Shown here: positions 1 through 64,000 of the stretch, piece by piece
Layout of the letters: every line of letters begins with the position of its first letter
How positions within the stretch are numbered: position 1 is the first letter of the stretch
NCBI GenBank assembly: GCA_963737655.1
Contig: CAVTTN010000002.1
Coordinates: forward strand, 4,704,001 to 4,768,000
Direction of reading: 5' to 3'
DNA length: 64,000 bases
From: an uncultured Planctomycetota bacterium
GTDB taxonomy: Bacteria; Planctomycetota; Planctomycetia; Isosphaerales; Isosphaeraceae
Made by a program: the position numbers and the translations under genes
The notes under the pieces: generated by a model
What the model was told of the DNA's origin: nothing
The model's database searches: none
The model's input: only the letters and a program-made list of their open reading frames with translations

Positions 1-93
1 GCCAAGGCCCTCCTCGGACGCGACGAAACCGCCGACGCCCTGCCCCCCCTGCCTCCCACCAGCACGCCCGGCTTGAAGCTCAAGGCGAACTGA
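1..93 (+). CDS. 3' end of an unidentified gene running in from the left edge
   Basis: Open frame AKALLGRDETADALPPLPPTSTPGLKLKAN ends at TGA 91-93 with GC3-rich codons, just before a large hairpin. Confidence 0.55.
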   Translation, partial: AKALLGRDETADALPPLPPTSTPGLKLKAN

Positions 94-107
94 CGAACTG
101 TCCGGGT

Positions 108-218
108 GCAGGAAATGCCCCGTCATGTCGGGTGCATGAAATGCACCATCTTCCATCGCCTTGAATGGGGTGGAAGATGGTGCATTTCATGCACCCGACA
201 TGACGGGGCATTTCCTGC
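108..218. repeat. REPIN, family A: perfect 48-bp inverted repeat with 15-nt loop
   Basis: Arms 108-155 and 171-218 are exact reverse complements and contain GTCGGGTGCATGAAATGCACC. Lies between convergent genes. Confidence 0.9.
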
Positions 219-220
219 GG

Positions 221-3200
221 TTACGGGGCCGTCGCCGCCGTGATGGCGATCAGGGCCGGGACGCCCCTCCGGTCCTTGCCGTAGACGAGATCGAGGCTCT
301 CGATCGCCACGTCGGGCCTCGGGTTCGGCCAGGGCTTCACGTAGGCCACGGCCGAAACGTCGGAATTCGGGTAGGCCCGGGTCCAGCCGATCATCGCGCC
401 GGGGACGGCGGCGGGGGTCTTCTGCCGGTAGTCGTCCACGTCGATCTCCGAGACGATCGGCACGTCGATCGTCTTGCCGTCGGCGTAGTGGACGACGTAT
501 CGGGCCATCTCGTACCGCTTCTTCTCGCGGATTTCCTGGTCATTGCGGCGGGCGTCGATCCTCGCGGCCTGGAGGAAGAACAGGGCGTCGGCCTTCCTTC
601 CGACCGGAATTCCCCGAACTTCTTCGGCCGGCCCGTTCGGCACGCCGGGGCCGCCGAGCATCACGACCGTCGGCACGGGCGAGGTCTTGAAGTCGAACAC
701 CTCGAACGGCACGCCCGCGAACGTCTGCCGGCCGGTGGGCAGGTCCTTGAACGTGGCGTTCGAGTCGCCGAACCAGCCGCGTTCGGTCCGGTACTGGTTG
801 GCCTTCTTCGAGAGGTCCACCGGCGAATAGGCGAGGTCGGCCCCCGCCACCACGGTCTTGCCTCCGGCGAACGGGGCCTTGAGGTTCCTCAGGACCCCGG
901 CGAGCACGGCCCTCTTCTTCTCGGCATTCTCGGGCGCCTCCTCGCTCCCCGAGAACTTCAGATTCGCCAGGACGATCCCGCCCGGCCCCTTCGGATAGTG
1001 CATCAGCCCGCCCACGCTCACCATCGGCCGGACCTTCTCCAGGAACTCGGGCGACCGCCTGGCCTTCAGCCGGATGTTGTCCAGCCCCGTGACCTGCCCC
1101 TTGCCCGGCAGCTTCTCCCACTCGGCCAGCCGGAGGGTGATCTCCCGGCCTTTTTTCCCCGGAGGGACCGCGAACGTCTGCGGGTCGGTGTTCGCCTTCA
1201 CCGCGAACGTCGTTTCGTCCTTGCCGTCGAAGAGGAGCGAGAACTTCGTGACCGGCATGTAGAACGTGTTGCCGATCCATTCGACCTCGACGATCTCCTC
1301 GGCCCTCGGCAGGGGCAGAGCGAAGTCCAGGGGCGGGGAATCGGGCGCCGGGACGTTCACGATGTACTTCCAGGCGTCGGCCGAGACCATCCCGTTGACC
1401 ATGTTCTCCAGGAACGAGTTGGCGAACTTCGCGAACGGGGCGACGTCGTCGTAATCGACCACGAAGGCGAAGACGTCCGAGGCGACGTAATTCCCCTCCT
1501 GCCAGGGGAAGATCCGTTCGGACGAGTACATGGCCACGTCGGCCAGGGACAGGCCCGACATCAGCGGGTCCTTCACCGCGGGGAACGAGATCCGTTCGCG
1601 GCGGAACGGCCGGATCAGGTGCTCGACGCCCACGAGCTTGTTGAAGTCGGCGAGGCCCTCGGGCGTCAGGCCGTTCAGGACGACGTACCCGCCGGCCTTC
1701 GCGAACGCCTCGACCTCGGCCTGATTTCCGGCCAGCGCCTTCAGGTTCGCGGGGCTGGCCGAGATCACCGCGAGCTTCACCCCGGGCGCCCGGAGGGCCG
1801 AGAGCGGGTCGCTGAGCTTCTCGGCGCGGAGGCCGATGGCGTCGAGCGCCTCGGCGAGCCTCGGGGCGTCGTTCGCGGCCACGGCCACCGGGCGGAATTC
1901 CTGATTGTAGGTCGCCGCATGCTCGATCAGGTTCGCGAGCAGGTGTTGAGCAACGGCATTCGTCTCCAGGGTCTCGCCCACCCTCATCTGCGACAGGAGG
2001 AGCAGCCCCGGGCCGACCGGGACCTCGACGAGCCCGCTATTCTTCAAAGACTCGCCGCACTGGACGATCGAACGGGCGCCCCGAGAGGGCTTGAAATAGG
2101 CGTCGCGATAGACGACTTCGCCGGGGTTCCAGGTGAAGAAGTCTTTTTGCTTCAACCCCTTCACGGCCGGATGGGTGAGGTCCTCGATGAACGCGGTCCG
2201 GCCCTCGTTCTGGGCGCTCTCCATCTCGGCCGGCGCGATCGCCTGATACTTCAATGGATTCTTCTGTTCAAGGACGATCACGCGCTTGCCGCTCGACGCC
2301 AGGGCGGCGAGGCGGGTCGAGGTGCTCTCGGCCGGGTCGAGCGCGTCCTTGCCCACGAGGACGATCTTCGCCGAATCGGGGACGGAGGCGACGTCCTTCG
2401 CGGCCGCGAACGGGACCGATCGGGCCTTCAGGAAGGCCGAGGCGGAGCCGTGCGGGTCGATCACGGCCAGGTCGCCCGGCTTGAGGCCCGCGATCGACCG
2501 GACGGGCGGGAGGATCGACACGGCCTTCACGTCGCGGAAGACCTCCTTGCCGCCGACCTCCAGCGTCAGGACGAATTCTCCCTCGGCCCTCTCGGCCACT
2601 TCGGGGATCGCGAGCGGCTCGCGGTGGACCCACGATTCGCCGGGCTTCACCTTCGTCACCGCCCTCGGGAGATGCCTCGTGGCCCCGCCGATCTTCAGGA
2701 CGCGGTCCGCGATGATCGGCTCGTCCGAGCGGGTATCATTGAAGATGCCGAACGTCCTCGGGACCGTCTGCCCCGAGCCGAACGTCCAGTCCCACTCGCG
2801 GCAGAAGACCGCGCGGGGGGCGTTGGCGACGTACTGGCCGGTGGCCACGTCCTGATTCTGCCAGAAGTGGATCGCCCCGTAGCCGTTCCACCGGGCGCCC
2901 TCGGTCAGCATCCTCGCGACGATCCCGACGGCCCTCCGCGAGCCTCTGCTGGCCGAGGAAGACCTCCTCGCCGCCGAAGTAGCTGTACGCGGGATTATGC
3001 CCCTGCGCGAACAACTCCTCGCCGATGAACCTCGGCCGCTTCAGGTCCCACTCCCACCGCCCTCGGCCCCCGCCCTTCGTGTTCGGCTCGTAGGCGAGCG
3101 TCGGGTACTGAGGGAACGGGCCGGTCGTGTAGTGGTCGCCGTGGACCGGCATCCGGTTCGACTTCGTGGCCCCCCCGCCGTCGGTCATCGACGGACGGGT

Positions 3201-5189
3201 CGGGTCGGCGTCGCGGACGGCCTCGGCCGTCTTGATCGTCTCGGCCTCGAACAGGTCCATCAGGCCTCCGTAGAGGTTGATGCAGTTGATGTACAGATAC
3301 TCGTTCTCGATCGACCACAGCATGACCGACGGATGGTTGCGCTCGCCTTTGACCTGCGCCACCACCTGATCTCGCCAGTTTTGCATCAGGTCCATCTTGA
3401 TTTCGGACTTGTACTTCGCCTTGAGCTTCGGGTCGTTCTCGATGGCCATGTAGCCGATCCCCTCGCCGTCGAGCATCCCCGACCGGCGGACGACCACGCC
3501 GTTCCTGTCGAGGAAGTCGAGGGCCGGATCGGGCGGCATGTCCATCCACGACGTCCCCCAGAATCGCATGAACGTCTGGTTCGACTTGCGATAGAAATCG
3601 ACCCATTCTTTCGGGGTCGCGTGATTGTGGGTGTCGGCCCAGCCGTGCCAGGGGACGCCGTTCAGGAGGAAGTCCTTGCCCGAGATCGTCCACTCGCGGA
3701 AGCCGAACGGGACCTCGCCGACGTCGATCGGCTTGCCGCCCTCGCGGACCGTCGTCCGGAGCCGGTACATGGTCGGGTCGTCGGGCCACCAGGGCTTCGC
3801 GTCGGGCCAGGGGAACGCGGCCTTGATCACCGAATCGCTCGGCTTGATGGGGACCGGCGGGAACGCCCTGGCGACCCGGCCCGAGGCGTCGATCGCCTCG
3901 CAGATCACCTCGCCCTTCGTCCCGCGGTTCACCGAGACCTCGACGCCCAGCTCCTTCCTGGCGATCGACGGCTTGCAGAAGACGTCCGACGCATAGGTCG
4001 GCCCCGCGCAGACCAATTCCGGCGTGACGAGGATTCCCGACTCGGGATGGGCCCAGACCGGATAGGCCATGTCCTGGAAGCCGTCGCCGAAGAACTTCCT
4101 GGGCAGGTTGAACGCCTTGCGGAGCTTCATCGGATCCTCGGGGTCGGCCGCCCGGCCGTACCAGGCGTCCCGAATCCCGACCCAGACCTCGTTCACCCCC
4201 GGCTTGATCCCCTTCGTCACGTCAATCTGCACTCGCGCGAATGGATTCTTGTCGAAACCACAATAGACCCCGTTCACGAACACCGTCGTGTTCAGATTAT
4301 TCTGAGGGAACACAAGAAAGAACGACTTGCCGACAGCCGAGGCCGGCACCTCGACGCGCGTCCGATACCAGAGGCGATGGGCGAAGACGAGGTCGGGCCT
4401 CAGCGTGTTCTTGTCGCCGGGGACCGGGATGCCTTTCCAGAACGTGGTTTTCGGGAGGTTTTTCAGGGGTTCCGCGACCTCGCCGGGCATCTGCTCGTCG
4501 TCCCGGCAAACCTCCCAGAGGCCCTTGAGCTCGACCGACGATCGCCGCCCGTCGGCGGCCGGTTCGGGGAGGCGGAAGACGACCTTCTCGGCCTGGCGAT
4601 CGCGGGCGTCGCGGCCGTCGTCGCCGGGCCGGAACGGGCCGTTGGGGGTAAACTTGCCGGGATGAAGACAGAGGGCGTCGAGCGCCACGAGGATGCGGGC
4701 GGTCTGCCCCTTGTCGTCCTTCGTCTTCGGGGCGCGGATTTCCAGGGTGTGCTCGCCGGCCGTCAGGCGACGGTCCCCCAGCTTCAGCCAGGCGACCTCG
4801 CAGAAGAAGTCGATCTCCATGAGGTCGGTCGTGAGCTCGTCGGGATTCGAGCGGGTCCAGGCCCCGCCATCGATCCGCCAGTCGATCGGGGAGCGGACGA
4901 ACTCGAATCCGAGACGCGCCCAGACCTCATAAGACGCCTCACCCTTGGAGGTGAGCTTATAAGAAAACAGGGCCCCGTCGGCCGGGACGTCCTTCTCGAC
5001 CTTGTCGGCATCGATCGACAGATGCAGCCATTTTTCGCCGGAAAGGAACGTCTTGTTCCCCCATCCGGCGAGGTTCGCCTTGACGTTGGAGGCCGTCGGG
5101 GCCTCGCCCTCGATCCAGACGGGTTCGTGGGCCCGCGTCGGCGAGGCGAGGCAGGCCGCGACCAGGGCGGCCGGGAGGAGCGATCTCAT
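221..5189 (-). CDS. Large exported glycoside hydrolase family 2-like multidomain protein (~1650 aa), split by a 1-nt frameshift near 2940
   Basis: Signal peptide MRSLLPAALVAACLASPTRA; GH2 motifs FGFREW...FLLNG, RNHPSVMLWSIENE, DPTRP. ORFs 2736-5369 and 221-2911 join as ...FLGQQ/GSRRAVGIVARML. Confidence 0.8.
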
Positions 5190-5407
5190 GGCAGGGGCGC
5201 CGGGGTGGGTGCTCGGGGAGTCGATCGACGCGAGCGCGGATTGTAGGAGACCGACCGAGTCGATGCAATGATGCAGCCTCGGCCGCCGAGGCGGGACCGA
5301 AGCCGGGGGCACCATCGGCCATCCGGACTCAGCGGGCCGGACCTTGTCGGCTCGATCGGCTTCGGCCACAATCCGGGAGACATCCGACGAGGGGAGACCG
5401 GCGCGTC

Positions 5408-5800
5408 ATGGCGACGGAGAAGGGCGCGAACCTGGGCGGGGCCCGAAGCAGGGCGGCGCGGTTCCGGCGCGATCCCGGATCGGGCCCGTTCCCGCCTCCC
5501 CATCGGCTCGAGGGCGGGCGAGGCGACGCCCGACGACCGGCCCTGGGTACCCCCAAGTCCGACGAGGAGGAGTCCAGGCCGAAGGGACGCCGCCTCTCGC
5601 GGGGCCAGGTCGTCCACCTCGTCCTGTTCCTCGGACTGGCCGGGGTGTTCGTGGCGAGCTCGGCCGTCCTGCTGGACCCTTCCGCCTCGGCCGAGGCCCG
5701 ACGCAAGGCCGGGATCGTCTGGCCGAGCTTCCCCGGCTATTGCGGAGGCTACCTTTTGGGCCGATCCAATCGGACGCGTCGGCCCGATCCGGCAAAGTGA
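5408..5800 (+). CDS. Hypothetical small membrane protein
   Basis: ATG preceded by GAGGGGAG; hydrophobic segment VVHLVLFLGLAGVFVASSAVLL. Confidence 0.4.
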   Translation: MATEKGANLGGARSRAARFRRDPGSGPFPPPHRLEGGRGDARRPALGTPKSDEEESRPKGRRLSRGQVVHLVLFLGLAGVFVASSAVLLDPSASAEARRKAGIVWPSFPGYCGGYLLGRSNRTRRPDPAK

Positions 5801-6084
5801 CGGGTCGTTGCGCCCTTTGTCCGCTCGATCAGCCCGATCCGGGGATTTTCGCCCCCTCGCGATTTCGGGCGCGAACCGTCACGCCGCTGGACCCGTCCGT
5901 ATTTCGATTGTCGAAGAAATCCGGGCGAACTTCGAGGCCGAAGCTGTCGTATGATTGGGGACGGAACGTCCGAGCCGGGCCCGGTTTTTCCCGGGTGAGA
6001 TGGTGGCAAATGGCGTCAGGATGGCGACTTCGGGCGATTTGTGGCCGGATTCGGGCGGTTTTTTCGCCCGGCGGGAGAATTTCT

Positions 6085-6112
6085 TTGACTTCCTAGACGA
6101 CCGGTCTAATAT
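6085..6112 (+). promoter_or_regulatory. Candidate sigma-70 promoter upstream of the sigma factor gene, with an internal inverted repeat
   Basis: TTGACT-N16-TAATAT; TAGAC-N5-GTCTA (6094-6108) spans the spacer and the start of the -10. Confidence 0.45.
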
Positions 6113-6393
6113 CTGACGATAAGGATCGGATGTGTGGCCCGGGGCGTCGGCGACGCTCTGCTTGAGGCCGGGGTGGGCGAGGGGCGGGGCCGGGTGTTCC
6201 CGGGATTGGCCCGCGATTGGCCCGATTTTCGGATAGAGAGAGACGGAACAGAGTCCGGGGGCGCGACCCCGGGCCGGGCGGGACGCTCGACAGACGCCCC
6301 CCGGCCCCAGGGCCTCGCAGACACCGATTTCATCGAGCCGGGCCGGCCGTTGCGAGAGGATCGCGGGCCCGGCCGATCAGGAGAGCGAGTCCC

Positions 6394-7493
6394 ATGAGCA
6401 CCTCCCACGCGATTCGCCAGAGAACGGGCGCCCAGGCGCCCCTCGCCTTGCCGACGAGCCAGGCCCCCGCCTCGGCCATCGGCCCCCGGATCGCGGTCGG
6501 CCCGCTCGACGAGGCGACCAAGGCCGAGGTCGACAAGCTCAGCCGCCGAGGGGTCTCCTTCGACGTCCTGGCCACCCAGTTCGGGCGGACCCGGGCGTCG
6601 ATCGTCAAGGCGGCCACCGAGATGAGGGCGAGGCGAGCCCGGGAAACCAAGCTGGAGTTCATGCCCCACCCCAGCTTCGACGACCCCAGGGCCCAGCCCG
6701 AGATCCTCGCCGAGATGCCGGCCGCCGAACCCGGCAAGGCCCCGAGGAAGGTCCGCGCCCGGAAGGGCTGCCCCCCTACCTCGCCGACCTGTACGACGCC
6801 TTGCTCCTGACCCGCGAGCAGGAGGCCCACCTGTTTCGCAAGATGAACTTCCTCAAGGCCCAGGCGTCCAAGCTCCGCGAGACCATCGACCCGGCGAAGG
6901 CCCGGGCCTCGGACCTCGACAAGTTCGATCGCCTGATGGAGCTGGCCCTGGCCGTCAAGAACCAGATCATCAAGGCGAATTTGCGCCTGGTCGTCTCGAT
7001 CGCCAAGAAGCACGTCGGACCCAGCAACGACTTCTTCGAGCTGGTCTCCGACGGCAACATGGCCCTGATCCGGGCCGTCGAGAAGTTCGACTTCGCCCGG
7101 GGCAACAAGTTCAGCACGTATGCCTCCTGGGCGATCATGAACCGGTTCGCCCGGTCGATCCCCGAGGAGAACCACCGCCGGGACCGGTTCGTCACCGGCC
7201 ACGAGGCGATGTTCGACGCCGCCGCCGACACCCGGACCGACGAGTTCGAGTCCGAGAGCGCCGCCCGGAGGGTCCGCGAGGCCGTCCACGGCCTGCTCGG
7301 CCGGCTCGACGCGAGGGAGCGGCGGGTCCTGGAGAGCCGGTTCGGCCTCGGGGGCGCCAACGAGCAGACCCTGGAGCAACTCGGCAAGGAACTCGGGATC
7401 ACCAAGGAACGGGTCCGCCAGATCGAGTCCCGCGCCCAGGACAAGCTCCGCAAGATCGCCGGAGAGGCCCGCCTGGACCCCGCCGCCATCTAA
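6394..7493 (+). CDS. RNA polymerase sigma-70 family factor (planctomycete type), frameshift in a C-run near 6759
   Basis: Region 2 ANLRLVVSIAKK...DGNMALIRAVEKFD...KFSTYASWAI; region 4 TLEQLGKELGITKERVRQIE; CAGGAG RBS before ATG 6394. Confidence 0.88.
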
Positions 7494-7605
7494 GCCAACC
7501 TGCCAGATTGGCAGGACGGATCGATCCATACTCAACCCCCTCGCCCGCCGCAAACCGCGACGGACGAGGGGGTTCTCGCATCGTTTCCACGATGGTACGC
7601 GAAAT

Positions 7606-7791
7606 GTAGGGTGCATGAAATGCACCTTCTCCCGCGCGGGCCAGGCCCGCCAGCCTCGTCCTCTCTGATTGCCGAGCCCCCTTGGATTGCCGAGCGGCCG
7701 GAGGAGGAGGCGGTTGCGGTTGCGGGCTTCGCCCGCGCGGGGTTGGTGCATTGCATGCACCCTACACGACGGTGCATTTCATGCACCCTAC
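7606..7791. repeat. REPIN, family A (one forward and two reverse copies)
   Basis: GTAGGGTGCATGAAATGCACC at 7606-7626; reverse copies at 7745-7765 and 7771-7791. Confidence 0.9.
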
Positions 7792-7803
7792 GGGACTTCG
7801 TCG

Positions 7804-9678
7804 ATGCCGACTTCCAGCGAATACACGTTCCAGGCCGAGATCAAGCAGCTCCTGCACCTCCTGTCGCACTCGCTCTACCAGAGCCGGGACATCGCCGTCC
7901 GAGAGCTGGTCTCGAACGCTTCGGACGCCCTCGACAAGATGCGCTATCTGGCCCTGACCGAGGAGCGATACCGCGACGAGGCCCCTCTGGAGATCGTCCT
8001 GGAAGGCAAGCCCGACGCGAAGGAGCTGGTCCTCCGCGACAACGGAGTCGGGATGACCCGCGACGAGCTCGTCACCAACCTCGGCACGATCGCCCACAGC
8101 GGATCGCGGAAATTCCTCGAAGACGTCGCCTCGGCCTCCTCGGGGAAGAAGGCCGACCTCTCGCTGATCGGCCAGTTCGGCGTCGGGTTCTACTCGGCCT
8201 TCATGATCGCCGATTCGGTGACCGTCCGCACGCGGAGCTATCGCGAGGAGGCCGGCTGGGAGTGGAAGTCCGACGGCACCGGCACCTTCACCGTGACCGA
8301 GGCCGCCGGCCTCCCCCGAGGCACCGAGATCACCCTCCACCTCAAGGACGACGCCTCCGAATACGCCCAGGATTGGAAGCTCCGCGACGTCGTGGGCCGC
8401 TACTCCGGCTTCGTCCCCCATCCCATCAAGGTCGGCGGCGAGGTCGCCAACGCCCAGAAGCCGATCTGGGTCGAGCCGAAGTCGCAGGTCACCGAGGAGC
8501 AGTACACCCAGTTCTATCAGCATTTGAGCGGCCATCTCGAAGAAAAGCCGCTCTGGCACCTCCACCTCGCCGCCGATTCGCCGATCCAGTTCCGCGCCGT
8601 CCTGTATGGCCCGCCGACGAACCTCGAAGCCCTGGGCCTGGGCCTGACCGACCACGGCCTGAGCCTCTGCGCCAAACGGGTCCTCGTCCAGCCCGACTGC
8701 CGGGACCTCCTGCCCGAGTTCCTCCGGTTCGTCCGGGGCCTGGTCGATAGCGAAGACCTGCCTTTGAACGTCTCCCGGGAGACCCTCCAGGACAACTCGG
8801 TCATCCGCAAGATCCGCGGGTCCCTGGTCAAGGGCGTCCTGGACCTCCTGACCAAGATGGCCGAGGAGGAGCCCGACCGCTATCGCGAATTCTACAAGAC
8901 CTTCGGCGTCTATCTGAAGGAGGGCGTGGCCCGGGACTTCGCCAGCCGGGACCGCCTGGCCAAGCTCCTGCGGTTCCCGTCGTCGAGGTCCGAAGGGGAC
9001 TTGCCGACCGTCTCCCTCGACGATTACGTCGGCCGGATGGTCACCGACCAGCAGCGCATCTATTATCTGGGAGGCCCGGACCTCTCCGCGCTGAAAAAGA
9101 GCCCGAACCTGGAGGTTTTTCGGAGGAAGGGGATCGAGGTCCTGTTCCTGACCGAGGCCGTCGACGAGTTCGTGATGAACGCGCTCCACAAGTTCGCCGA
9201 CAAGGAGCTCACCTCGATCGACTCGGCCGACCTGGACCTCCCGGGCGACCCGGCCGAATCGGCCAAACCGAGCGAGGAGGGCGGATTCGGCCGCGTTTTG
9301 GAGCTGTTCCGCAAGGCGTTGGGGGATCGGGTGAAGGAAGTCCGCGGCTCGAAGCGGCTGACGGATAGCCCGTGTTGCCTGGTCTCGGCCGAGGGCGGGA
9401 TGAGCACCCAGATGCACCGGATCTTGCAGATGGCCGGCAAGGGCGTGCCCGAGCCGCCGAGGGTCCTGGAAGTGAACCCCGATTCCCCGTTGATCGCCCG
9501 GCTGGCGACCCTCTCGGCGAACCCCGCCCACGACGGCTTCATCGGCGAGTGCGGCCTCCAGCTCTGGTCGGGCGCCATGTTGCTCGAAGGCAGCGTGCCC
9601 GAGCCCCAGGACCTCGCCTCCCGGATGCAGAAATTCGTCGAGCAGGCCGCCGAGGCGAGGTCGCCGATCATCGTCTGA
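7804..9678 (+). CDS. htpG: Molecular chaperone HtpG (Hsp90)
   Basis: FQAEIKQLLHLL.HSLY, RELVSNASDA, DNGVGMT, IGQFGVGFYSAF, DSEDLPLNVSRETLQ. Confidence 0.97.
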   Translation: MPTSSEYTFQAEIKQLLHLLSHSLYQSRDIAVRELVSNASDALDKMRYLALTEERYRDEAPLEIVLEGKPDAKELVLRDNGVGMTRDELVTNLGTIAHSGSRKFLEDVASASSGKKADLSLIGQFGVGFYSAFMIADSVTVRTRSYREEAGWEWKSDGTGTFTVTEAAGLPRGTEITLHLKDDASEYAQDWKLRDVVGRYSGFVPHPIKVGGEVANAQKPIWVEPKSQVTEEQYTQFYQHLSGHLEEKPLWHLHLAADSPIQFRAVLYGPPTNLEALGLGLTDHGLSLCAKRVLVQPDCRDLLPEFLRFVRGLVDSEDLPLNVSRETLQDNSVIRKIRGSLVKGVLDLLTKMAEEEPDRYREFYKTFGVYLKEGVARDFASRDRLAKLLRFPSSRSEGDLPTVSLDDYVGRMVTDQQRIYYLGGPDLSALKKSPNLEVFRRKGIEVLFLTEAVDEFVMNALHKFADKELTSIDSADLDLPGDPAESAKPSEEGGFGRVLELFRKALGDRVKEVRGSKRLTDSPCCLVSAEGGMSTQMHRILQMAGKGVPEPPRVLEVNPDSPLIARLATLSANPAHDGFIGECGLQLWSGAMLLEGSVPEPQDLASRMQKFVEQAAEARSPIIV

Positions 9679-9963
9679 ACCGCCCGAGGCGAGAGATTGG
9701 ACGCTCGGCGACCGAGGAAGCTTCGAAGGAATCTCGCTCGCGATTCGAGCTCGGCCGACGCCATGCCCACGACGAGGTGGGCAGGCCGCCCGGACCGAGG
9801 CATCCCCGGCGATTTTTTGGGCCGAGCCGTCACGAGGGCGAGCCTCGGGCGACTAATCCCCCGGAGCCGCGGTCATGGAGGCCGTGAATAAAGGGACCGG
9901 GGCGGGCGTCTGACCGGGAGAAGATCGGTGGAACCCACACTTCTCCATGCGGATATCCCTCCC

Positions 9964-10560
9964 ATGACTGCCCCCGGCACCGGCACCGCCACGGACCCCG
10001 AGACCTGGCTCGATCGTCATGGCGACGCCCTCTATCGGCTCGCCCTCCTCCGGGTGGGCGATCCCGACATCGCCTCGGAGCTCGTCCAGGAAACGTTCCT
10101 GGCGGCCCTTCGCGGCCGGGCGACGTTCTCGGGCCGATCGACCGAGCGAACGTGGCTCGTGGGCATCCTCAAGCACAAGGTCCTCGACCGCCGGAGGAAG
10201 TTCGGCCGGGCTCCCCAGGTCCTCGAAGGCCCCGCCGTCGAGGACGCCCTGGCCGGCCCGTTCGACGCCCGGAAGCACTGGAAGAAGTTCCCCGGCCGGT
10301 GGCCAAACGACCCGAGCCGGACCCTGGAGGACCAGGAGTTCTGGGCGGTCCTGAGCGGCTGCCTGGACGGCCTGCCCCGCCCCCTGGCCGAGGCCTTCGT
10401 CCTGACCGAGATCGACGACAGCGACCGCCGGGCCGTCTGCGACGACCTGGAGATCACCCCCGCCAACCTCTCCGCCCGGCTCCACCGGGCCCGGATGCTC
10501 CTCCGAGGGTGCCTCGAATCCCGATGGTTCCGCGCCGGCGAGGAACCCAGCCCGTCGTGA
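9964..10560 (+). CDS. ECF RNA polymerase sigma factor
   Basis: ASELVQETFLAAL...TWLVGILKHK (region 2); NLSARLHRARMLLRGCL (region 4). Confidence 0.9.
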   Translation: MTAPGTGTATDPETWLDRHGDALYRLALLRVGDPDIASELVQETFLAALRGRATFSGRSTERTWLVGILKHKVLDRRRKFGRAPQVLEGPAVEDALAGPFDARKHWKKFPGRWPNDPSRTLEDQEFWAVLSGCLDGLPRPLAEAFVLTEIDDSDRRAVCDDLEITPANLSARLHRARMLLRGCLESRWFRAGEEPSPS

Positions 10561-10589
10561 CCCGACCCCCGACCCTTCCGAGGACGTTT

Positions 10590-10874
10590 ATGGACCGGCC
10601 CCTCTCGCTCGCCCAGCTCCTGACGCTGCCTTGCGAGGACGCCGCCCACCTCGCGTCCGACGCCCTCGACCGCGACCTGGAATTCCCCGAGAGGTTCGCC
10701 GTCCGCCTCCACGAAGTCTACTGCCTGGGCTGCCGCCGCTACCGCAAGCAGCTCGGCTTCCTCCGGGACGCATCCCGGAAACTCCTCGCCGGGGACGCCG
10801 AGACCGCGGCCCTCCCCGCCGAGGCGAAGGAAAAAATCCGAGAGGCCCTCCGCCGGGCCGACGACCCCTCCTGA
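10590..10874 (+). CDS. Zinc-finger (zf-HC2/ZAS-type) anti-sigma factor
   Basis: C...HEVYCLGC (HxxxCxxC); directly downstream of the ECF sigma; GAGGA RBS. Confidence 0.85.
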   Translation: MDRPLSLAQLLTLPCEDAAHLASDALDRDLEFPERFAVRLHEVYCLGCRRYRKQLGFLRDASRKLLAGDAETAALPAEAKEKIREALRRADDPS

Positions 10875-11004
10875 GCGAGGCGCGACGACCCCCAGCCCCC
10901 CAACCCGCGATCGCCCGGCGTTCGCCGAGTGGGGCCTCGTCTGGCTCTTTTTGTGAAAATCTTTATATAAGTTCACACATTTCTGAGAGAAGAAAGGACG
11001 GCGC

Positions 11005-12504
11005 ATGAGCGTTCGAACGATCCTCGGGGCGGTGCTCGCCTCCTCGGCGATCTCGGGAGCGGCCCTGGCGGCCGACCCCCCTCTGGCCGATCAACTCGTC
11101 GGGCTCGGCCTCCAGGCTCGGAAGGCCGGGCAGGCCGGGCAGGCCGAGCGGTTCTATCGCCGGGCCCTGGAACTGAGTCCCGGACATCCCGAGGCGCATC
11201 GAGGGATCAACCAACTCCGGCTCGTCGTCCGGGCCCGGGGGACGGCGGAGAGCGCCTCGGCCCCCGGGCCGGGCCAGGCCACCCTCGAACGCGCGGAGCA
11301 ATTCCGGAGGATCCTGGTCCAGCAACTCACCGCGGCCACCGGGGAGAGGATCGCCCAGGCCCGCGACGAGCTCGATCGCTACAATCCCGAGGGCGCCCTG
11401 AATCTCCTCCGACTGGGAATGACGGCCGTCTCGGGCGACGACCAGGTGCCGGCCTCGGTTCGAGACGCCCTGATCGGCCGCCTTCGGGCCGAGTATGCCG
11501 CAACGGTCCGGCGAGAGGAGGACGTTCAACTCCACCAGGCCGAGACGTTCCGCCTCCAGCAAGTCGCCCAGCAACGTGCCCGCGTCCTGGAACAGCTTGA
11601 GACGAACCAGGAGACCGTCAACGCCCTGATGACGCGATTTGATTCCTTGATGGCTCAGGGTCAGTACAACGTCCTGTTCAACGGCGGCACCGGCAACATC
11701 GCCAGGGCCATCGCCCCGTTCGCCGAGGCCCACCTGTTCGCCCAGCAGGCTCGCGCCCTCGACCCCAACGACCCAACCCCCGCCGTCGGCCTCGACGTCA
11801 GCCAGTTCATCGGCTCGCTGGCCAATGAGCTCTCGTTCGAGGAACTGAAGGAATATCGATTCCTCCTGACCATGAACGACGTGACGCGAGCCAGCGTCCC
11901 ATTCCCCGACACCATCACCATCGAGTACCCGGACGCCGAACATTGGCGAGAAATCTCCGAGAAACGCATCAAGCGGTACGAGAGCGTGTCGCTCGACTCC
12001 CGGGACGCCAGGAGCCAGGCCATCCTCGCCAAGCTGGATCAGCCCGTGTCGATGCCTTTCGGCAACGAGACGCCTCTTGAGGACGTGATCAAGTACGTCA
12101 AATCCTCAACCACGGATGCGGCAATGCCCCAGGGCATCCCGATTTACGTCGATCCGGTCGGCCTCCAGGAAGCGGAGAAGACGATGGCCTCGCCCATCAC
12201 TCTGAACCTCGATGGCGTCCCCTTGAAGAAGTCGTTGAAGCTCTTGCTGAAGCAGTTGGACCTGACCTACACGGTCAAGGACGGGCTGCTGACCATCACC
12301 TCGACGGCCTCGAAGGACCAGCCGACCGAGATCCGCGTCTACCCCGTGGCCGACCTCGCCATCATCCCGTTCTCGCTCCTGGGAGGCGGAGGCGGTGGTG
12401 GTGGCGGATTCGGCGGAGGTGGAGGCGGGTTCGGCGGCGGAGGACTCGGGGGCGGAGGCGGAGGACTCGGAGGCGGAGGCGGGTTCGGCGCCGGGGCCCG
12501 GTGA
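11005..12504 (+). CDS. Exported protein with TPR-like N-terminus, secretin-N/STN-like domain and Gly-rich tail
   Basis: Signal peptide; ETPLEDVIKYV...ITLNLDGVPLKKSLKLLLKQLDLTYTVKDGLLTITS...RVYPVADL; ends in GGGGF/GGGGL repeats. Confidence 0.75.
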   Translation: MSVRTILGAVLASSAISGAALAADPPLADQLVGLGLQARKAGQAGQAERFYRRALELSPGHPEAHRGINQLRLVVRARGTAESASAPGPGQATLERAEQFRRILVQQLTAATGERIAQARDELDRYNPEGALNLLRLGMTAVSGDDQVPASVRDALIGRLRAEYAATVRREEDVQLHQAETFRLQQVAQQRARVLEQLETNQETVNALMTRFDSLMAQGQYNVLFNGGTGNIARAIAPFAEAHLFAQQARALDPNDPTPAVGLDVSQFIGSLANELSFEELKEYRFLLTMNDVTRASVPFPDTITIEYPDAEHWREISEKRIKRYESVSLDSRDARSQAILAKLDQPVSMPFGNETPLEDVIKYVKSSTTDAAMPQGIPIYVDPVGLQEAEKTMASPITLNLDGVPLKKSLKLLLKQLDLTYTVKDGLLTITSTASKDQPTEIRVYPVADLAIIPFSLLGGGGGGGGGFGGGGGGFGGGGLGGGGGGLGGGGGFGAGAR

Positions 12505-12585
12505 TCGATGGCCGATTTCGTCCCCGATTCCCAGAGGCACTATCGAGAGTCAGTTGACCTCAGATCACCAGAAAGGCAGGGATCG

Positions 12586-14223
12586 ATGAACACACATGGG
12601 AAGACGATGGGCCTGGCCGTGGCGATCGCGGCGGGCCTGGCGGCGACGAGTTGGGGAGGCGACCGAAACGCCCCGGCCGAGCTGCCGCACGTTTCGGTGG
12701 TCCACGGTCTCCGCTCCGGGGTCCTGGAGGTGAGGGCCGAAGGCCGGGGAGACGGCCGGATGACTCTCTCGATCACCAATCGTTCGCGCCGGGCCCTGAG
12801 GGTCGTTCTGCCGCCGGGCCTGGTGGCCTCGGGTCCGTCGGGCCAGTTCGGCGGCGGAGGATTCGGGGGAGGCGGCGGAGGATTCGGGGGAGGAGGACTG
12901 GGAGGCGGCGGCGGCCTCGGGGGAGGTGGCGGCGGTCTCGGCGGAGGAGGACTGGGCGGCGGCGGTCTCGGTGGATTGGGAGGCGGTGGACTGGGCGGCG
13001 GTGGTGGACTGGGCGGCGGTGGCGGTGGAGGACTCGGTGGCGGAGGAGGCGGGTTCGGCGGAGCCGGAGGAGGTGCGGGAGCGGCCGTCCTCCCCGCGTC
13101 GTCGGGCATGATCCTCCTGGGGCGGATCATCATGAACCTGGCCGGCGAAAAGGATAGCTGGGACTTTACCTCGCTGACCTCGGGAGGACTCGGAGGAGGC
13201 GGAGGACTCGGCGGCCTGGGCGGAGGCGGAGGACTCGGCGGGGGCGGCCTCGGTGGTGGAGGAGGATTCGGGGGCGGGGGCGGAGGGTTCCGCTCGGTCG
13301 ATCCCGCCGGACCCGCCTCGGCGGTGCTGGCTCCGGGGCAAACGCGCGACCTCCCCACCCGACTGGTCAGCCTGAATCCCCCGGGCGACGAGGGCCGGGT
13401 CGTGATGCCGGCCCAGGGGGAACGGCTGGAGATCGGCGACGTTCAGGATCTGGACCTCGACCCCAGGCTCCGGGCCACCCTGATCGACCTGGGTTCGAGC
13501 CAGGCGCCGGTGACCGTGGCCCAACTCGTCCTGTGGAATCAGGCTGGAAGGCTGGACTGGGACGCCCTGGCGGCCCTGAGCCGTCCGTGGGCGAACGCTC
13601 ACGAGATCACCCTGGCCCGCGCGTTCGCCGAACGAGGCACGGCGGACCGGCCCCGAGGGTCGATCCACCTGGCCATCGAAGGGAACGACCCGGAGGCCGC
13701 CGCTCTGGGGTCGGCCCTGAGCGGTCGGACCGTCCTGGGCCTCCCGGTCGATCCGCGGATCCCCGATTCGCCCGACGGCCCCGCGATCGCCGCGAGGGCC
13801 CGGTTTGTGGGCCGAGAGATGTCGGTCCAGGTCAAGGTCAGCGACCCGTCCGGCTCGGCCTGGGCCTCCGCCGGGAAATTCACGATCGCCAGGTTCGACC
13901 CGAAAGGCGAGGCCCTTTCGCCCGAGGTCCTGGCCGACCGCCTGGCCGGCGGAGTGCTCGACCGCCTGGTGATCGCCCGGGTCGTCCGGGGCGCCAAGGC
14001 CCGGGGGAAGGACGGATTCACGATCCGAATCGAGAACGCCTCGCCGATGATTCTTCGAGGAATCACGATCGCCGGCGCGAACGACCAGCGGCCCTCGACG
14101 GTCTCCGGCCTCGGCCTCCCGCCGCGGAAGGCGCTTTCGGTGCCGATCTCGTCCGAGGCCCTCGAACGGCTCGGCCTGAAGGGCGGGGCCCGAGTCCGGG
14201 CGGCGGAGCTCGGATCCTTGTAA
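12586..14223 (+). CDS. Exported Gly-rich hypothetical protein
   Basis: Signal peptide (GLAVAIAAGLAATSWG); two long GGGGF/GGGGL blocks between globular segments. Confidence 0.75.
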   Translation: MNTHGKTMGLAVAIAAGLAATSWGGDRNAPAELPHVSVVHGLRSGVLEVRAEGRGDGRMTLSITNRSRRALRVVLPPGLVASGPSGQFGGGGFGGGGGGFGGGGLGGGGGLGGGGGGLGGGGLGGGGLGGLGGGGLGGGGGLGGGGGGGLGGGGGGFGGAGGGAGAAVLPASSGMILLGRIIMNLAGEKDSWDFTSLTSGGLGGGGGLGGLGGGGGLGGGGLGGGGGFGGGGGGFRSVDPAGPASAVLAPGQTRDLPTRLVSLNPPGDEGRVVMPAQGERLEIGDVQDLDLDPRLRATLIDLGSSQAPVTVAQLVLWNQAGRLDWDALAALSRPWANAHEITLARAFAERGTADRPRGSIHLAIEGNDPEAAALGSALSGRTVLGLPVDPRIPDSPDGPAIAARARFVGREMSVQVKVSDPSGSAWASAGKFTIARFDPKGEALSPEVLADRLAGGVLDRLVIARVVRGAKARGKDGFTIRIENASPMILRGITIAGANDQRPSTVSGLGLPPRKALSVPISSEALERLGLKGGARVRAAELGSL

Positions 14224-14229
14224 CCAAAA

Positions 14230-15018
14230 TCACTCGACGGCGATCAGGTCCTTGATCTTGCCGAACTGGGCGTCCTTGATCCCCTTGACCTTCTTGATGT
14301 CTTCAATCGAGGAGAAGGGGCGGGCCTCGATGATCAGCCTGGCCTTCGCCGGGCCGATGCCGGGAAGCTCGTCGAGCTCGGCTTCCGAGGCGGTGTTGAT
14401 GTTGATTTTCGTCCCGAAGGGGGCGGCCGGGGCCGTGTTCGCCCTGGCCTTCGACTTCGTCTTCGTCTTCGCCTCGGGAGCGGCGGCGGCCTCCATCTTC
14501 GGACGGGTCGCCGCCCCTTTCGTCGTGGCCTTCCCGGCGGCTTTCTCGGGGAATCCGCCGAATTTCAGCCGGCCCCGGAGCGCGTCGATCTTCGCCTCGG
14601 CCAAACCCGGCACCTTCGCCAGATCGTCGTAACCCGAGACCGGCCGGGCCTCAACGATCGCTCGGGCCAAGGCTGCGGTGATCCCGGGAAGGGTCTGGAG
14701 CCGCTCGACCGGGTCGGCATTCGCGTCCACCGGACTCGGCAACGGGCGGACCGTCACCATCGCCCGGAACTTCGCCAGGGTCGCCGCCGAAACGCCGCTC
14801 CGGGTCAGATCCTCGACGCTCGCGAAGGGACGGCCATCCAGGATCTTCCTCGCCGTGGCCGGCCCCACGCCCGGAAGCGCGATCAATTCGGCCTTCGTCG
14901 CCGAATTCAGGTCCACCGAAGGGGCCGGAGCGTCCTCGTCCGTCGCCTGGGCCCTCGCCGACGGCGGGACGAGCAGGCAGAACGCCAGGGCCAGGAAGAA
15001 TCGCTTCGTCGCGAGCAT
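14230..15018 (-). CDS. ComEA-like helix-hairpin-helix DNA-binding protein (3 HhH units)
   Basis: Signal peptide; [48 protein letters not shown]. Confidence 0.88.
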
Positions 15019-15117
15019 GAAACACCTTCTGGGCGATCGGGACGACGATCGGGGAGCATTCGGGGTGAAATTTTATCCATCCCCCGCCGTCGCCGCAAGC
15101 CTCCGGCGGTGGACTTT

Positions 15118-15237
15118 CAGGGCCGTTCCTTCTCGATGCAACTTCTGCCGCAAGGTCCTGGGGTAGCACGGGTTCCGAGGACGCAACCCGTGCCAATCAC
15201 GAAAGTTACGGCTCGGTTTGACCCGACAACGAAACGG
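15118..15237. repeat. Dispersed intergenic element, REP family E, copy 1
   Basis: Aligns with 34403-34559. Core CACGGGTTCCGAGGACGCAACCCGTGCCAA is identical in both; similarity runs to AACGAAACGG. Confidence 0.8.
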
Positions 15238-15383
15238 GTTCGGGTGGGCCTCCGGGGCGTTCGACCGCCGGGAGGAACGCATGGGAACATTTTAGTACCG
15301 AAAGGACGATCGCGGGGGGTCGAGTCCTGGAATTTGGGACTTTCTGGGGTGGCCCCGGCTCGAGTTTAGCGCCGACCGTGTCG

Positions 15384-15477
15384 GACGGCGTTTTCGTAGG
15401 GTCCGCTCTTGCGGACCTCTTCAATCACCCTTCGTCTCGAAGAGGTCCGCAAGAGCGGACCCGACGAAAACGCCGTC
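15384..15477. repeat. REPIN, family D
   Basis: GACGGCGTTTTCGTAGGGTCCGCTCTTGCGGACCTCTTC...GAAGAGGTCCGCAAGAGCGGACCCGACGAAAACGCCGTC; ~39-bp arms with 1 mismatch. Confidence 0.85.
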
Positions 15478-15841
15478 TTTCCCGCTCAACACGAACCGGT
15501 TCGGGAGCGACACCCGATCGCAGGCCGGAAGGGCCGCCGCATCGACCGCAACTTACCCCGACAACACCATCGGGACCGAGGCACCGGGCGATCACTCGAT
15601 CCCAAAAACCGCCCCCAAGTCCCTCGGCCCGGCCCGCCCGTTCGCACCCCCGAAGTGCGCAGGGTTTCGGACGCGAAACGAGGAAAATCGGCGAGAAAGA
15701 CGCTCTCCATAAACCCATGCGATTTGACGGGTTGCGAGTCAAATAACAACAATCTATCATGTTTGCACTCGAATGGCGCGCACGGCGACTGCGCACGCGG
15801 AAATGGCGGAAAAACGGCCCTCCGAGGCACTTTTCGGGGGG

Positions 15842-15878
15842 AAAGTGTAGTCAAGTTCGGGAAAAGTGTAGTCAAGTT
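15842..15878. repeat. Direct repeat AAAGTGTAGTCAAGTT x2 at 21-bp spacing
   Basis: Exact 16-mers at 15842-15857 and 15863-15878 in an AT-rich intergenic tract. Confidence 0.8.
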
Positions 15879-16212
15879 TTCCTCAAGATCCATGCCGATT
15901 TGCATGATAATCTGGCAAACTTCTTCGCAATTTCTCATGCGGATGCCACGATCGCCACACGACCGACGGCCCGCCTCCGCCGAGATCGGGCGTACCCGTC
16001 GCCCGTTTGCACGCTAATTTTTATCGAACACATCGTAATATTTCATCCACGTGTCGCCGAGACACCGAGTTCGATTTCGCTTGACGACCCGCCCGGCGCC
16101 GGTCAAGCTTGCATGCGTTCGGGGCGAGGGACCGGGCCGACCAATCGACGGACCCCGCCCCAACTTCATCGAATATTCTTCTGTTGATTTCATGTCATTT
16201 CAAGGACAAGGG

Positions 16213-16581
16213 ATGCGATCGGCCGACCGGACCGGAGTTGCCCGGAGGCTCGGGGGGTTGGGCCTCCTCCATCTTTCTCGCCTCCTGGTTGCGGCGACGA
16301 TGGCGGCCGGCTGCGGCCGGGGCGCGAGCCCGGCCCCTCGGCCCTCGGCGCCGATCGCCGCCGAATCCGGCCCCCTCGACGAGGCCGGGGTCCTGGCGAT
16401 CGCCCGTCGAGCCGTGGCGACGAACGAGGACTGGCTCGAGCAGGCGGTCTTCGACCCGCCCCGACGCGACGGCTCGGGCTGGAGCGTGCTCGTCCGGGAG
16501 TCGCCGGCGGCGCCCGGGGGCCACCGATTGATCCGGATCGACCGGGACGGCAAGATCCTGCAATACCTGCGAGGAAGTTGA
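16213..16581 (+). CDS. Small putative lipoprotein
   Basis: Lipobox-like TMAAGC; compact C-terminal domain ...WSVLVRESPAAPGGHRLIRIDRDGKILQYLRG. Start codon uncertain. Confidence 0.6.
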   Translation: MRSADRTGVARRLGGLGLLHLSRLLVAATMAAGCGRGASPAPRPSAPIAAESGPLDEAGVLAIARRAVATNEDWLEQAVFDPPRRDGSGWSVLVRESPAAPGGHRLIRIDRDGKILQYLRGS

Positions 16582-16688
16582 GCGGGGATGGGACGATCCA
16601 ATCAACGATCGCAAGAATTTTCCCGAAACATACACCACAACCTGATCCCGCGATCCGCCGGCCTGGTCTTCCCGGGAGTTTCGATCCG

Positions 16689-17207
16689 ATGCAACCGATC
16701 GCCGTTTATGAGGAGAGGCGGCCCGAGCGGCGGTTCCGGTTCGAGCTCTTCCCCGAGGCCATCGAGGTCCGCGGATCGACGACCCAGACGGACGTGGAGA
16801 TCTCGATCCCCCTGGTCCAGCTCCATCCGTCGATCGCCCGGGTCTGGTCCTTGCCGTACTGGTTCCACGTGGGGGTCTGGGTATTCCTCCTCGGGATCGT
16901 TTCGCTCATGGCCCTCGTCGTGTACGTGATGAGCCAGGAGCTTCGGATCGTCCCCCCGGTATGGATGGGCTTCACGGCCCTGGGCGTGACGGCGGGGATC
17001 GTGGTGATGGTCTGGAACCGGCGGAAGACCGAGACCGCCCGGTTCCAGTCCGACGCGGGGATCACGATCCTGGCGATCGCGAAAACGGCCCGGAACGCCG
17101 AGGCGTATGACGAGTTCCTCGCCCTCCTCCAGAAGCAAATCCGGATCGCCCGGGGCGGGGCGGGCCTCCGCAACCCCTCGCTCCCGATCGCGGACGTCGA
17201 TTCCTGA
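16689..17207 (+). CDS. Hypothetical membrane protein (2 TM)
   Basis: Two hydrophobic helices; GC3-rich codons. Confidence 0.7.
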   Translation: MQPIAVYEERRPERRFRFELFPEAIEVRGSTTQTDVEISIPLVQLHPSIARVWSLPYWFHVGVWVFLLGIVSLMALVVYVMSQELRIVPPVWMGFTALGVTAGIVVMVWNRRKTETARFQSDAGITILAIAKTARNAEAYDEFLALLQKQIRIARGGAGLRNPSLPIADVDS

Positions 17208-17412
17208 CACCTCCCGGCGCATGGATTCCGGTCAAGCCCTGACCGGCGGCCGGGGAGAGGGGGTCGGCCATGCCCGACGGGCCCTCCTCACCCCTCCGAC
17301 CCGGAAAAACTCGAGGACCGGCGAGATTCCGCGGAATGCTCGGCCCGGCCGGCCGTATCTGGGATGTGGCCCGGAGGCCGATTCCCCCCAAGCCCCACGA
17401 GGGACGGCTCGC

Positions 17413-18208
17413 ATGTCGCCGAAGGATTTCCAGCAGAGGTACAAGGAGCTCGCCCCGGACCTGACCTCGGTCACGGGCCTGCACGTGGACAAATATGCCA
17501 TGTACAAGGACTCCGATACCGACATGCACAACAAGATCGACGCCGTGAAGTCGGCCGCGATCGCCTTCAACCACGAGTTCCAGACCTCGGGGCCGTCGTC
17601 GAAGGGGTACGCGGTGGGCGTGAGCGACCGGGCGTTCGCCTTCGCCAAGATCAGCCGGGCCTCGCCCGCCCAGCTCGAGAGCATCCTGACCGCCGGGGTC
17701 GTCTCCGGCCACCTGAAGGACGACTCCACGGCCCTCCAGAGCTTCGTGGACGACTGCTTCCGCACCGACTGCGTGGGGTTCGTGGAGCTCGTACTTCCGA
17801 ACTGAGAGGGGCGAGGACTTCTTCTCGGTGGACAACGTGGCCAACCACGGCTGCGGCCCGTTCTTCGACAAGGCGAAGTCGAATGGCCAGTTCATCTGGG
17901 ACCCGGCGGACATCCGGCAGAGGGACGTGATCCTCTGGATGCTGGAGGACCGCTCGGAGACGAGGAAGCCGGTCGGGCACATCTCCCTGATCGACAACGT
18001 CGTGGCCCCGGGCGAGGCGGGCGGGGCGTTCACGCTCAACTGCGCCGAGTCCAACGGCTCCACGGGCGCGGACCCCAGGCTGACCGCCCGGGAACTCAAG
18101 GCGAGCAAGGCCGCCGACGGCTCGTCCTCCTACGTCCAGGGGGCGGCCGGCAAGCGGTATCTCCTCCTCGGAGACGACTCGAAGGTCATCATCATCCGCA
18201 TGAATTAG
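17413..18208 (+). CDS. NlpC/P60/CHAP-like papain-fold cysteine hydrolase, split by a frameshift near 17786
   Basis: Joined reading ...TDCVGFVSSYFRTERGEDFFSVDNV...RDVILW...VGHISLI...CAESNG gives the DCxGFV / GH / ES pattern. Confidence 0.65.
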
Positions 18209-18220
18209 AGCCGTTCACGA

Positions 18221-18318
18221 TCGGATGGCGCACGACGGGTCCGGTAGGGCAGGCCGAGGCCTGCCGTCTGCGCGGGTCTCGGCAGGCCAGGGCCTGCCCT
18301 ACGGGGGGCGCCATCCGA
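18221..18318. repeat. REPIN, family C, nested in an outer inverted repeat
   Basis: GTAGGGCAGGCCGAGGCCTGCC at 18244-18265 and a reverse copy at 18281-18302; outer TCGGATGGCGC/GCGCCATCCGA. Confidence 0.85.
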
Positions 18319-18330
18319 CCGAGGAACGCT

Positions 18331-19698
18331 CTATCGGGCCGCCTTGAGGCCGAGCGCGATGTCCTCGGAGAATTTCGGGGCCTCCAGCGTGACGTCGTTT
18401 CCGCCCTCGATCGTCCCGGACGGCCCGGCGTGGCCGGTCTTCGGGTCGAGCCATTCGAAGCGGTATTTTCCCGGCGGCAGGGCGAGGGTGATCGTCGCGG
18501 CGGGGCCGCCCCTCAGGTAGACGGCGTATTGCCCCCCCTTCTTCGAGAGGACGCGGGCGGACGCCCCCTTCACTCGCTTCGCGGCCTCGACGTCGGGGGC
18601 CATGTGGAGGAAGTCGAACCCTTCGAGGAACGTCTTGAGCGTGGCGAGCTGCGAGCGGAGGGCCGGGCCCCCGCCTCCGGGCGTGGGGTCCTTGACCGGC
18701 TCGGTCCCATCCTCGTGGGCCGTGGTGAACGAGTAGTCGAGATTGTCATAGGTCGAACCTCCGGCGAGGAGGAATTCCCAGGCCTCGACGCGATAGGGGA
18801 GGTCGGCCGTCCCGCGGAAGCCGGTCTCGTCGTCGCCGATCGCGGCCCGGATGTTGGCGTTCATCGCGATCGTGTCGGGCGGCGTGGCGTAGTGGAAATT
18901 GAACAGGCCGACGTCCGGGTGCGCCGGCTCGACCTTCGCCTTGCCGTTGGCGACGTTCTGGGCGATCAGGTGCTTCCCGGGCCGGTCGCGCTCGGCCTCG
19001 ACGATCGCCTCGGCCACTCGTTTCTGCCAGGGGATCGTCACCCCGCCGAAATAGGGCTCGTTGCAGATCTCGAACACCAGGTTGTCGAATCCGGCCAGCT
19101 CCTTGACGGCCCGGTCCACGAACGCGAGCTGCTTGCCGAGCAAATCGGGATGCTTGAGCGTGTAGACCTCTTCCCTCGGGCAGTTGCCGACGCCATTCGC
19201 ATTGTTCCTGGCGTTCATGGGATTGACGGCCCAGAGGGAGTCGTCGTACAGGGGGCAGAACAGCGTGTACTCGACGACGATCCCGCGGTCCCCGGCGTCG
19301 GCGACGAACGCCTTGAGGCGGCGGAAATAGGCGTCGTCATATTTGTCCAAATCGAACCGTTCCGGCTTGCCCGGCTCGCCGACGATCGCCCACGGGCAGG
19401 CGAACCGGCCTGGCCTGGGGGCGAGGGTGTTGTCCTTGATGGAGAACGAGCCGGGGACCTCGCGATACGTGCCCGAGAACGTCCGGGTGAAGTTGAAGCC
19501 GCGTCGGTTCAGCTCGTCGAGGTAGGGTTTCGGGTCGAAATCGAGGTTCAGGACGGCCCCGTAATGCTCGCCGGAGGTCAGGAGGAAGGCGGGCTTGTCG
19601 CGGAAGAGGAAATAGCGGGGGTTCTCGGGATGGAGGCGGATCGGCCCGGCCGGGCCGGGGAGGGCGACGGCCCATGCCAGGGATAAGGCGGCGATCAT
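18331..19698 (-). CDS. Exported glycoside hydrolase-like protein (GH5/DUF4038-type barrel plus C-terminal beta domain)
   Basis: Signal MIAALSLAWAVALPG; HPENPRYF; FEICNEPY (acid/base) and GDDETG (nucleophile); YAVYL...YRFEWLDPKTG tail. Confidence 0.7.
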   Translation of the reverse strand: MIAALSLAWAVALPGPAGPIRLHPENPRYFLFRDKPAFLLTSGEHYGAVLNLDFDPKPYLDELNRRGFNFTRTFSGTYREVPGSFSIKDNTLAPRPGRFACPWAIVGEPGKPERFDLDKYDDAYFRRLKAFVADAGDRGIVVEYTLFCPLYDDSLWAVNPMNARNNANGVGNCPREEVYTLKHPDLLGKQLAFVDRAVKELAGFDNLVFEICNEPYFGGVTIPWQKRVAEAIVEAERDRPGKHLIAQNVANGKAKVEPAHPDVGLFNFHYATPPDTIAMNANIRAAIGDDETGFRGTADLPYRVEAWEFLLAGGSTYDNLDYSFTTAHEDGTEPVKDPTPGGGGPALRSQLATLKTFLEGFDFLHMAPDVEAAKRVKGASARVLSKKGGQYAVYLRGGPAATITLALPPGKYRFEWLDPKTGHAGPSGTIEGGNDVTLEAPKFSEDIALGLKAAR

Positions 19699-19750
19699 GG
19701 GAGAGGGTCCTCGGGTTCTCGGGATTCCGGGGCGAGCTTCGCGCGGAGGC

Positions 19751-20280
19751 TCAGCCGGCGTTCGGCCCCTCGGCCGGGCGCAGAGGGCTTCGGCCTCCCG
19801 ACGGCGCTGGAGGTCCCGGTAGAAGCCGATCTCCAGGCGGTTGCTGCGGAGGGCGGCGTGGGCCTCGCGGACGAGGTTCACGCTGGCCCCCAGGAGCAGG
19901 GCCACGCCGGCCATCGAGAGGCTCGTGGGGACGAATTCCAGGCGGTTGCCCACCAGGATGTCCAGGGCGACGGTCAGGCTCGCGCCGACGAACGCGGCGA
20001 AGGCCAGGTAGAGCATGGTCAGGGCCAGGCGGACTCGGTCGCTCCGCCACTGGAGGCGGTCGAGCTGGTCCGAGGCGTGGGCGATCCGCGAATGGACGTA
20101 ATCCACGCCGAGGGCCCCTCGGCAGAGGGCGTCCCCCTGGTCGTTCAGGACGCGGATTCGGTCCACGATCCGGGACATGCGATTGGATGTGGAGATGATC
20201 AAGGAGCCATTGGCCGAAAGGAAGATGGCCGGGGTGATCATGGCCGAGAGCGTGCTATAATTCACGGCGGAATCCGTCAT
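19751..20280 (-). CDS. DUF2721-like membrane protein; an apparent indel near 19777 fuses it in silico to the next gene
   Basis: SAMITPAIFLSANGSLIISTSNRMSRIVDRIR; 3 TM. The alternative frame ends PAEGPNAG* at 19751. Confidence 0.75.
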
Positions 20281-20391
20281 GGGAGAGTCCTCGGGGCCGA
20301 CCCGGCTTCCCGGGCGGAAATCCGGAGATAGGACGATAGCCGCCCCGGCCTCCCTCCGCTAGAATGGTCCCCGACGCGCGGACGATCGCCG

Positions 20392-21912
20392 ATGAGAGAG
20401 GCCCGCCCGCGCGACCCGCCCCCGCCGACGCCGCATCGCGGTCTACACCATCGACCGAGCGAGACGACACCCCATGCGACCCAGGGCGAAACGCGCCTTC
20501 CCGCGCCCCGTCTCGAAGCGCTGGAGACGCGCCGGATGCTGAGCGGGGGCGCCGCCGGCCCCGCCCCGTCGGCGGTCCAGGCCGTGCCCCCGGACCCCTC
20601 GACGGGCGTCCTGGTCGGGTTCCTGTCCGGGACGTCGTCGCTGGTGGAGCAAAAGCTCCTCAACTCGGTTCATGCTCAGTGGATCACGTCGTATCCCGGG
20701 GGCCCGAGCCTGGCCGAGGCCGCCTCGACGGCCGCCCGGGACGCCGCGATCGCCGAGCTATCGCGCGCGCCGGCCGTCCGGTACGCCGAGCCCGACTCGA
20801 CGATCCACGTCGATGCCACGATCCCCGACGACCCGGCCTTCTCCAAGCAATGGGGCCTGGACAACCCCAACGACGTGGACATCGACGCCCCCCAGGCCTG
20901 GGACACCACCACCGGCAGCGCCTCGACGATCGTCGCCGTGATCGACAGCGGGATCGACACGTCCCATCCCGAGTTCGCCGGGAGGATCTGGACCAATCCC
21001 AGCCCCGACACCTCCGGGCCCTACGCCGGGGACGTCAACGGCTGGAACTTCCTGGACAACAACGCCGACATCACCGACGACAACGGCCACGGCAGCCACG
21101 TCTCGGGCATCATCGCCGCCTCCGGGAACGACGGCATCGGCGTGGCCGGGATCGACTGGCACGCCCGGATCATGCCCTTGAAGTTCATCGGCGCCGACGG
21201 CAACGGCTCGGTCGACGACGCGGTCCGGGCGATCTATTTCGCCGTCGATCACGGGGCCCGGGTGATCAACGCGAGCTGGGGCGGCAACGACCACGTCCAG
21301 GCCCTGACCGACGCGATCTCCTACGCCAACTCCCACAACGTCGTCTTCGTGACCGCCTCGGGCAACGACGGCACCAACAACGCGAACAACCGCAGCTACC
21401 CGGCCGACGACCGCCTGCCGAACCTCCTGTCGGTCGCGGCGATCGACCAGAACGGGGCGCTCGCGTCGTTCTCGAACTTCGGGGCGACGACGGTGGACCT
21501 GGCGGCCCCCGGCGTGAACATCCGCAGCACCGTCCCGGGCGGCTATGCGACGTATTCCGGGACGTCGATGGCCGCGCCCTTCGTCACCGGGGTCGTCTCC
21601 CTGCTGGTCGGCCTCCATCCCGAAGACTCGGCGTCGCAGCTCGTCCAGCGGATCCTGGCGACGGTCAAGCCCCTGCCCGGCCTCCAGAAGAAGGTGATCT
21701 CCGGCGGGATCGTCGATGCCGCCAACGCGGTGTCGGACGCCTATTACGAGGCCCATCAGGGCTTGCTCGCGCCCAAGGCGGGCAAGCTGAAGCTCCACCG
21801 GGCGAAGGTGGTGAAGATCCACCACGTCTCGCCCGCAACCAGGCCGCACGCGACCAAGGCCACGGCCCACTCCAGGGCCGAGGCGATCCCGGTTCGCCTC
21901 GCGATCGGCTGA
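20392..21912 (+). CDS. Subtilisin-like S8 serine peptidase with planctomycete export motif
   Basis: LEALETRRMLS; catalytic VIDSG, HGSHVSG, GTSMAAP. Start codon uncertain. Confidence 0.92.
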   Translation: MREARPRDPPPPTPHRGLHHRPSETTPHATQGETRLPAPRLEALETRRMLSGGAAGPAPSAVQAVPPDPSTGVLVGFLSGTSSLVEQKLLNSVHAQWITSYPGGPSLAEAASTAARDAAIAELSRAPAVRYAEPDSTIHVDATIPDDPAFSKQWGLDNPNDVDIDAPQAWDTTTGSASTIVAVIDSGIDTSHPEFAGRIWTNPSPDTSGPYAGDVNGWNFLDNNADITDDNGHGSHVSGIIAASGNDGIGVAGIDWHARIMPLKFIGADGNGSVDDAVRAIYFAVDHGARVINASWGGNDHVQALTDAISYANSHNVVFVTASGNDGTNNANNRSYPADDRLPNLLSVAAIDQNGALASFSNFGATTVDLAAPGVNIRSTVPGGYATYSGTSMAAPFVTGVVSLLVGLHPEDSASQLVQRILATVKPLPGLQKKVISGGIVDAANAVSDAYYEAHQGLLAPKAGKLKLHRAKVVKIHHVSPATRPHATKATAHSRAEAIPVRLAIG

Positions 21913-21950
21913 ACGCGAACGCCACCCGCTTCGCCTCGCCGCCAGGGGTC

Positions 21951-21966
21951 CGGCATGGCGGTTGCA
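21951..21966 (+). promoter_or_regulatory. Sigma-54-type -24/-12 promoter
   Basis: CGGCATGGCGGTTGCA fits YGGCAYG-N4-TTGCW, ending ~68 bp before ATG 22034. Confidence 0.65.
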
Positions 21967-22033
21967 AGCCCGATCGCGCCTTCGAGGGACGTCCTGGGAC
22001 GGTCCATCGAGCGACACCGGGAGAGGCGCGATC

Positions 22034-22801
22034 ATGGCCAGCGTCGAGGCGATCAGGACGACGGAGACGGGCCGGGGGAACATCGGCCATGTCGGGTCGG
22101 AGCCGATTAACGTGGGGGAAGCCGAGCGGCTGGCGTCGCAGGTCGGCGGAGGCGTGCTCGTCGGGGTGGGTTTGCTCCGCGGAGGGATCGGCGGGCTGAT
22201 CCTGGCCGGGCTCGGCGGCGCCCTGTTCTATCGAGGGAAGACCGGCCATTGCCACCTCTATGAAGCCCTCGGCGCCGATACGTCGGACGAGCGGGGGACC
22301 ATGGACAGCGTGCCGGCCGGCGCGGGGGTCCGCGTCGAGGAAGCGATCACCATCGACCGCCCGGCGATGGACATCTACCACTTCTGGCGAGACTACGCCA
22401 ACCTGCCCCGATTCATGGGCGACATCGAGTCCGTGACCGGCTCGGGATCGCATTCCCACTGGGTCGCCAAGGAGCCCCTGGGGGTCTCGCTGGAGTGGGA
22501 CGCGGAGATCCACAACGACGTCCCGGGCGAGCTCATCGCCTGGCGTTCTACCGGCGGGCAGGTGGAGACCGCCGGCTCGGTCCACTTCGCCCCGGCCCCG
22601 GGAGGGCGAGGGACGGAGGTCCGCGTGAACCAGAAGTTCAACCCGCCGGGAGGCCGGCTCGCCGTGGCCGCGGCCCGGCTCCTGGGGCACGACCCGGCCT
22701 CGCTGACCCGGGCCAACCTGAGACGGCTGAAGGCCCTGATGGAAGCCGGCGAGATCGCCACCGTGACAGGGCAGACGCGGGGCAACCTCTCGCGAGGATG
22801 A
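22034..22801 (+). CDS. SRPBCC/cyclase-dehydrase family protein with N-terminal DUF2892-like segment
   Basis: [10 protein letters not shown]...[29 protein letters not shown]...SHWVA...EWDAEI...IAWRS. Confidence 0.88.
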
Positions 22802-22868
22802 ACCGCCGAGACGCCCCGCGATGATCCGTGTTCCCCGGCCTTCCCCACCTTTTCGGAGCCTCCCCTCC

Positions 22869-24038
22869 ATGAGAGCCCTGTGCTGGTACGGCAAGCATGA
22901 CGTGAGGGTCGAATCCGTGCCCGACCCGAAGCTCCTGAACCCTCGGGACGCCATCGTCAGGGTCACCGCCACGGCGATCTGCGGGTCGGATCTGCACCTT
23001 TATGACGGCTACATCCCCACGATGGAAAAAGGGGACATCCTCGGCCACGAGTTCATGGGCGAGGTGGTCGAGGTCGGCCGCGAGGTGGCCAACCTCAAGG
23101 TCGGCGACCGCGTGGTGGTGCCGTTCCCGATCTCGTGCGGCCGGTGCTTCTTCTGCAAGAAGGGGCTCACGTCGCTCTGCGACAACTCGAACCCCAACGC
23201 CGGGATGGCCGAGATGATGTACGGCTACTCGTCGGCCGGGATCTTCGGCTACTCGCACCTGTTCGGCGGCTATTCGGGCGGGCAGGCGGAGTACGTCCGC
23301 GTCCCCTATGCCGACTTCGGCCCCTTCAAGGTCCCCGACGGGATGGAGGACGAACAGGTCCTGTTCCTCACCGACATCCTCCCCACCGCGTTCATGGCCG
23401 TGGACAACTGCAACATCCAGCCCGGAGACATCGTGGCGATTTGGGGGGCCGGGCCCGTGGGGATGCTCGCCGCCCATTGCGCGTTCGTCCTGGGCGCCGA
23501 GCGGGTGGTCTCGATCGACCACTATCCCCACCGATTGCGGCACGTCCGCGAGAAGACCGGCGCCGAGGTCATCAACTTCGACGAGCAGGACGTGTACGAG
23601 ACGCTCCGCGACCTGACCGGGGGCCGGGGGCCCGACGCCTGCGTCGATTGCGTGGGCCTGGAGGCCCACGGCCACGGCCTGGGCGCGATCTACGACTACG
23701 CCAAGGCCAAGATGTTCCTGGCCACCGACCGCCCCAACGCCCTCCGCCAGGCGATCAACTCCTGTCGCAAGGGCGGGACGGTCTCCGTCCCGGGCGTCTA
23801 CGGCGGACTCCTCGACAAGTTCCCCTTCGGCGCCGCGTTCTCCAAGGCCCTGACGTTCCGGATGGGCCAGACCCACGTCCACAGCTACCTGCCCAGGCTG
23901 ACCGAGCTGATCGCCAAGGGGGACATCGATCCCAGGTTCATCATCACCCACCGGATGAACCTGGACGACGCCCCGGGCGGCTACCGCGAGTTCCACGACG
24001 CCCAGGACTCCTGCTTCAAGATCGTCCTGAAGCCGTGA
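22869..24038 (+). CDS. Zinc-dependent alcohol dehydrogenase (glutathione-dependent formaldehyde dehydrogenase-like)
   Basis: [30 protein letters not shown]. Confidence 0.93.
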
Positions 24039-24060
24039 CGTTCGGCGCATCGTGTGCTCC

Positions 24061-24175
24061 GTAGGGGGGATGAAGTCCACCGCCGCGTAGGGCGGGTGAA
24101 ACCCGCCAACCGGCGGAGGCCGACAGGCCGCCGACCGACCCAAGCACGCGGCGAGGTGGGTTTCACCCGCCCTGA
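24061..24175. repeat. REPIN, family B
   Basis: Degenerate copy at 24061-24081, GTAGGGCGGGTGAAACCCGCC at 24087-24107, reverse copy at 24155-24175. Confidence 0.85.
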
Positions 24176-24188
24176 TGGAGGCGCAATC

Positions 24189-24407
24189 ATGTCCGAGAAG
24201 ATCGAGCCGATCCGGCACAAGCTGACCGAGGCGATCCCCGATCCGAAGGACCACCCCGCGAACCCCATCGACTCGGGCGGCCCCCCGCCTCCGGTCGATC
24301 CGGCGATCGACGTGAAGCTGCACAACGCCGAGGTCCATCCCTCGAGGAAAGAGCACATGGTCGACATCGGCCGAGGCGAGCAGACCAAGGGCCGGGGGCC
24401 GTCCTGA
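24189..24407 (+). CDS. Small hydrophilic hypothetical protein (72 aa)
   Basis: GGAGG RBS; GC3-rich codons; lies inside the stress cluster. Confidence 0.65.
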   Translation: MSEKIEPIRHKLTEAIPDPKDHPANPIDSGGPPPPVDPAIDVKLHNAEVHPSRKEHMVDIGRGEQTKGRGPS

Positions 24408-24463
24408 TCAATCGTCCCCGACCGACGTTCCCCGACCCGAACCCTTTTCGGAGAGACCGCATC

Positions 24464-25338
24464 ATGGCCCAGGGCGTCCAGCACGAGCCGTCCCCGCCGT
24501 TCCCGGCGCAACATCAGGACAAGCCGGGACTGGACTCGGCGATGTCCCCCAAACCGAAGCACACCGCCCCGCATTACAAGGGGGCCGACAAGCTCAAGGA
24601 CAAGGTCGCGTTGATCACCGGGGGCGACTCGGGGATCGGCGCCTCGGTGTCGATCCTCTTCGCCCGCGAGGGCGCGGACGTCGCCATCGTCTACACCCCT
24701 CCGGAGCAGTCCGACGCCGAGCACGTCAAGCGACACGTCGAAAAAGAGGGCGCAAGTGTCTCTTGATCCCCGGCGACGTGAAAAGCTCCTCCTTCTGCAA
24801 GGATGCCGTGGAGAAAACCGTGAAGGAATACGGCAAGCTCGACATCCTGGTGAACAACGCCGCCGTGATGAGCCAGAGGCAATCGATCGACGAGGTCACC
24901 GACGAGGCCCTCGACGAGACGTTCCGCACGAACATTTTCGGCTATTTTTACATGGCCCGCGCCGCGTTGAAGCACATGAAGGAAGGCGCCACGATCATCA
25001 ACACCGGGTCGGTGGCGGGCCTGGAGGGCCCGGCGAAGCTCCTGGACTACTCGGCCACGAAGGGGGCGATCCACACCTTCACCAAGGCCCTCGCCGGCAG
25101 CCTGATCGACCGCAAGATCCGGGTCAACTGCGTGGCCCCGGGGCCGATCTGGACGCCCCTGAACGCCTCGGACCGCACCCCCGAGGACATGGCCCAGTAC
25201 GGCGGGAAAGTCCCGATGGGCCGGCCCGGCCAGCCCGAGGAGCTCGCCCCGGCCTACGTCTTCTTCGCCAGCGAGGCCGATAGCAGCTACATCAGCGGAG
25301 AGGTGCTGTCGGTCTACGGAGGCAAGACGACGGCGTGA
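24464..25338 (+). CDS. SDR oxidoreductase (general stress protein 39/YdaD-YghA-like), frameshift near 24750
   Basis: KVALITGGDSGIG, LVNNA, YSATKG, VAPGPIWTP; frames join as EKEG/RKCLLIPGD. Confidence 0.9.
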
Positions 25339-25384
25339 GCCGGGTGGCCCGGCTCCGTGGAAAACCCCTTCGAAGGATCGAGAG

Positions 25385-25455
25385 GAGTCGGTCCGGCTTC
25401 AGTCGGGCCTACAAGAATCCTTTTTTCGTAGGCCCGACTGTAGTCGGACCGACTC
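25385..25455. repeat. REPIN, family F (GTAG ends facing inward), possible terminator between convergent genes
   Basis: GAGTCGGTCCGGCTTCAGTCGGGCCTAC-N15-GTAGGCCCGACTGTAGTCGGACCGACTC. Confidence 0.8.
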
Positions 25456-25534
25456 GTTTCCTCACTCTCGATGGGGTTTTCTACAGGGCACGGGCCACCC
25501 TCATTGCGTCCGAGCCCGGCCTCTGCGGTCAGGT

Positions 25535-26181
25535 TCACGACGAGCCTTCGGCCCCTCCCCGACGTTTCTTCCGGGACCGCTTCGGCCAGCGGTCGGCCGC
25601 TCCGAAGAGGAGGGCCATCGGCAGCTCGAATCCCGGCAAGAGCGGCGTCCGATAGACCCCGTCGGCCGGGATCACGAGTCCGGCCAGGTCTGGCCGGAAG
25701 ACGGTCATCGTCCTGGCGAAGCGGTCGATGATCCAGTATTCGAGGATGCCCAAGGCGAGGTACTCCGCCCGTTTCTCCTCGTAGTCTCGCAACCAATCCC
25801 GCTTCGATTTCGACACGAATTCGATCGCGATGGTCGGCAGGTCGAGCTCGAAGTCGGCGCGCGGCCCAGGCCGATCCAGACGAGGCGGTCGGCCCGCCGC
25901 CGGTCCTTCCCGGAATAGACGTACCGCTTGGGCAGGGTCGCATCGATCACCCCGCCCTGGGGATGGTTCCGTTTGTATTCACGGAGGAGGGACCCCAATT
26001 CCTCGTTCGGGTCGCCCTCGGCGACCGAGGGCAGGCGCGACACGACGAGGACTCCCCGGATCAACTCATAGCGCAACCGCGGATCGAACTCGCCGATCGA
26101 GTCGAACTCCTCGGGCGTCATCGAGAGGCCCGCGCAGCCCAGGTCGAGCTTCTTCCGGCGTGTTTTGCGGATCGTGCTCAT
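25535..26181 (-). CDS. Uma2/DUF820 restriction-endonuclease-fold protein, frameshift near 25856
   Basis: MTPEEF...RYELIRGVLVV...RRAD...PTIAIEFVS...DYEEKRAEYLALGILEYWIID. Confidence 0.88.
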
Positions 26182-26210
26182 CGCGAAGACCCTCCCGGTC
26201 CGGTCCCATC

Positions 26211-27124
26211 CTACCTCGCGGGGACGCTCGTGCAGGGGATCTTGCGATCGATCCGCTTGAGGAGGCCGGTCAAGACCCGTCCCGGGCCGATCTCGAAGAA
26301 CTCGGTGAAGCCGTCGGCGATCATGGCTCGCATCGAGTCTTCCCAGCGGACCCCGTGGGTGACCTGCATGGCCAGTTTCTGGCGGATCGCGTCGGGGTCG
26401 GGGTCGTGAGGCCGGGCGTCCACGTTCGAGTAGACGGGGATCGTGGGCGAGACCATCGCCGAGGCGGCCAAAGCCTCGGTCAGCCGGTCGTCGGCCGGCT
26501 TCATCAGGGGAGTGTGGAAGGCTCCGGCGACCGCCAGGGGAATGACCCGCGAGGCGCCCAGCTCCGAGGCGATCGGCCCCGCGTGCTCCAGGGCCGATTT
26601 GTCGCCCGAGACGACGATGTTGCCCGGCCCCAGCAGGTTCGCCTTCCACAACCGCCCGTGAGGCGCGACCTGGTGGCAAAGCTCGTCGATCTTCGCCTCG
26701 TCCAGGCCCAAAATACTGGTCATCCCGCTCGGCGAGGCGACGGCGGCGGCCTGCATCGCCTGGCCGCGTTTCTGGACGACTCGCAGGCCCGCCTCGAACC
26801 CCATCGCCCCGGCGAAGACCAGCGCGGTGTACTCGCCCAGGCTCAGGCCGGCGGCCCCGGCGCAGGAGGCGACGACGTCGGGCCTGGTTTCCTTCAGGTC
26901 TTCCAGGGCGGCCAGGCTCGCCACGAAGATGGCCGGCTGGCTGACGTCGGTGGCCTCCAGGGCCTCCGCCGGGCCGTCGAAGCAGACCTTGCGGAGGTCG
27001 AAGCCGAGGACCTCGGCGGCGTGGTCGAACAGGCTCCGGACGGCCGGGCGGTCCCGGTCGAGCTCTCGGGCCATCCCCACGGCCTGGGCCCCTGGCCGGG
27101 GAAGAGGAACGCGATCTTGGCCAC
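26211..27124 (-). CDS. fabD: Malonyl-CoA:ACP transacylase, 1-nt deletion in a G-run near 27090
   Basis: AFLFPGQG, SQPAIF, GLSLGEY, AGAFHTPLM, EIGPG. Confidence 0.95.
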
Positions 27125-27170
27125 GGTGAGGAGTCCTTTCGCGATCGATCGGCGGAGACGAGACGCCCGA

Positions 27171-28193
27171 TCACTCGGCCTTCGGGGCGTCGGACAAACC
27201 CTTGAGGATCTCCTCGGCGATGGTGGCCGCCCCCATGATCGCGGCGACCCGGAGCGCGTTCTTGATCGCCCGGGCGTCGCTGGAGCCGTGGCAGATGATG
27301 CACCCGCCCTTGATCCCCAGCAACGGGCCCCCGCCGAACTCCTTGTACTCGTAGCGGGCCTTGATCCCCTTCAGGCCCCCGGCGATCCTCGCGGCGGCCT
27401 CGGGCGGCAAGTCGGGCAGCACTTTGCCCAACTCGATCTTGAGCTGCGAAAACAGGAACTCGACGGCCCCCTCGCCCATCTTGAGCAGGACGTTGCCGGT
27501 GAACCCCTCGCAGACCACCACCCGGGCCTTGCCCTCGTACAGGTCGCGGCCCTCGACGTAGCCGACGAATCGGCCGGCCAGCGGGCTCTTGAGGAACAGG
27601 CTGCGGGCCTCGCGGACCAGGTCGGTCCCCTTCTCTTCCTCGCTGCCGACGTTGAGGATGCCGACCGTCGGCGCGGTCACGCCCAGGACGTGCTCGGCGT
27701 AGACGGCGCCCATCACGCCATACTGGTAGAGGTCCTCGGGCTTCGCGGCCATGTTGGCGCCGACGTCCAGGATGGCCACCGGGCCTTGATGCGAGGGCCA
27801 GACGGCGGCGATCCCCGGCCGGCGGACGCCCGGCAGGAACATCTTGGCGTTGAACAGGGCCGAGGCCACCATCGCGCCGGTGCTCCCGGCCGAGACCACG
27901 GCGTCCACCTCCCCCTGCGCCAGCAGGAGCCACGATCGGGAGATCGAGTTGTCGCGCTTCTTGCGGAGGGCCTCGACGGGCTTCTCGTCCATGCCGATGA
28001 CCTGGCTGGCGTGGACGATCGGCAGGCGGTCGCGGGGGGCGTCGGCGGCCTTGGCCAGCTCGGCCTCGACCTGGGCCTGGTCGCCCACCAGCACCACGGT
28101 CAACGCGGGGTCGGCCCCGACCGCCTCGACCGCCCCGGCGACGATCGGTCCGGGGGCGTCATCGCCGCCCATGGCGTCCAGGGCGATCTTCAT
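27171..28193 (-). CDS. plsX: Phosphate acyltransferase PlsX
   Basis: MKIALDAMGGDDAP, SAGSTGA, LDVGAN, EGFTGNV, HGSS. Confidence 0.96.
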   Translation of the reverse strand: MKIALDAMGGDDAPGPIVAGAVEAVGADPALTVVLVGDQAQVEAELAKAADAPRDRLPIVHASQVIGMDEKPVEALRKKRDNSISRSWLLLAQGEVDAVVSAGSTGAMVASALFNAKMFLPGVRRPGIAAVWPSHQGPVAILDVGANMAAKPEDLYQYGVMGAVYAEHVLGVTAPTVGILNVGSEEEKGTDLVREARSLFLKSPLAGRFVGYVEGRDLYEGKARVVVCEGFTGNVLLKMGEGAVEFLFSQLKIELGKVLPDLPPEAAARIAGGLKGIKARYEYKEFGGGPLLGIKGGCIICHGSSDARAIKNALRVAAIMGAATIAEEILKGLSDAPKAE

Positions 28194-28307
28194 GAAAGAG
28201 ACTCCGAATCGGAAGGGGGACCCATCTCGGAAACCGAGGGCGGAAACGCAGAAAGGACGGGGCGATCCCCCCGTCCTCCTAGCACGGATCGTTCCGGGCC
28301 GGGCCGT

Positions 28308-28337
28308 ATCGTAGGAGATCGCTTCGGGGGCTGTCAA
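28308..28337 (-). promoter_or_regulatory. Sigma-70 promoter for plsX-fabD
   Basis: Minus strand TTGACA-N18-TACGAT. Confidence 0.6.
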
Positions 28338-28367
28338 GTTCCTTGACGGGGGCCGTCGCGGTATCCT

Positions 28368-28383
28368 GGGCCCGCGATTTGCT
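28368..28383 (+). promoter_or_regulatory. Sigma-54-type -24/-12 site upstream of dps
   Basis: GGGCCCGCGATTTGCT (GG-N10-GC with TTGC). Confidence 0.5.
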
Positions 28384-28470
28384 CGCGTCTTGACCCGACC
28401 GGCGCGACGCCGGATTCGCGCCGCCCTCGCCGACGAGACCGAGCTTCCCCACGATCCAGGAGCCCCAGTC

Positions 28471-28983
28471 ATGGCCGCGACGCGTTCGCCCAGGACCCGC
28501 CAGTTCCCGACCCACATCGAGATCCCCGCCGACAAGCGCGAGGCGCTGATCGAGAAGCTCAACGCCTCCCTGGCCGACACCTTCGACCTCTTCAGCCAGA
28601 CCAAGCAGGCCCACTGGAACGTCAAGGGGAAGGACTTCTACCAGCTCCACCTGCTCTTCGACGAGATCGCCGGGGAAATCGAGGAATTCGTGGATATGAT
28701 CGCCGAGCGCTGCACCAGCCTCGGCGGCTACGCCACGGGGACCGTCCGGATGGCCGCCCAGAGCTCGAGCCTGCCGGAATATCCGACCGACGCGATCGCC
28801 GGGATGGACCACGTCGCCGCCCTGGTCGAGCGGTTCTCGCTCTACGCCGCGAAGGTCCGTCGCGAGATCGACGAGACCGACGACCTGGGCGACCCCTCGA
28901 CGGCCGACCTCTTCACCGAGATTTCCCGGGTCGTCGACAAGCGGCTCTGGTTCCTCGAAGCCCACATCCAGGACCAGGAATAA
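28471..28983 (+). CDS. dps: DNA starvation/stationary-phase protection protein Dps
   Basis: KQAHWNVKG.DFYQLHLLFDE...DMIAER...DKRLWFLEAH. Confidence 0.96.
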   Translation: MAATRSPRTRQFPTHIEIPADKREALIEKLNASLADTFDLFSQTKQAHWNVKGKDFYQLHLLFDEIAGEIEEFVDMIAERCTSLGGYATGTVRMAAQSSSLPEYPTDAIAGMDHVAALVERFSLYAAKVRREIDETDDLGDPSTADLFTEISRVVDKRLWFLEAHIQDQE

Positions 28984-29024
28984 GGCCCGAGACCGCCTGA
29001 CCGGCGACCGCTCTTGACGCCCGC

Positions 29025-29060
29025 CTCCCGGATTTGCAAAATTCTTCGCAAATCCGGGAG
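29025..29060. promoter_or_regulatory. Perfect 13-bp inverted repeat (operator or dps terminator)
   Basis: CTCCCGGATTTGC-N10-GCAAATCCGGGAG. Confidence 0.6.
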
Positions 29061-29067
29061 ACTCGCG

Positions 29068-29096
29068 TTCACAACCGGGCGGGGATATTGTATAGT
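29068..29096 (+). promoter_or_regulatory. Sigma-70 promoter giving a probably leaderless XRE mRNA
   Basis: TTCACA-N17-TATAGT; only 7 nt between the -10 and ATG 29104; no Shine-Dalgarno. Confidence 0.65.
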
Positions 29097-29103
29097 GACT
29101 GTC

Positions 29104-29541
29104 ATGAAAATCGACGAAAAGCTCCGCAAACAGATGCTGGACAAGGGCTTCAATCAACAGAAGCTCGCCCGAGCGTCGGGTGTGAGCGACTCGGAAGTCT
29201 CCCGCATCCTCGGGGGGAAATCCCAGCCGGGGCTGGAGAACGCCCTCCGATTGGCCCGCGCCCTGGGCGTCTCGCTCGACTATCTGGCCGATCAGGCGCT
29301 CGACCACGAGGCCGGGGCGCCCCGGGACGCCGGCGGATCGATCGAGGCCGAGATCCTCGAATCGGCCCGGAGCCTCGGGGTTCGGCACGCCCGCCGGATC
29401 CTGGAGACGGCCGCCGACCTCGGCTACGAGGTCGCGATCCGCCGCCTCCTGGAGATCAAGCCGCTGATCGAGGTCGGCGAGCCCCCGAGAGTCGCCCCGA
29501 TCCCGACGATCATGCCCGATCGCCGGGCCTCGACCGGTTGA
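29104..29541 (+). CDS. XRE-family HTH transcriptional regulator
   Basis: NQQKLARASGVSDSEVSRILGGKSQP...LARALGVSLDYL. Confidence 0.92.
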   Translation: MKIDEKLRKQMLDKGFNQQKLARASGVSDSEVSRILGGKSQPGLENALRLARALGVSLDYLADQALDHEAGAPRDAGGSIEAEILESARSLGVRHARRILETAADLGYEVAIRRLLEIKPLIEVGEPPRVAPIPTIMPDRRASTG

Positions 29542-29580
29542 CCTCGGCGGAACCGCGGCCCCGGCCCCCTCGATGCCTCG

Positions 29581-30999
29581 TCAGAATTGCTTCCGCTGCC
29601 GGCTGGAGGGGATGCGGAGGGCCTTGCGATACTTGGTCACCGTCCTCCGGGCGACGGGGAAGCCGCTTTGCGCCAGGGCATCGACGATTTCTTCGTCGGA
29701 CAACGGGCTCTGCTTGTCTTCCTTGGCGATGATTTCCAGCAATTTCTGCTTGATCGTCTCCCAGGCCACTTCCTCGCCGTCGGTCGTGGTGGTCCCCCCG
29801 CCGAAGAAACGCTTCAGGGGGAAGATGCCCCGGGGGGTCTGGACCCACTTGTCATCGACGGCCCGGCTGACCGTGGTCACGTGGACGTGGACCTGGTCGG
29901 CGATCTGCTGCATCTTCAGCGGCTCGATCCACTCCGGGCCCTTGTCCAGGAAGTCCTTCTGGTGCTCGATGATCGCCCGGGCGACCTTGAGCAGGGTATT
30001 CCGCCGTTGCTCGATCGATTCGATCAGCCAGCGGGCGGACTGGATCTTCTTCTGGATGAACTCGCGGGCCGCGGCGTCGCCCTGCTTGTTCTTCAGGAGC
30101 TTCTGGTAGTATCGCGAGATGGCGAGCTGGGGGGTGTGCTCGTCCTGGAGCCGGACCTGATAGACGCCGTGTTCGTCGGCCTCGACGACCAGGTCGGGCA
30201 GGACGTACTGGGCGCCGGTGGCGATGAACCGGGAGCCGGGGCGGGGGTCGAGGTGGCGGAGGTGGCCGATGGCTTCCTTGATCTGATCGATCGACAGGCC
30301 GGTCTTCTTCTCGATGGCCGGCAGGCGGTTCTGCTGGAGGTCGTCGATGTGATTGGAGATCAGGACGTAGAGGGTCTCTCGGCTGGGGGTCTCGGGCGTG
30401 AGCTGCAAGAGGAGGCATTCACGGAGGTCTCGGGCGCCGACGCCCAGCGGGTCGAGCTTCTGGACCAGGCGGAGGGCCTCGTCGGCCTCGGCCATCGTGG
30501 CGTCTCCGGCGAAGTCGCGAAGGGCCTCCTGCAGGCTGACTTTCAGGTAGCCATTCTCGTCCAGGTTGTGGATCAGGTATTCGGCCAGGGCGCGGACGGT
30601 GGGATCGGTGTCGAGGAAGGCGAGCTGATCGGCCAAATCGTCGTGGAGGGACCGGGGGCGTGAGGCCATGTTCTGCATGGCGTCGTGCTTGCGGTCGGCC
30701 TCCTCGCTGAGGGCGGCCCGGCTGGGGCGGTGGGCGTCCTGGAACGAGTCATTCCAGTCGTCGCCGTCCTCGAACGGGGCCTCTTCGGCCGGGGCTTCGA
30801 CCGGGGCGGGTTCCTCGCCGTCGGTCTCCCCCGGGGCGGTCTCGCGAAGCTCCAGGACGGGGTTCTCGCTCAGCTCCTGGTCGATTCGCTCCTGGAGCGC
30901 CATCAGCGGCAGTTGGAGGATTTCCATCGACTGGATCATCCGCGGCGCCATGCGAAGCCGCATGTCGGTCCGCATCTGCTGCGAGGTGTCGAGACGCAT
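29581..30999 (-). CDS. rpoN: RNA polymerase sigma-54 factor
   Basis: LQLP...ENPVLE, GVGARDLRECLLLQ, TTVSRAV, RpoN box ARRTVTKYR. Confidence 0.97.
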   Translation of the reverse strand: MRLDTSQQMRTDMRLRMAPRMIQSMEILQLPLMALQERIDQELSENPVLELRETAPGETDGEEPAPVEAPAEEAPFEDGDDWNDSFQDAHRPSRAALSEEADRKHDAMQNMASRPRSLHDDLADQLAFLDTDPTVRALAEYLIHNLDENGYLKVSLQEALRDFAGDATMAEADEALRLVQKLDPLGVGARDLRECLLLQLTPETPSRETLYVLISNHIDDLQQNRLPAIEKKTGLSIDQIKEAIGHLRHLDPRPGSRFIATGAQYVLPDLVVEADEHGVYQVRLQDEHTPQLAISRYYQKLLKNKQGDAAAREFIQKKIQSARWLIESIEQRRNTLLKVARAIIEHQKDFLDKGPEWIEPLKMQQIADQVHVHVTTVSRAVDDKWVQTPRGIFPLKRFFGGGTTTTDGEEVAWETIKQKLLEIIAKEDKQSPLSDEEIVDALAQSGFPVARRTVTKYRKALRIPSSRQRKQF

Positions 31000-31150
31000 A
31001 ATCCTGGGTCCCGCCGCGAAGGAGAGAGGGAAGCGGTCGTCCACGATGGCCTAGACGGCCCGGCCGGACCTCGGCGGAAAGGCGTTGGGGCCGTCAGCCC
31101 ACGGTGCAAATCTTATACCAAGACTCGCGTCAGGGCAAGAGGGGACCGCC

Positions 31151-31771
31151 TCAGAACCGCTGGCGACCGGCGAGGGCGTCGGCCAGCATCTCCTTGTTGG
31201 CGAACTCCAGGGCGCCGCCGGAGGCCAGCCCGCGCGCCAGTCGCGTCACGGGAACTCCTGTCTCGGAAAGGGCTTGTGCCACCAGGAGCGCCGTGCCGTC
31301 GCCTTCGAGGTTCGGGTTCGTGGCCAGGATCACCTCGGAGACTCCGCCGGCCCGGACGCGATCGGCCAGCGCCTCGATGGTGAGCTGCTCGGGCCCGAGG
31401 CCTTGCAACGGCGCGAGCCGGCCGAGCAGGACGTGGTAGACCCCGCGGTAGGTTCCGGCCTTTTCCAAAGCGAGGAGGTCGCGAGGCTGTTCGACCACGC
31501 ACACCAGCGACGCCTCCCGCCGCGGATCTCGGCAGACGCTGCACAGCTCGTGGTCGGATTCGGTCAGGTGGAAGCATCGGGTGCAGTGGCGGATGCGGTC
31601 CTTGGCGTCCCGGATCGCGTCGGCCAGCGCCAGCGCCTCTTCCGGCGGGCACTTGAGGAGATGATGCGCGAGCCTCTCCGCGCTCTTGGCGCCGATGCCC
31701 GGGAGCCGGCCCAGGGCGGCGACCAGGCGATCCACGGCCGAGCTGACCCCGCCTCCGTCCTGGATCGCCAC
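31151..31771 (-). CDS. recR: Recombination protein RecR
   Basis: LPGIGAKSAERLA, C4 zinc finger, VCVVE, ILATNPNLEGDGTA. Confidence 0.97.
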   Translation of the reverse strand: MAIQDGGGVSSAVDRLVAALGRLPGIGAKSAERLAHHLLKCPPEEALALADAIRDAKDRIRHCTRCFHLTESDHELCSVCRDPRREASLVCVVEQPRDLLALEKAGTYRGVYHVLLGRLAPLQGLGPEQLTIEALADRVRAGGVSEVILATNPNLEGDGTALLVAQALSETGVPVTRLARGLASGGALEFANKEMLADALAGRQRF

Positions 31772-31774
31772 GGC

Positions 31775-32119
31775 TCAGGCCCCTCCGCCCATCAGGCCCG
31801 AGAGGCCGGGGATCGGCAGGCCGCCGGCCACCCCCTGGATCGATTTGGCCGCCGCTTCCCTCGCCTTGGTCATCGCCTGGTTCACGGCGGCCGTCACGAG
31901 GTCCTCGAGCAATTCGCGGTCGCCGTCGGCCAGGAGCTTCGGATCAATCCTCACCGAGAGCAGCTCCATCCGGCCGTTGGCCTTCGCCGTGACGACCCCT
32001 CCGCCGGCCGAGCCCTCGACCTGAAGCTGGCCGAGCGCCTCGGTGGCCTTCTCGACGCTCTCGCGGATCTTCCCCGCGTTCTTCATCAGGTCGGCCAGGT
32101 TACCAAGGTTGCCGAACAT
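31775..32119 (-). CDS. ybaB: Nucleoid-associated protein YbaB/EbfC
   Basis: VEGSAGGGVV...DRELLEDLVTAAVNQA; sits between dnaX and recR. Confidence 0.95.
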   Translation of the reverse strand: MFGNLGNLADLMKNAGKIRESVEKATEALGQLQVEGSAGGGVVTAKANGRMELLSVRIDPKLLADGDRELLEDLVTAAVNQAMTKAREAAAKSIQGVAGGLPIPGLSGLMGGGA

Positions 32120-32186
32120 GATGAGGGCTCCTCGAAGGGCGGGGACAAGGTTCGGTTGGGTCCGGTTCGATTCGATTCGGTTCGCT

Positions 32187-34016
32187 TCAGGAGACTTCCG
32201 GGTCGTCGCCGAGTTCCAGGTGGATCGGGACGGGGGCCGTTTCAAACAGGTCCATCAGGCCGCGGACCCACGGATCGGATTCGAGCTTGCGGGCGAGCTC
32301 GGCCTTGCTCGACGAGGGGGACGGCGACGATCGGCCCTCCTCCTCGGCGGACGGCTCGAACCGGACGGCCACCGCCCGGCCCAGGATCTCGGCCAGGGCC
32401 GATTCGACGGCCGGGCGCGCCTCCTCGAACCGATTCGCCTCCGCATTGTACTTCGACCCGACCGCCACGACCAGCGTCCCGGAGGGTTCGACGGCCGAGG
32501 GCCGGACCTGGCTCAGGAGGAACCGCCCGGTGCCGATCCGACCGATCATCTCGGCCCAGGCGACCCGGGCGGCGTCCAGGTCCGGGGCCCTCGAAGGCTC
32601 GGCGATCGGCCGAGGGGCGGGCTCGGCCGGCGGAGGGGGCGTCGGGGCCGGAACCGGAGCCAAAGCCGGTGGAGCGGGACGGCTCGGGGCCTTCGACGCC
32701 GTCGAATGGCCATTTCGAGCCGGCTCGGGCGTCGGCGCGACCGGGCGGGGCAAGACCGGGCGAGGCGGAGGGGCCGGTTCGTCAGCGGCTAACTTTTTTT
32801 TTACGGTCGGCGGGCCGTCGCCGGCCATCGCCGAGAGCCGGCCGATCAATTCGGCGACCTCGGCGAGGTCTTCGAGCCGAGCCACGCGGATCAGGGCGAT
32901 TTCGACGATCAATCGCGGATACGAGCTGCCCCGGAGCCGTCCCCGGGCCTCGGCCAGGATCTGCATCGCGGCCAGGATGGTGTCGATCGGCATGCGGTCG
33001 GCGATCGCGCGGAGCCTGGCGGATTGGCCGGGGGCCGCCGCCAGCAGGGGGACGCCGGCGCCCAGGGCCGTGGCCATCACGTCCCGGAGGAAATCGACCG
33101 ACCCGGCCAGGAGGTCCGACGGCTGGACGCCGGTCAGGCTCGCCGCCTCGACCAGGGAGAGCACCCGGGCCGCGTCGCGATCGGCCAGGGCATCCAGGAG
33201 GTCCAGGACGCGCTCATCGGGGGCGATCCCCAGGGCGCGGTGGACGGCCTCGTTGCTCAGCGACTTCCCGCCGTAGGAAAGCATTTGCTCCAGCAAGGAC
33301 TGGGCATCCCGCATCGAGCCCGAGGCCCGCCGGGCGATCGTGGCCAGGGCGTCGGGGTCGGCCTGGACGCCCTCGTTCTGGCAGATCTCGGCCAGGGTCG
33401 CGGCGATCTGGTCGGGGGTGATCCCGGCGAAGTCGTACCTCTGGCACCGCGAGAGGACGGTGATCGGGATCTTGTTCGGCTCGGTCGTGGCGAAGAAGAA
33501 CTTGACGTGCTCGGGAGGCTCCTCCAGCGTCTTCAACAGGGCGTTGAAGGCGCCGGTGGAGAGCATGTGGACCTCGTCGATGTAATAGATCTTGAATCGC
33601 GACCGGCTGGGCCGAAGGCCGGCGTTCTGACGGAGCTCGCGGACGGCCTCGACGCCGTTATTGCTGGCCCCGTCGATCTCGATCACGTCCACGTCCTGGC
33701 CGACGGAGATGGCCCGGCAGATGTCGCAGACGTTGCAGGGCGTCTCGGTCGGCCCGGTCACGCAGTTCAGGCACTTGGCAAAAATCCGGGCGATCGAGGT
33801 CTTGCCGACCCCCCGGGTCCCGCAAAACAGGTACGCATGAGTGACCCGATTGAGGCGGATGGCATTGCGGAGGGCCTGGACGACGTGATCCTGGCCCACG
33901 ACGTCCTCGAACGTCTGAGGGCGATACCGCCGGGCCACGACGGTATACGACGCGCCGTCTCCGGGGGCTTCGATCGTCGCTGGGGTCCGTACCACATCGC
34001 GCTCCGTCGCTTCCAT
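32187..34016 (-). CDS. dnaX: DNA polymerase III subunits gamma/tau
   Basis: ARRYRPQTF, GTRGVGKTS, DEVHMLS, SRCQ, GSMRDA. Confidence 0.97.
   Translation of the reverse strand: MEATERDVVRTPATIEAPGDGASYTVVARRYRPQTFEDVVGQDHVVQALRNAIRLNRVTHAYLFCGTRGVGKTSIARIFAKCLNCVTGPTETPCNVCDICRAISVGQDVDVIEIDGASNNGVEAVRELRQNAGLRPSRSRFKIYYIDEVHMLSTGAFNALLKTLEEPPEHVKFFFATTEPNKIPITVLSRCQRYDFAGITPDQIAATLAEICQNEGVQADPDALATIARRASGSMRDAQSLLEQMLSYGGKSLSNEAVHRALGIAPDERVLDLLDALADRDAARVLSLVEAASLTGVQPSDLLAGSVDFLRDVMATALGAGVPLLAAAPGQSARLRAIADRMPIDTILAAMQILAEARGRLRGSSYPRLIVEIALIRVARLEDLAEVAELIGRLSAMAGDGPPTVKKKLAADEPAPPPRPVLPRPVAPTPEPARNGHSTASKAPSRPAPPALAPVPAPTPPPPAEPAPRPIAEPSRAPDLDAARVAWAEMIGRIGTGRFLLSQVRPSAVEPSGTLVVAVGSKYNAEANRFEEARPAVESALAEILGRAVAVRFEPSAEEEGRSSPSPSSSKAELARKLESDPWVRGLMDLFETAPVPIHLELGDDPEVS
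32782..32804 (-). promoter_or_regulatory. Putative programmed frameshift/transcriptional slippage site in dnaX
   Basis: mRNA GTA AAA AAA AAG TTA GCC GCT GA: an A9 run, with TGA in the -1 frame and TAG in the +1 frame within 12 nt. Confidence 0.8.
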
Positions 34017-34049
34017 CCTGCCTTCCGGGCAGTGCCTCGCTGGGCCTCG

Positions 34050-34147
34050 GAGTGCTGAGTGCTGAGTGCTGAGTGCTGAGACTCTACCTTGTTTTGCGAC
34101 GGTCTGAGGCTTCGGACTCAGCACTCATTCCTCGGCACTCCGCACTT
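34050..34147. repeat. Heptamer tandem repeat (AGTGCTG)4 with inverted degenerate copies forming a hairpin
   Basis: Tandem at 34051-34080; CTCAGCACTC, CGGCACTC and CGCACT downstream. Confidence 0.8.
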
Positions 34148-34166
34148 CTTTCTGGAGAGGGGGCCG

Positions 34167-34279
34167 GGGAGAGCCGGGGAGGTGCTCCCGGGCGCATGAA
34201 GGCGATGCTTATGGCTGCTGCGTTCCCGCCCTGACCAGGTTCGCAAGCCCCCATCGCCCGGGTCCCCCCCGGCTCACCC
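34167..34279 (-). ncRNA. ffs: Signal recognition particle RNA (4.5S)
   Basis: Minus strand GAACCTGGTCAGG-GCG-GGAA-CGC-AGCAGCC (helix 8) inside a long stem; usual position upstream of dnaX-ybaB-recR. Ends approximate. Confidence 0.9.
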
Positions 34280-34402
34280 TGACCCCCGCCCCTTTGCTCG
34301 CTCGCTCGCTCGCCGGCCGGCCGACTGGGCACGGGCCTCCGGGCTCATTTTGGGATTGTCGGACATCGGAGGCCGGCATGCAAGGCCAGATCGCCGGGCG
34401 TG

Positions 34403-34610
34403 CAGGGCCGTTCCCTTCTCGACGCGGCGCCTGCCGTAAGCTCCTGGGGTGTCACGAGTTGCGAAGCCGGAACCCGTGGGCCGTCCTTCACGGGTTCCGA
34501 GGACGCAACCCGTGCCAACCACGGATGTTATGGCTTGGGTTGACTCGAAAACGAAACGGAACCCGAGCCACGCCGAACGTTACGGGTTCGATATTCTCGA
34601 AAACGAAACG
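34403..34610. repeat. Dispersed intergenic element, REP family E, copy 2
   Basis: Homologous to 15118-15237, with one extra REP unit and a duplicated CTCGAAAACGAAACGG segment. Confidence 0.8.
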
Positions 34611-35071
34611 GCCCAGGCCGGGCGGGGGACTAGACTCGAATCGACGGGATCGTCACGCAAGCGATCGTTTCTTAATTTGCTCCCGCCAACGACTTCCGGC
34701 GATCCGACGACCAAATTGGGACGACTTGGGACATTTTCGGGGGGAAAATCGCTCTGTTCTGGTGGCGTTGTCATCCATCCAACGTCGGATTTTCGGCGGC
34801 CTCGTCCGAACCGTTCGTGGAGCGATCGTCCACGGCCCTGAGCGAACCTTCGGCCGCCGGGAGGAACTCTCGGAGGCCCGGAGTCGATCGACGAAGAACC
34901 GCGATTGAGACCTTTCCTTCCGATTTGAGCACACGTCTCGGGGTATTCCTTCCCAGGGATTGGCCTTCACCGGTTCCGGACCCGGGGTCAGGGCTTCTGG
35001 TGCGTCCTACGCCCTGGACCTCGGCTCGATCCGGGGGAATCCCCGTCCTGTCTTTCCTCAGAGGACTCGGC

Positions 35072-35269
35072 ATGCTTTCGCTCCTCCCGAACCTTGGCCC
35101 CGGATCGCCGCTCGACGCCGTGCCCTTGTTGCTGGCCTATCTCGACCCGGGCAGCGGCAGCATGGTCCTCCAGGTGTTGATCGCCGGCCTGCTGAGCGGG
35201 ATGTTCTTCGTCCGCTCGTCCTGGGGCCGGATCAACGCCTGGGTGTTCGGGAACCGGGCCCGGCGATGA
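35072..35269 (+). CDS. Small single-TM protein with AYLDPGSGS motif (65 aa)
   Basis: GAGGA RBS; LAYLDPGSGSMVLQVLIAGLLSGMFFV; stop overlaps next ATG (ATGA). Confidence 0.75.
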   Translation: MLSLLPNLGPGSPLDAVPLLLAYLDPGSGSMVLQVLIAGLLSGMFFVRSSWGRINAWVFGNRARR

Positions 35270-36651
35270 GCGAGCGGCCTCGGCCCGGGGCGTCGTTCCG
35301 CGACCCCTCGGGCTTCGTGTTCGTCCGCGGCCCGGACCTGCTCCGCCAGGTCAACCTCTCCTACCGAGACGACTACGACCGGCTGATCGGCTCGGGCCTC
35401 TACCGGTCCCTGGCCGACCTCGGCTGGCTGGTGGACCACGAGGAGACGGACGAGGCCCCCGGGACGGACGAGGCGGCCTATCGCGTCCTCCGGCCCGAGC
35501 GCGTCCCGTTCGTGTCCTATCCCTACGAATGGAGCGTCTCCCAGCTCCGGGACGCCGCCCTGCTGACCCTGGACATCCAGGAACGCGCCCTGGCCTCGGG
35601 CATGACCTTGAAGGATGCCTCGGCGACCAACGTCCAGTTTCTTCGAGGAAAGCCGGTGCTGATTGACACCCTGTCCTTCGCGAGTTACCGCGAAGGGGAG
35701 CCCTGGGCCGCCTACCGCCAGTTTTGCGGCCATTTCCTGGCCCCTCTGGCCTTGATGAGCCGGGTGGACGCCCGCCTCGGCTCGCTCCTGAGGCCCTATC
35801 CCGACGGAATCCCGCTGGACCTCGCCGCGAAGCTCCTCCCCTGGCGAGTTCGGCTCCGACCCGGGCTGTTCCTCCACCTGGCACTCCATGCAAAATTCCA
35901 GGGCTCGGAGGCGAAGGCGGCTTCCGCTCCTCCTCGGAGGGGGTTTGGCCGATCGGCCATGCTCGGGCTGGTCCAGAGCCTGCGATCGGCGATCCTCGGC
36001 CTGCCGACGCCCTCGATTCGGTCGATCTGGTCGAATTATCAGACAGACAACTCCTATTCGGATGCCGCCCGTCAGCTCAAGCACCGGCTCGTGGCCGAAT
36101 TCCTCGATCCGATCGCGCCGGAGACGGTCTGGGACCTCGGCGCGAACGTGGGGGAGTACGCGCGGATCGCCTCGGCGAAGGGGATCTCGACGGTGGCCTT
36201 CGACCGCGACCCGGCCTGCGTCGAGAAGGCGTATCGGGACGCCCGGTCCCGCGACGACCCCGCCTTGCTTCCCCTGGTCATGGACCTGGCCAACCCCAGC
36301 CCCGGGCTGGGCTGGGAGGGACGGGAGCGGGCGTCGTTTCTGGACCGGGGGCCCGCCGACCTGGTGATGGCCCTGGCCCTGGTTCATCACCTGGCCATCG
36401 GCAACAACGTGCCGCTGGCGAACCTCGCCGAGTTCTTCGCGAGGGCGGGCCGGTGGCTGATCGTCGAGTTCGTGCCGAAGACCGATCCCCAGGTCCGCCG
36501 CCTCCTCCGGGCCCGGGACGACATTTTCGGCGACTACCATGTCGAGGGGTTCGAAGCCGCCTTCGCCCCCCGGTTCGAGATCGTGAGGTCCGCCCCCCTG
36601 GAAGACGGGGGGCGCATCCTCTACCTGATGAGGCGCAAGGACAGGCCATGA
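35266..36651 (+). CDS. NoeA-like protein: kinase-like N-domain plus class I SAM methyltransferase
   Basis: SFRDPSG, SYPYEWS, LKDASATNVQF...LIDTLSF; VWDLGANVGEY, ALALVHHL. Confidence 0.85.
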   Translation: MSERPRPGASFRDPSGFVFVRGPDLLRQVNLSYRDDYDRLIGSGLYRSLADLGWLVDHEETDEAPGTDEAAYRVLRPERVPFVSYPYEWSVSQLRDAALLTLDIQERALASGMTLKDASATNVQFLRGKPVLIDTLSFASYREGEPWAAYRQFCGHFLAPLALMSRVDARLGSLLRPYPDGIPLDLAAKLLPWRVRLRPGLFLHLALHAKFQGSEAKAASAPPRRGFGRSAMLGLVQSLRSAILGLPTPSIRSIWSNYQTDNSYSDAARQLKHRLVAEFLDPIAPETVWDLGANVGEYARIASAKGISTVAFDRDPACVEKAYRDARSRDDPALLPLVMDLANPSPGLGWEGRERASFLDRGPADLVMALALVHHLAIGNNVPLANLAEFFARAGRWLIVEFVPKTDPQVRRLLRARDDIFGDYHVEGFEAAFAPRFEIVRSAPLEDGGRILYLMRRKDRP

Positions 36652-38289
36652 CGCTCCTCCGGAAGTTTCGACCCGTCCTCCACCCGTTCCTCCTGGCGGT
36701 CTTCCCGATCCTCTCCTTCTTCGCCCAGAACGCGAGGGAGGTGGGGGCCTACGAGCTGACCGAGCCGATCGAGGTGGCGCTAGGGGCGTCGGCCGTCGCG
36801 TGGGTCGTCTTCTCGATCCTGTTCCGGGACGTCCACCGGGGGGGCCTGGAGGCCACCCTCCTGGTCGTCGGCTTCTGGACGATCGGCCGGGCCCCGGAAG
36901 ACGTCGCCTGCGCGCTGGAATACCTCAGCGAGTTCTGGGTGGTCCAGGATTTCCCGGCGTGGACCAAGACCGTCACGACCCTGGAATCCGCCCTTCTGAT
37001 CGCCGCGTTCGTCGGGCTGGGCTGGAGGCTGAAAGATCCCCGGGCCTGGACGTTGCGGCTGAACGTCTTCGCCGTGATCCTGGTCGCGATGCCGGCCCTG
37101 ACGATCTTCCGGGTCGAGCGCGAGGTGATCGCCACCGACCCGGCCCGCCCGGCCCTGGCGAGGCTGAAGAAGCCGGAGAAGCGGCCGGACATCTATTACA
37201 TCATCCTCGACGGATTCGCCCGGGCCGACGTCCAGAAGGCCCTTTTCGACTACGACCTGGAGCCGTTCCTGGCCCACCTGGAAGACCAGGGGTTCTACGT
37301 GGCCCGCCACGCCACGTCGAACTATTGCCAGACGCCGCTGTCGCTGACCTCCTCGCTCAACGGCGACTACCTCCCCGACCCTCCGACCGAGGAGGCGATG
37401 CAGTTCCCGCCCGATGCGGTCCTGGTCCGCGAGAATGCCGTGGTCAAGACGCTCCGGCCTCTGGGCTACAAGTTCGTCAGCTTCGCCAGCGGGTTCGACC
37501 ACACCGAATTGCCCGGGGCCGACGTCTATCTGTCCCCGTACCCGTATTGCAGCACGTTCCGCCGGGCCCTCCTGCTGGATACCCCGCTCTGGCGGTTCCT
37601 GCCCGACCCGATGCAGCACGACTCCTACACGATGACCCGCACCCGGACGAACTACGTCTTCGAGACCCTACCCAAGATCGCCAAGGACCGCGCGCACCAC
37701 GTTCACCTTCGCGCACATCCTCTCGCCGCATCCCCCGTTCGTCTTCGGCCCGAACGGCGAGGACGTGAGCCCCCGCCACCAGCACTATTTCCTGAACGAC
37801 GGCACGGTTTACATGATCCACTACGGCGACCCGGCGTCGTACGTGAAGGGGTATCACGATCAGGTCGCCTATCTCGTCAAGGGCGTCCGCAAGGCGATCG
37901 ACGGCATCCTCGCCAACTCGCCCGAGCCGCCGATCATCCTCCTCCAGTCCGACCACGGCTCGGGCCTGGGCCTGTTCCCGTTCAGCCTCGAACGGACCGA
38001 CCTCCCCGAGAGGATGAGCATCCTCAGCGCCTATTACTTCCCCGGAGGGAAGCGTCAGGGCCTCCACGACGAGATCACCCCGGTGAATTCGTTCCGGGTC
38101 CTGTTCAACAACTACTTCGAGGCCAACCTGCCGACCCTGCCCGATGAGAGCTATTTCTCGTCGTGGGTCGAGCCCCAGAAGTTCTCCCGGGTCACGGACA
38201 AGGTAAAGGGCCAGACCTACCACGGGCCGCCCCCTCCGCCTTCGACCAACCTGCCCGACGGCCGGAACCCCTTCGCGGGAAGCTTCTGA
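36648..38289 (+). CDS. Membrane-anchored sulfatase/alkaline-phosphatase superfamily protein, frameshift near 37695
   Basis: About 5 N-terminal TM helices; PDIYYIILDGFAR, SNYCQTPLS, FAHILSPHPPF, LQSDHG. Confidence 0.85.
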
Positions 38290-38318
38290 CGAGGCCCCGA
38301 GCCGGATCGGGCCCTGTC

Positions 38319-39818
38319 TCAGCCGAACTTCTTGACGACCGCCTCGCCCACGGCCTCGCCCACGGAGAGCCCGGCCGTGTTGTCCGACGGGTAATGGATG
38401 CCCCCGTAGATCCGGCTGATCCCGGCTTCCTGCGCGGCCTGGTCGAAGCTGGTGAAGTGCCGGGGCTGGACCCCGACGGTCGGGTCTCCGGGGTCCGTGA
38501 AGGCGAAATTCGGGCCGAAGACCGACGTCAACACCGCCGACGCCGCCGCGCTGAACGTGCTGTGACCCGAGATGTACGACGGGAAATTCGGGGTCGTCAG
38601 CAGGGGCGTCCAGCTCGGGTCGGAGGCCACTCCGGGCGTCCCGTTGGCGGCGGCCTGGCGGATCTCGGTCACGGGCCGGACCGTGTCGTCGGTCCACTTG
38701 CACGCCCAGCAGACGATCCCCGCGTCCGCCTCCGCCAGGTCGAGCAGGGCGAAGGTCCGGGCGTCCCGGGCGAGGGCCTGGGGCTTGCTCAGCGCGGCGA
38801 TCTCGGCGATCTGGTTCCACTGGCCGATGGGCGTGAAGGTGTCCACGCCGTCGGACCAGAACTGGGCGATCGCCGTCTGGTCGGCCGTCCTCGTGGTGCT
38901 ATTCTTCGATCCCAGCGACTCGACTTCCTGCAAATCGGCCACGAATTGCGGCGAGTTGAACGCCGGGGGCGGGGGCGGCTGGAACGCCGAGGCCGAGCTG
39001 ATGGCGAACGGCTGGACCTGGCCCCATCCCGGCAACAGGCCCGGGAGGTATTTGGGAGGAGTCGGCACCCAGTGGCCCGGCCCGCCGGGCGTCGGGGCCG
39101 CGACCGAGGCGGCCGAGGCCGAGCCGTCGTTGGCCCTCTGGGCCAGGATCGCCGAGCCGACCGCTTGCCCGAGGGCCTCGCCCCGGGCTCGGGCCCGCCG
39201 GTTGGGGACCGTGGCCTCGGCCTCATCGACCATCGCCGAGAACGACGACGCCCCTCCCGGCAAGACGGCCGCCAGGACGGTCCTCGCCGCCTCGGCCGCC
39301 GCGACGGTCGCCGACGCCCCCCGGTCCTTCGGCATGGTCACGAGGTATCCGGCCTCGCCCCGGGTCGCGGCCACCGCGTCGTGGACGGCCGCCTCGGCCA
39401 TCGCCAGGTCTCGCGAGGCGATCGGCGGGCTGGTCCCGGCCGCGCGGATCTGGGCAATTGCCACGTCGTTCGAATCAATCACCGCATCCCCGCGAGACAC
39501 CAGCACTTGCACCGACGTACCCGAGGTCCGATCGACCACCTCGAACGCCGACGGACCCCACGGCAACGCCGTCCGAAACCCGAACGCCCCCGAGCTTCCC
39601 ACGCGAGCCGTCGCCACCGGCCGCGAATGCCCCGAGCGTTCCAGGACGACCCTCTCCCCGGCGTTGGCCGTCCCGATGATCGCGACCTTCCGCGTGAGGA
39701 CCATCCCGTTGGCGTCCGGGTCCGATCTCTGGTCGATCGTCGCCGAGAGGCCCGAGAGCAAGGCGCGTTGTTCCAGGGGCTCCGGGGCAAACCGACGAGG
39801 CCGGGTCTTGGGGCGCAT
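38319..39818 (-). CDS. Exported vanadium-dependent haloperoxidase/PAP2-family protein
   Basis: LEQRALLS export motif; CKW...RP, PSYISGHS, SRIYGGIHY. Confidence 0.85.
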   Translation of the reverse strand: MRPKTRPRRFAPEPLEQRALLSGLSATIDQRSDPDANGMVLTRKVAIIGTANAGERVVLERSGHSRPVATARVGSSGAFGFRTALPWGPSAFEVVDRTSGTSVQVLVSRGDAVIDSNDVAIAQIRAAGTSPPIASRDLAMAEAAVHDAVAATRGEAGYLVTMPKDRGASATVAAAEAARTVLAAVLPGGASSFSAMVDEAEATVPNRRARARGEALGQAVGSAILAQRANDGSASAASVAAPTPGGPGHWVPTPPKYLPGLLPGWGQVQPFAISSASAFQPPPPPAFNSPQFVADLQEVESLGSKNSTTRTADQTAIAQFWSDGVDTFTPIGQWNQIAEIAALSKPQALARDARTFALLDLAEADAGIVCWACKWTDDTVRPVTEIRQAAANGTPGVASDPSWTPLLTTPNFPSYISGHSTFSAAASAVLTSVFGPNFAFTDPGDPTVGVQPRHFTSFDQAAQEAGISRIYGGIHYPSDNTAGLSVGEAVGEAVVKKFG

Positions 39819-40161
39819 GGGACGGCTTCTCCTTCGAACCCGTGGGGCGAGGCTGGATTCTCTCACTCGATCGCAGATAGGGCGGAGGGGACCGATCCAG
39901 GATACCCCGTCCGGGCCGGAGCGCTCCAGAGAAGCCCGAGGGATTCGGCGATCTTTTCCGGTCAGTTGAGAGAAAGCGACACGCCGGGGCGGATGGTCGC
40001 GAAATCGCCGGGCATCACGGGCCGCGATCGACGGCGATCGGGGGGCCTCGACCCGTCCAATTGGGGTTGATCGGCCGATTGGGGGGCGTTTATAACGTTC
40101 CGATCCCTCCCGGCCGAAACGGATTCCGGCGAGACCCTCGCTCCCAAGGACGTTTCCGACG

Positions 40162-40944
40162 ATGGCCAGCGCCGAATCTCACCCCAAAGCCCCGGGTTGC
40201 ACGGTCGATCTCGCCGGCCAGGTCGCCCTGGTCACCGGCGCCTCGCGAGGGATCGGCCGGGCGATCGCCCTGAAGCTCGCCTCCTGCGGCGCGTCGATCG
40301 CCGCCGTGGCGAGGACCGTCGAGGGCCTCGGCGGGACGATCTCCGCCATCCGCGAGGCCGGGGGCACCGCCGAGCCGTTCGCCGGGAGCGTGGCCGACCC
40401 GGCCGACGTCGAGCGGATCGTCGGAGAGGTGGAGGCGAAGTTCCCCAAGGTCCAGGTCCTGGTCAACAACGCGGGCGTGACCAGGGACGGCCTGTTCCTC
40501 CGGATGGACGACTCGGCCTGGGACGAGGTGATCGATACCAACCTCAAGGGCACGTTCCTCTTCTGCCGCCACGTCGGCGCCCTGATGATGAGGCAGAGGT
40601 ACGGCCGGATCATCAACATCACCAGCGTGAGCGGCCTGAAGGGGAACCCGGGGCAGGCCAATTACTCGGCGAGCAAGGCCGGGGTGATCGGGTTCACTCG
40701 GACGATCGCCCGCGAGCTCGCCTCCAGGAACGTGACGGTCAACGCGGTGGCCCCCGGGTTCATCACCACGGACATGACCGACGTCCTCCCCGAGAAGGTC
40801 AAGACCGAGGTCAAGGAGCACATCCCGCTCCGCCGCCTCGGCAACCCGGAAGACATCGCGGACCTGGTCGCCTATCTCGCCGGCTCGGGCGCATCCTACC
40901 TGACCGGCCAGGTCATCGCCGTGGACGGAGGGATGACCTGCTAG
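40162..40944 (+). CDS. fabG: 3-oxoacyl-ACP reductase
   Basis: [30 protein letters not shown]; next to acpP-fabF. Confidence 0.96.
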
Positions 40945-41105
40945 TAGGGTGCATGAAATGCACCAGGCACGCGGCGGCCCAACTCCGCCACCCATCTCGT
41001 CTCGTCTTCGACTGCGACCGGAACAGGTTCTGGAAAGCGGCCTCCGGCCGCCGCGGTTGGCGGGTTTCACCCGCCCTACATGACGGTGGGCTCCGCCCAC
41101 CCTGC
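40944..41105. repeat. Chimeric REP cluster (family A forward; family B and a variant in reverse)
   Basis: Family A at 40944-40964 overlaps the fabG TAG; reverse REPs at 41059-41079 and 41085-41105 are joined by ATGAC. Confidence 0.85.
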
Positions 41106-41285
41106 AGGAGTCCTGGACAACTCCCCGCCGGATTGCTAGTTTGGGGCGCTTTGGGACCGCCCCGCGGAACCCGCCCAGGTGGATTCTCGGGGCCTGATCG
41201 GCCGATAGATGACGAACATCGTCCCAGACGCTCCGATGACGGACGCGGGACCGTTTGGATTCGGATACCAGGAGGAGGTCTTCCC

Positions 41286-41519
41286 GTGTCTGTGGAAGAA
41301 CGCGTGATCGAGATCGTCAGCGAGCAGATGGGCGTCGCCAAGGACCAGATCAACCGCGAGACGTCGTTCGTCAACGACCTCGGGGCCGACTCCCTCGATA
41401 CCGTCGAGCTCGTCATGGAGTTCGAGGAAGAATTCGATATCACGATCCCCGACGAGGAGGCCGAGAAGATCCAGACCGTCGGCCAGGCGATCACGTATAT
41501 CGAGGAACACTCGAAATAG
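41286..41519 (+). CDS. acpP: Acyl carrier protein
   Basis: [29 protein letters not shown]. Confidence 0.97.
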
Positions 41520-41523
41520 AGGC

Positions 41524-41820
41524 ATGCCCTACGTCGAGGACCCCGGCGGGCTGGACTTCGACGGGAAAGGCCCGTGGAAGGGCTTTCCCGCCGACCTCGT
41601 CGCCCGAATCCTCCATAGTTGCGAGGCGATCCTGGGCCGAGACCGCAGCCGGCTCCGGCCCGATTCCAGGTTCGTCGAAACGGGTTGGGAGTCGCTGGAA
41701 CTGGTGGAACTCGTCATGGCGATCGAGCAGGAGTTCTCGTTCCGGATCTCCGATGCCGAGGCCGAGCGGATCTCGACCATCGGCCAGCTCGTCCAATTCG
41801 TGAAGGATCGAACCGGATAA
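41524..41820 (+). CDS. Second, divergent acyl carrier protein-like protein
   Basis: GWESLELVELVMAIEQEFSFRISDAEAERISTIGQLV; stop overlaps the fabF start. Confidence 0.85.
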   Translation: MPYVEDPGGLDFDGKGPWKGFPADLVARILHSCEAILGRDRSRLRPDSRFVETGWESLELVELVMAIEQEFSFRISDAEAERISTIGQLVQFVKDRTG

Positions 41821-43058
41821 TGTCGCGTCGCGTCGTCATCACAGGAATGGGCGTGGTCACCGGCCTGGGCCACACGGTCGATGAGATGTGGAGCGGCCTG
41901 ATCGCCGGCAAGAGCGGCGTCGGCCCCCTGGACCTCTTCGATACGACCGCCTTCCGGGTCCATTTCGGCGGGCAGGTCCGCAATTTCGACCCGGTGGCCC
42001 TGTTCGGCGTCAAGGAAGCCCGCCACCTCGACCGCTTCGCCCAGTTCGCCATGAGCGCGGCGACCCAGGCCGTCGAGGATTCGGGGATCGACTGGCAGAA
42101 GGTCGAGCCGTACCGCGCGGGCGTCTACATCGGCTCGGGGATCGGCGGCCTGAACGAGTTCGAGACCCAGCACACGGCCATGATGGAGAAGGGCCCCTCG
42201 CGGATCAGCCCGTTCACCATCCCCAAGCTGATGGTCAACGCCGCCAGCGGCCACGTCTCGATCAAGTACGGGCTGAAGGGGCCGACCTCCGCGATCGCCA
42301 CCGCCTGCGCCAGCGCGGCCAACGCCATCGGCGACGCCTTCAACCTGATCCGCCTGAACCACGCCGACGCGATGATCACCGGGGGCTCCGAGGCGGCGAT
42401 CACCCACATGGGCCTCGGCGGGTTCGCCTCGATGCGGGCGCTCTCCACCCGGAACGACGACCCCACCCGCGCCAGCCGGCCGTTCGACAAGGATCGCGAC
42501 GGCTTCGTCCTCTCCGAAGGGGCCGGGATCGTGATCCTCGAAGAGGAGAGCTTCGCCCGCAAGCGAGGCGCGAGGATCTATGCCGAGGTCCTCGGCTACG
42601 GGATGAGCGCCGACGGTTCCCACATCACCGCGCCCGACGACCAGGGCCGAGGCGCGGCCCGAGCGATGCTCAACTGCCTGGCCGACGGCCGTTGCAACCC
42701 CGACCAGGTCGGTTACATCAACGCCCACGGCACCAGCACCGGCCTCGGCGACCTGGCCGAGACCCGGGCGATGAAGACCATCTTCGGCCCTTACGCGAAA
42801 GAGGGCCTGCTGGTCTCCAGCACCAAGAGCGAACTGGGGCACCTGCTCGGGGCCTCGGGAGGCGTCGAGCTGATCGCCTCGGCCCTGGCGATCCACACCG
42901 GGGTCCTCCCGCCGACGATCAACCTGGACGAGCCCGACCCCGAGTGCGACCTGGATTACATCCCCCACGTCGCCCGAGAGGCCCGCGTCGATCGGGTCAT
43001 GTCCAACAGCTTCGGGTTCGGCGGCCACAACGCGAGCCTGCTGATCGCCCGCTATTGA
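41820..43058 (+). CDS. fabF: Beta-ketoacyl-ACP synthase II
   Basis: RRVVITGMG, TACAS, NAHGTST, GHLLGA, SNSFGFGGHN. Confidence 0.97.
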   Translation: MSRRVVITGMGVVTGLGHTVDEMWSGLIAGKSGVGPLDLFDTTAFRVHFGGQVRNFDPVALFGVKEARHLDRFAQFAMSAATQAVEDSGIDWQKVEPYRAGVYIGSGIGGLNEFETQHTAMMEKGPSRISPFTIPKLMVNAASGHVSIKYGLKGPTSAIATACASAANAIGDAFNLIRLNHADAMITGGSEAAITHMGLGGFASMRALSTRNDDPTRASRPFDKDRDGFVLSEGAGIVILEEESFARKRGARIYAEVLGYGMSADGSHITAPDDQGRGAARAMLNCLADGRCNPDQVGYINAHGTSTGLGDLAETRAMKTIFGPYAKEGLLVSSTKSELGHLLGASGGVELIASALAIHTGVLPPTINLDEPDPECDLDYIPHVAREARVDRVMSNSFGFGGHNASLLIARY

Positions 43059-43065
43059 AGGCTCG

Positions 43066-43232
43066 GTCGGGTGCATGAAATGCACCGTCATGTCGGGTGC
43101 ATGAAATGCACCACACAGAAGCGGCGGCCAACGGCCGCCCACCGACCGTCCGCTCTTCGCGGGCCAGGTGAAAGTGAAGCGGCGGGCGGCCGTCGGCCGC
43201 CGGATCGCTTTGGTGCATTTCATGCACCCTAC
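43066..43232. repeat. REPIN, family A (two forward and one reverse copy) with an inner inverted repeat
   Basis: Copies at 43066-43086 and 43092-43112 (linker GTCAT); reverse copy at 43212-43232; between convergent genes. Confidence 0.9.
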
Positions 43233-43237
43233 GTTTT

Positions 43238-43906
43238 TCACCCCGCCAGGGGTGAGTCGTCATAGTGGGCGAGGAGGTCGGCCGGGTCGCGATAGATCGC
43301 GATGCAGCCGGCGCGGCGGAGGCTGGCCTCGGGGAAACCTCCGCAGAGGACTCCGACGGTCTTGAGCCCGATCTTGCCGGCGGCCTCGGCGTCGTAGGGC
43401 GTATCGCCCACGACGATGGCCTCATTCGGGTCCAGCCCGAGCTTGGCCAGGGCCGCCTGGAAGATGTCCGGGTCGGGCTTGGAGTGCTCGGCGTCGGACG
43501 ACGAGGTCTCGTGCTCCTCGGGGATCAGGTCGGCGATCCCGGCGATCTGCTTGTAGTGCTGGAGCTCCTCCTCCTTCGCGGACGAGGCCAGCGCCACGTG
43601 CTTCCCGTCGGCCAGGACGCGCTCGAGAAGCTCGCGGACCTTCGGAAACGGCCGGATTTTCGGCACAAATTCCCGCTTGAGGAGGTCCGATCGATACGCC
43701 TCCAGGGCCTTGCCGAACGAGGCGATCTCCTGAGGAGACAGGAACTCGGGCAAGAGGTGGTCGCCCCCCTTGCCGATCTGGCTCCTCACCGCCTCGAACG
43801 CGACTTCCTTGCCGAAATGACGAAACGCCTGCCGCCAAGCCTCGGCATGGGCGTCCACCGAGTCGATCAACGTCCCATCGATGTCGAAAATCACGGCGCG
43901 GATCAA
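43238..43906 (-). CDS. HAD-family hydrolase
   Basis: FDIDGTLIDS, SKPDPDIF, VGDTPYD; TTG start assumed. Confidence 0.9.
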   Translation of the reverse strand: MIRAVIFDIDGTLIDSVDAHAEAWRQAFRHFGKEVAFEAVRSQIGKGGDHLLPEFLSPQEIASFGKALEAYRSDLLKREFVPKIRPFPKVRELLERVLADGKHVALASSAKEEELQHYKQIAGIADLIPEEHETSSSDAEHSKPDPDIFQAALAKLGLDPNEAIVVGDTPYDAEAAGKIGLKTVGVLCGGFPEASLRRAGCIAIYRDPADLLAHYDDSPLAG

Positions 43907-43960
43907 GGGAATGCCTCGCGGTCCCGGGCCCCTCGCGAACGGATCGCAAGGGTCCGGGAC

Positions 43961-43976
43961 CGCAATCGGCGCGCCG
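43961..43976 (-). promoter_or_regulatory. Sigma-54-type -24/-12 site upstream of the HAD gene
   Basis: Minus strand CGGCGCGCCGATTGCG. Confidence 0.5.
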
Positions 43977-43987
43977 GCAGAAAGCAA

Positions 43988-44065
43988 TGGGCAGTGGGCA
44001 GTGGGCAGTGGGCAGTGGGCAGTGGGCAGAGTGGGCAGCCCCCGTAGGGCCAGCCGAGGCCGGCC
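43988..44065. repeat. Heptamer array (TGGGCAG)6+1 followed by a lone family C-like REP
   Basis: Units at 43988-44029 and 44032-44038; GTAGGGCCAGCCGAGGCCGGCC at 44044-44065. Confidence 0.9.
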
Positions 44066-44082
44066 CTCCGAGGACGAATCAC

Positions 44083-44589
44083 TCAACCGCCCGGCAGCTT
44101 GTAGAAGAAGTGAGGCCAGGGGAACGGCCCGGGCCCGGGAACCCAGGGGTCGAGGTCGTAGACCGGGACCCACACGCCGTGCGAGTAATATCCGCAAACC
44201 GGCTGGAACGGGTGGACGAAGTTCGACAGGGCCCGAAAGGGCATCCGGTTGGAGCTCGGGTTGGGCTTGGTCAGCCCCGCGCTCCCGGCGAAATACGGCG
44301 GGTAGGCCCCGGTGTGGGTGTCCTTGAACTTCATCCCGTACAGGCCGCCGGTCTTGATCGCGTTGGGGTAGCCGATCCCCGGGTAATTCGCCCAGCGGGT
44401 GTTGTAATAGAGGTCGCGATGGGGGTCGGGCGGCAGGTTCGGCACGATCGGGGTGAAGCGGGTGATCAGCCCGCTGCGCTCATCCATACGGGGGATGATC
44501 GGCGCAGGGTCCTGGCCCCGCGCCGCCCCGCCGGCCATCAGGCCGATCGCGACGCAGGCCGAGGCCAGGATCGGAAGGGGTCGGATCAT
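44083..44589 (-). CDS. Exported Pro/Tyr/Gly-rich hypothetical protein
   Basis: Signal peptide ending AARG; AGGAG RBS; strong GC3 bias. Confidence 0.8.
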   Translation of the reverse strand: MIRPLPILASACVAIGLMAGGAARGQDPAPIIPRMDERSGLITRFTPIVPNLPPDPHRDLYYNTRWANYPGIGYPNAIKTGGLYGMKFKDTHTGAYPPYFAGSAGLTKPNPSSNRMPFRALSNFVHPFQPVCGYYSHGVWVPVYDLDPWVPGPGPFPWPHFFYKLPGG

Positions 44590-44692
44590 GAACGGGTCTC
44601 CTCCTGAGACGACACGGACGGGACATCCCGAGAGGGCACTCGTCCCACGATGGACCGAGGCCCCCTCGGCTTCCGGACAGATGGCCGAACGA

Positions 44693-45781
44693 TCAGGGGA
44701 CGATCTCCGAGAACGGCGGGAAGGCGAAGAAGTCCCGGGGGGACCGGACCGGGTTCACGTAGGGGACGTACCCGGGCGTCAGGGGGACCGGCCCACCGGG
44801 GCCGACGAAGTATTTCACGTCGCCGTGGTGCAAGACCTTCGAGGCCAGGCCCAGGGGCAGGCCGAGCAGGCTCTTCGCCTTGGCGCAGAAGGAGCAGCCG
44901 CGGCCTCCGCAATGCGAGCAGCCGCCGCCGTTGCCGCCCCGGCACAGGCCGCAGCCCCGGCCTCCGCACGATCCGCAGCCCCGAGAGGGGTCGCCGGCCA
45001 TCCCGCGACCGAAGCACGAGCCGCAACCGTTCCCGCCGCACGACCGGCACAGCAGTTTATTCAGCAAGCCCGAGCCTCCGCAGAGGCCGCAGCCCCCTCG
45101 GGCGCCGTGGCCGGTCCCGAGGCAGCCTCCGCAGACCACCGGCGCCTGGCCCGAGGCCATCACCGGGGCCGCCCCCACGGTCTTCGCCGGCACCGCCGGA
45201 ATGCCCTGGGCCGAGCCCTGGACCGTCCCGCAACCGGGCCCCACGCAGGCCATCCCCGTGTCTCCCGAGTGGCCGAGGCCGCCGAGTCCGGCCCCGCCGT
45301 GAACATGACCGTGGCCTCCGCCGGGATCGAACCCGTGGAACAGCCCGCCCGAGCCCAGGCCGCCCGAGCCCAGACCGGCCCCGGCCCCGAGGCCCAGGCC
45401 GTGGCATCGGCCGCAGCCCGATCCCGCGCATCCGCCGCAGGGACCGCCGTTGTTGCGACCCCCTCCGCCGCACAGGCCGCACAGGCCCGATCCGCACTTC
45501 GAGCACAGGCCCTTGACCTTGCCCACCAGGCCGTGGACGGCCCCGAACGTCAGCCCGGCGGCGCTCTTCACGCAGCCGATGTAATCGTCCTTCGCGTAAT
45601 GTCCGTAGGGGATCGGCGGCGCCATCATGACGTCTCCGGTCCGATAATCCATCGCCAGGGTCTCGCGGGGGATCGTCCTGTGGAAGATCCCGCCCGCCCT
45701 CGCCGCGACGGCCTGGCCCATCGCGAGGCAAATCCCCAGGGCGATCGTCGCGACCGCCCTTCGCCCAGTGCCGGAACGCAT
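44693..45781 (-). CDS. Exported Cys/Gly-rich protein with 12 CxxC motifs
   Basis: Signal peptide; repeated CxxCxGxG; C-terminal VRSPRDFF. Confidence 0.8.
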   Translation of the reverse strand: MRSGTGRRAVATIALGICLAMGQAVAARAGGIFHRTIPRETLAMDYRTGDVMMAPPIPYGHYAKDDYIGCVKSAAGLTFGAVHGLVGKVKGLCSKCGSGLCGLCGGGGRNNGGPCGGCAGSGCGRCHGLGLGAGAGLGSGGLGSGGLFHGFDPGGGHGHVHGGAGLGGLGHSGDTGMACVGPGCGTVQGSAQGIPAVPAKTVGAAPVMASGQAPVVCGGCLGTGHGARGGCGLCGGSGLLNKLLCRSCGGNGCGSCFGRGMAGDPSRGCGSCGGRGCGLCRGGNGGGCSHCGGRGCSFCAKAKSLLGLPLGLASKVLHHGDVKYFVGPGGPVPLTPGYVPYVNPVRSPRDFFAFPPFSEIVP

Positions 45782-46309
45782 GGTCACTCCCTTATCGCGT
45801 GCTGAAGGCTCCCTCCTGGAGTGTCCTGGTCCGGGCATGCGATCGCCGGCCGCCCGCCGTCCTCTGCGGGGCCGACGCCCTCCCTGGTCGTCTCGCCGAA
45901 GCCGCCGAACTGTCCGGTCCGGACCGCGCCACGCCCTTCCCAGGGCTTCGCGGCTTCCCGACCCACCGGGGCTTCGCCAATCTCCCATCGACCAATCCGG
46001 CGCGGAATCTGGAGAGAAAGCGGAGACTCGGGGCTTTCCTCGCGGACCGAATTCCTCATCTGAGACCACGACTCGTCGTCCTGCCCCGACAGGGAGATCG
46101 TTCCGAGCCGGTAACTTGACGACCGCAGACGTTGCGGTCAAACTCACACGCGTTGGGGGATCGTCGATGGGGCCAGCCTCTCCATCAAGCCGATATCGCC
46201 GGATCGGGAGCCTGCCGTCATCCCCTCGAACCGATCACCGATGCCCGGATCCGGTGAACTGAATCCGGCCGTTGTTGAGCCGGGAGACCCGAGGGTATGA
46301 TCGCCTTTC

Positions 46310-46789
46310 ATGGGACCCACCGTATACATTGAGACGACCTCCCGAGCTACCTGACGGCGTGGCCGAGCCGCGATCTGGTGCGGGCTGGAGAGCAGCAGGT
46401 GACCCGAGACTGGTGGGACCAACGTTCCGACTACGAACTGCGGGTCTCTTCGCTGGTACTCCTGGAACGTGGGGCCGGCGACCCCGAGGCGGCGCGCCGT
46501 CGCCTGTCGGCCCTGGACGGCGTGCCCATCTGGGCCCAGTCCCGAGAGGCGGACGCCCTGGCAGGCAACCTCCTGAGGGATGTCCCCCTGCCTCCGAGGG
46601 CCGCGCTCGATGCCCTGCATATCGCCCTGGCGGCGGTGAATGGCGCCTCCTATCTTTTGACGTGGAATTGCGCACATCGCCAACGCCACTCTGAGGCCGA
46701 GGATCGAGGAGGTCTGCCGGCGGGCGGGCTATGAGCCGCCGGTGATCTGTACGCCGAGGGAGCCCCTGGGCGAGGAGAGGGCCACATGA
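46310..46789 (+). pseudogene. PIN-domain (VapC-like) protein with two frameshifts (~46340, ~46672); error or true pseudogene
   Basis: Reconstructed VYIETT.PSYLTA...TRDWW...DALHIALA...YLLTWNC.HIANA...PVICTP. Confidence 0.75.
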
Positions 46790-47022
46790 AGGATGACATC
46801 CTGGCGGACTTGCGGGCCTGGCGCGACGAGTTCGCGCGAGCTCATGGATACGATCTCGGTGCGATTGCGGAGATCTTGAGAAAGTTGGACGCCGAGACCG
46901 GGAATCGGGTCACGCGCGACGAGCCGCGACACCCGACCGTCGTGCCCTCTCCCGGGGCTCTCGCCACCCATCCTTCGCGAGCCTGGAACGAACTCGAACG
47001 GCCGGACCCCGCCCTCCCGTAA
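46786..47022 (+). CDS. Small partner (putative antitoxin) of the PIN protein
   Basis: ATGA overlap with the PIN stop; DDILADLRAWRDEFARAHGYDLGAI. Confidence 0.7.
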   Translation: MKDDILADLRAWRDEFARAHGYDLGAIAEILRKLDAETGNRVTRDEPRHPTVVPSPGALATHPSRAWNELERPDPALP

Positions 47023-47058
47023 CCGAAAATCCGTCCACGGGCATGGAATTCCCCCCCG

Positions 47059-50000
47059 ATGCCGATCCAGGTCCGCTGCCCCAACCCGGCGTGCTCGCAC
47101 TCCTACAGCGTGACGAGCGAGCAGCTCCCCGCCAAGGGACGCTGCAAGAGGTGCGGGCATGTTTTTCGGTTGTCCGGCTCCGTCGAGGGTGCCCCGGGGA
47201 TCGGCTCGGGCCCGGCTCGGAGTGTTTCGCGGGATTCGTCGATCCCGGAACGGATCGGCCGCTTCCAGGTGCTCAATCGCCTGGGTGCGGGGGCGTTCGG
47301 GACGGTTTATCGGGCCTTTGATCCGAGCCTGGATCGCGAGGTTGCGCTGAAGGTGCCCCAGACCGCGTTGCTCGACTCCCCGAAGGCGAAGGAGCGATTC
47401 CTCCGCGAAGCGAGGGCCGCCGCCCGGCTCCGCCACCCGCGGATCGTGCCGCTTTTCGAGGCCGGTTTCGATCAGGATCGCCATTACATCGCCTCGGCGT
47501 TCATCGAGGGGACGACGCTCGCCGACCTCGTCGAGCCGGGCGGCGTCGGCTGGGATCGCGCGGCGAGGATCGCGCTCCAGCTTGCCGAGGCGCTGCACTA
47601 TGCGCACTCGGAAAAGATCGTCCACCGCGACGTGAAGCCCTCGAACGTCATGATCGACGTCAAGGGAGACGCCCACCTGATGGATTTCGGCCTCGCCCGG
47701 TTCGAGCTGTCCGAGGAGAGGCTCACGCAGGACGGCGCGATCCTCGGGACGCCCGCCTACATGGCCCCCGAGCAGGCCACCGGCCGGAGCGGCGAGGCCA
47801 ACGCCCTGAGCGATCAGTACAGCCTCGGCGCCACCCTGTACGAGCTGCTTTGCGGCCGTCCGCCGTTCTCCGGGCCTCCCGAAGTGGTCCTGTTCCTCGT
47901 GACGCAGAGGGAGCCCGACCGGCCCCGGGCCGTGAATCCGGGCGTCCCTCGCGACCTGGAAACGATCTGTTTGAAGGCGATGGCCAAGGCGCCCGCGGAC
48001 CGTTACGCCGATTGCGGGGACCTGGCCGACGACCTCCGCCGGTGGCTCATGGACGAGTCGATCCGGGCGAGGCGGCAGACGGTCCCGGAACGGGCCCGGC
48101 GCTGGGTCCGCAAGAACGCGATGGTGGCCGGCCTGACCGTCGCGGTCGTCCTGAGCCTGGCCGTCGGCACGGTGGCGACCTCGTTCCTGGCGATCCGCGC
48201 CTCGATGCTGGCCCGGCAGTCCGCCGAGCTGGCCCGCCGATCCGATCGGCTGGCCAGGCAGGCCGACCGCGACGCCAGGGAGGCCCGGACGCAGGCCGAT
48301 CGGGCGATCCTGGCCGAGCGGCAGATCGCCGACGAGGTGGATCGGGCCCGGGTCGCCCGTCGTCAGGCGCAGAGGGAAGCGGCCGACTCGACCTTGCAGA
48401 GGGCCATCGGCCTCTGCGAGGCCGGGGAGGTCGGCCACGGCCTCCTCTGGCTGGCCCGAGGGCATGGCCTGGCCCGGGATGCCGGCGACCTCGCCCTGGA
48501 AGAAGCCTATCGCTGGAACATCCAGGCGTGGCAGGAACGCCACCCGTTGCTGGAACGCATCCTGGTCCATCCGGCGAACGTCGAGAGCGCCGCGTTCAGC
48601 GTCGATGGCTCAAAAATCTTCACCGGGGGGGCCGACGGCAAGCTCCGCATCTGGGACGTCGCGACGGGCGCCGAGCTCGAGAACCCGATGAGCCACCCGG
48701 CCGGACTGGTCGGCCTGGGCGTGGTCCCGAACGGGGATCTGGTCATCACCACGTGTCGGGACGAGCACATCCGAATCTGGGACTGGGCCCGCCGGGCCGA
48801 GGTCCAGTCGATCGCGATGAAAGGGGCCGGGAACCTGGCCATCGACCCCAGGGGGGGCCGATTCCTGGTCGGCTCGTGGGAGGGGGCCTTCCTGTTCTCG
48901 ATCGAGACCGGCCTGCAAATCAAGGCGTTGAAGGGGCGGCCCGACGACAAGCCGTATGCGATCGAGGCCGTGGCCTTCTACCCCGACGGCTCCCCCGTGA
49001 CCGTGAACAACGCGACCCAGGGGATGGTCTGGGACGGGGCGACCCTCCAGCAGAGCAGCACGTCCTTCCCGACCGCCGTGAAGGGCATTCGGACCCTCAG
49101 CGTCGCCGTGAGCCCGGACGGCAAGGTCCTCGCCACCGGGCAATTGTTCGATCACACCGTGCGGTTCCTCGACGCCCATTCCAAGCAGAGGCTCGGCTCG
49201 GGACGGCATTCGGCGACGGTCCAGCGCCTGAGCTTCCACCCCGACGGCACGATGCTCGCCAGCGGGTCGGACGATACGACGGTCCGGCTCTGGGACGTCC
49301 CGTCGTTCGAGCTGGCGGCCCCTCACCTGCTCCACGGGGGCCCGGTCCGGGTCTGCCAGTTCGACCCGTCGGGCGAGCGGCTGATCACCGGCGGCCCCAG
49401 CGGCCAGGTGAAGCTCTGGAGGCTCCGCCCTCGCCAGCCGTTCCGCTCGATCGCCTCGAAGGAGAACCTCAACGCCCTGGCGTTCTCGCCCGGAGGGTCG
49501 AAGCTGGCGTCTTCGTCGCTGACAGAGGACGGGGTGAGGATCCACGACGTCGCCACCGGCGAATTGCTGGTTCATGCGCCGAGCCGGACCGGCTGGGCCC
49601 TGATCGGCGACTTCCTGCCCGACGGGAAATCGGCCATCGTGGCGATCAACGGCGCCCCCGGGGTCAGCAACCGCCTCTATCGCTGGGACCTCCACGGCGA
49701 TCTCCGGGCCCAGGAGATCGCCCAGGAGTCCGAGGAGATCTGGCGATTGACGCTCTCCGGCGACGGCCGCCGGGTCGCCTTCGGCTGCCTGGGCTCTCAT
49801 GGCCACATCCTGCCCCTGGAACCGGGGGAGAAGGCGAGCCCCCGATGCGCCACGCCGCGAACGTGTTCGGGATGGCCTTCGATCCCGAGGGCCGGCGCGT
49901 CCTGACCGGCAGCTCCGACGGCACCACCCGGTTCTGGGACGCGAAGACCGGCAAGCCCCTGGGCCCCGCCCAGAAGCACGGGGTCCAGATCCTCAGCGTG

Positions 50001-50468
50001 GCGTTCCGCCCCGACGGCCGGGAATACGCGACGGCCGGCTCCGATCGCTTCGTCCGCCGATGGGACGCGACCAGCCAGCGCGCCCTGATGCCGAGCGTCC
50101 AGCATCGCGACGAGGTCACCAAGGTGGTGTACCTCGCCGACGGCACCCTGCTCTTCACCGGGAGCAAGGACGGCACGGCCCGGTTCTGGCACGTGGCCAC
50201 GGGCAGGACCGTCGGGGCGCCGATGACCCACGACCTGGCCGTCATCGGCATCGCCCGCGACCTCGGCGGCACGATCGTCGCCACCGGGGGCCAGGAGGGC
50301 ACGATCAAGCTCTGGCAGACCCCCCGGAAGGCCGACCCGGACCTCGACTTCGTCCCGGAAATGGAACGGCTGACCGGGATGAGGCTCGACGAGGAGCTGT
50401 CGGTCCGCCTGATGACGCCCTCGGAATGGGAAGCCCGGGGCGGCCGTTCGGTCCGGTTCGATCCCTGA
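47059..50468 (+). CDS. Ser/Thr protein kinase with N-terminal zinc ribbon, TM helix and WD40 repeats; frameshift near 49830
   Basis: CPNPAC...CKRC; LGAGAFG, VALK, HRDVKPSN, DFG, YMAPE; many WD repeats. Confidence 0.92.
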
Positions 50469-50508
50469 TCCGTACCCATCCCCCCGATCCCCTCAGGAGG
50501 GCCGCGGA

Positions 50509-51015
50509 ATGCCCTACGATGCCAGTTGCCACCTCTGGCCCGATCGCGACGACGCCTTCTTCCGGGACCGGGACGTCCGGCCGAGGAGGCAGGCCGGCCC
50601 CCATTGCGTCTCGACCGTCCTGGCGATGCTCTCCGGCCGGGAGCCGACCGACTTCCAGGGGCGAGTCAACACGCAAGACCCGGTCTCCTGGTCCTCCGCG
50701 CTCCGGGAGACCGGGATGAAGCTGGCCTACTGCCCGACCGACGCCCGGCGATTGCGCTTCTACCTCCCGGAATTGCTCGCCCTGGACGACCTGTTCACCC
50801 TGAGCTTCTACACCCCCGGCGACCCGGCCGATCTCCTCCGCGACCCCGACGATCGCGGCTGGGTCTGCGGCTCCCACATCGTCCTCCTCCACCGAGGCGC
50901 GATCCTCGACCCGGCCTCCGGCACCCGTTCGGAGGCGCTTTCTCATCCCATCATGAATCAACACACGAAACGGATCTTCCGGGTCGTCCCCTCGGGCCAT
51001 GACCGAGGGATCTAG
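50509..51015 (+). CDS. Hypothetical protein with a papain/C39-like Cys-His-Asp pattern
   Basis: AGGAGG RBS; RQAGPHCVSTVLAML...SHIVLL...ILDP. Confidence 0.65.
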   Translation: MPYDASCHLWPDRDDAFFRDRDVRPRRQAGPHCVSTVLAMLSGREPTDFQGRVNTQDPVSWSSALRETGMKLAYCPTDARRLRFYLPELLALDDLFTLSFYTPGDPADLLRDPDDRGWVCGSHIVLLHRGAILDPASGTRSEALSHPIMNQHTKRIFRVVPSGHDRGI

Positions 51016-51145
51016 TCTCCCATGTTCCTTTGAATGGTGATGGCTTGAAGAACATCACTTGTCGGTTACACTGGGCGCCCCCCAGAGCGCCGGGATGGGT
51101 CCGGTCGTTGTTCTTCAAACCTTTTGTGACGGGGGAGAGTGCCTC

Positions 51146-51906
51146 GTGTCGTCCTTGTCCGTCAGTCTTGTGGGCCTCGCCGCCATGGCCGGAGGCGCCG
51201 GAGTCGGCGTCATTCTTCGACGATTCTTGCCGGGGCATCATCTTCGCGACGATTCCAAGGAGGTCCTCAAGACGGTGGCCGGGATGCTGGCCACGTTGAT
51301 CGCCCTGGTCATCGGCCTCCTCGTGAGCGCGGCGAAGGACACGTTCGACGCGGCCGGCGCGGCCGTGACCGGCGGGGGCGCGAAGATCATCATGGTCGAT
51401 CGCCTCCTGAAGCGGTTCGGGCCGAGGCCCAGGGCGCCCGCGATCGGCTCCGCCAGACCGTGGCCGCCGGGCTCGAGCGGTTCTCGACGACCGAACACGG
51501 CGCCGAATCGGCCGTGAGGGGCGCGGAGACCGCCACCGGCATGGAGGACTTCTTCGACGATGTCCGCGCCCTCGCGCCGAAGGACGACGCCCAGCGCTAC
51601 CTCCAGGGCCAGGCCGTCCAGATCGCCTCGGATCTCGCGCAATCGCGGTGGATGCTGATCGAGCAATCGCAGAACTCGCTGCCGACGATGTTCCTGGTCG
51701 TCCTGATCGCCTGGCTGACGGTCCTCTTCATCGCCTTCGGCCTCCTGACGCCACCCAACCCCACGGCCATTTTCTCGCTGCTGATCTGCGGGATCTCGAT
51801 CGCCGTCGCCATCTTCCTGATCCTGGAGCTGAACCGGCCCCTGGAAGGCTCGATCCGGGTCTCCCGGGCCCCTCTCCAGAAGGCCCTGGCCCTGATCGGC
51901 CGATGA
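51146..51906 (+). CDS. DUF4239/bestrophin-like membrane protein, frameshift near 51425
   Basis: LPGHHLRDDSKEV...ATLIALVIGLLVSAAK; AIFLILELNRPLEG.IRVS. Confidence 0.8.
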
Positions 51907-51993
51907 GGCGAAGATGGGGCCGTGCGTTCGCGGTCCCGGACCCGGACCCGGACCCGGACCCGCCCCCTCCCGTCCCGAATGGGCCTTCTCGCG

Positions 51994-53562
51994 ATGAGCG
52001 TTGACGCCTCGATCCCCGCCCGCCTGCGGATGGACGCGATCACCAAGAGCTTCGGGGGCGTCCACGCCCTCCGGGGCGTCTCCCTGGAGGCCCGGGCCGG
52101 CGAGGTCCACGCCCTCTGCGGCGAGAACGGGGCGGGCAAGTCCACCCTGATGAAGATCCTCGCCGGCGCCATCGCCGATTACGACGGGCAAATCGTCGTC
52201 GAGGGCCGCCCCGCCCGGTTCTCCGGCCCTCGCGACGCCGAAGACCTCGGCATCCGCATCATCTATCAAGAACTGAACCTGGTCCCCGACCTGACCGTCG
52301 CCGCCAACATCTTCCTCGGCCGGGAGCTCCGAAGGCCGCTCGGCTTGCTGGACAATCGCGCGATGGAGGCCCGCTCGCGGGAGCTCTTCGAGCGCCTCGG
52401 GACGCCGATCCGCCCCCGGGCCCGGGTCGGAGACCTCCGGATCGGCGATCAGCAGATGGTCGAGATCGCCAAGGCCCTGATGTTCTCGGCCTCGATCCTG
52501 ATCATGGACGAGCCCACCTCCGCCCTGTCCGACGCCGAGGTCGCCCGCCTCTTCCGGGTGATCGCCGACTTGCGCAAGGCCGGGACGACGATTCTTTACA
52601 TCTCCCACAAGATGAACGAGGTGTTCACCCTGGCCGACTCGGTCACGGTCCTCCGCGACGGCCGGTTCGTGGCCTCGGCCAGCCGAGAGGAGACCGACCC
52701 CGGCCAGGTCGTCCGCTGGATGGTCGGCCGGGAGATCGCCGCGCTGCACTTCGAGCCGAAGGTCGTCGAGGGCGAACCGCGGCTCCACGTCGAGAACCTC
52801 GGCCTCGCCAGCCCGGCCGACAGCGGGCGGCCCAACCTCTCGGGGATCACGTTCGACCTCCACCCGGGCGAGATCCTCGGCGTGGCGGGCCTGCTGGGCG
52901 CCGGCAGGACCGAGCTCCTGGAAGGGCTGTTCGGGGCCTCGGGATCGGTCCCCTCCGGCACGATCACGCTCGACGGCCAGCCCGCCCGGTTCCGCTCGCC
53001 GGGCCAGGCGATCGCCTCCGGCGTGGCCCTGGTCACGGAGGACCGCAAGAACCTCGGCCTCTTCGACAGGATGACGGTGGGCGAAAATATCTCGCTCTGC
53101 CGCCTCTCGGAGATGACGGCCGCGGGCCTCGTCAGCGGCCGGGCCGAGCGATCGGCCGTGAAGGAGCAAATCGGCAACCTCGCGATCAAGACCGCCGGGG
53201 CCGGGGCCCCGATCCTCAGCCTCTCGGGGGGCAACCAGCAGAAATGCATCCTCGGCCGATGGCTCCTGACCGAGCCCAGGCTCCTCCTGCTCGACGAACC
53301 GACCCGGGGCATCGACGTCGGGGCCAAGGCCGAGATCTACGCCCTGATGAAGAGGCTGGCCGATCAGGGAATGTCCATCCTCGTGACCTCCAGCGAGCTC
53401 CCCGAGCTCCTCGCCGTCTGCGACCGGATCCTCGTCCTCTGCGAGGGCCGCCTGACGGCCGACCTGCCCCGGTCCGAGGCCACCGAGGAAGCGATCATGC
53501 ACGCCGCAACCCAATTCCTCGACCGCTCGGCCGCAAGCCCCGACGCCGAGAACGCGGCCTGA
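51994..53562 (+). CDS. Monosaccharide ABC transporter ATP-binding protein (RbsA/XylG type)
   Basis: GENGAGKST, MDEPT, LSGGNQQK, LDEPTRGIDVGAK. Confidence 0.93.
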   Translation: MSVDASIPARLRMDAITKSFGGVHALRGVSLEARAGEVHALCGENGAGKSTLMKILAGAIADYDGQIVVEGRPARFSGPRDAEDLGIRIIYQELNLVPDLTVAANIFLGRELRRPLGLLDNRAMEARSRELFERLGTPIRPRARVGDLRIGDQQMVEIAKALMFSASILIMDEPTSALSDAEVARLFRVIADLRKAGTTILYISHKMNEVFTLADSVTVLRDGRFVASASREETDPGQVVRWMVGREIAALHFEPKVVEGEPRLHVENLGLASPADSGRPNLSGITFDLHPGEILGVAGLLGAGRTELLEGLFGASGSVPSGTITLDGQPARFRSPGQAIASGVALVTEDRKNLGLFDRMTVGENISLCRLSEMTAAGLVSGRAERSAVKEQIGNLAIKTAGAGAPILSLSGGNQQKCILGRWLLTEPRLLLLDEPTRGIDVGAKAEIYALMKRLADQGMSILVTSSELPELLAVCDRILVLCEGRLTADLPRSEATEEAIMHAATQFLDRSAASPDAENAA

Positions 53563-53762
53563 CCGGATCGGCCGGAATCCGCGAGAATCAGAGGCCGGTA
53601 ATTCGCCCTGGGCAAGAGGGTGAACGAACGGTAGGCCGAGGGCTGCGTCCCCCGCGCTCAATCCGAGAGTGATCCGCCGGAGGCGAACCGTCTTGACTTC
53701 CCCGCCCGTTCGCCCCATCATGGGACAACTGTCCGAGTCTCTCCCGACGGGGCCCGAGTCTC

Positions 53763-54668
53763 ATGAGTCGTCGCGGGTTTACCTTGATCGAGCTGCTTGT
53801 GGTCGTGTCGATCATTCTGGTCTCGATCGCGATGCTCTTGCCGGCGATCGAGGGGGCGAAGGGGGCGGCTCGGCGGGCGAGCTGCCAGAATAATTTGAAG
53901 CAGGTCTCCCTGGCGTTGCTGATCTATCATCACGACGCCGAGGTTTTTCCTCCGGGGTTCGTCGATCACGGCCGGACCCGGGATGGGCGGCCCTCGCCGG
54001 GTTGGGGCTGGATGGCCGTCTTGCTGCCGAATATGGAGCAAGCCTCGCTTTCGAGGATGATCGACCTGGAAGCCCCGGTCGAGAGCGCCGACTTCAAGAC
54101 CGCCCGGATCGCCACGATCTCGACCTTGCTTTGCTCGGAGGACTTCCGCGTCCGGGAGAACGTCTTCATCGACACCCCCGGGCGGACCGGCCTGGAACTG
54201 TGCGAGGCGGCGCCGAGCAGCTATGTCGGGTCGTTCGGCACCGGCGACCCCGAGGCGGACCCGTCGCTCGGCGACGGGGTGTTCTTTCGCAACAGCCGGA
54301 TCGGCCTGGATGCCCTGCTGGATGGGTCGAGCACGACGATTCTGGTGGGCGAGCGTTCGAAGGGGGCCGGTCCGGCGATCTGGGCCGGGGTGATCCCGGG
54401 GCAGCTCTCGCCGCCCAAAGGGTTCGCGCCCCCGGCCGTGCGAATCCCGACGGGCCCGGGGCTGGTCCTCGGCTCGACGTTGGGCGACCCCGGGCCGAAC
54501 GCCTCGCCGCCCCGGCGGGCCGGTTTCTCCAGCCGTCACGACGGCGGCGCCCACTTCGCCTTCGGCGACGGCGGCGTGCGGTTCGTGACCGACGGCATCG
54601 GCCGGGAGGTCTACCGGGCCCTGAGCACCCGCCGGGGCGGGGAGATCGTCCCCGGCGAGGTGGAGTGA
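53763..54668 (+). CDS. DUF1559 prepilin-type N-terminal cleavage/methylation protein
   Basis: GFTLIELLVV, ARRASCQNNLKQ, H-X9-DG motif HDGGAHFAFGDG. Confidence 0.92.
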   Translation: MSRRGFTLIELLVVVSIILVSIAMLLPAIEGAKGAARRASCQNNLKQVSLALLIYHHDAEVFPPGFVDHGRTRDGRPSPGWGWMAVLLPNMEQASLSRMIDLEAPVESADFKTARIATISTLLCSEDFRVRENVFIDTPGRTGLELCEAAPSSYVGSFGTGDPEADPSLGDGVFFRNSRIGLDALLDGSSTTILVGERSKGAGPAIWAGVIPGQLSPPKGFAPPAVRIPTGPGLVLGSTLGDPGPNASPPRRAGFSSRHDGGAHFAFGDGGVRFVTDGIGREVYRALSTRRGGEIVPGEVE

Positions 54669-54704
54669 GCGGGCCGCCGTGCTCGGGTGGCATGATTACG
54701 AAGA

Positions 54705-54749
54705 CGTAAGCATGTTTTTGATTGTGCCCTGACTAAAGACATGCTTACG
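54705..54749. repeat. AT-rich imperfect hairpin next to the MITE
   Basis: CGTAAGCATGT...ACATGCTTACG (11-bp perfect arms). Confidence 0.65.
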
Positions 54750-54753
54750 CAGC

Positions 54754-54900
54754 TGTCACGCGACACGAAGTTATACCCCCTGAATTGTTCGACAATTTCA
54801 AGGGCCTTCGGACGCAACCGACGATTTTTCAAGCGTTTATACGAAGAAACGCCTGAAAATACAATCGCGGCGCGGGGGTATAACTTCGTGTCGCGTGACA
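54754..54900. mobile_element. 147-bp miniature inverted-repeat transposable element (MITE)
   Basis: Perfect 27-bp TIRs TGTCACGCGACACGAAGTTATACCCCC; CAGC direct repeat on both flanks; low GC. Confidence 0.8.
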
Positions 54901-54934
54901 CAGCCGTCAGCATGCCACCCGGCTTGGAGGGAAT

Positions 54935-55786
54935 TCATGGCCGGGATTTGCGGACCGGGGGCGACCAGGGGGCCATGTCGGCCTGGTGGATCGCGCCGGA
55001 CTCGTCGTCCTGGGCCATCGCCACGACCTGGATCCGCGACGGGTCGCCGCCCCGGGGCAGCTCGACCGGGACGCGGACGGTCGTCTTGCCGTCGGCCTGG
55101 AGCGTGGTGGGGCGGATCTCCAGAGATCGGGCGGTAAACCTCGCGGCGTAGGTCTTTCCGGCGAGCTCGCCGGAGCCGACCTTCGTCGAGATCCCGTCCT
55201 GGACGACCAGGACCTCCACCAGAACGTCGTGCCCCTTCATCTCCTCGAACCGGGGCGAGAGCGTGACGACCGCCTCCCGGGATCGGTCCTTCGGCTCGCC
55301 CGAGAGGGTCAGGGCCAGGTCGACCTGGACGGGGACGGCCCGGGCCTTGCGGATGGCGTCCTTCGCCTTGGGCAGGGCCCGGGTGCCGGCCTTCGCGTCG
55401 TCGGTGCCGAGCATCGGGGCGCGGCCATCGACCATCAGGAGGGGGGTCAGGTAGAGGTAGCTCGGGTTGTTCAGGCCGTTCTCGCGGTCGTAGATCCGGC
55501 TGTAGCGCATCTCGCGCTCGCTGAACCTCGGGTCGGAGAACGGGTCGTGCCAGGGGTTATTGAAGTAATCCACATGAAAGGCGATCGGGATGATGGACTC
55601 GCCCTCGGCCAGGGCGCCGAGGGCCTTCTCGGCGGAGGGGCACATGTCGCATCCCTGGGAGGAGAAGAGTTCGACCACGACCTTCCGCTTCGCCGGGGGG
55701 CCGTCGGCCGAATGGGCGGGGATCGCGCCGGCGCCGGCGAGGGCGAGGCCGAAGACGAGGGCGGCGAGCGAGCGTTGGCGCGTCAT
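54935..55786 (-). CDS. DUF1223 thioredoxin-like exported protein
   Basis: Signal peptide; VVVELFSSQGCDMCP, AFHVDYF...W.DPFS, TP..VDG. Confidence 0.88.
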   Translation of the reverse strand: MTRQRSLAALVFGLALAGAGAIPAHSADGPPAKRKVVVELFSSQGCDMCPSAEKALGALAEGESIIPIAFHVDYFNNPWHDPFSDPRFSEREMRYSRIYDRENGLNNPSYLYLTPLLMVDGRAPMLGTDDAKAGTRALPKAKDAIRKARAVPVQVDLALTLSGEPKDRSREAVVTLSPRFEEMKGHDVLVEVLVVQDGISTKVGSGELAGKTYAARFTARSLEIRPTTLQADGKTTVRVPVELPRGGDPSRIQVVAMAQDDESGAIHQADMAPWSPPVRKSRP

Positions 55787-56037
55787 ATGCACTATCCTCT
55801 TCGCATGGTGTTCGGGGCACCCGCCCTGGAAGTCCCGGAGGATCGCCGAGGGGGTCGTGGGAGGGGTGACATCCTCCGCCCTGCCTGGCCGTACCTAGAT
55901 TAGTCGTTCCGGATCCGCCAGCGATTCGAAAGAAAATCGCGGGCCGCCCCCAACACCCTCGAGAGGACCGGCGACCGCCCGGCCCGGGCCGGGTTCGCGC
56001 TTCCGGCCGCCGGCCCGTCGGATAGAGACGTTTCCCC

Positions 56038-57249
56038 ATGATCGCCCCCGTCGCCGAATGTCCCCGGATCTGGCACCACCGCGACGACCCGGGCCTGCGA
56101 GCCCGGGAGAAGGCGTTGCTGGAGGCCCTGGGCGCTGAGGTCTCGGTCCTGGGCCAGATCGAGGATTTCGCCCGGGAGCTGGACGACCCCGGGGCCGACC
56201 TCGCCCTGGTCGAGGCCGACGGGCCGGCGCAGCCCCTGGCCCGGCTCCTGGAAGCCCTGGAGCGACTCGAAACGGCGACGGGCGACGAGCTTCCGTTGAT
56301 CGTCGTGGCCCGCGCCCAGGACGTCCCGAGGCTGTCCCGGAGGATGGCGGCGCGGTCCCACGCCGTCCTCCTGGCCGATCCGTTCGAGGCGGCCGAGCTC
56401 GTCTCGGCGGTCCGCTCGGCCCTGGCGCTGCGGGCCCGCCAGAGGGACCTCAAGATCCTCACGAACCGCCTCCGCCAGGCCGACGAGGAGCTCGACCGGC
56501 TCCGCCGAGAGGCCCAGGCCGAGGCCCGCCGACGGACGCAGTTCCTCGCCGCCGTGAGCCACGACCTGCGCACCCCGATCCACGAAATCAGCCTGGCTTG
56601 CGAGGTCGTCCAGGCCGCCGCCACCGATCCCCCGCTGCCCATCGACTGGGGCCGGCTGACCGAGGGCCTCCTGAACGGCGTCCGGACCCTCCGCGAGCTG
56701 GTCGAGGACCTCTTCGACATGGCCCGGCTGGACCTCGGCACCCTGGAGCTCCGCGAGGCCGCCTTCCCCCTCGAAATGTTCCTCGCCGCCGTGCTCGCGC
56801 CGGCCAGGGCCGAGGCGGAGGCCCGCAACCTGGCCTTCGTCGTCGAGAACCAGCGGCCCGGGGCGATCCTCAGGACCGATCCCGACCGGCTCGCCCGGGT
56901 GATGCGTAACCTGACGTCCAACGCGGTGAAGTTCACGGCGCGAGGCGAGATCCGCGTGGTCGTCCGCGAGGCGCCGGTGCTGGGCCTGGAGGTCTCGGTC
57001 ATCGATACCGGACGGGGGATCGCCCCGGAGGCCCTCGGCACGATCTTCGACGAGTTCGCCCAGCTTCACAACCCCGAGCGCGACCGGGCCAAGGGATCGG
57101 GCCTGGGCCTGGCGATCTCGCGGAGGCTGATCGAGAGCCTCGGCGGCTCGATCGAGGTCCGCAGCGCCCCGGGCCTGGGCAGCACCTTCACCATGACCGT
57201 CCCGGGGGTCGTGGTGGCGGACCGGACCGACCCGACCGTCGGGGGCTAG
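56038..57249 (+). CDS. Sensor histidine kinase with degenerate receiver-like N-terminus
   Basis: SHDLRTP, NLTSNAVKFT, DTGRGI, GSGLGLAIS, GLGSTF. Confidence 0.9.
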   Translation: MIAPVAECPRIWHHRDDPGLRAREKALLEALGAEVSVLGQIEDFARELDDPGADLALVEADGPAQPLARLLEALERLETATGDELPLIVVARAQDVPRLSRRMAARSHAVLLADPFEAAELVSAVRSALALRARQRDLKILTNRLRQADEELDRLRREAQAEARRRTQFLAAVSHDLRTPIHEISLACEVVQAAATDPPLPIDWGRLTEGLLNGVRTLRELVEDLFDMARLDLGTLELREAAFPLEMFLAAVLAPARAEAEARNLAFVVENQRPGAILRTDPDRLARVMRNLTSNAVKFTARGEIRVVVREAPVLGLEVSVIDTGRGIAPEALGTIFDEFAQLHNPERDRAKGSGLGLAISRRLIESLGGSIEVRSAPGLGSTFTMTVPGVVVADRTDPTVGG

Positions 57250-58538
57250 GGCTTGGCCTTCTCCTCCGGCTGGACCGAGATCGAGACCCGGCCGTCGGGC
57301 TTCAGCGGGATCGTGGCGTTCTTCTCGGCGACGCGGTAGCCCGGGAGGTCCAGGCGGAACGGCACGCTCCGCCCGCTCCAGGCGGCCGGGACGTTGGCCA
57401 CGGAGGCGAACCCCTTGATCACCGGGACCACCTTCGGCTCGTCGAGCTGGAGCGTCACCGAACCATCGGCCTGGACCACCGCGTTCTGGTCGTCCCCCAG
57501 GTGGAAGTAGATCGAGCCGTTGAACGCACCGGCGTTGTGGCGGCCGAGCTCGTCGGACCTCCGGACCACGACCCGATCGGTCGAATCCGGCGAGAGATCG
57601 AGCTGCTGCCCCTTCTCGGCGAGCTCGTAGCCGGGCAGGTCGAGCGTGAAGTTCACCTTCCGGCCCTTCAGGGCGATCGGCAGCCGGGCGACCGAGGCGT
57701 AGCCCTGGACGATCGGCACCGACTTGGGCTCGTCCAGCTGGAGGGTCACCGAGCCGTCGGCCGGGACCTTGTCATTCGGCGAGCCCGGGGAGTGGAAGTA
57801 GATGCCGGTCGTGAACGTCGGCTGGTCGGTCGAGATCGTCCCCTGAAAGATCAGGCCGATGATGAACACCGACGCCCACAACGCCGCCGCGCCTCCGAAC
57901 TTGACGTTCATGCCGAACGGGGACCCGCTGAAGCTCGCGTAGGTGTCGAAGAGCTTGAACAAGACCACCGCCGGGACCAACGCCACCAGGGCCAGCGCCG
58001 CGACCACGAAGACGCCCGAGGCATACCGAGGCAGCAGAAACGCGGACACCCCGTACAGGACCAGGGCCAGCAGAGCCAGGAACGACAGGCCGAAGACCCC
58101 CCCGAGGTTGCGGTTCTCCAGGGGGTTGGGCATGGCCTTCTCGGCCTGGACCTTCTCCCGGAACTCCTCGACCGAGTTGGACTTCGAGGCGAGGTCCGAG
58201 AGGTGCCTCATCAGCTCGACGATGCGGGCCGGATTGTCCTTGGGCAGCGGCAGGGTGAAGTGCTTCTTGCCCGGCCCCTCGATCCAAAGGCACGGCAGGT
58301 CGGTCCGCTGGAGGCCCGGGTAGCGAGACGATTCCACGGCCTTGTAGATGTCATCGACGTCCCCCTTGAGCACCGTCTCGGGGAGGATCACCGGCAGGGC
58401 GGCGCCGGTCATCGCGTTGAGCGCCTTGAGGTTGTCGCGGAAGTATTCGAAGACGACCGGCTCTTCGGGCGTGTAGAGCGGGATCGCCTGGAAGTGCTCG
58501 ACCTTCTTCTTCGCCGGGATCTTGGCCTTGGCGTTCAT
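57246..58538 (-). CDS. Hypothetical membrane protein: soluble N-domain, 3 TM helices, two tandem ~85-aa repeats
   Basis: Duplicated IYFH...ADGSVTLQLDEPK.VP...G.ASVA...F.LDLPGY..AEK; strong GC3 bias. Confidence 0.8.
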   Translation of the reverse strand: MNAKAKIPAKKKVEHFQAIPLYTPEEPVVFEYFRDNLKALNAMTGAALPVILPETVLKGDVDDIYKAVESSRYPGLQRTDLPCLWIEGPGKKHFTLPLPKDNPARIVELMRHLSDLASKSNSVEEFREKVQAEKAMPNPLENRNLGGVFGLSFLALLALVLYGVSAFLLPRYASGVFVVAALALVALVPAVVLFKLFDTYASFSGSPFGMNVKFGGAAALWASVFIIGLIFQGTISTDQPTFTTGIYFHSPGSPNDKVPADGSVTLQLDEPKSVPIVQGYASVARLPIALKGRKVNFTLDLPGYELAEKGQQLDLSPDSTDRVVVRRSDELGRHNAGAFNGSIYFHLGDDQNAVVQADGSVTLQLDEPKVVPVIKGFASVANVPAAWSGRSVPFRLDLPGYRVAEKNATIPLKPDGRVSISVQPEEKAKP

Positions 58539-59053
58539 CGGCTGCACGCCTCCCACGCGTCCTTCAACTCCTCGGGCGTCGCCTTGCGGTCGTCGGGCAG
58601 ATGGCCCGCCATGCAGTCCGGGGACGGGACGTTGTTGACCCCGCCGCCGACCAGGACCGTATAGGCGATGTGATGAAGCAGCCGGTGCCGCCAGAGGGGC
58701 GGGTGGGCCGCCCCGGGGAAGAGGTTGCGGGAGACCTCCGCGGCCAGATCGACCAACCGGCCTCCCAGGTCGGTCAGGGGGGAGGCGGACCTCAGCCCCA
58801 CTCGCCCCAGGGCGTCGGCCGTCGAGTGGCCGGCGGCGATCTCCGAGGCCACGGCGCCGGCGGCGGCCTCGATCAGGAGGTGGGTCGCCTCGGTCGGCGG
58901 CCCCTCGGAGGACCGGGCCCGGTCGAACTCGTCCAGGATCGCCTCGACCCGGGCCGGAGGCAACCGCAAGAGCCAGTCGCCTCGACCGACGGGGGCCTCG
59001 CTCTCGCGGCCCGGTCCGGACGACCATTCCGGGAGGGTGCCAAACGACGACAT
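58535..59053 (-). CDS. Hypothetical protein, translationally coupled to the downstream gene
   Basis: ATGA overlap at 58535-58538; helical composition; start codon uncertain. Confidence 0.6.
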   Translation of the reverse strand: MSSFGTLPEWSSGPGRESEAPVGRGDWLLRLPPARVEAILDEFDRARSSEGPPTEATHLLIEAAAGAVASEIAAGHSTADALGRVGLRSASPLTDLGGRLVDLAAEVSRNLFPGAAHPPLWRHRLLHHIAYTVLVGGGVNNVPSPDCMAGHLPDDRKATPEELKDAWEACSR

Positions 59054-59341
59054 GGGCGGCTCCGAAGGAGAGGAACGGGCCCGACGAGCCGGGCAAGCCC
59101 GGATCGGGCGTCGCCGGATGGCCCCACGAGCCGAACTCGCCCGGTTCGGAGGGGAGGTCGCGGGGCCGGCGAGCATCGAGGCGCCGTGATCCCATTGAAA
59201 TTCCGCGCCGGGGCCGAGTCCAGTAAAAAATGGCGAGATCACGGCCGGATTTCGGCCGCCATCGTCCCGACCCCTCAGCGATCCTCGCCCAGGGCAAGGC
59301 CGGATCCTCCTCCCGGGCCACGTCGCCGGAAGTGTCCCGGA

Positions 59342-59410
59342 TGGCACGGGTTCGGTCCTCGGAACCCGGCGGGACGGCCCACGGCTTCCGAGGACGGAAC
59401 TCATTCCAAC
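59342..59410. repeat. REP family E, copy 3 (reverse orientation, degenerate)
   Basis: TGGCACGGGTTCGGTCCTCGGAACCCG...GGACGGCCCACGG matches the reverse complement of 34449-34517. Confidence 0.75.
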
Positions 59411-59549
59411 CGAAGGCTTTCCGAAGAATCCTCGTCCGGACGAGGAAACGGCCCTATCGCCAGAGGGCTTGCCGGGAGCCGTCCGGGTCGGCAAAGTGGA
59501 GGCGCGTCGGGGCGGGCCCCGACCCGGGGCGAGGCGGGCGGGGGCGGGA

Positions 59550-60332
59550 TTGGCCGATCGATTCATCGCACAGTTCGGCTACCTCGGGATCGTCCTGGTC
59601 CTGATCCTCGGCGGGCTCGGCCTTCCCGTGCCCGAGGAGGCGCCGATCCTCGTCGGTGCCATCCTCTCCCGCCAGGGCAAGATGTTCTGGCCCCTGGCGC
59701 TGGCCTCGTGCTTCGCCGGGGTCCTGATCGGCGATTTCGTCGTCTATGCCCTGGGCTACTTCCAGGGCGAGAACGTCCTGAAATTCCCCATCACCCGCCG
59801 CTTCCTGACCCGCGAGCGTGAGGCCCAGATCAAGGGCTATTTCCACCGTCACGGCATCCGCATCCTGATCACCGGCCGGTTCGTCCCCGGGTTCCGGACC
59901 GCCGCCTACCTGACCGCCGGAATCCTCCGCCTGCCCCCCCTCAAACTCTTCCTGGCCGACCTCTGCGCCGCCTCGATGAGCACGTTGTTGATGTTCGGTC
60001 TCGGTTACTACTTCACCCATTACATCGAAACCGGCTGGAAGAGGACGCAGGGCTATCTCGTGGTGGGCGCGGGGGTTGCGGTGGCCGTCTACTTCATCCA
60101 CCGGCACTACAAGGCGCAGAGGAGAGGAGGCTTGCCGGTCGGCCCGCCCGTCCCCGTGACCGACGAGGTCCCCGTCCCCGTCGATGACCTCCGCTCGGGG
60201 ATCCTCAAGCTCGAAAAGGTGACGCCCCCGCCCGAACCCGAACCCGAGCCTGAGCCCGCCCCGCCCGAATGCCCCATCATCCAGGCCGACACCGTCTCCA
60301 TCGCCGAACCACCTCAACCCTCGGGTGCATGA
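59550..60332 (+). CDS. DedA family membrane protein
   Basis: GLPVPEE, GDFVVYALG, GRFVPGFR; start codon uncertain. Confidence 0.9.
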   Translation: MADRFIAQFGYLGIVLVLILGGLGLPVPEEAPILVGAILSRQGKMFWPLALASCFAGVLIGDFVVYALGYFQGENVLKFPITRRFLTREREAQIKGYFHRHGIRILITGRFVPGFRTAAYLTAGILRLPPLKLFLADLCAASMSTLLMFGLGYYFTHYIETGWKRTQGYLVVGAGVAVAVYFIHRHYKAQRRGGLPVGPPVPVTDEVPVPVDDLRSGILKLEKVTPPPEPEPEPEPAPPECPIIQADTVSIAEPPQPSGA

Positions 60333-60389
60333 CCGGCACCAAGCCCGGGGCGGCCATCGGCCACCCACAAACTCTTCAAGTCACCGCCC

Positions 60390-61688
60390 ATGACCGATCT
60401 TCCACCGATTGCCCAGGTCCGCCAAAGGCTCCACGGCCCCGAGGTCGCGAACGTCCCGCAAGCCATCGCCCAGACGATCCTCGCGTCCCGGATCCGCGAA
60501 CGCATCAGGCCGGGCGGCTCCGTGGCCCTGACGGTCGGCTCTCGGGGGATCGCCGGAATTGCTCAGATCGCCCAATCGGCCGTCGCGACCCTCCAGGCGC
60601 TCGGCTTCGCCCCGTTCGTAGTCGCCGCGATGGGCAGCCACGGCGGAGGGACGGCCGATGGCCAACGCGCCCTCCTCCGGGAGCTCGGCGTGACCGAGGA
60701 TTCGGTCGGCTGCCCGATCCGGTCGGACATGGAGACCGTCGAACTCGGGACGAACAGCTTCGGATTGCCGATCTGCTTCGACCGCAACGCCTTCCACGCC
60801 GACGGCATCGTCCTTTTGAACCGGATCAAGCCGCACACCTCGTTCACCGGACGCTACGAAAGCGGACTTTTGAAGATGCTGGCCATCGGCCTGGGCAAGC
60901 GCGAGGGGGCCGCGCAGGTCCACAAGCTCGGGCTGCCGGGCTTGGCCAAACTGCTTCCCGAAGTCGGCGGGTTCCTCCTCGGGACGACCCCGGTGGCGCT
61001 CGGCCTGGCCCTCCTGGAGAACGCCGAGGAGAAGACCGCCCGCGTGGTGGGCGTCGAGCCCGAGGACCTGCTCGAAATCGAACCAAAACTGCTCGACGAA
61101 GCACGAATCCTGATGGCTCGGCTGCCGTTCGAGCAGATGGACGCGCTGATCGTCGGCGAGCTCGGCAAGAACTACAGCGGGACCGGCCTCGACCCCAACG
61201 TGATCGGCCGGCAGAGGGTCGAGACGATGCCGGACTTGCCCCGGCCGGTCGTCACAAGGCTTGCCGTGCTCGACCTTTCGGACGAGACCAAGGGAAACGC
61301 CCTGGGGATCGGCCTGGCCGACCTGACCACCGATCGCCTCGTCCGAAGGATCGATCCCGAGCCGATGCGCATCAACTCGCTCACGAGCAACTTCTTGACC
61401 CGGGCCCGCGTCCCGCTTTCCCTGCCCACCGACCGCGACGTGATCGCCGCGAGCCTGGACACCTGCTGGAGGGCCGACCGGTCGGAGGCGAGGATGGTCC
61501 TGATCCCCAACACCCTCGAATTGACCTCGCTCTGGGTCACCCCGCCGATGGCAGACGAGGTCGAGGCGCATCCGAACCTCAAATTCGACACCGATTTCCG
61601 GCAAATCCCCCTGGACGAATCCGGCGCGCTGGACCAGGAATCGCTGTTCCCGGAGAGCGTCCGGGCAAGGCGAGGACACCGCCGATGA
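60390..61688 (+). CDS. LarA-like (lactate racemase N-terminal domain/DUF2088) protein
   Basis: VGSRGI, AMGSHGGGTADGQ, NRIKPHT, ESGLLKM.AIGLGK, SGTGLDPNVIGR. Confidence 0.8.
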   Translation: MTDLPPIAQVRQRLHGPEVANVPQAIAQTILASRIRERIRPGGSVALTVGSRGIAGIAQIAQSAVATLQALGFAPFVVAAMGSHGGGTADGQRALLRELGVTEDSVGCPIRSDMETVELGTNSFGLPICFDRNAFHADGIVLLNRIKPHTSFTGRYESGLLKMLAIGLGKREGAAQVHKLGLPGLAKLLPEVGGFLLGTTPVALGLALLENAEEKTARVVGVEPEDLLEIEPKLLDEARILMARLPFEQMDALIVGELGKNYSGTGLDPNVIGRQRVETMPDLPRPVVTRLAVLDLSDETKGNALGIGLADLTTDRLVRRIDPEPMRINSLTSNFLTRARVPLSLPTDRDVIAASLDTCWRADRSEARMVLIPNTLELTSLWVTPPMADEVEAHPNLKFDTDFRQIPLDESGALDQESLFPESVRARRGHRR

Positions 61689-62347
61689 ACCGACCCATCC
61701 TCGCCGTCGCGTTCGACCTCGACGGCCTGATGTTCGACACCGAGGCCCTGTTCTTCCAGGTCGCCCGCGACATGCTCGCCGATCGGGGCAAGGTCTTCAC
61801 CCACGAGATCATGGCGGCGATGATCGGCCGGCAGGCGGTGATCGCCTATCCGGCCATGAAGGCGATGGCCGAGCTGGACGACTCGCCCGAGGACCTCCTG
61901 GCCGAGGCCCGCTCGCGGTTCTTCGCCCGGCTGGATTCGGCCGTCCACCCCACGCCCGGCCTGTTCGCTTTATTGGAGCACCTGGAGCGTCGAAACCTGC
62001 CCCGGGCCGTCTGCACGTCGTCTCGACGGCTGTATGCCGAAGGATTGCTCGAGCGGCACGGCCTCGCAAAGCATTTCCAATTCACACTTTGCGCCGAGGA
62101 CGTGACCAGGAGCAAGCCGGACCCGGAAATCTACCTCTCGGCGGCAAGTCGGTTCGGGATCGACCCCGCCTCGCTCATGGTCCTGGAGGACAGCCCGGCG
62201 GGCGTCGCCTCGGCCAGGGCGGCCGGGGCGTTCACGGTCGGGATTCCCCACGACCACAGCCCCAGCACCGGGCTGGAAGCGGCCGATCAAATCGTCCCCA
62301 GGCTGGACGACCCGGGATTGCTCGCCCGGATCGACGCTCAGGGATAA
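61685..62347 (+). CDS. HAD-family phosphatase (beta-PGM/CbbY-like)
   Basis: FDLDGLMFDTE, KPDPEIY, LEDSPAG; ATGA overlap with the upstream gene. Confidence 0.9.
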   Translation: MNRPILAVAFDLDGLMFDTEALFFQVARDMLADRGKVFTHEIMAAMIGRQAVIAYPAMKAMAELDDSPEDLLAEARSRFFARLDSAVHPTPGLFALLEHLERRNLPRAVCTSSRRLYAEGLLERHGLAKHFQFTLCAEDVTRSKPDPEIYLSAASRFGIDPASLMVLEDSPAGVASARAAGAFTVGIPHDHSPSTGLEAADQIVPRLDDPGLLARIDAQG

Positions 62348-62799
62348 GCGTTGGGGTCGTCCACGGCCAGGACCTCGGCCGAGGCGGCGGCGTTGAGTTC
62401 GAGGTCGGCCGAGACGAAGGTCAGCGGCAGGCCCAACGCCACGCACTCCTCGAAAACGTCCAGGGCCGCCGCGAGCTGGATGGCGTCGGCCCCCCGCAGT
62501 CCGTGCTGCTCGGCGAGATCCTTCGCTTCGTCGATCAAGGGCCGGTTGAGGTCCGTGACGTGATACTCCGATCGCAAATCGTCACGAAAGGCCGCTCGGC
62601 TCGCGCGGGCATCGGCGGCCGGGATCGATCCGCCCCGCTCGCGGCGGGTGATCGCCGCGATGACCTCCACGATCGTGGTTCCGGCGACCCGAACCTCGTT
62701 CCCCGACAGGGGATCGGTCCGAGCAACGACCCATGAGCTTCCGGTCTCCGTGAGGTAACGCTTCACGAGTGCGCTGGAGTCGAAAAACGAGACCTCCAT
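62338..62799 (-). CDS. VapC-like PIN toxin
   Basis: FFDSSALVKRY..E.GS, LRGADAIQLAAA, FVSAD. Confidence 0.9.
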   Translation of the reverse strand: MEVSFFDSSALVKRYLTETGSSWVVARTDPLSGNEVRVAGTTIVEVIAAITRRERGGSIPAADARASRAAFRDDLRSEYHVTDLNRPLIDEAKDLAEQHGLRGADAIQLAAALDVFEECVALGLPLTFVSADLELNAAASAEVLAVDDPNAYP

Positions 62800-63093
62800 T
62801 TATCTTCGGTCCTCGATCAAGGTTTCCGAGACCGGCCTGCCCGGAACGTGGACCAGATTCCGGGGCATCGAATGGCGATCGGGCGGGATGGGATCGGGCA
62901 GCCGGCTCATCGACCCCTTGGCGACGAGCCTCCGATTGAGCTCGTCCACCCTCGCCCGGAACTCGTCCGCATCTCTCGGCGGAGGCAGGGGTTCGGCGGG
63001 CGCGTCGAATCGTCGGCGGATCTCCAGACGGCCTTCGGGCGGAAGGGCGCGGATCGCGGCCCAGATTTCCTCAACGGTCGTCGCGGCGGACAC
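62800..63093 (-). CDS. Cognate antitoxin
   Basis: GAGGAGG RBS; abuts vapC; C-terminal GRPVSETLIEDRR. Confidence 0.8.
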   Translation of the reverse strand: MSAATTVEEIWAAIRALPPEGRLEIRRRFDAPAEPLPPPRDADEFRARVDELNRRLVAKGSMSRLPDPIPPDRHSMPRNLVHVPGRPVSETLIEDRR

Positions 63094-63158
63094 GGTCTAG
63101 CCCTCCTCGTTTCGAGATCGGATGCGGCCGTTGGCGTTATCCTCGCCGCTCCATCGGA

Positions 63159-64000
63159 TCATCGCGACCCCTCGCCCCGATCTTCGCCCAGTTTCGCCCC
63201 CGAGAGCAAGGCCGAGCGGGCCACGACCGTCACCGAGCTCAACGACATGGCCGCCGCCGCCACCAGGGGCCCGAACCGGCCGAACAATCCCAGGGCCGCC
63301 ACGGGGATTCCCACGAGGTTGTAAGCAAACGCCCAGAACAGGTTCTGGCGAATCGCCGTGAGGGTCTTTCGGCCCAATCGCAGGGCCCGGGGGACGCTTC
63401 GGAGGTCGCCCGAGGCGATCACCACGTCCGCGGCGGCCTTGGCCACGTCCGTTCCCGTCCCCAGGGCGATCCCCACGTCGGCCGCCGCCAGCGCGGGGGC
63501 GTCATTCAGGCCGTCGCCGACCATCGCCACCCGCCCCCCTCGCTTCTGGAGGGCCGCGATCCGGTCGGCCTTGGCCTCGGGAAGGACTCCCGCCATCACC
63601 CGATCTTCCTTCAGTCCCAGAGATTGCGCCACGGCGAGCGCAGTCGCGAGGTTGTCGCCGGTCAGGAGGTGGACCTCGATCCCCTGCCTTTCCAGCGCCT
63701 CGACCGCGTCGCGGCTCGTCGGCTTGATCGCGTCGGAAAGGGCCACCGCACCGACGAGCCGGCCGTCCTCGGCGACCCGGAGGACGGTCGATCCGCCTCG
63801 CTCCCGGACCGCCGCCCATTCCGAGACCGGGCCCGCCTCGCCGACCCCCTCCTCGCGGAACAATGCCGCGGAACCGACCAGGACGCGATGGCCGCCGACC
63901 CGTGCCGACACGCCCCGCCCCCGGATCGCCCGGAATTCACTGGTCGCGAGGCCGTCGGCGAACGGTTCCAGGGCGCGGGCCAACGGATGCTCGCTGCCGG
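63159..64000 (-). CDS. Heavy-metal P1B-type ATPase (CopA-like), C-terminal part; 5' end outside the window
   Basis: SEHPLA, LTGDN, MVGDGLNDAPALA, RQNLFWAFAYN, AAMSLSS. Confidence 0.92.
   Translation of the reverse strand, partial: GSEHPLARALEPFADGLATSEFRAIRGRGVSARVGGHRVLVGSAALFREEGVGEAGPVSEWAAVRERGGSTVLRVAEDGRLVGAVALSDAIKPTSRDAVEALERQGIEVHLLTGDNLATALAVAQSLGLKEDRVMAGVLPEAKADRIAALQKRGGRVAMVGDGLNDAPALAAADVGIALGTGTDVAKAAADVVIASGDLRSVPRALRLGRKTLTAIRQNLFWAFAYNLVGIPVAALGLFGRFGPLVAAAAMSLSSVTVVARSALLSGAKLGEDRGEGSR

Follow-up and report, generated by a model that had tools for sequence, protein, structure and literature searches.

A run of nine A residues in the dnaX gene of an uncultured Isosphaeraceae bacterium (Planctomycetota) is almost certainly a real recoding site, and it probably works by programmed transcriptional slippage of the Thermus type. 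The gene lies on the reverse strand of the 64,000-nucleotide stretch of contig CAVTTN010000002.1 that was analysed here (the window; Table 1). Thermus thermophilus dnaX also carries nine A, and makes tau from mRNAs with 9 + 3n A and gamma from the rest (PMC1088944; PMC5009743). Transcriptional slippage in that gene goes back to Larsen et al. (2000), as told in PMC1088944, PMC5009743 and PMC3711429. The planctomycete gene resembles it in having nine sense-strand A within one tau ORF, after domain III, with near stops in both shifted frames and a predicted short product that lacks the C-terminal part. It differs in belonging to another phylum, and in that the site is seen class-wide (9 or 10 A, in any phase), with the run lost in some genes and the layout reversed in rare cases. 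Heterogeneous mRNA and a gamma/tau ratio of about 1:1 are further features of the Thermus type.

The dnaX gene is a single ORF whose ATG start is assumed, as the open frame extends back to a GTG at 34124. Codons 405–412 read GTA AAA AAA AAG TTA GCC GCT GAC, as the sequence-only reading had given them; re-reading on both strands returned the same letters, and the Pfam matches place the site just past the clamp-loader domains, where that reading had put it. The A/T-ending codons are indeed unusual for this gene, as had been remarked: its GC3 is 0.88, its sole two AAA codons and its sole TTA codon sit at the A9 site, and one of its two GTA codons is found there as well. One added A (−1 frame) leads to a 411-aa product ending in VKKKVSR, and one lost A (+1 frame) to a 408-aa product ending in VKKS; the shifted-frame ends K-V-S-R-TGA and S-TAG read earlier from the sequence were reproduced on recomputation. 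Because domain III ends at residue 393, both short forms would retain domains I–III. Past the run, the tau C-terminal profile matches frame 0 (E 7.7e-24), which agrees with a true run length of nine, this length being an assembly reading from an assembly with at least one probable indel elsewhere. A promoter and terminator scan of window positions 31000–34600 gave nothing better than shuffles.

Table 1. Features of the dnaX region; nucleotide positions refer to the window, residue numbers to DnaX.
Feature	Position	Strand	Remarks
dnaX	32187..34016	−	ATG 34016 to stop 32187; single ORF, 609-aa tau
Pfam DNA_pol3_delta2	DnaX residues 41–197
Pfam DNAX_ATPase_lid	DnaX residues 203–250
Pfam DNA_pol3_gamma3 (domain III)	DnaX residues 254–393
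A9 run, putative slippage site	32794..32802	−	codons 405–408; T9 on + strand
TGA, −1 frame	32782..32784	−	would be reached with 10 A in mRNA or by −1 ribosomal shift
TAG, +1 frame	32789..32791	−	would be reached with 8 or 11 A in mRNA
Predicted RNA hairpin just 5′ of A9 run	32804..32840	−	−23.4 kcal/mol
ybaB/ebfC	31775..32119	−	directly downstream of dnaX; PF02575
recR	31151..31771	−	RecR_HhH, RecR_ZnF, Toprim_4
rpoN (sigma-54)	29581..31044	−	after dnaX-ybaB-recR, same strand

Runs of this length are rare in the source genome (7.63 Mb, 68.7% GC), which has three A/T runs of nine and none longer. Across its 2495 long ORFs, lysine is encoded by AAG 39504 times and by AAA 4023 times, and AAA-AAA accounts for 51 of 1998 Lys-Lys pairs. 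The A9 run in dnaX is beyond chance.

We collected dnaX loci, among the matches listed, from close relatives, the phylum, the class, family f6 and named genomes; some matches near contig ends were left out of the sampling. The same-class set, with tool-assigned class labels, comprised 130 genomes after duplicate removal, and 127 after three incomplete loci (L009, L029 and L315) had been dropped. The longest A run was scored between 10 and 100 codons past the domain-III anchor. Conservation of the run among planctomycete dnaX genes had been proposed as a check of the sequence-only reading, and the run proved to be conserved: at least 9 A were present in 104 of the 127 genes (9 in 71, 10 in 32, 11 in 1), so that 103 of these 104 runs are of 9 or 10, and all 10 further dnaX genes beyond the 127 had 9–10 A with near stops. 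Shorter runs were of 7–8 A in 3 genes and of 5 or less in 20. Equal intervals in the 5′ part of the same genes served as a control, and none of 382 reached 8 A. As related genomes are not independent, these conservation counts, together with the p-values, are overstated.

Of the 14 class families that gave usable data, 12 have the run; runs of at least 9 were absent from families f8 (0/5) and f87 (0/2). The 23 of 127 class genes that have no run of nine imply that the device is dispensable or replaced there. Caulobacter crescentus likewise has two DnaX forms from one gene, but makes them by ClpXP proteolysis and without a recoding signal (bioRxiv 10.1101/2022.11.10.516041); by analogy, one may guess that processing of this type might serve the run-less planctomycetes. 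Among named loci, a set overlapping the class sample, 52 of 72 usable (of 80) had the run. In other classes it was present in 13 of 130 usable loci (of 134), some of them in AT-rich genes and maybe by chance. A runs in the AT-rich genomes of other classes (e.g., family f34) were not taken to be the same site, their place not being fixed and the near stops often missing. On a midpoint-rooted FastTree tree of 300 DnaX proteins, built without a topology test, the run occurs in 129 of 164 tips of the Planctomycetia branch plus a four-tip sister group, with several, clustered losses, and this distribution suggests that the dnaX A run is an ancestral site. Its position ranges from about 18 to about 95 codons past the domain-III anchor, and the stops track the run. 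Tandem runs, A9-TTG-A9 or A9-TTG-A10, were observed in four dnaX loci (L123, L124, L337 and L345), and a fifth (L382) has the same flank.

Three of the 104 run-bearing genes, which have an upstream frame break, were set aside, leaving 101, of which 100 have tau in frame. The codon phase at the start of the run is 2 in 62 genes, 1 in 34 and 0 in 5, and the base right after it is C in 51, G in 37 and T in 13. Of the 100 genes, 93 have a −1-frame stop within 30 nt and 91 have a +1-frame stop within that distance, compared with 24% and 26% of 15,827 downstream positions; both shifted frames are closed within 30 nt in 84 of 100 genes against a background of 6.6%. With labelled genera collapsed, the counts are 61/66, 60/66 and 55/66 for the −1 frame, the +1 frame and both, values that relatedness still inflates. 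The furthest stop among the class genes lies 57 nt away in the −1 frame and 211 nt away in the +1 frame. On sequence comparison, what is conserved is thus the Thermus signature, i.e., a length of 9–10, any phase and stops in both frames. The tau/gamma recoding reading first made from the window alone is backed by this conservation and by the near stops in both frames.

Losses of the run provide natural controls. Four genes (L058, L278, L280 and L282) of the clade to which the named Paludisphaera loci belong are without a run, and three of them keep Lys-Lys-Lys in mixed codons. The shifted-frame stops of these four lie 114–210 and 20–90 codons off, compared with 4 and 0 in their sister L279. 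Run and near stops were lost together in this clade.

Reversed layouts provide a second kind of control. In the complete genome of Tundrisphaera lichenicola P12 (L036), a run of 11 A at 3666–3676 is followed by TAG, and the −1 frame encodes the tau tail (match to the tau C-terminal profile with E 8e-32). In a further locus (L211), a run of 10 A is followed by a stop four codons on, and the tau tail is again in the −1 frame (E 3e-15). If those assemblies are right, full-length tau in both would depend on a shift at the run. A search of sequencing runs for L036 listed no RNA data set (best share of words 0.08), and reads from four of six runs gave one 181-nt contig over 3515–3695 (depth 2.7, 4 differences, no gap), which extends just 19 letters past the A11 where the threshold was 31, and so was not counted. 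Two-ORF, "reversed" dnaX genes with a poly-A of about 10 at the gamma/tau boundary were described by Antonov et al. (2013; PMC3711429), and L036 and L211, with tau in the −1 frame, resemble that layout. The window dnaX is unlike it, with tau in frame and no zero-frame stop after the run. For reversed dnaX, the portion of PMC3711429 that was available names Chlorobi species and no planctomycete, the species of its Figure S3 lying outside that portion.

In the mechanism that we favour, RNA polymerase would realign on the A9 run, which has about the length of the RNA–DNA hybrid, and would release mRNAs with nine A or a few more or fewer. Those with 9 or 9 + 3n A would be translated into the 609-aa tau, while all others would meet a stop 1–4 codons past the run and give gamma forms of 408–411 aa, in which the clamp-loader domains I–III are kept and the linker and C-terminal part are missing. 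We infer the slippage itself, the polymerase rather than the ribosome as the slipping agent, the product ratio and a place for gamma in the clamp loader. Enterobacterial polymerase slips on runs of at least 9, with insertions favoured (PMC6260861). The same source reports less slippage of the E. coli polymerase on A runs than on T runs, which counts against the slippage reading. Run length and the closure of both frames are conserved and the heptamer and stimulators are not, and this points to selection of the kind that polymerase slippage predicts.

It is improbable that gamma arises mainly through −1 ribosomal frameshifting of the E. coli type on A_AAA_AAG or A_AAA_AAN, with the 411-aa form as the only product. 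The E. coli dnaX −1 site combines A_AAA_AAG with a 5′ SD-like element and a 3′ stem-loop (PMC3711429; PMC5009743), and is shifty because E. coli has a single Lys tRNA, whose pairing with AAG is weak (PMC5009743). The window copy lies at a similar place in the gene, its run ends in an in-frame A_AAA_AAG and its −1 stop comes within a few codons. Any run of nine holds some A_AAA_AAN heptamer, so that a ribosomal share is possible. In 62 of 101 genes the last A of the run is the second base of a zero-frame codon, and the −1 stop is the tighter one (the furthest distances are given above), while A_AAA_AAG and A_AAA_AAA are the commonest −1 sites of IS elements (PMC4066793). The reversed dnaX cases, which all use the −1 frame, are predicted by slippage and by −1 frameshifting alike. 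The heptamer needs just 6–7 A, yet runs of 6–8 are nearly absent (3/127), and the +1 frame likewise closes early. Only 26 of 101 class genes have A_AAA_AAG in frame (16 of 66 with labelled genera collapsed).

The stimulators of the E. coli site fared no better in the comparison. In the window gene, an SD-like duplex with the 16S 3′ end is predicted at −3.5 kcal/mol; the element is not conserved, GGAG, GAGG or AGGA being present upstream of the run in just 20 of 101 genes. In 58 of 101 genes the duplex exceeds the gene controls in strength (median −0.7; the mean is distorted by an outlier). A 3′ stem-loop in the window gene is no better than shuffles (z +0.90, for folds without pseudoknots), and over 66 relatives 3′ structure gave no signal (mean z 0.05–0.13 at 0–10 nt). 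The hairpin 5′ of the window run has a z of −2.0, with 8 of 200 shuffles equally good. As a general stimulator, a 5′ hairpin was rejected: 64 of 101 genes beat their gene controls, but the signal was gone against dinucleotide shuffles. Structure near the run over 66 relatives has a mean z of −0.1 to −0.4, and the window-gene 5′ hairpin is not shared. Unlike E. coli with its sole Lys tRNA, the source genome encodes a tRNA-Lys(CUU); a tRNA-Lys(UUU) was not found by ARAGORN or a pattern search of the assembly, which is 87.7% complete. The sequence-only reading had seen both signatures in the site. The Thermus-type signature is the one conserved in the class; the comparison shows the E. coli signature of the window gene to be incidental.

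Quite unlikely is a second ribosomal route, in which ribosomes would pause and slide on the poly-A in both directions along mRNA of uniform length. Such sliding reaches several frames and ends at out-of-frame stops (PMC4363877), which fits the two-frame stops and the free phase, whereas in E. coli extracts A11 gave robust truncation and A9 or A10 little product (PMC4363877), and the runs here are nearly all of the latter two lengths. Least likely of all, with only a slim chance, the run would be no recoding site at all (but the trace of a Lys-Lys-Lys motif conserved in the protein, a slipped-strand switch acting on the DNA, or an error of assembly), an account that draws on the KKK retained in some run-less genes and on the probable indel elsewhere in the source assembly and that meets lysine codons which are 91% AAG in the source genome, the loss of both near stops in genes with KKK but without the run, stops that move along with the shifting run, the occurrence of both 9 and 10 A with an in-frame tau, whether the genome is closed or from short reads, and, for the DNA switch, the turning off of tau, which has been called essential (bioRxiv 10.1101/2022.11.10.516041).

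A second gene of the genome is a further candidate for recoding at an A9 run. The second A9 of the genome (C2:7349319–7349327, − strand; L381 and L392) lies at the end of a Gly/Met-tailed ORF. Its product, of roughly 570 aa, matches TPR weakly and has a tail rich in Gly and Met, and the ORF ends a few codons past the run, mostly as ...KKSN-stop. Our set for this gene comprised 30 loci (including relatives L393–L413 and L417), of which 22 were of the same family, 4 of these being cut by contig ends. Exactly 9 A were present in 19 loci, namely one f4 locus and all 18 same-family loci that extend to the site; 7 further homologs in the set are longer and more distant, with no A run of 8 or more. 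The longest ORF after the run is in the −1 frame in 16 of the 19, and is 423–493 aa long in 14. This following ORF is a conserved protein (profile match E 2e-129 in the source genome) with weak TPR/DUF2135 hints, and no start codon is shared among the loci. In the source genome, the −1 frame appears to hand over to frame 0 about 25 codons on, which is probably an assembly indel. An apparent in-frame fusion in L398 was rejected as an indel artefact in a Gly repeat, and similar doubt attaches to L404 and L411. With dnaX, this makes two conserved frame-transition sites among the three A9 runs of the genome, an argument for A9 being slippery in the lineage. The second gene does not separate polymerase from ribosome, as most of its sites hold an in-frame A_AAA_AAA. 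A paralog of the first half of this gene, 90% identical, is located in the window at 11788–12510 (+). It has no A run and stops right past the Gly-rich tail, after which the same frame stays open for 572 codons.

A different signal was found in family f18, from another class of the phylum, for which 28 dnaX loci (L353–L380) were sampled and 27 were complete, one being cut. In all 27, dnaX ends 27–43 codons past the domain-III anchor, with no A run over 5. In 20 of 27 the tau C-terminal profile had a −1-frame match, and no match fell in another frame. An in-frame C_CCN is present in 27 of 27 (CCCT 15, CCCC 9, CCCG 2, CCCA 1), always exactly 5 nt from an RGGYCR that opens a hairpin. This motif, which was defined on these same 27 genes, matched 0 of 9597 upstream codons and had one match outside f18 among other loci. 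The 6-bp base of the stem is complete in 24 of 27 genes compared with 21% in shuffles, with pairs counted per sequence, and compensatory changes (C-G to U-A) occur in 3. RNAalifold did not recover the hairpin on the f18 sites, whose loops differ in length and so misalign. In E. coli, tetramers of the type C_CCY cause −1 shifting at a modest level (PMC4066793). The f18 dnaX likely makes tau by a tetramer-type −1 ribosomal frameshift, a C_CCN signal of which no description was found in the literature looked through.

Taken together, we are moderately inclined to a joint reading in which A9 slippage would be an ancestral working tool of the Planctomycetia, used for truncation in dnaX and, through one added A, for an extension of roughly 440 aa in the TPR/Gly-Met gene, while f18 would obtain tau via an undescribed −1 shift at C_CCN 5 nt before a hairpin. 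For dnaX slippage, Thermus is usually the one organism cited, and here the same anatomy is the majority state in a class. No description of planctomycete dnaX slippage or frameshifting was found in print among papers available without subscription, where the sole mention, in PMC3711429, is a table row. The joint losses and reversed layouts are natural controls that make the role of gamma testable. Annotations of such genomes would miss the predicted second DnaX product, and would mis-call reversed genes as broken. The window site would be expected by specialists, and the second A9 gene and the f18 signal less so.

Several minor observations were made along the way. The short DnaX ORFs of families f51, f60 and f33 were considered as split genes and rejected, as they look like naturally short single ORFs. 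In two loci of family f47 (L236 and L237), dnaX is split and has no A run, and the C-terminal part of tau is read in the +1 frame; L237 has an ATG soon after the stop, so that the two parts may be distinct genes. At C2:1543110–1543157, about 25 kb from the tRNA-Lys(CUU) gene, 48 bases exactly repeat the 3′ part of that tRNA, as would be expected for an integration site. The third A9 of the genome (C2:3938149–3938157) is located immediately 5′ to the probable start of a gene, which we take to resemble an ECF sigma factor with WD40-like repeats.

Follow-up and report, generated by a model that had tools for sequence, protein, structure and literature searches.

A YxDP membrane micro-protein accompanies NoeA-family and TagF-like proteins and is a candidate carrier for phosphorus decoration of the cell surface

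Introduction

The closest described relative of the locus reported here is the NoeA/NoeB cassette, which includes a host-range operon of S. meliloti that has awaited a chemical explanation since 1995. On pSymA, nodL is followed by a hypothetical ORF of 71 aa, noeA and noeB, and the hypothesis that this operon acts on Nod factors is repeated in the consulted part of PMC9048898. A computational study from 2022 describes the kinase–methyltransferase fusion family as Lani_1194 of Legionella, whose two neighbours were found in 65% and 38% of 816 neighbourhoods; Lani_1193 measures approximately 65 aa by the supplement ranges, Lani_1195/NoeB was assigned an EptA/YejM-like fold, and the function was left open (PMC9758233). 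The parts of that study that we consulted contain neither the chemistry, nor a motif or carrier role of the small protein, nor a link to TagF-like proteins or YidC.

Three further systems are relevant for comparison. WbdD of E. coli O9a combines a kinase with a methyltransferase, in which His132-His133 is required for phosphate methylation and, together with Arg203, was regarded as a feature of a phosphate-specific enzyme, while NodS or RebM may also carry two His residues at this site (PMC3482155, as far as consulted). DltX is a membrane microprotein with a Tyr residue that serves as an acyl shuttle, and PatA carries a C-terminal Tyr motif (PMC12148441, relevant sections). In phosphonyl tailoring, AEP is activated by CMP and the later steps were called enigmatic; YidC, sulfatases and alkaline phosphatases are unmentioned in the sections of this source that we consulted (PMC6697681).

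Here we analyse a copy of the cassette in the window, i.e., the whole 64-kb stretch of DNA under study. What is new is that its micro-protein appears to be shared by several phosphorus-decoration pathways beyond NoeA.

Results and discussion

The window trio and its relatives

The micro-protein ORF, gene 2 and gene 3 (Table 1) were originally predicted to be joined by ATGA overlaps, both of which are present, and translation returned every motif that had been named for the first two genes, namely YLDPGSGS in ORF1 as well as LKDASATN, LIDTLS and DLGANVG in ORF2. Gene 2 aligns over its full length with S. meliloti NoeA (37% identity over 468 columns, E 6e-88) and has at least 8000 homologs; its link to Lani_1194 runs through NoeA as given in the part of PMC9758233 consulted. 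The 71-aa ORF of S. meliloti is the same micro-protein, with 17/33 residues identical around the motif. Gene 3 resembles S. meliloti NoeB only distantly, as its two halves reached pairwise E values of 0.057 and 0.001, with the same motifs and gene position. Gene order and the three families are thus those of the S. meliloti micro-ORF/noeA/noeB and of Lani_1193/1194/1195, as far as the consulted part of PMC9758233 describes the latter, so that the original prediction of an undescribed system had to be given up: the trio adds one more example to a cassette that is described but unsolved, and its gene 3 is probably mis-assembled here.

Table 1. Features of the three-gene module (positions within the window).
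Feature	Position	Strand	Remarks
YxDP membrane micro-protein (ORF1)	35072..35269	+	65 aa, YLDPGSGS; from translation
Order of elements in the micro-protein			A leader is followed by Tyr-Leu-Asp-Pro-Gly-Ser-Gly-Ser (Tyr codon at 35138), a single Gln-containing membrane helix and a basic tail
NoeA/Lani_1194-family protein (gene 2, ORF2)	35266..36651	+	461 aa, no membrane segment
Gene 2, kinase-like N-domain	35287..36000	+	Invariant residues; kinase assignment follows PMC9758233 (consulted in part)
Gene 2, class I SAM methyltransferase domain	36016..36645	+	His374-His375 (36385-36390) align with WbdD His132-His133
Gene 3, 5' part	36648..37695	+	Holds the membrane helices, Asp188 as metal ligand and Thr229 (37332) as candidate nucleophile
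Frame change within gene 3	37692..37699	+	Likely assembly error
Gene 3, 3' part	37696..38289	+	Carries HILSPH and QSDHG, with which the alkaline-phosphatase superfamily binds metal

The G+C content of the three-gene region is about that of the window, and the genes on either side, as read from their translations, have housekeeping roles and do not form a glycan cluster. The cassette is patchily distributed, being present in 6/41 relatives, and the genome assembly of the window consists of 3 contigs and is 87.7% complete. Searches of Pfam and NCBIfam found no family for the peptide or for either half of gene 3. The database labels PrmA and LTA synthase are automatic names, and we did not adopt them as functions.

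The micro-protein and its N-terminal tyrosine

The micro-ORF had been predicted to be conserved beside gene 2, and this is borne out: a YxDP peptide is found at 77/83 evaluable gene-2 loci, upstream of gene 2 at 74 of them and elsewhere at 3. This occurrence is far beyond chance, with no match of the Y.DP-plus-membrane-helix scan in 122 kb of control DNA and ORF1 as the sole match in the window, and the pairing spans many phyla and an archaeon as well as S. meliloti. Among the 77 peptides, 50 have a signal-peptide-like leader that ends right before the Tyr, 5 begin with Met-Tyr and 22 show neither; the window peptide, which lacks a hydrophobic signal peptide, belongs to the latter. The leader end just before Tyr1 in 50/77 peptides, together with the five Met-Tyr starts, places this residue at the outer N-terminus, as far as can be predicted.

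Gln12 is retained in 77/77 and Ser8 in 75/77 peptides, and position 6 is Thr or Ser in 72/77, whereas the invariance of Tyr, Asp and Pro is partly built in, as Tyr, Asp/Gly and Pro were part of the search pattern; the same partial circularity applies to the peptides from the metagenome scan and from the TagF-like loci described below. Distant peptides recovered by profile search still keep Tyr, Asp and Pro while losing the GTGS stretch, and Tyr1 is retained in all variants seen. The Ser of DPGSGS, which had been suggested as acceptor, is a poor candidate, since position 6 is Ala, Val or Met in 5/77 peptides and GTGS is gone in distant members that keep Tyr-x-Asp-Pro. Gln12 was likewise dismissed as a universal residue, being Thr in both TagF fusions described below. 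A phage role of the peptide was also rejected, as only one of three viral matches is a real peptide.

Gene 2 as a putative kinase and phosphate methyltransferase

After removal of four homologs with an internal stop, the alignment of gene 2 shows R27, D117, N122 and D134 to be invariant in 74/74 homologs (the S. meliloti proteins are absent from this and all other alignments). Arg27 occupies the position of K72 in PKA, and Asp117/Asn122/Asp134 those of D166/N171/D184. The assignment of the N-domain as a putative kinase rests on these invariant residues and on the consulted part of PMC9758233. The predicted model of gene 2 is confident (pLDDT 91); the matches listed by Foldseek and by a wide fold search cover the methyltransferase domain only, with no kinases among them, and phmmer with residues 1-245 returned no solved relatives.

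For the methyltransferase domain, the original prediction of a methyl-phosphate group gains support, as WbdD is both its best profile match (E 0.005, weak) and its top Foldseek match, although in the wide structure search WbdD (Z 16.5) ranked 11th and was tied with many methyltransferases. His374/His375 are invariant in 74/74 homologs and align with WbdD His132/His133, and R417, also invariant, is only a candidate for the counterpart of WbdD Arg203, which falls beyond the aligned stretch. Since this pair aligns with the residues that WbdD needs for phosphate methylation, methylation of a phosphate by gene 2 is a supported inference.

The two proteins share kinase and methyltransferase domains and the His-His pair (for WbdD, PMC3482155 as consulted), but WbdD is built as methyltransferase-kinase-coiled coil, whereas gene 2 has the reversed order and no coiled coil. 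In addition, WbdD is encoded in an O-antigen ABC cluster, while such conserved neighbours are absent at gene-2 loci, where gene 2 is instead accompanied by the peptide and a predicted outward-facing transferase.

Gene 3 as a predicted membrane phosphoester transferase

Gene 3 had been predicted to have the layout of EptA/LtaS-type transferases, and an intact relative together with 51 aligned homologs agrees with this for the membrane domain, the alkaline-phosphatase fold, the Thr nucleophile and the metal ligands. Among the 51 sequences, one Asp is conserved in 50, the nucleophile is Thr in 49 and Ser in 2 (consensus NYxxTxxSL), and the two His and another Asp are present in 51/51. The EptA-like fold was modelled on the intact relative (G017; pLDDT 92), whose model has five N-terminal helices. 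The window copy has its motifs in two frames, and simple hydropathy analysis of the window protein gave 3 strong helices. With Foldseek, the intact relative matched MCR-1, EptA, PbgA and EptC first and sulfatases next, the match of intact relatives to MCR-1/EptA being full-length and including the membrane part, while soluble sulfatases rank first in profile searches. Sulfatases carry the motif Cys/Ser-x-Pro-x-Arg; this formylglycine motif is absent from gene 3, which has Thr in 49/51 sequences, and a sulfatase function was rejected. Homologs of gene 3 occur at 53/86 loci, and many of the others have short flanks or a second sulfatase-like family.

These data bear on an alternative in which gene 2 would, in the manner of WbdD, directly modify a cytoplasmic glycan or a small signal, such as a Nod-factor-like acceptor, before export, with gene 3 serving in hydrolysis or editing and the peptide as a membrane tether. 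WbdD as the closest solved relative of gene 2, the soluble sulfatases at the top of the gene 3 profile searches, and the S. meliloti operon, which affects nodulation and has been proposed to modify Nod factors (PMC9048898, PMC9758233, both consulted in part), would all fit. We nevertheless regard it as improbable: no conserved glycosyltransferase or ABC exporter lies beside the trio, the window copy sits amid housekeeping genes, gene 3 has a Thr and lacks the sulfatase motif, and the recurrence of the same peptide and transferase at TagF-like phosphonate clusters would be left unaccounted for.

A second partner of the micro-protein: TagF-like transferases and YidC fusions

Loci without gene 2 revealed a CDP-glycerol-transferase-like family (PF04464, TagF-like) near the peptide. 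One genome (G130) encodes in a single run a gene-3 homolog, the peptide, a cytidylyltransferase-PEP mutase, a TPP enzyme, an Fe-ADH, the TagF-like protein and a second sulfatase-like gene. Two others (G259 and G348) combine PEP mutase, TPP enzyme, nucleotidyltransferase, aminotransferase and TagF-like genes with a divergent YSDP peptide, the cluster in G259 being followed by two sulfatase-like genes, and in G519 a YidC-TagF fusion directly precedes a YVDP peptide. G130 and G739 have two peptide copies each, of which gene 2 accompanies one and a TagF-like cluster the other.

The genome-wide tests do not build on the loci that revealed the family, and three circular matches were not counted. Across 201 genomes of the window phylum, the peptide is found in 20 and full-length gene 2 in 19, of which 18 are shared, besides 4 further partial or distant gene 2 matches. 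Both peptide genomes without gene 2 carry the TagF-like gene, itself present in only 3/201 genomes, although these two (G062 and G118) are kin from one family and have the peptide on a different contig from the TagF-like gene. In G212, gene 2 is present and the peptide was not found, this genome being 86% complete in 700 contigs. Another phylum has the TagF-like gene in 1/351 genomes, and this genome contains two peptides: the second lies beside gene 2, and the first heads an operon of PPDK-like, glutamine amidotransferase, nucleotidyltransferase and TagF-like genes and a divergent gene-3 homolog, a set that we take to resemble the phosphoramidate enzymes of Campylobacter. Within the order of G519, where 12/271 genomes have the TagF-like gene, a YxDP-plus-helix segment occurs at 10/12 TagF-like loci (9/11 independent ones, with the query left out), and one of the loci without it ends at a contig edge; the same scan gave 0 matches in controls of 122 kb and 14 kb. 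In two genomes (loci L310 and L311), the peptide is fused N-terminally to the TagF-like domain. Among the best 120 homologs of the G519 TagF-like domain, 119 are fused to YidC, these being close relatives and so non-independent.

A motif scan of metagenomes yielded 119 loci, nearly all with true membrane peptides, 73 of them with gene 2 and 4 with a TagF-like gene; where at least 1.5 kb was available on each side (n=31), gene 2 was found at 23 loci, a TagF-like gene at 2 and neither at 6. When the peptide alignment was used to search for longer proteins, 8 short ones were recovered, and the TagF fusions that genomes revealed afterwards were not among them.

The carrier idea of the original prediction thereby receives independent genomic support, in that the peptide recurs with a TagF-like transferase in phosphonate- or phosphoramidate-type clusters. 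From this evidence, the YxDP micro-protein is not tied to NoeA, and it appears to form a shared hub of several phosphorus-decoration pathways. The TagF-like/peptide/transferase sets sit in clusters of the phosphonyl tailoring kind (Ppm, Ppd, AEP transaminase, PntC; PMC6697681, consulted in part), unlike the window module, in which phosphonate genes are absent. We found no literature on the peptide motif or a carrier role, with subscription papers and bioRxiv supplements outside our coverage.

A predicted peptide shuttle for methyl-phosphate

In the reading that we favour, with a probability of roughly 0.4, the module decorates a surface polymer with methyl-phosphate, the micro-protein being the predicted carrier that is loaded on its Tyr in the cytoplasm and unloaded outside by gene 3. 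In the cytoplasm, gene 2 would first phosphorylate the conserved Tyr and methylate it afterwards. The short charged N-terminal tail would cross the membrane, with YidC/Sec helping it to cross or flip, and the gene 3 enzyme would then use its Thr to pass the group on to an outside acceptor, possibly a surface glycan. Kinase activity, phosphate methylation, Tyr loading, YidC/Sec-assisted crossing and the glycan acceptor are all steps that we infer. Transfer of methyl-phosphate outside the cell is rather probable, while a covalent peptide carrier is put forward tentatively, at somewhat below even odds.

By analogy, the micro-protein is best read as a DltX-like peptide shuttle. Both are membrane microproteins with a conserved Tyr that is extracellular (here by prediction) and stand between a loader and an outside transferase; however, DltX has a C-terminal FxYxxF motif and MBOAT/SGNH partners, in contrast to the N-terminal YxDP and the kinase/methyltransferase or TagF-like and alkaline-phosphatase-fold partners here, and since the present loader is soluble, the tail itself would have to cross. 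The peptide and the outward-facing transferase are constant while the cytoplasmic phosphorus enzymes vary, which would place the peptide between loader and transferase. An order of leader, tail, helix and basic tail is typical of YidC substrates, and it suggests a possible route by which a tail that was charged in the cytoplasm could pass the membrane. In the two fusions, the peptide precedes a soluble TagF-like domain, which fits an N-out/C-in topology. A peptide fused in this way could not be a carrier that is exported for a single use, unless its tail flips reversibly. No conserved YidC or transporter was found beside gene 2 across the gene-2 loci, and with Tyr1 outward and gene 2 cytoplasmic, the crossing step is unexplained there. 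A complex prediction with gene 2, gene 3 and the peptide from G017 scored 0.02 and was left out of the evidence.

The main rival, which fits most of the same data and which we rate as rather unlikely, is a lipid carrier: gene 2 would make a methyl-phosphate lipid (on diacylglycerol or undecaprenol) for use by gene 3, and the peptide would be only an adaptor or flip-assisting subunit that connects loader and transferase. EptA, MCR-1, LtaS and OpgB share the N-terminal membrane domain, alkaline-phosphatase fold, Thr nucleophile and metal ligands with the gene 3 relatives, and the full-length match to MCR-1 and EptA, membrane part included, speaks for this rival. The known members draw on phospholipids; the donors of MCR-1 and EptA are lipids, phosphatidylethanolamine in the case of EptA, and to our knowledge all characterised EptA/LtaS-type enzymes use lipid donors. 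Moreover, the peptide-TagF fusions would suit a membrane anchor, and moving a protein tail would be avoided. Identity of these enzymes to the gene 3 family is about 12%, and the latter travels with the peptide and a putative cytoplasmic loader. Against the lipid rival, an anchor would require neither the exposure of a conserved Tyr-x-Asp-Pro outside by a cleavable leader nor the fusion of a dedicated protein insertase to the loader, and the YxDP motif is maintained across unrelated loaders.

Returning to the peptide carrier, we propose with more reserve that YxDP micro-proteins could be a general covalent phosphoester shuttle, in which interchangeable loaders charge the Tyr, a YidC-type insertase moves the tail across and EptA-like enzymes unload it. 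The proposed loaders would be NoeA-type kinase-methyltransferases for methyl-phosphate and TagF-like CDP-transferases for phosphonates and phosphoramidate. Such a shuttle would export its groups on a protein tail rather than on a lipid carrier, and would account for the final steps that are missing from phosphonate surface tailoring as well as for the noeA/noeB chemistry. If the peptide is indeed a shared carrier, the DltX principle would be extended from acyl to phosphoryl groups, and the YidC-TagF fusions would gain a job. Both NoeA/NoeB function and the surface delivery of cytoplasmic CMP-activated phosphonates would then become testable in one small genetic system of a laboratory strain.

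The frame change in gene 3 of the window copy

The motifs predicted for gene 3 (ILDG, QT, HxxxPH and SDHG) are all present, but the single reading frame implied for them is not, as they are split over two frames. The frame from 36648 covers the membrane region, ILDG and NYCQT, then loses similarity after approximately codon 350 and continues into unrelated sequence, while HILSPH and QSDHG lie in a second frame that stops at 38289; the switch falls at about 37692-37699, near 37695. Both halves are found in one frame in 54 related ORFs. For comparison, a same-genus genome was sampled in 20 contigs (122 kb, a small fraction of it), and 7/24 matching control ORFs change frame in the window assembly. 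The change falls at one clean point in at least 4 of them, while some of the rest may be shadow frames. Since relatives have both halves in one ORF and 7/24 control ORFs also shift, an assembly or sequencing error is the likely cause.

A true pseudogene in a cassette that is decaying in the window organism, leaving the module inactive there and the family function elsewhere unaffected, would agree with the frame change itself and with the patchy presence in 6/41 relatives. We consider this very improbable, as both halves retain all catalytic motifs, their identity to intact relatives is 40-45% and 56%, and 7/24 control ORFs shift frame in the same assembly. Two other loci (L003 and L017) are broken at different positions, and rpoB is intact in the window assembly.

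Association of the YxDP peptide with TagF-like transferases

Proteins in which YidC (PF02096) is fused to a TagF-like domain (PF04464), the second proposed cytoplasmic loader besides the NoeA-type gene 2, are widespread (L284:6498-8818; proteins P0135-P0254), and in most loci checked a YxDP micro-ORF lies downstream of the fusion gene. A literature search found no paper on such fusions with a trailing YxDP micro-ORF. At two further loci (L310 and L311) the peptide itself forms the N-terminus of a TagF-like transferase of ~410 aa, with the membrane Gln replaced by Thr in the peptide part. The gene set of a peptide-headed operon (L297, see table) is similar to that of phosphoramidate biosynthesis. 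Furthermore, an additional membrane domain is appended to the peptide in L165 and L206, that of L165 giving a weak DUF4118 match.

Variation in locus composition

Three loci (L035, L037, L066) carry gene 3, the predicted EptA-like transferase, as 3-4 tandem paralogs against one peptide and one gene 2, which suggests that these paralogs serve more than one acceptor. In four low-G+C metagenome loci (L118, L133, L152, L167) the peptide is present and no loader was found within the locus DNA examined; in L133, glycosyltransferases and a sulfatase-like gene adjoin it. Both the peptide and gene 2 occur on an IMG/VR contig (L236), possibly of host origin.

Genomic context of the window

Frameshifts are frequent throughout the window's genome (7 of the 24 control ORFs matched to a same-genus genome), so its split genes are to be regarded as possible assembly errors. 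Judging by motifs, we take the convergent ORF to resemble a secreted PAP2/vanadium-haloperoxidase-family protein, and gene order leads us to presume that an SRP RNA gene may lie near 34200-34300.

Coordinates of the L297 operon and of features in the window's genome
Location	Strand	Feature	Remark
L297:8729-17230		Operon, peptide gene first	PPDK-like, glutamine amidotransferase, nucleotidyltransferase, TagF-like, formyltransferase genes
G000:C2:6505113-6505925		Weak gene-3-like match (E 0.002)	Other site in window's genome
Window 38319-39866	-	Convergent ORF	
Window 31151-34330	-	dnaX-ybaB-recR-like genes	Translation
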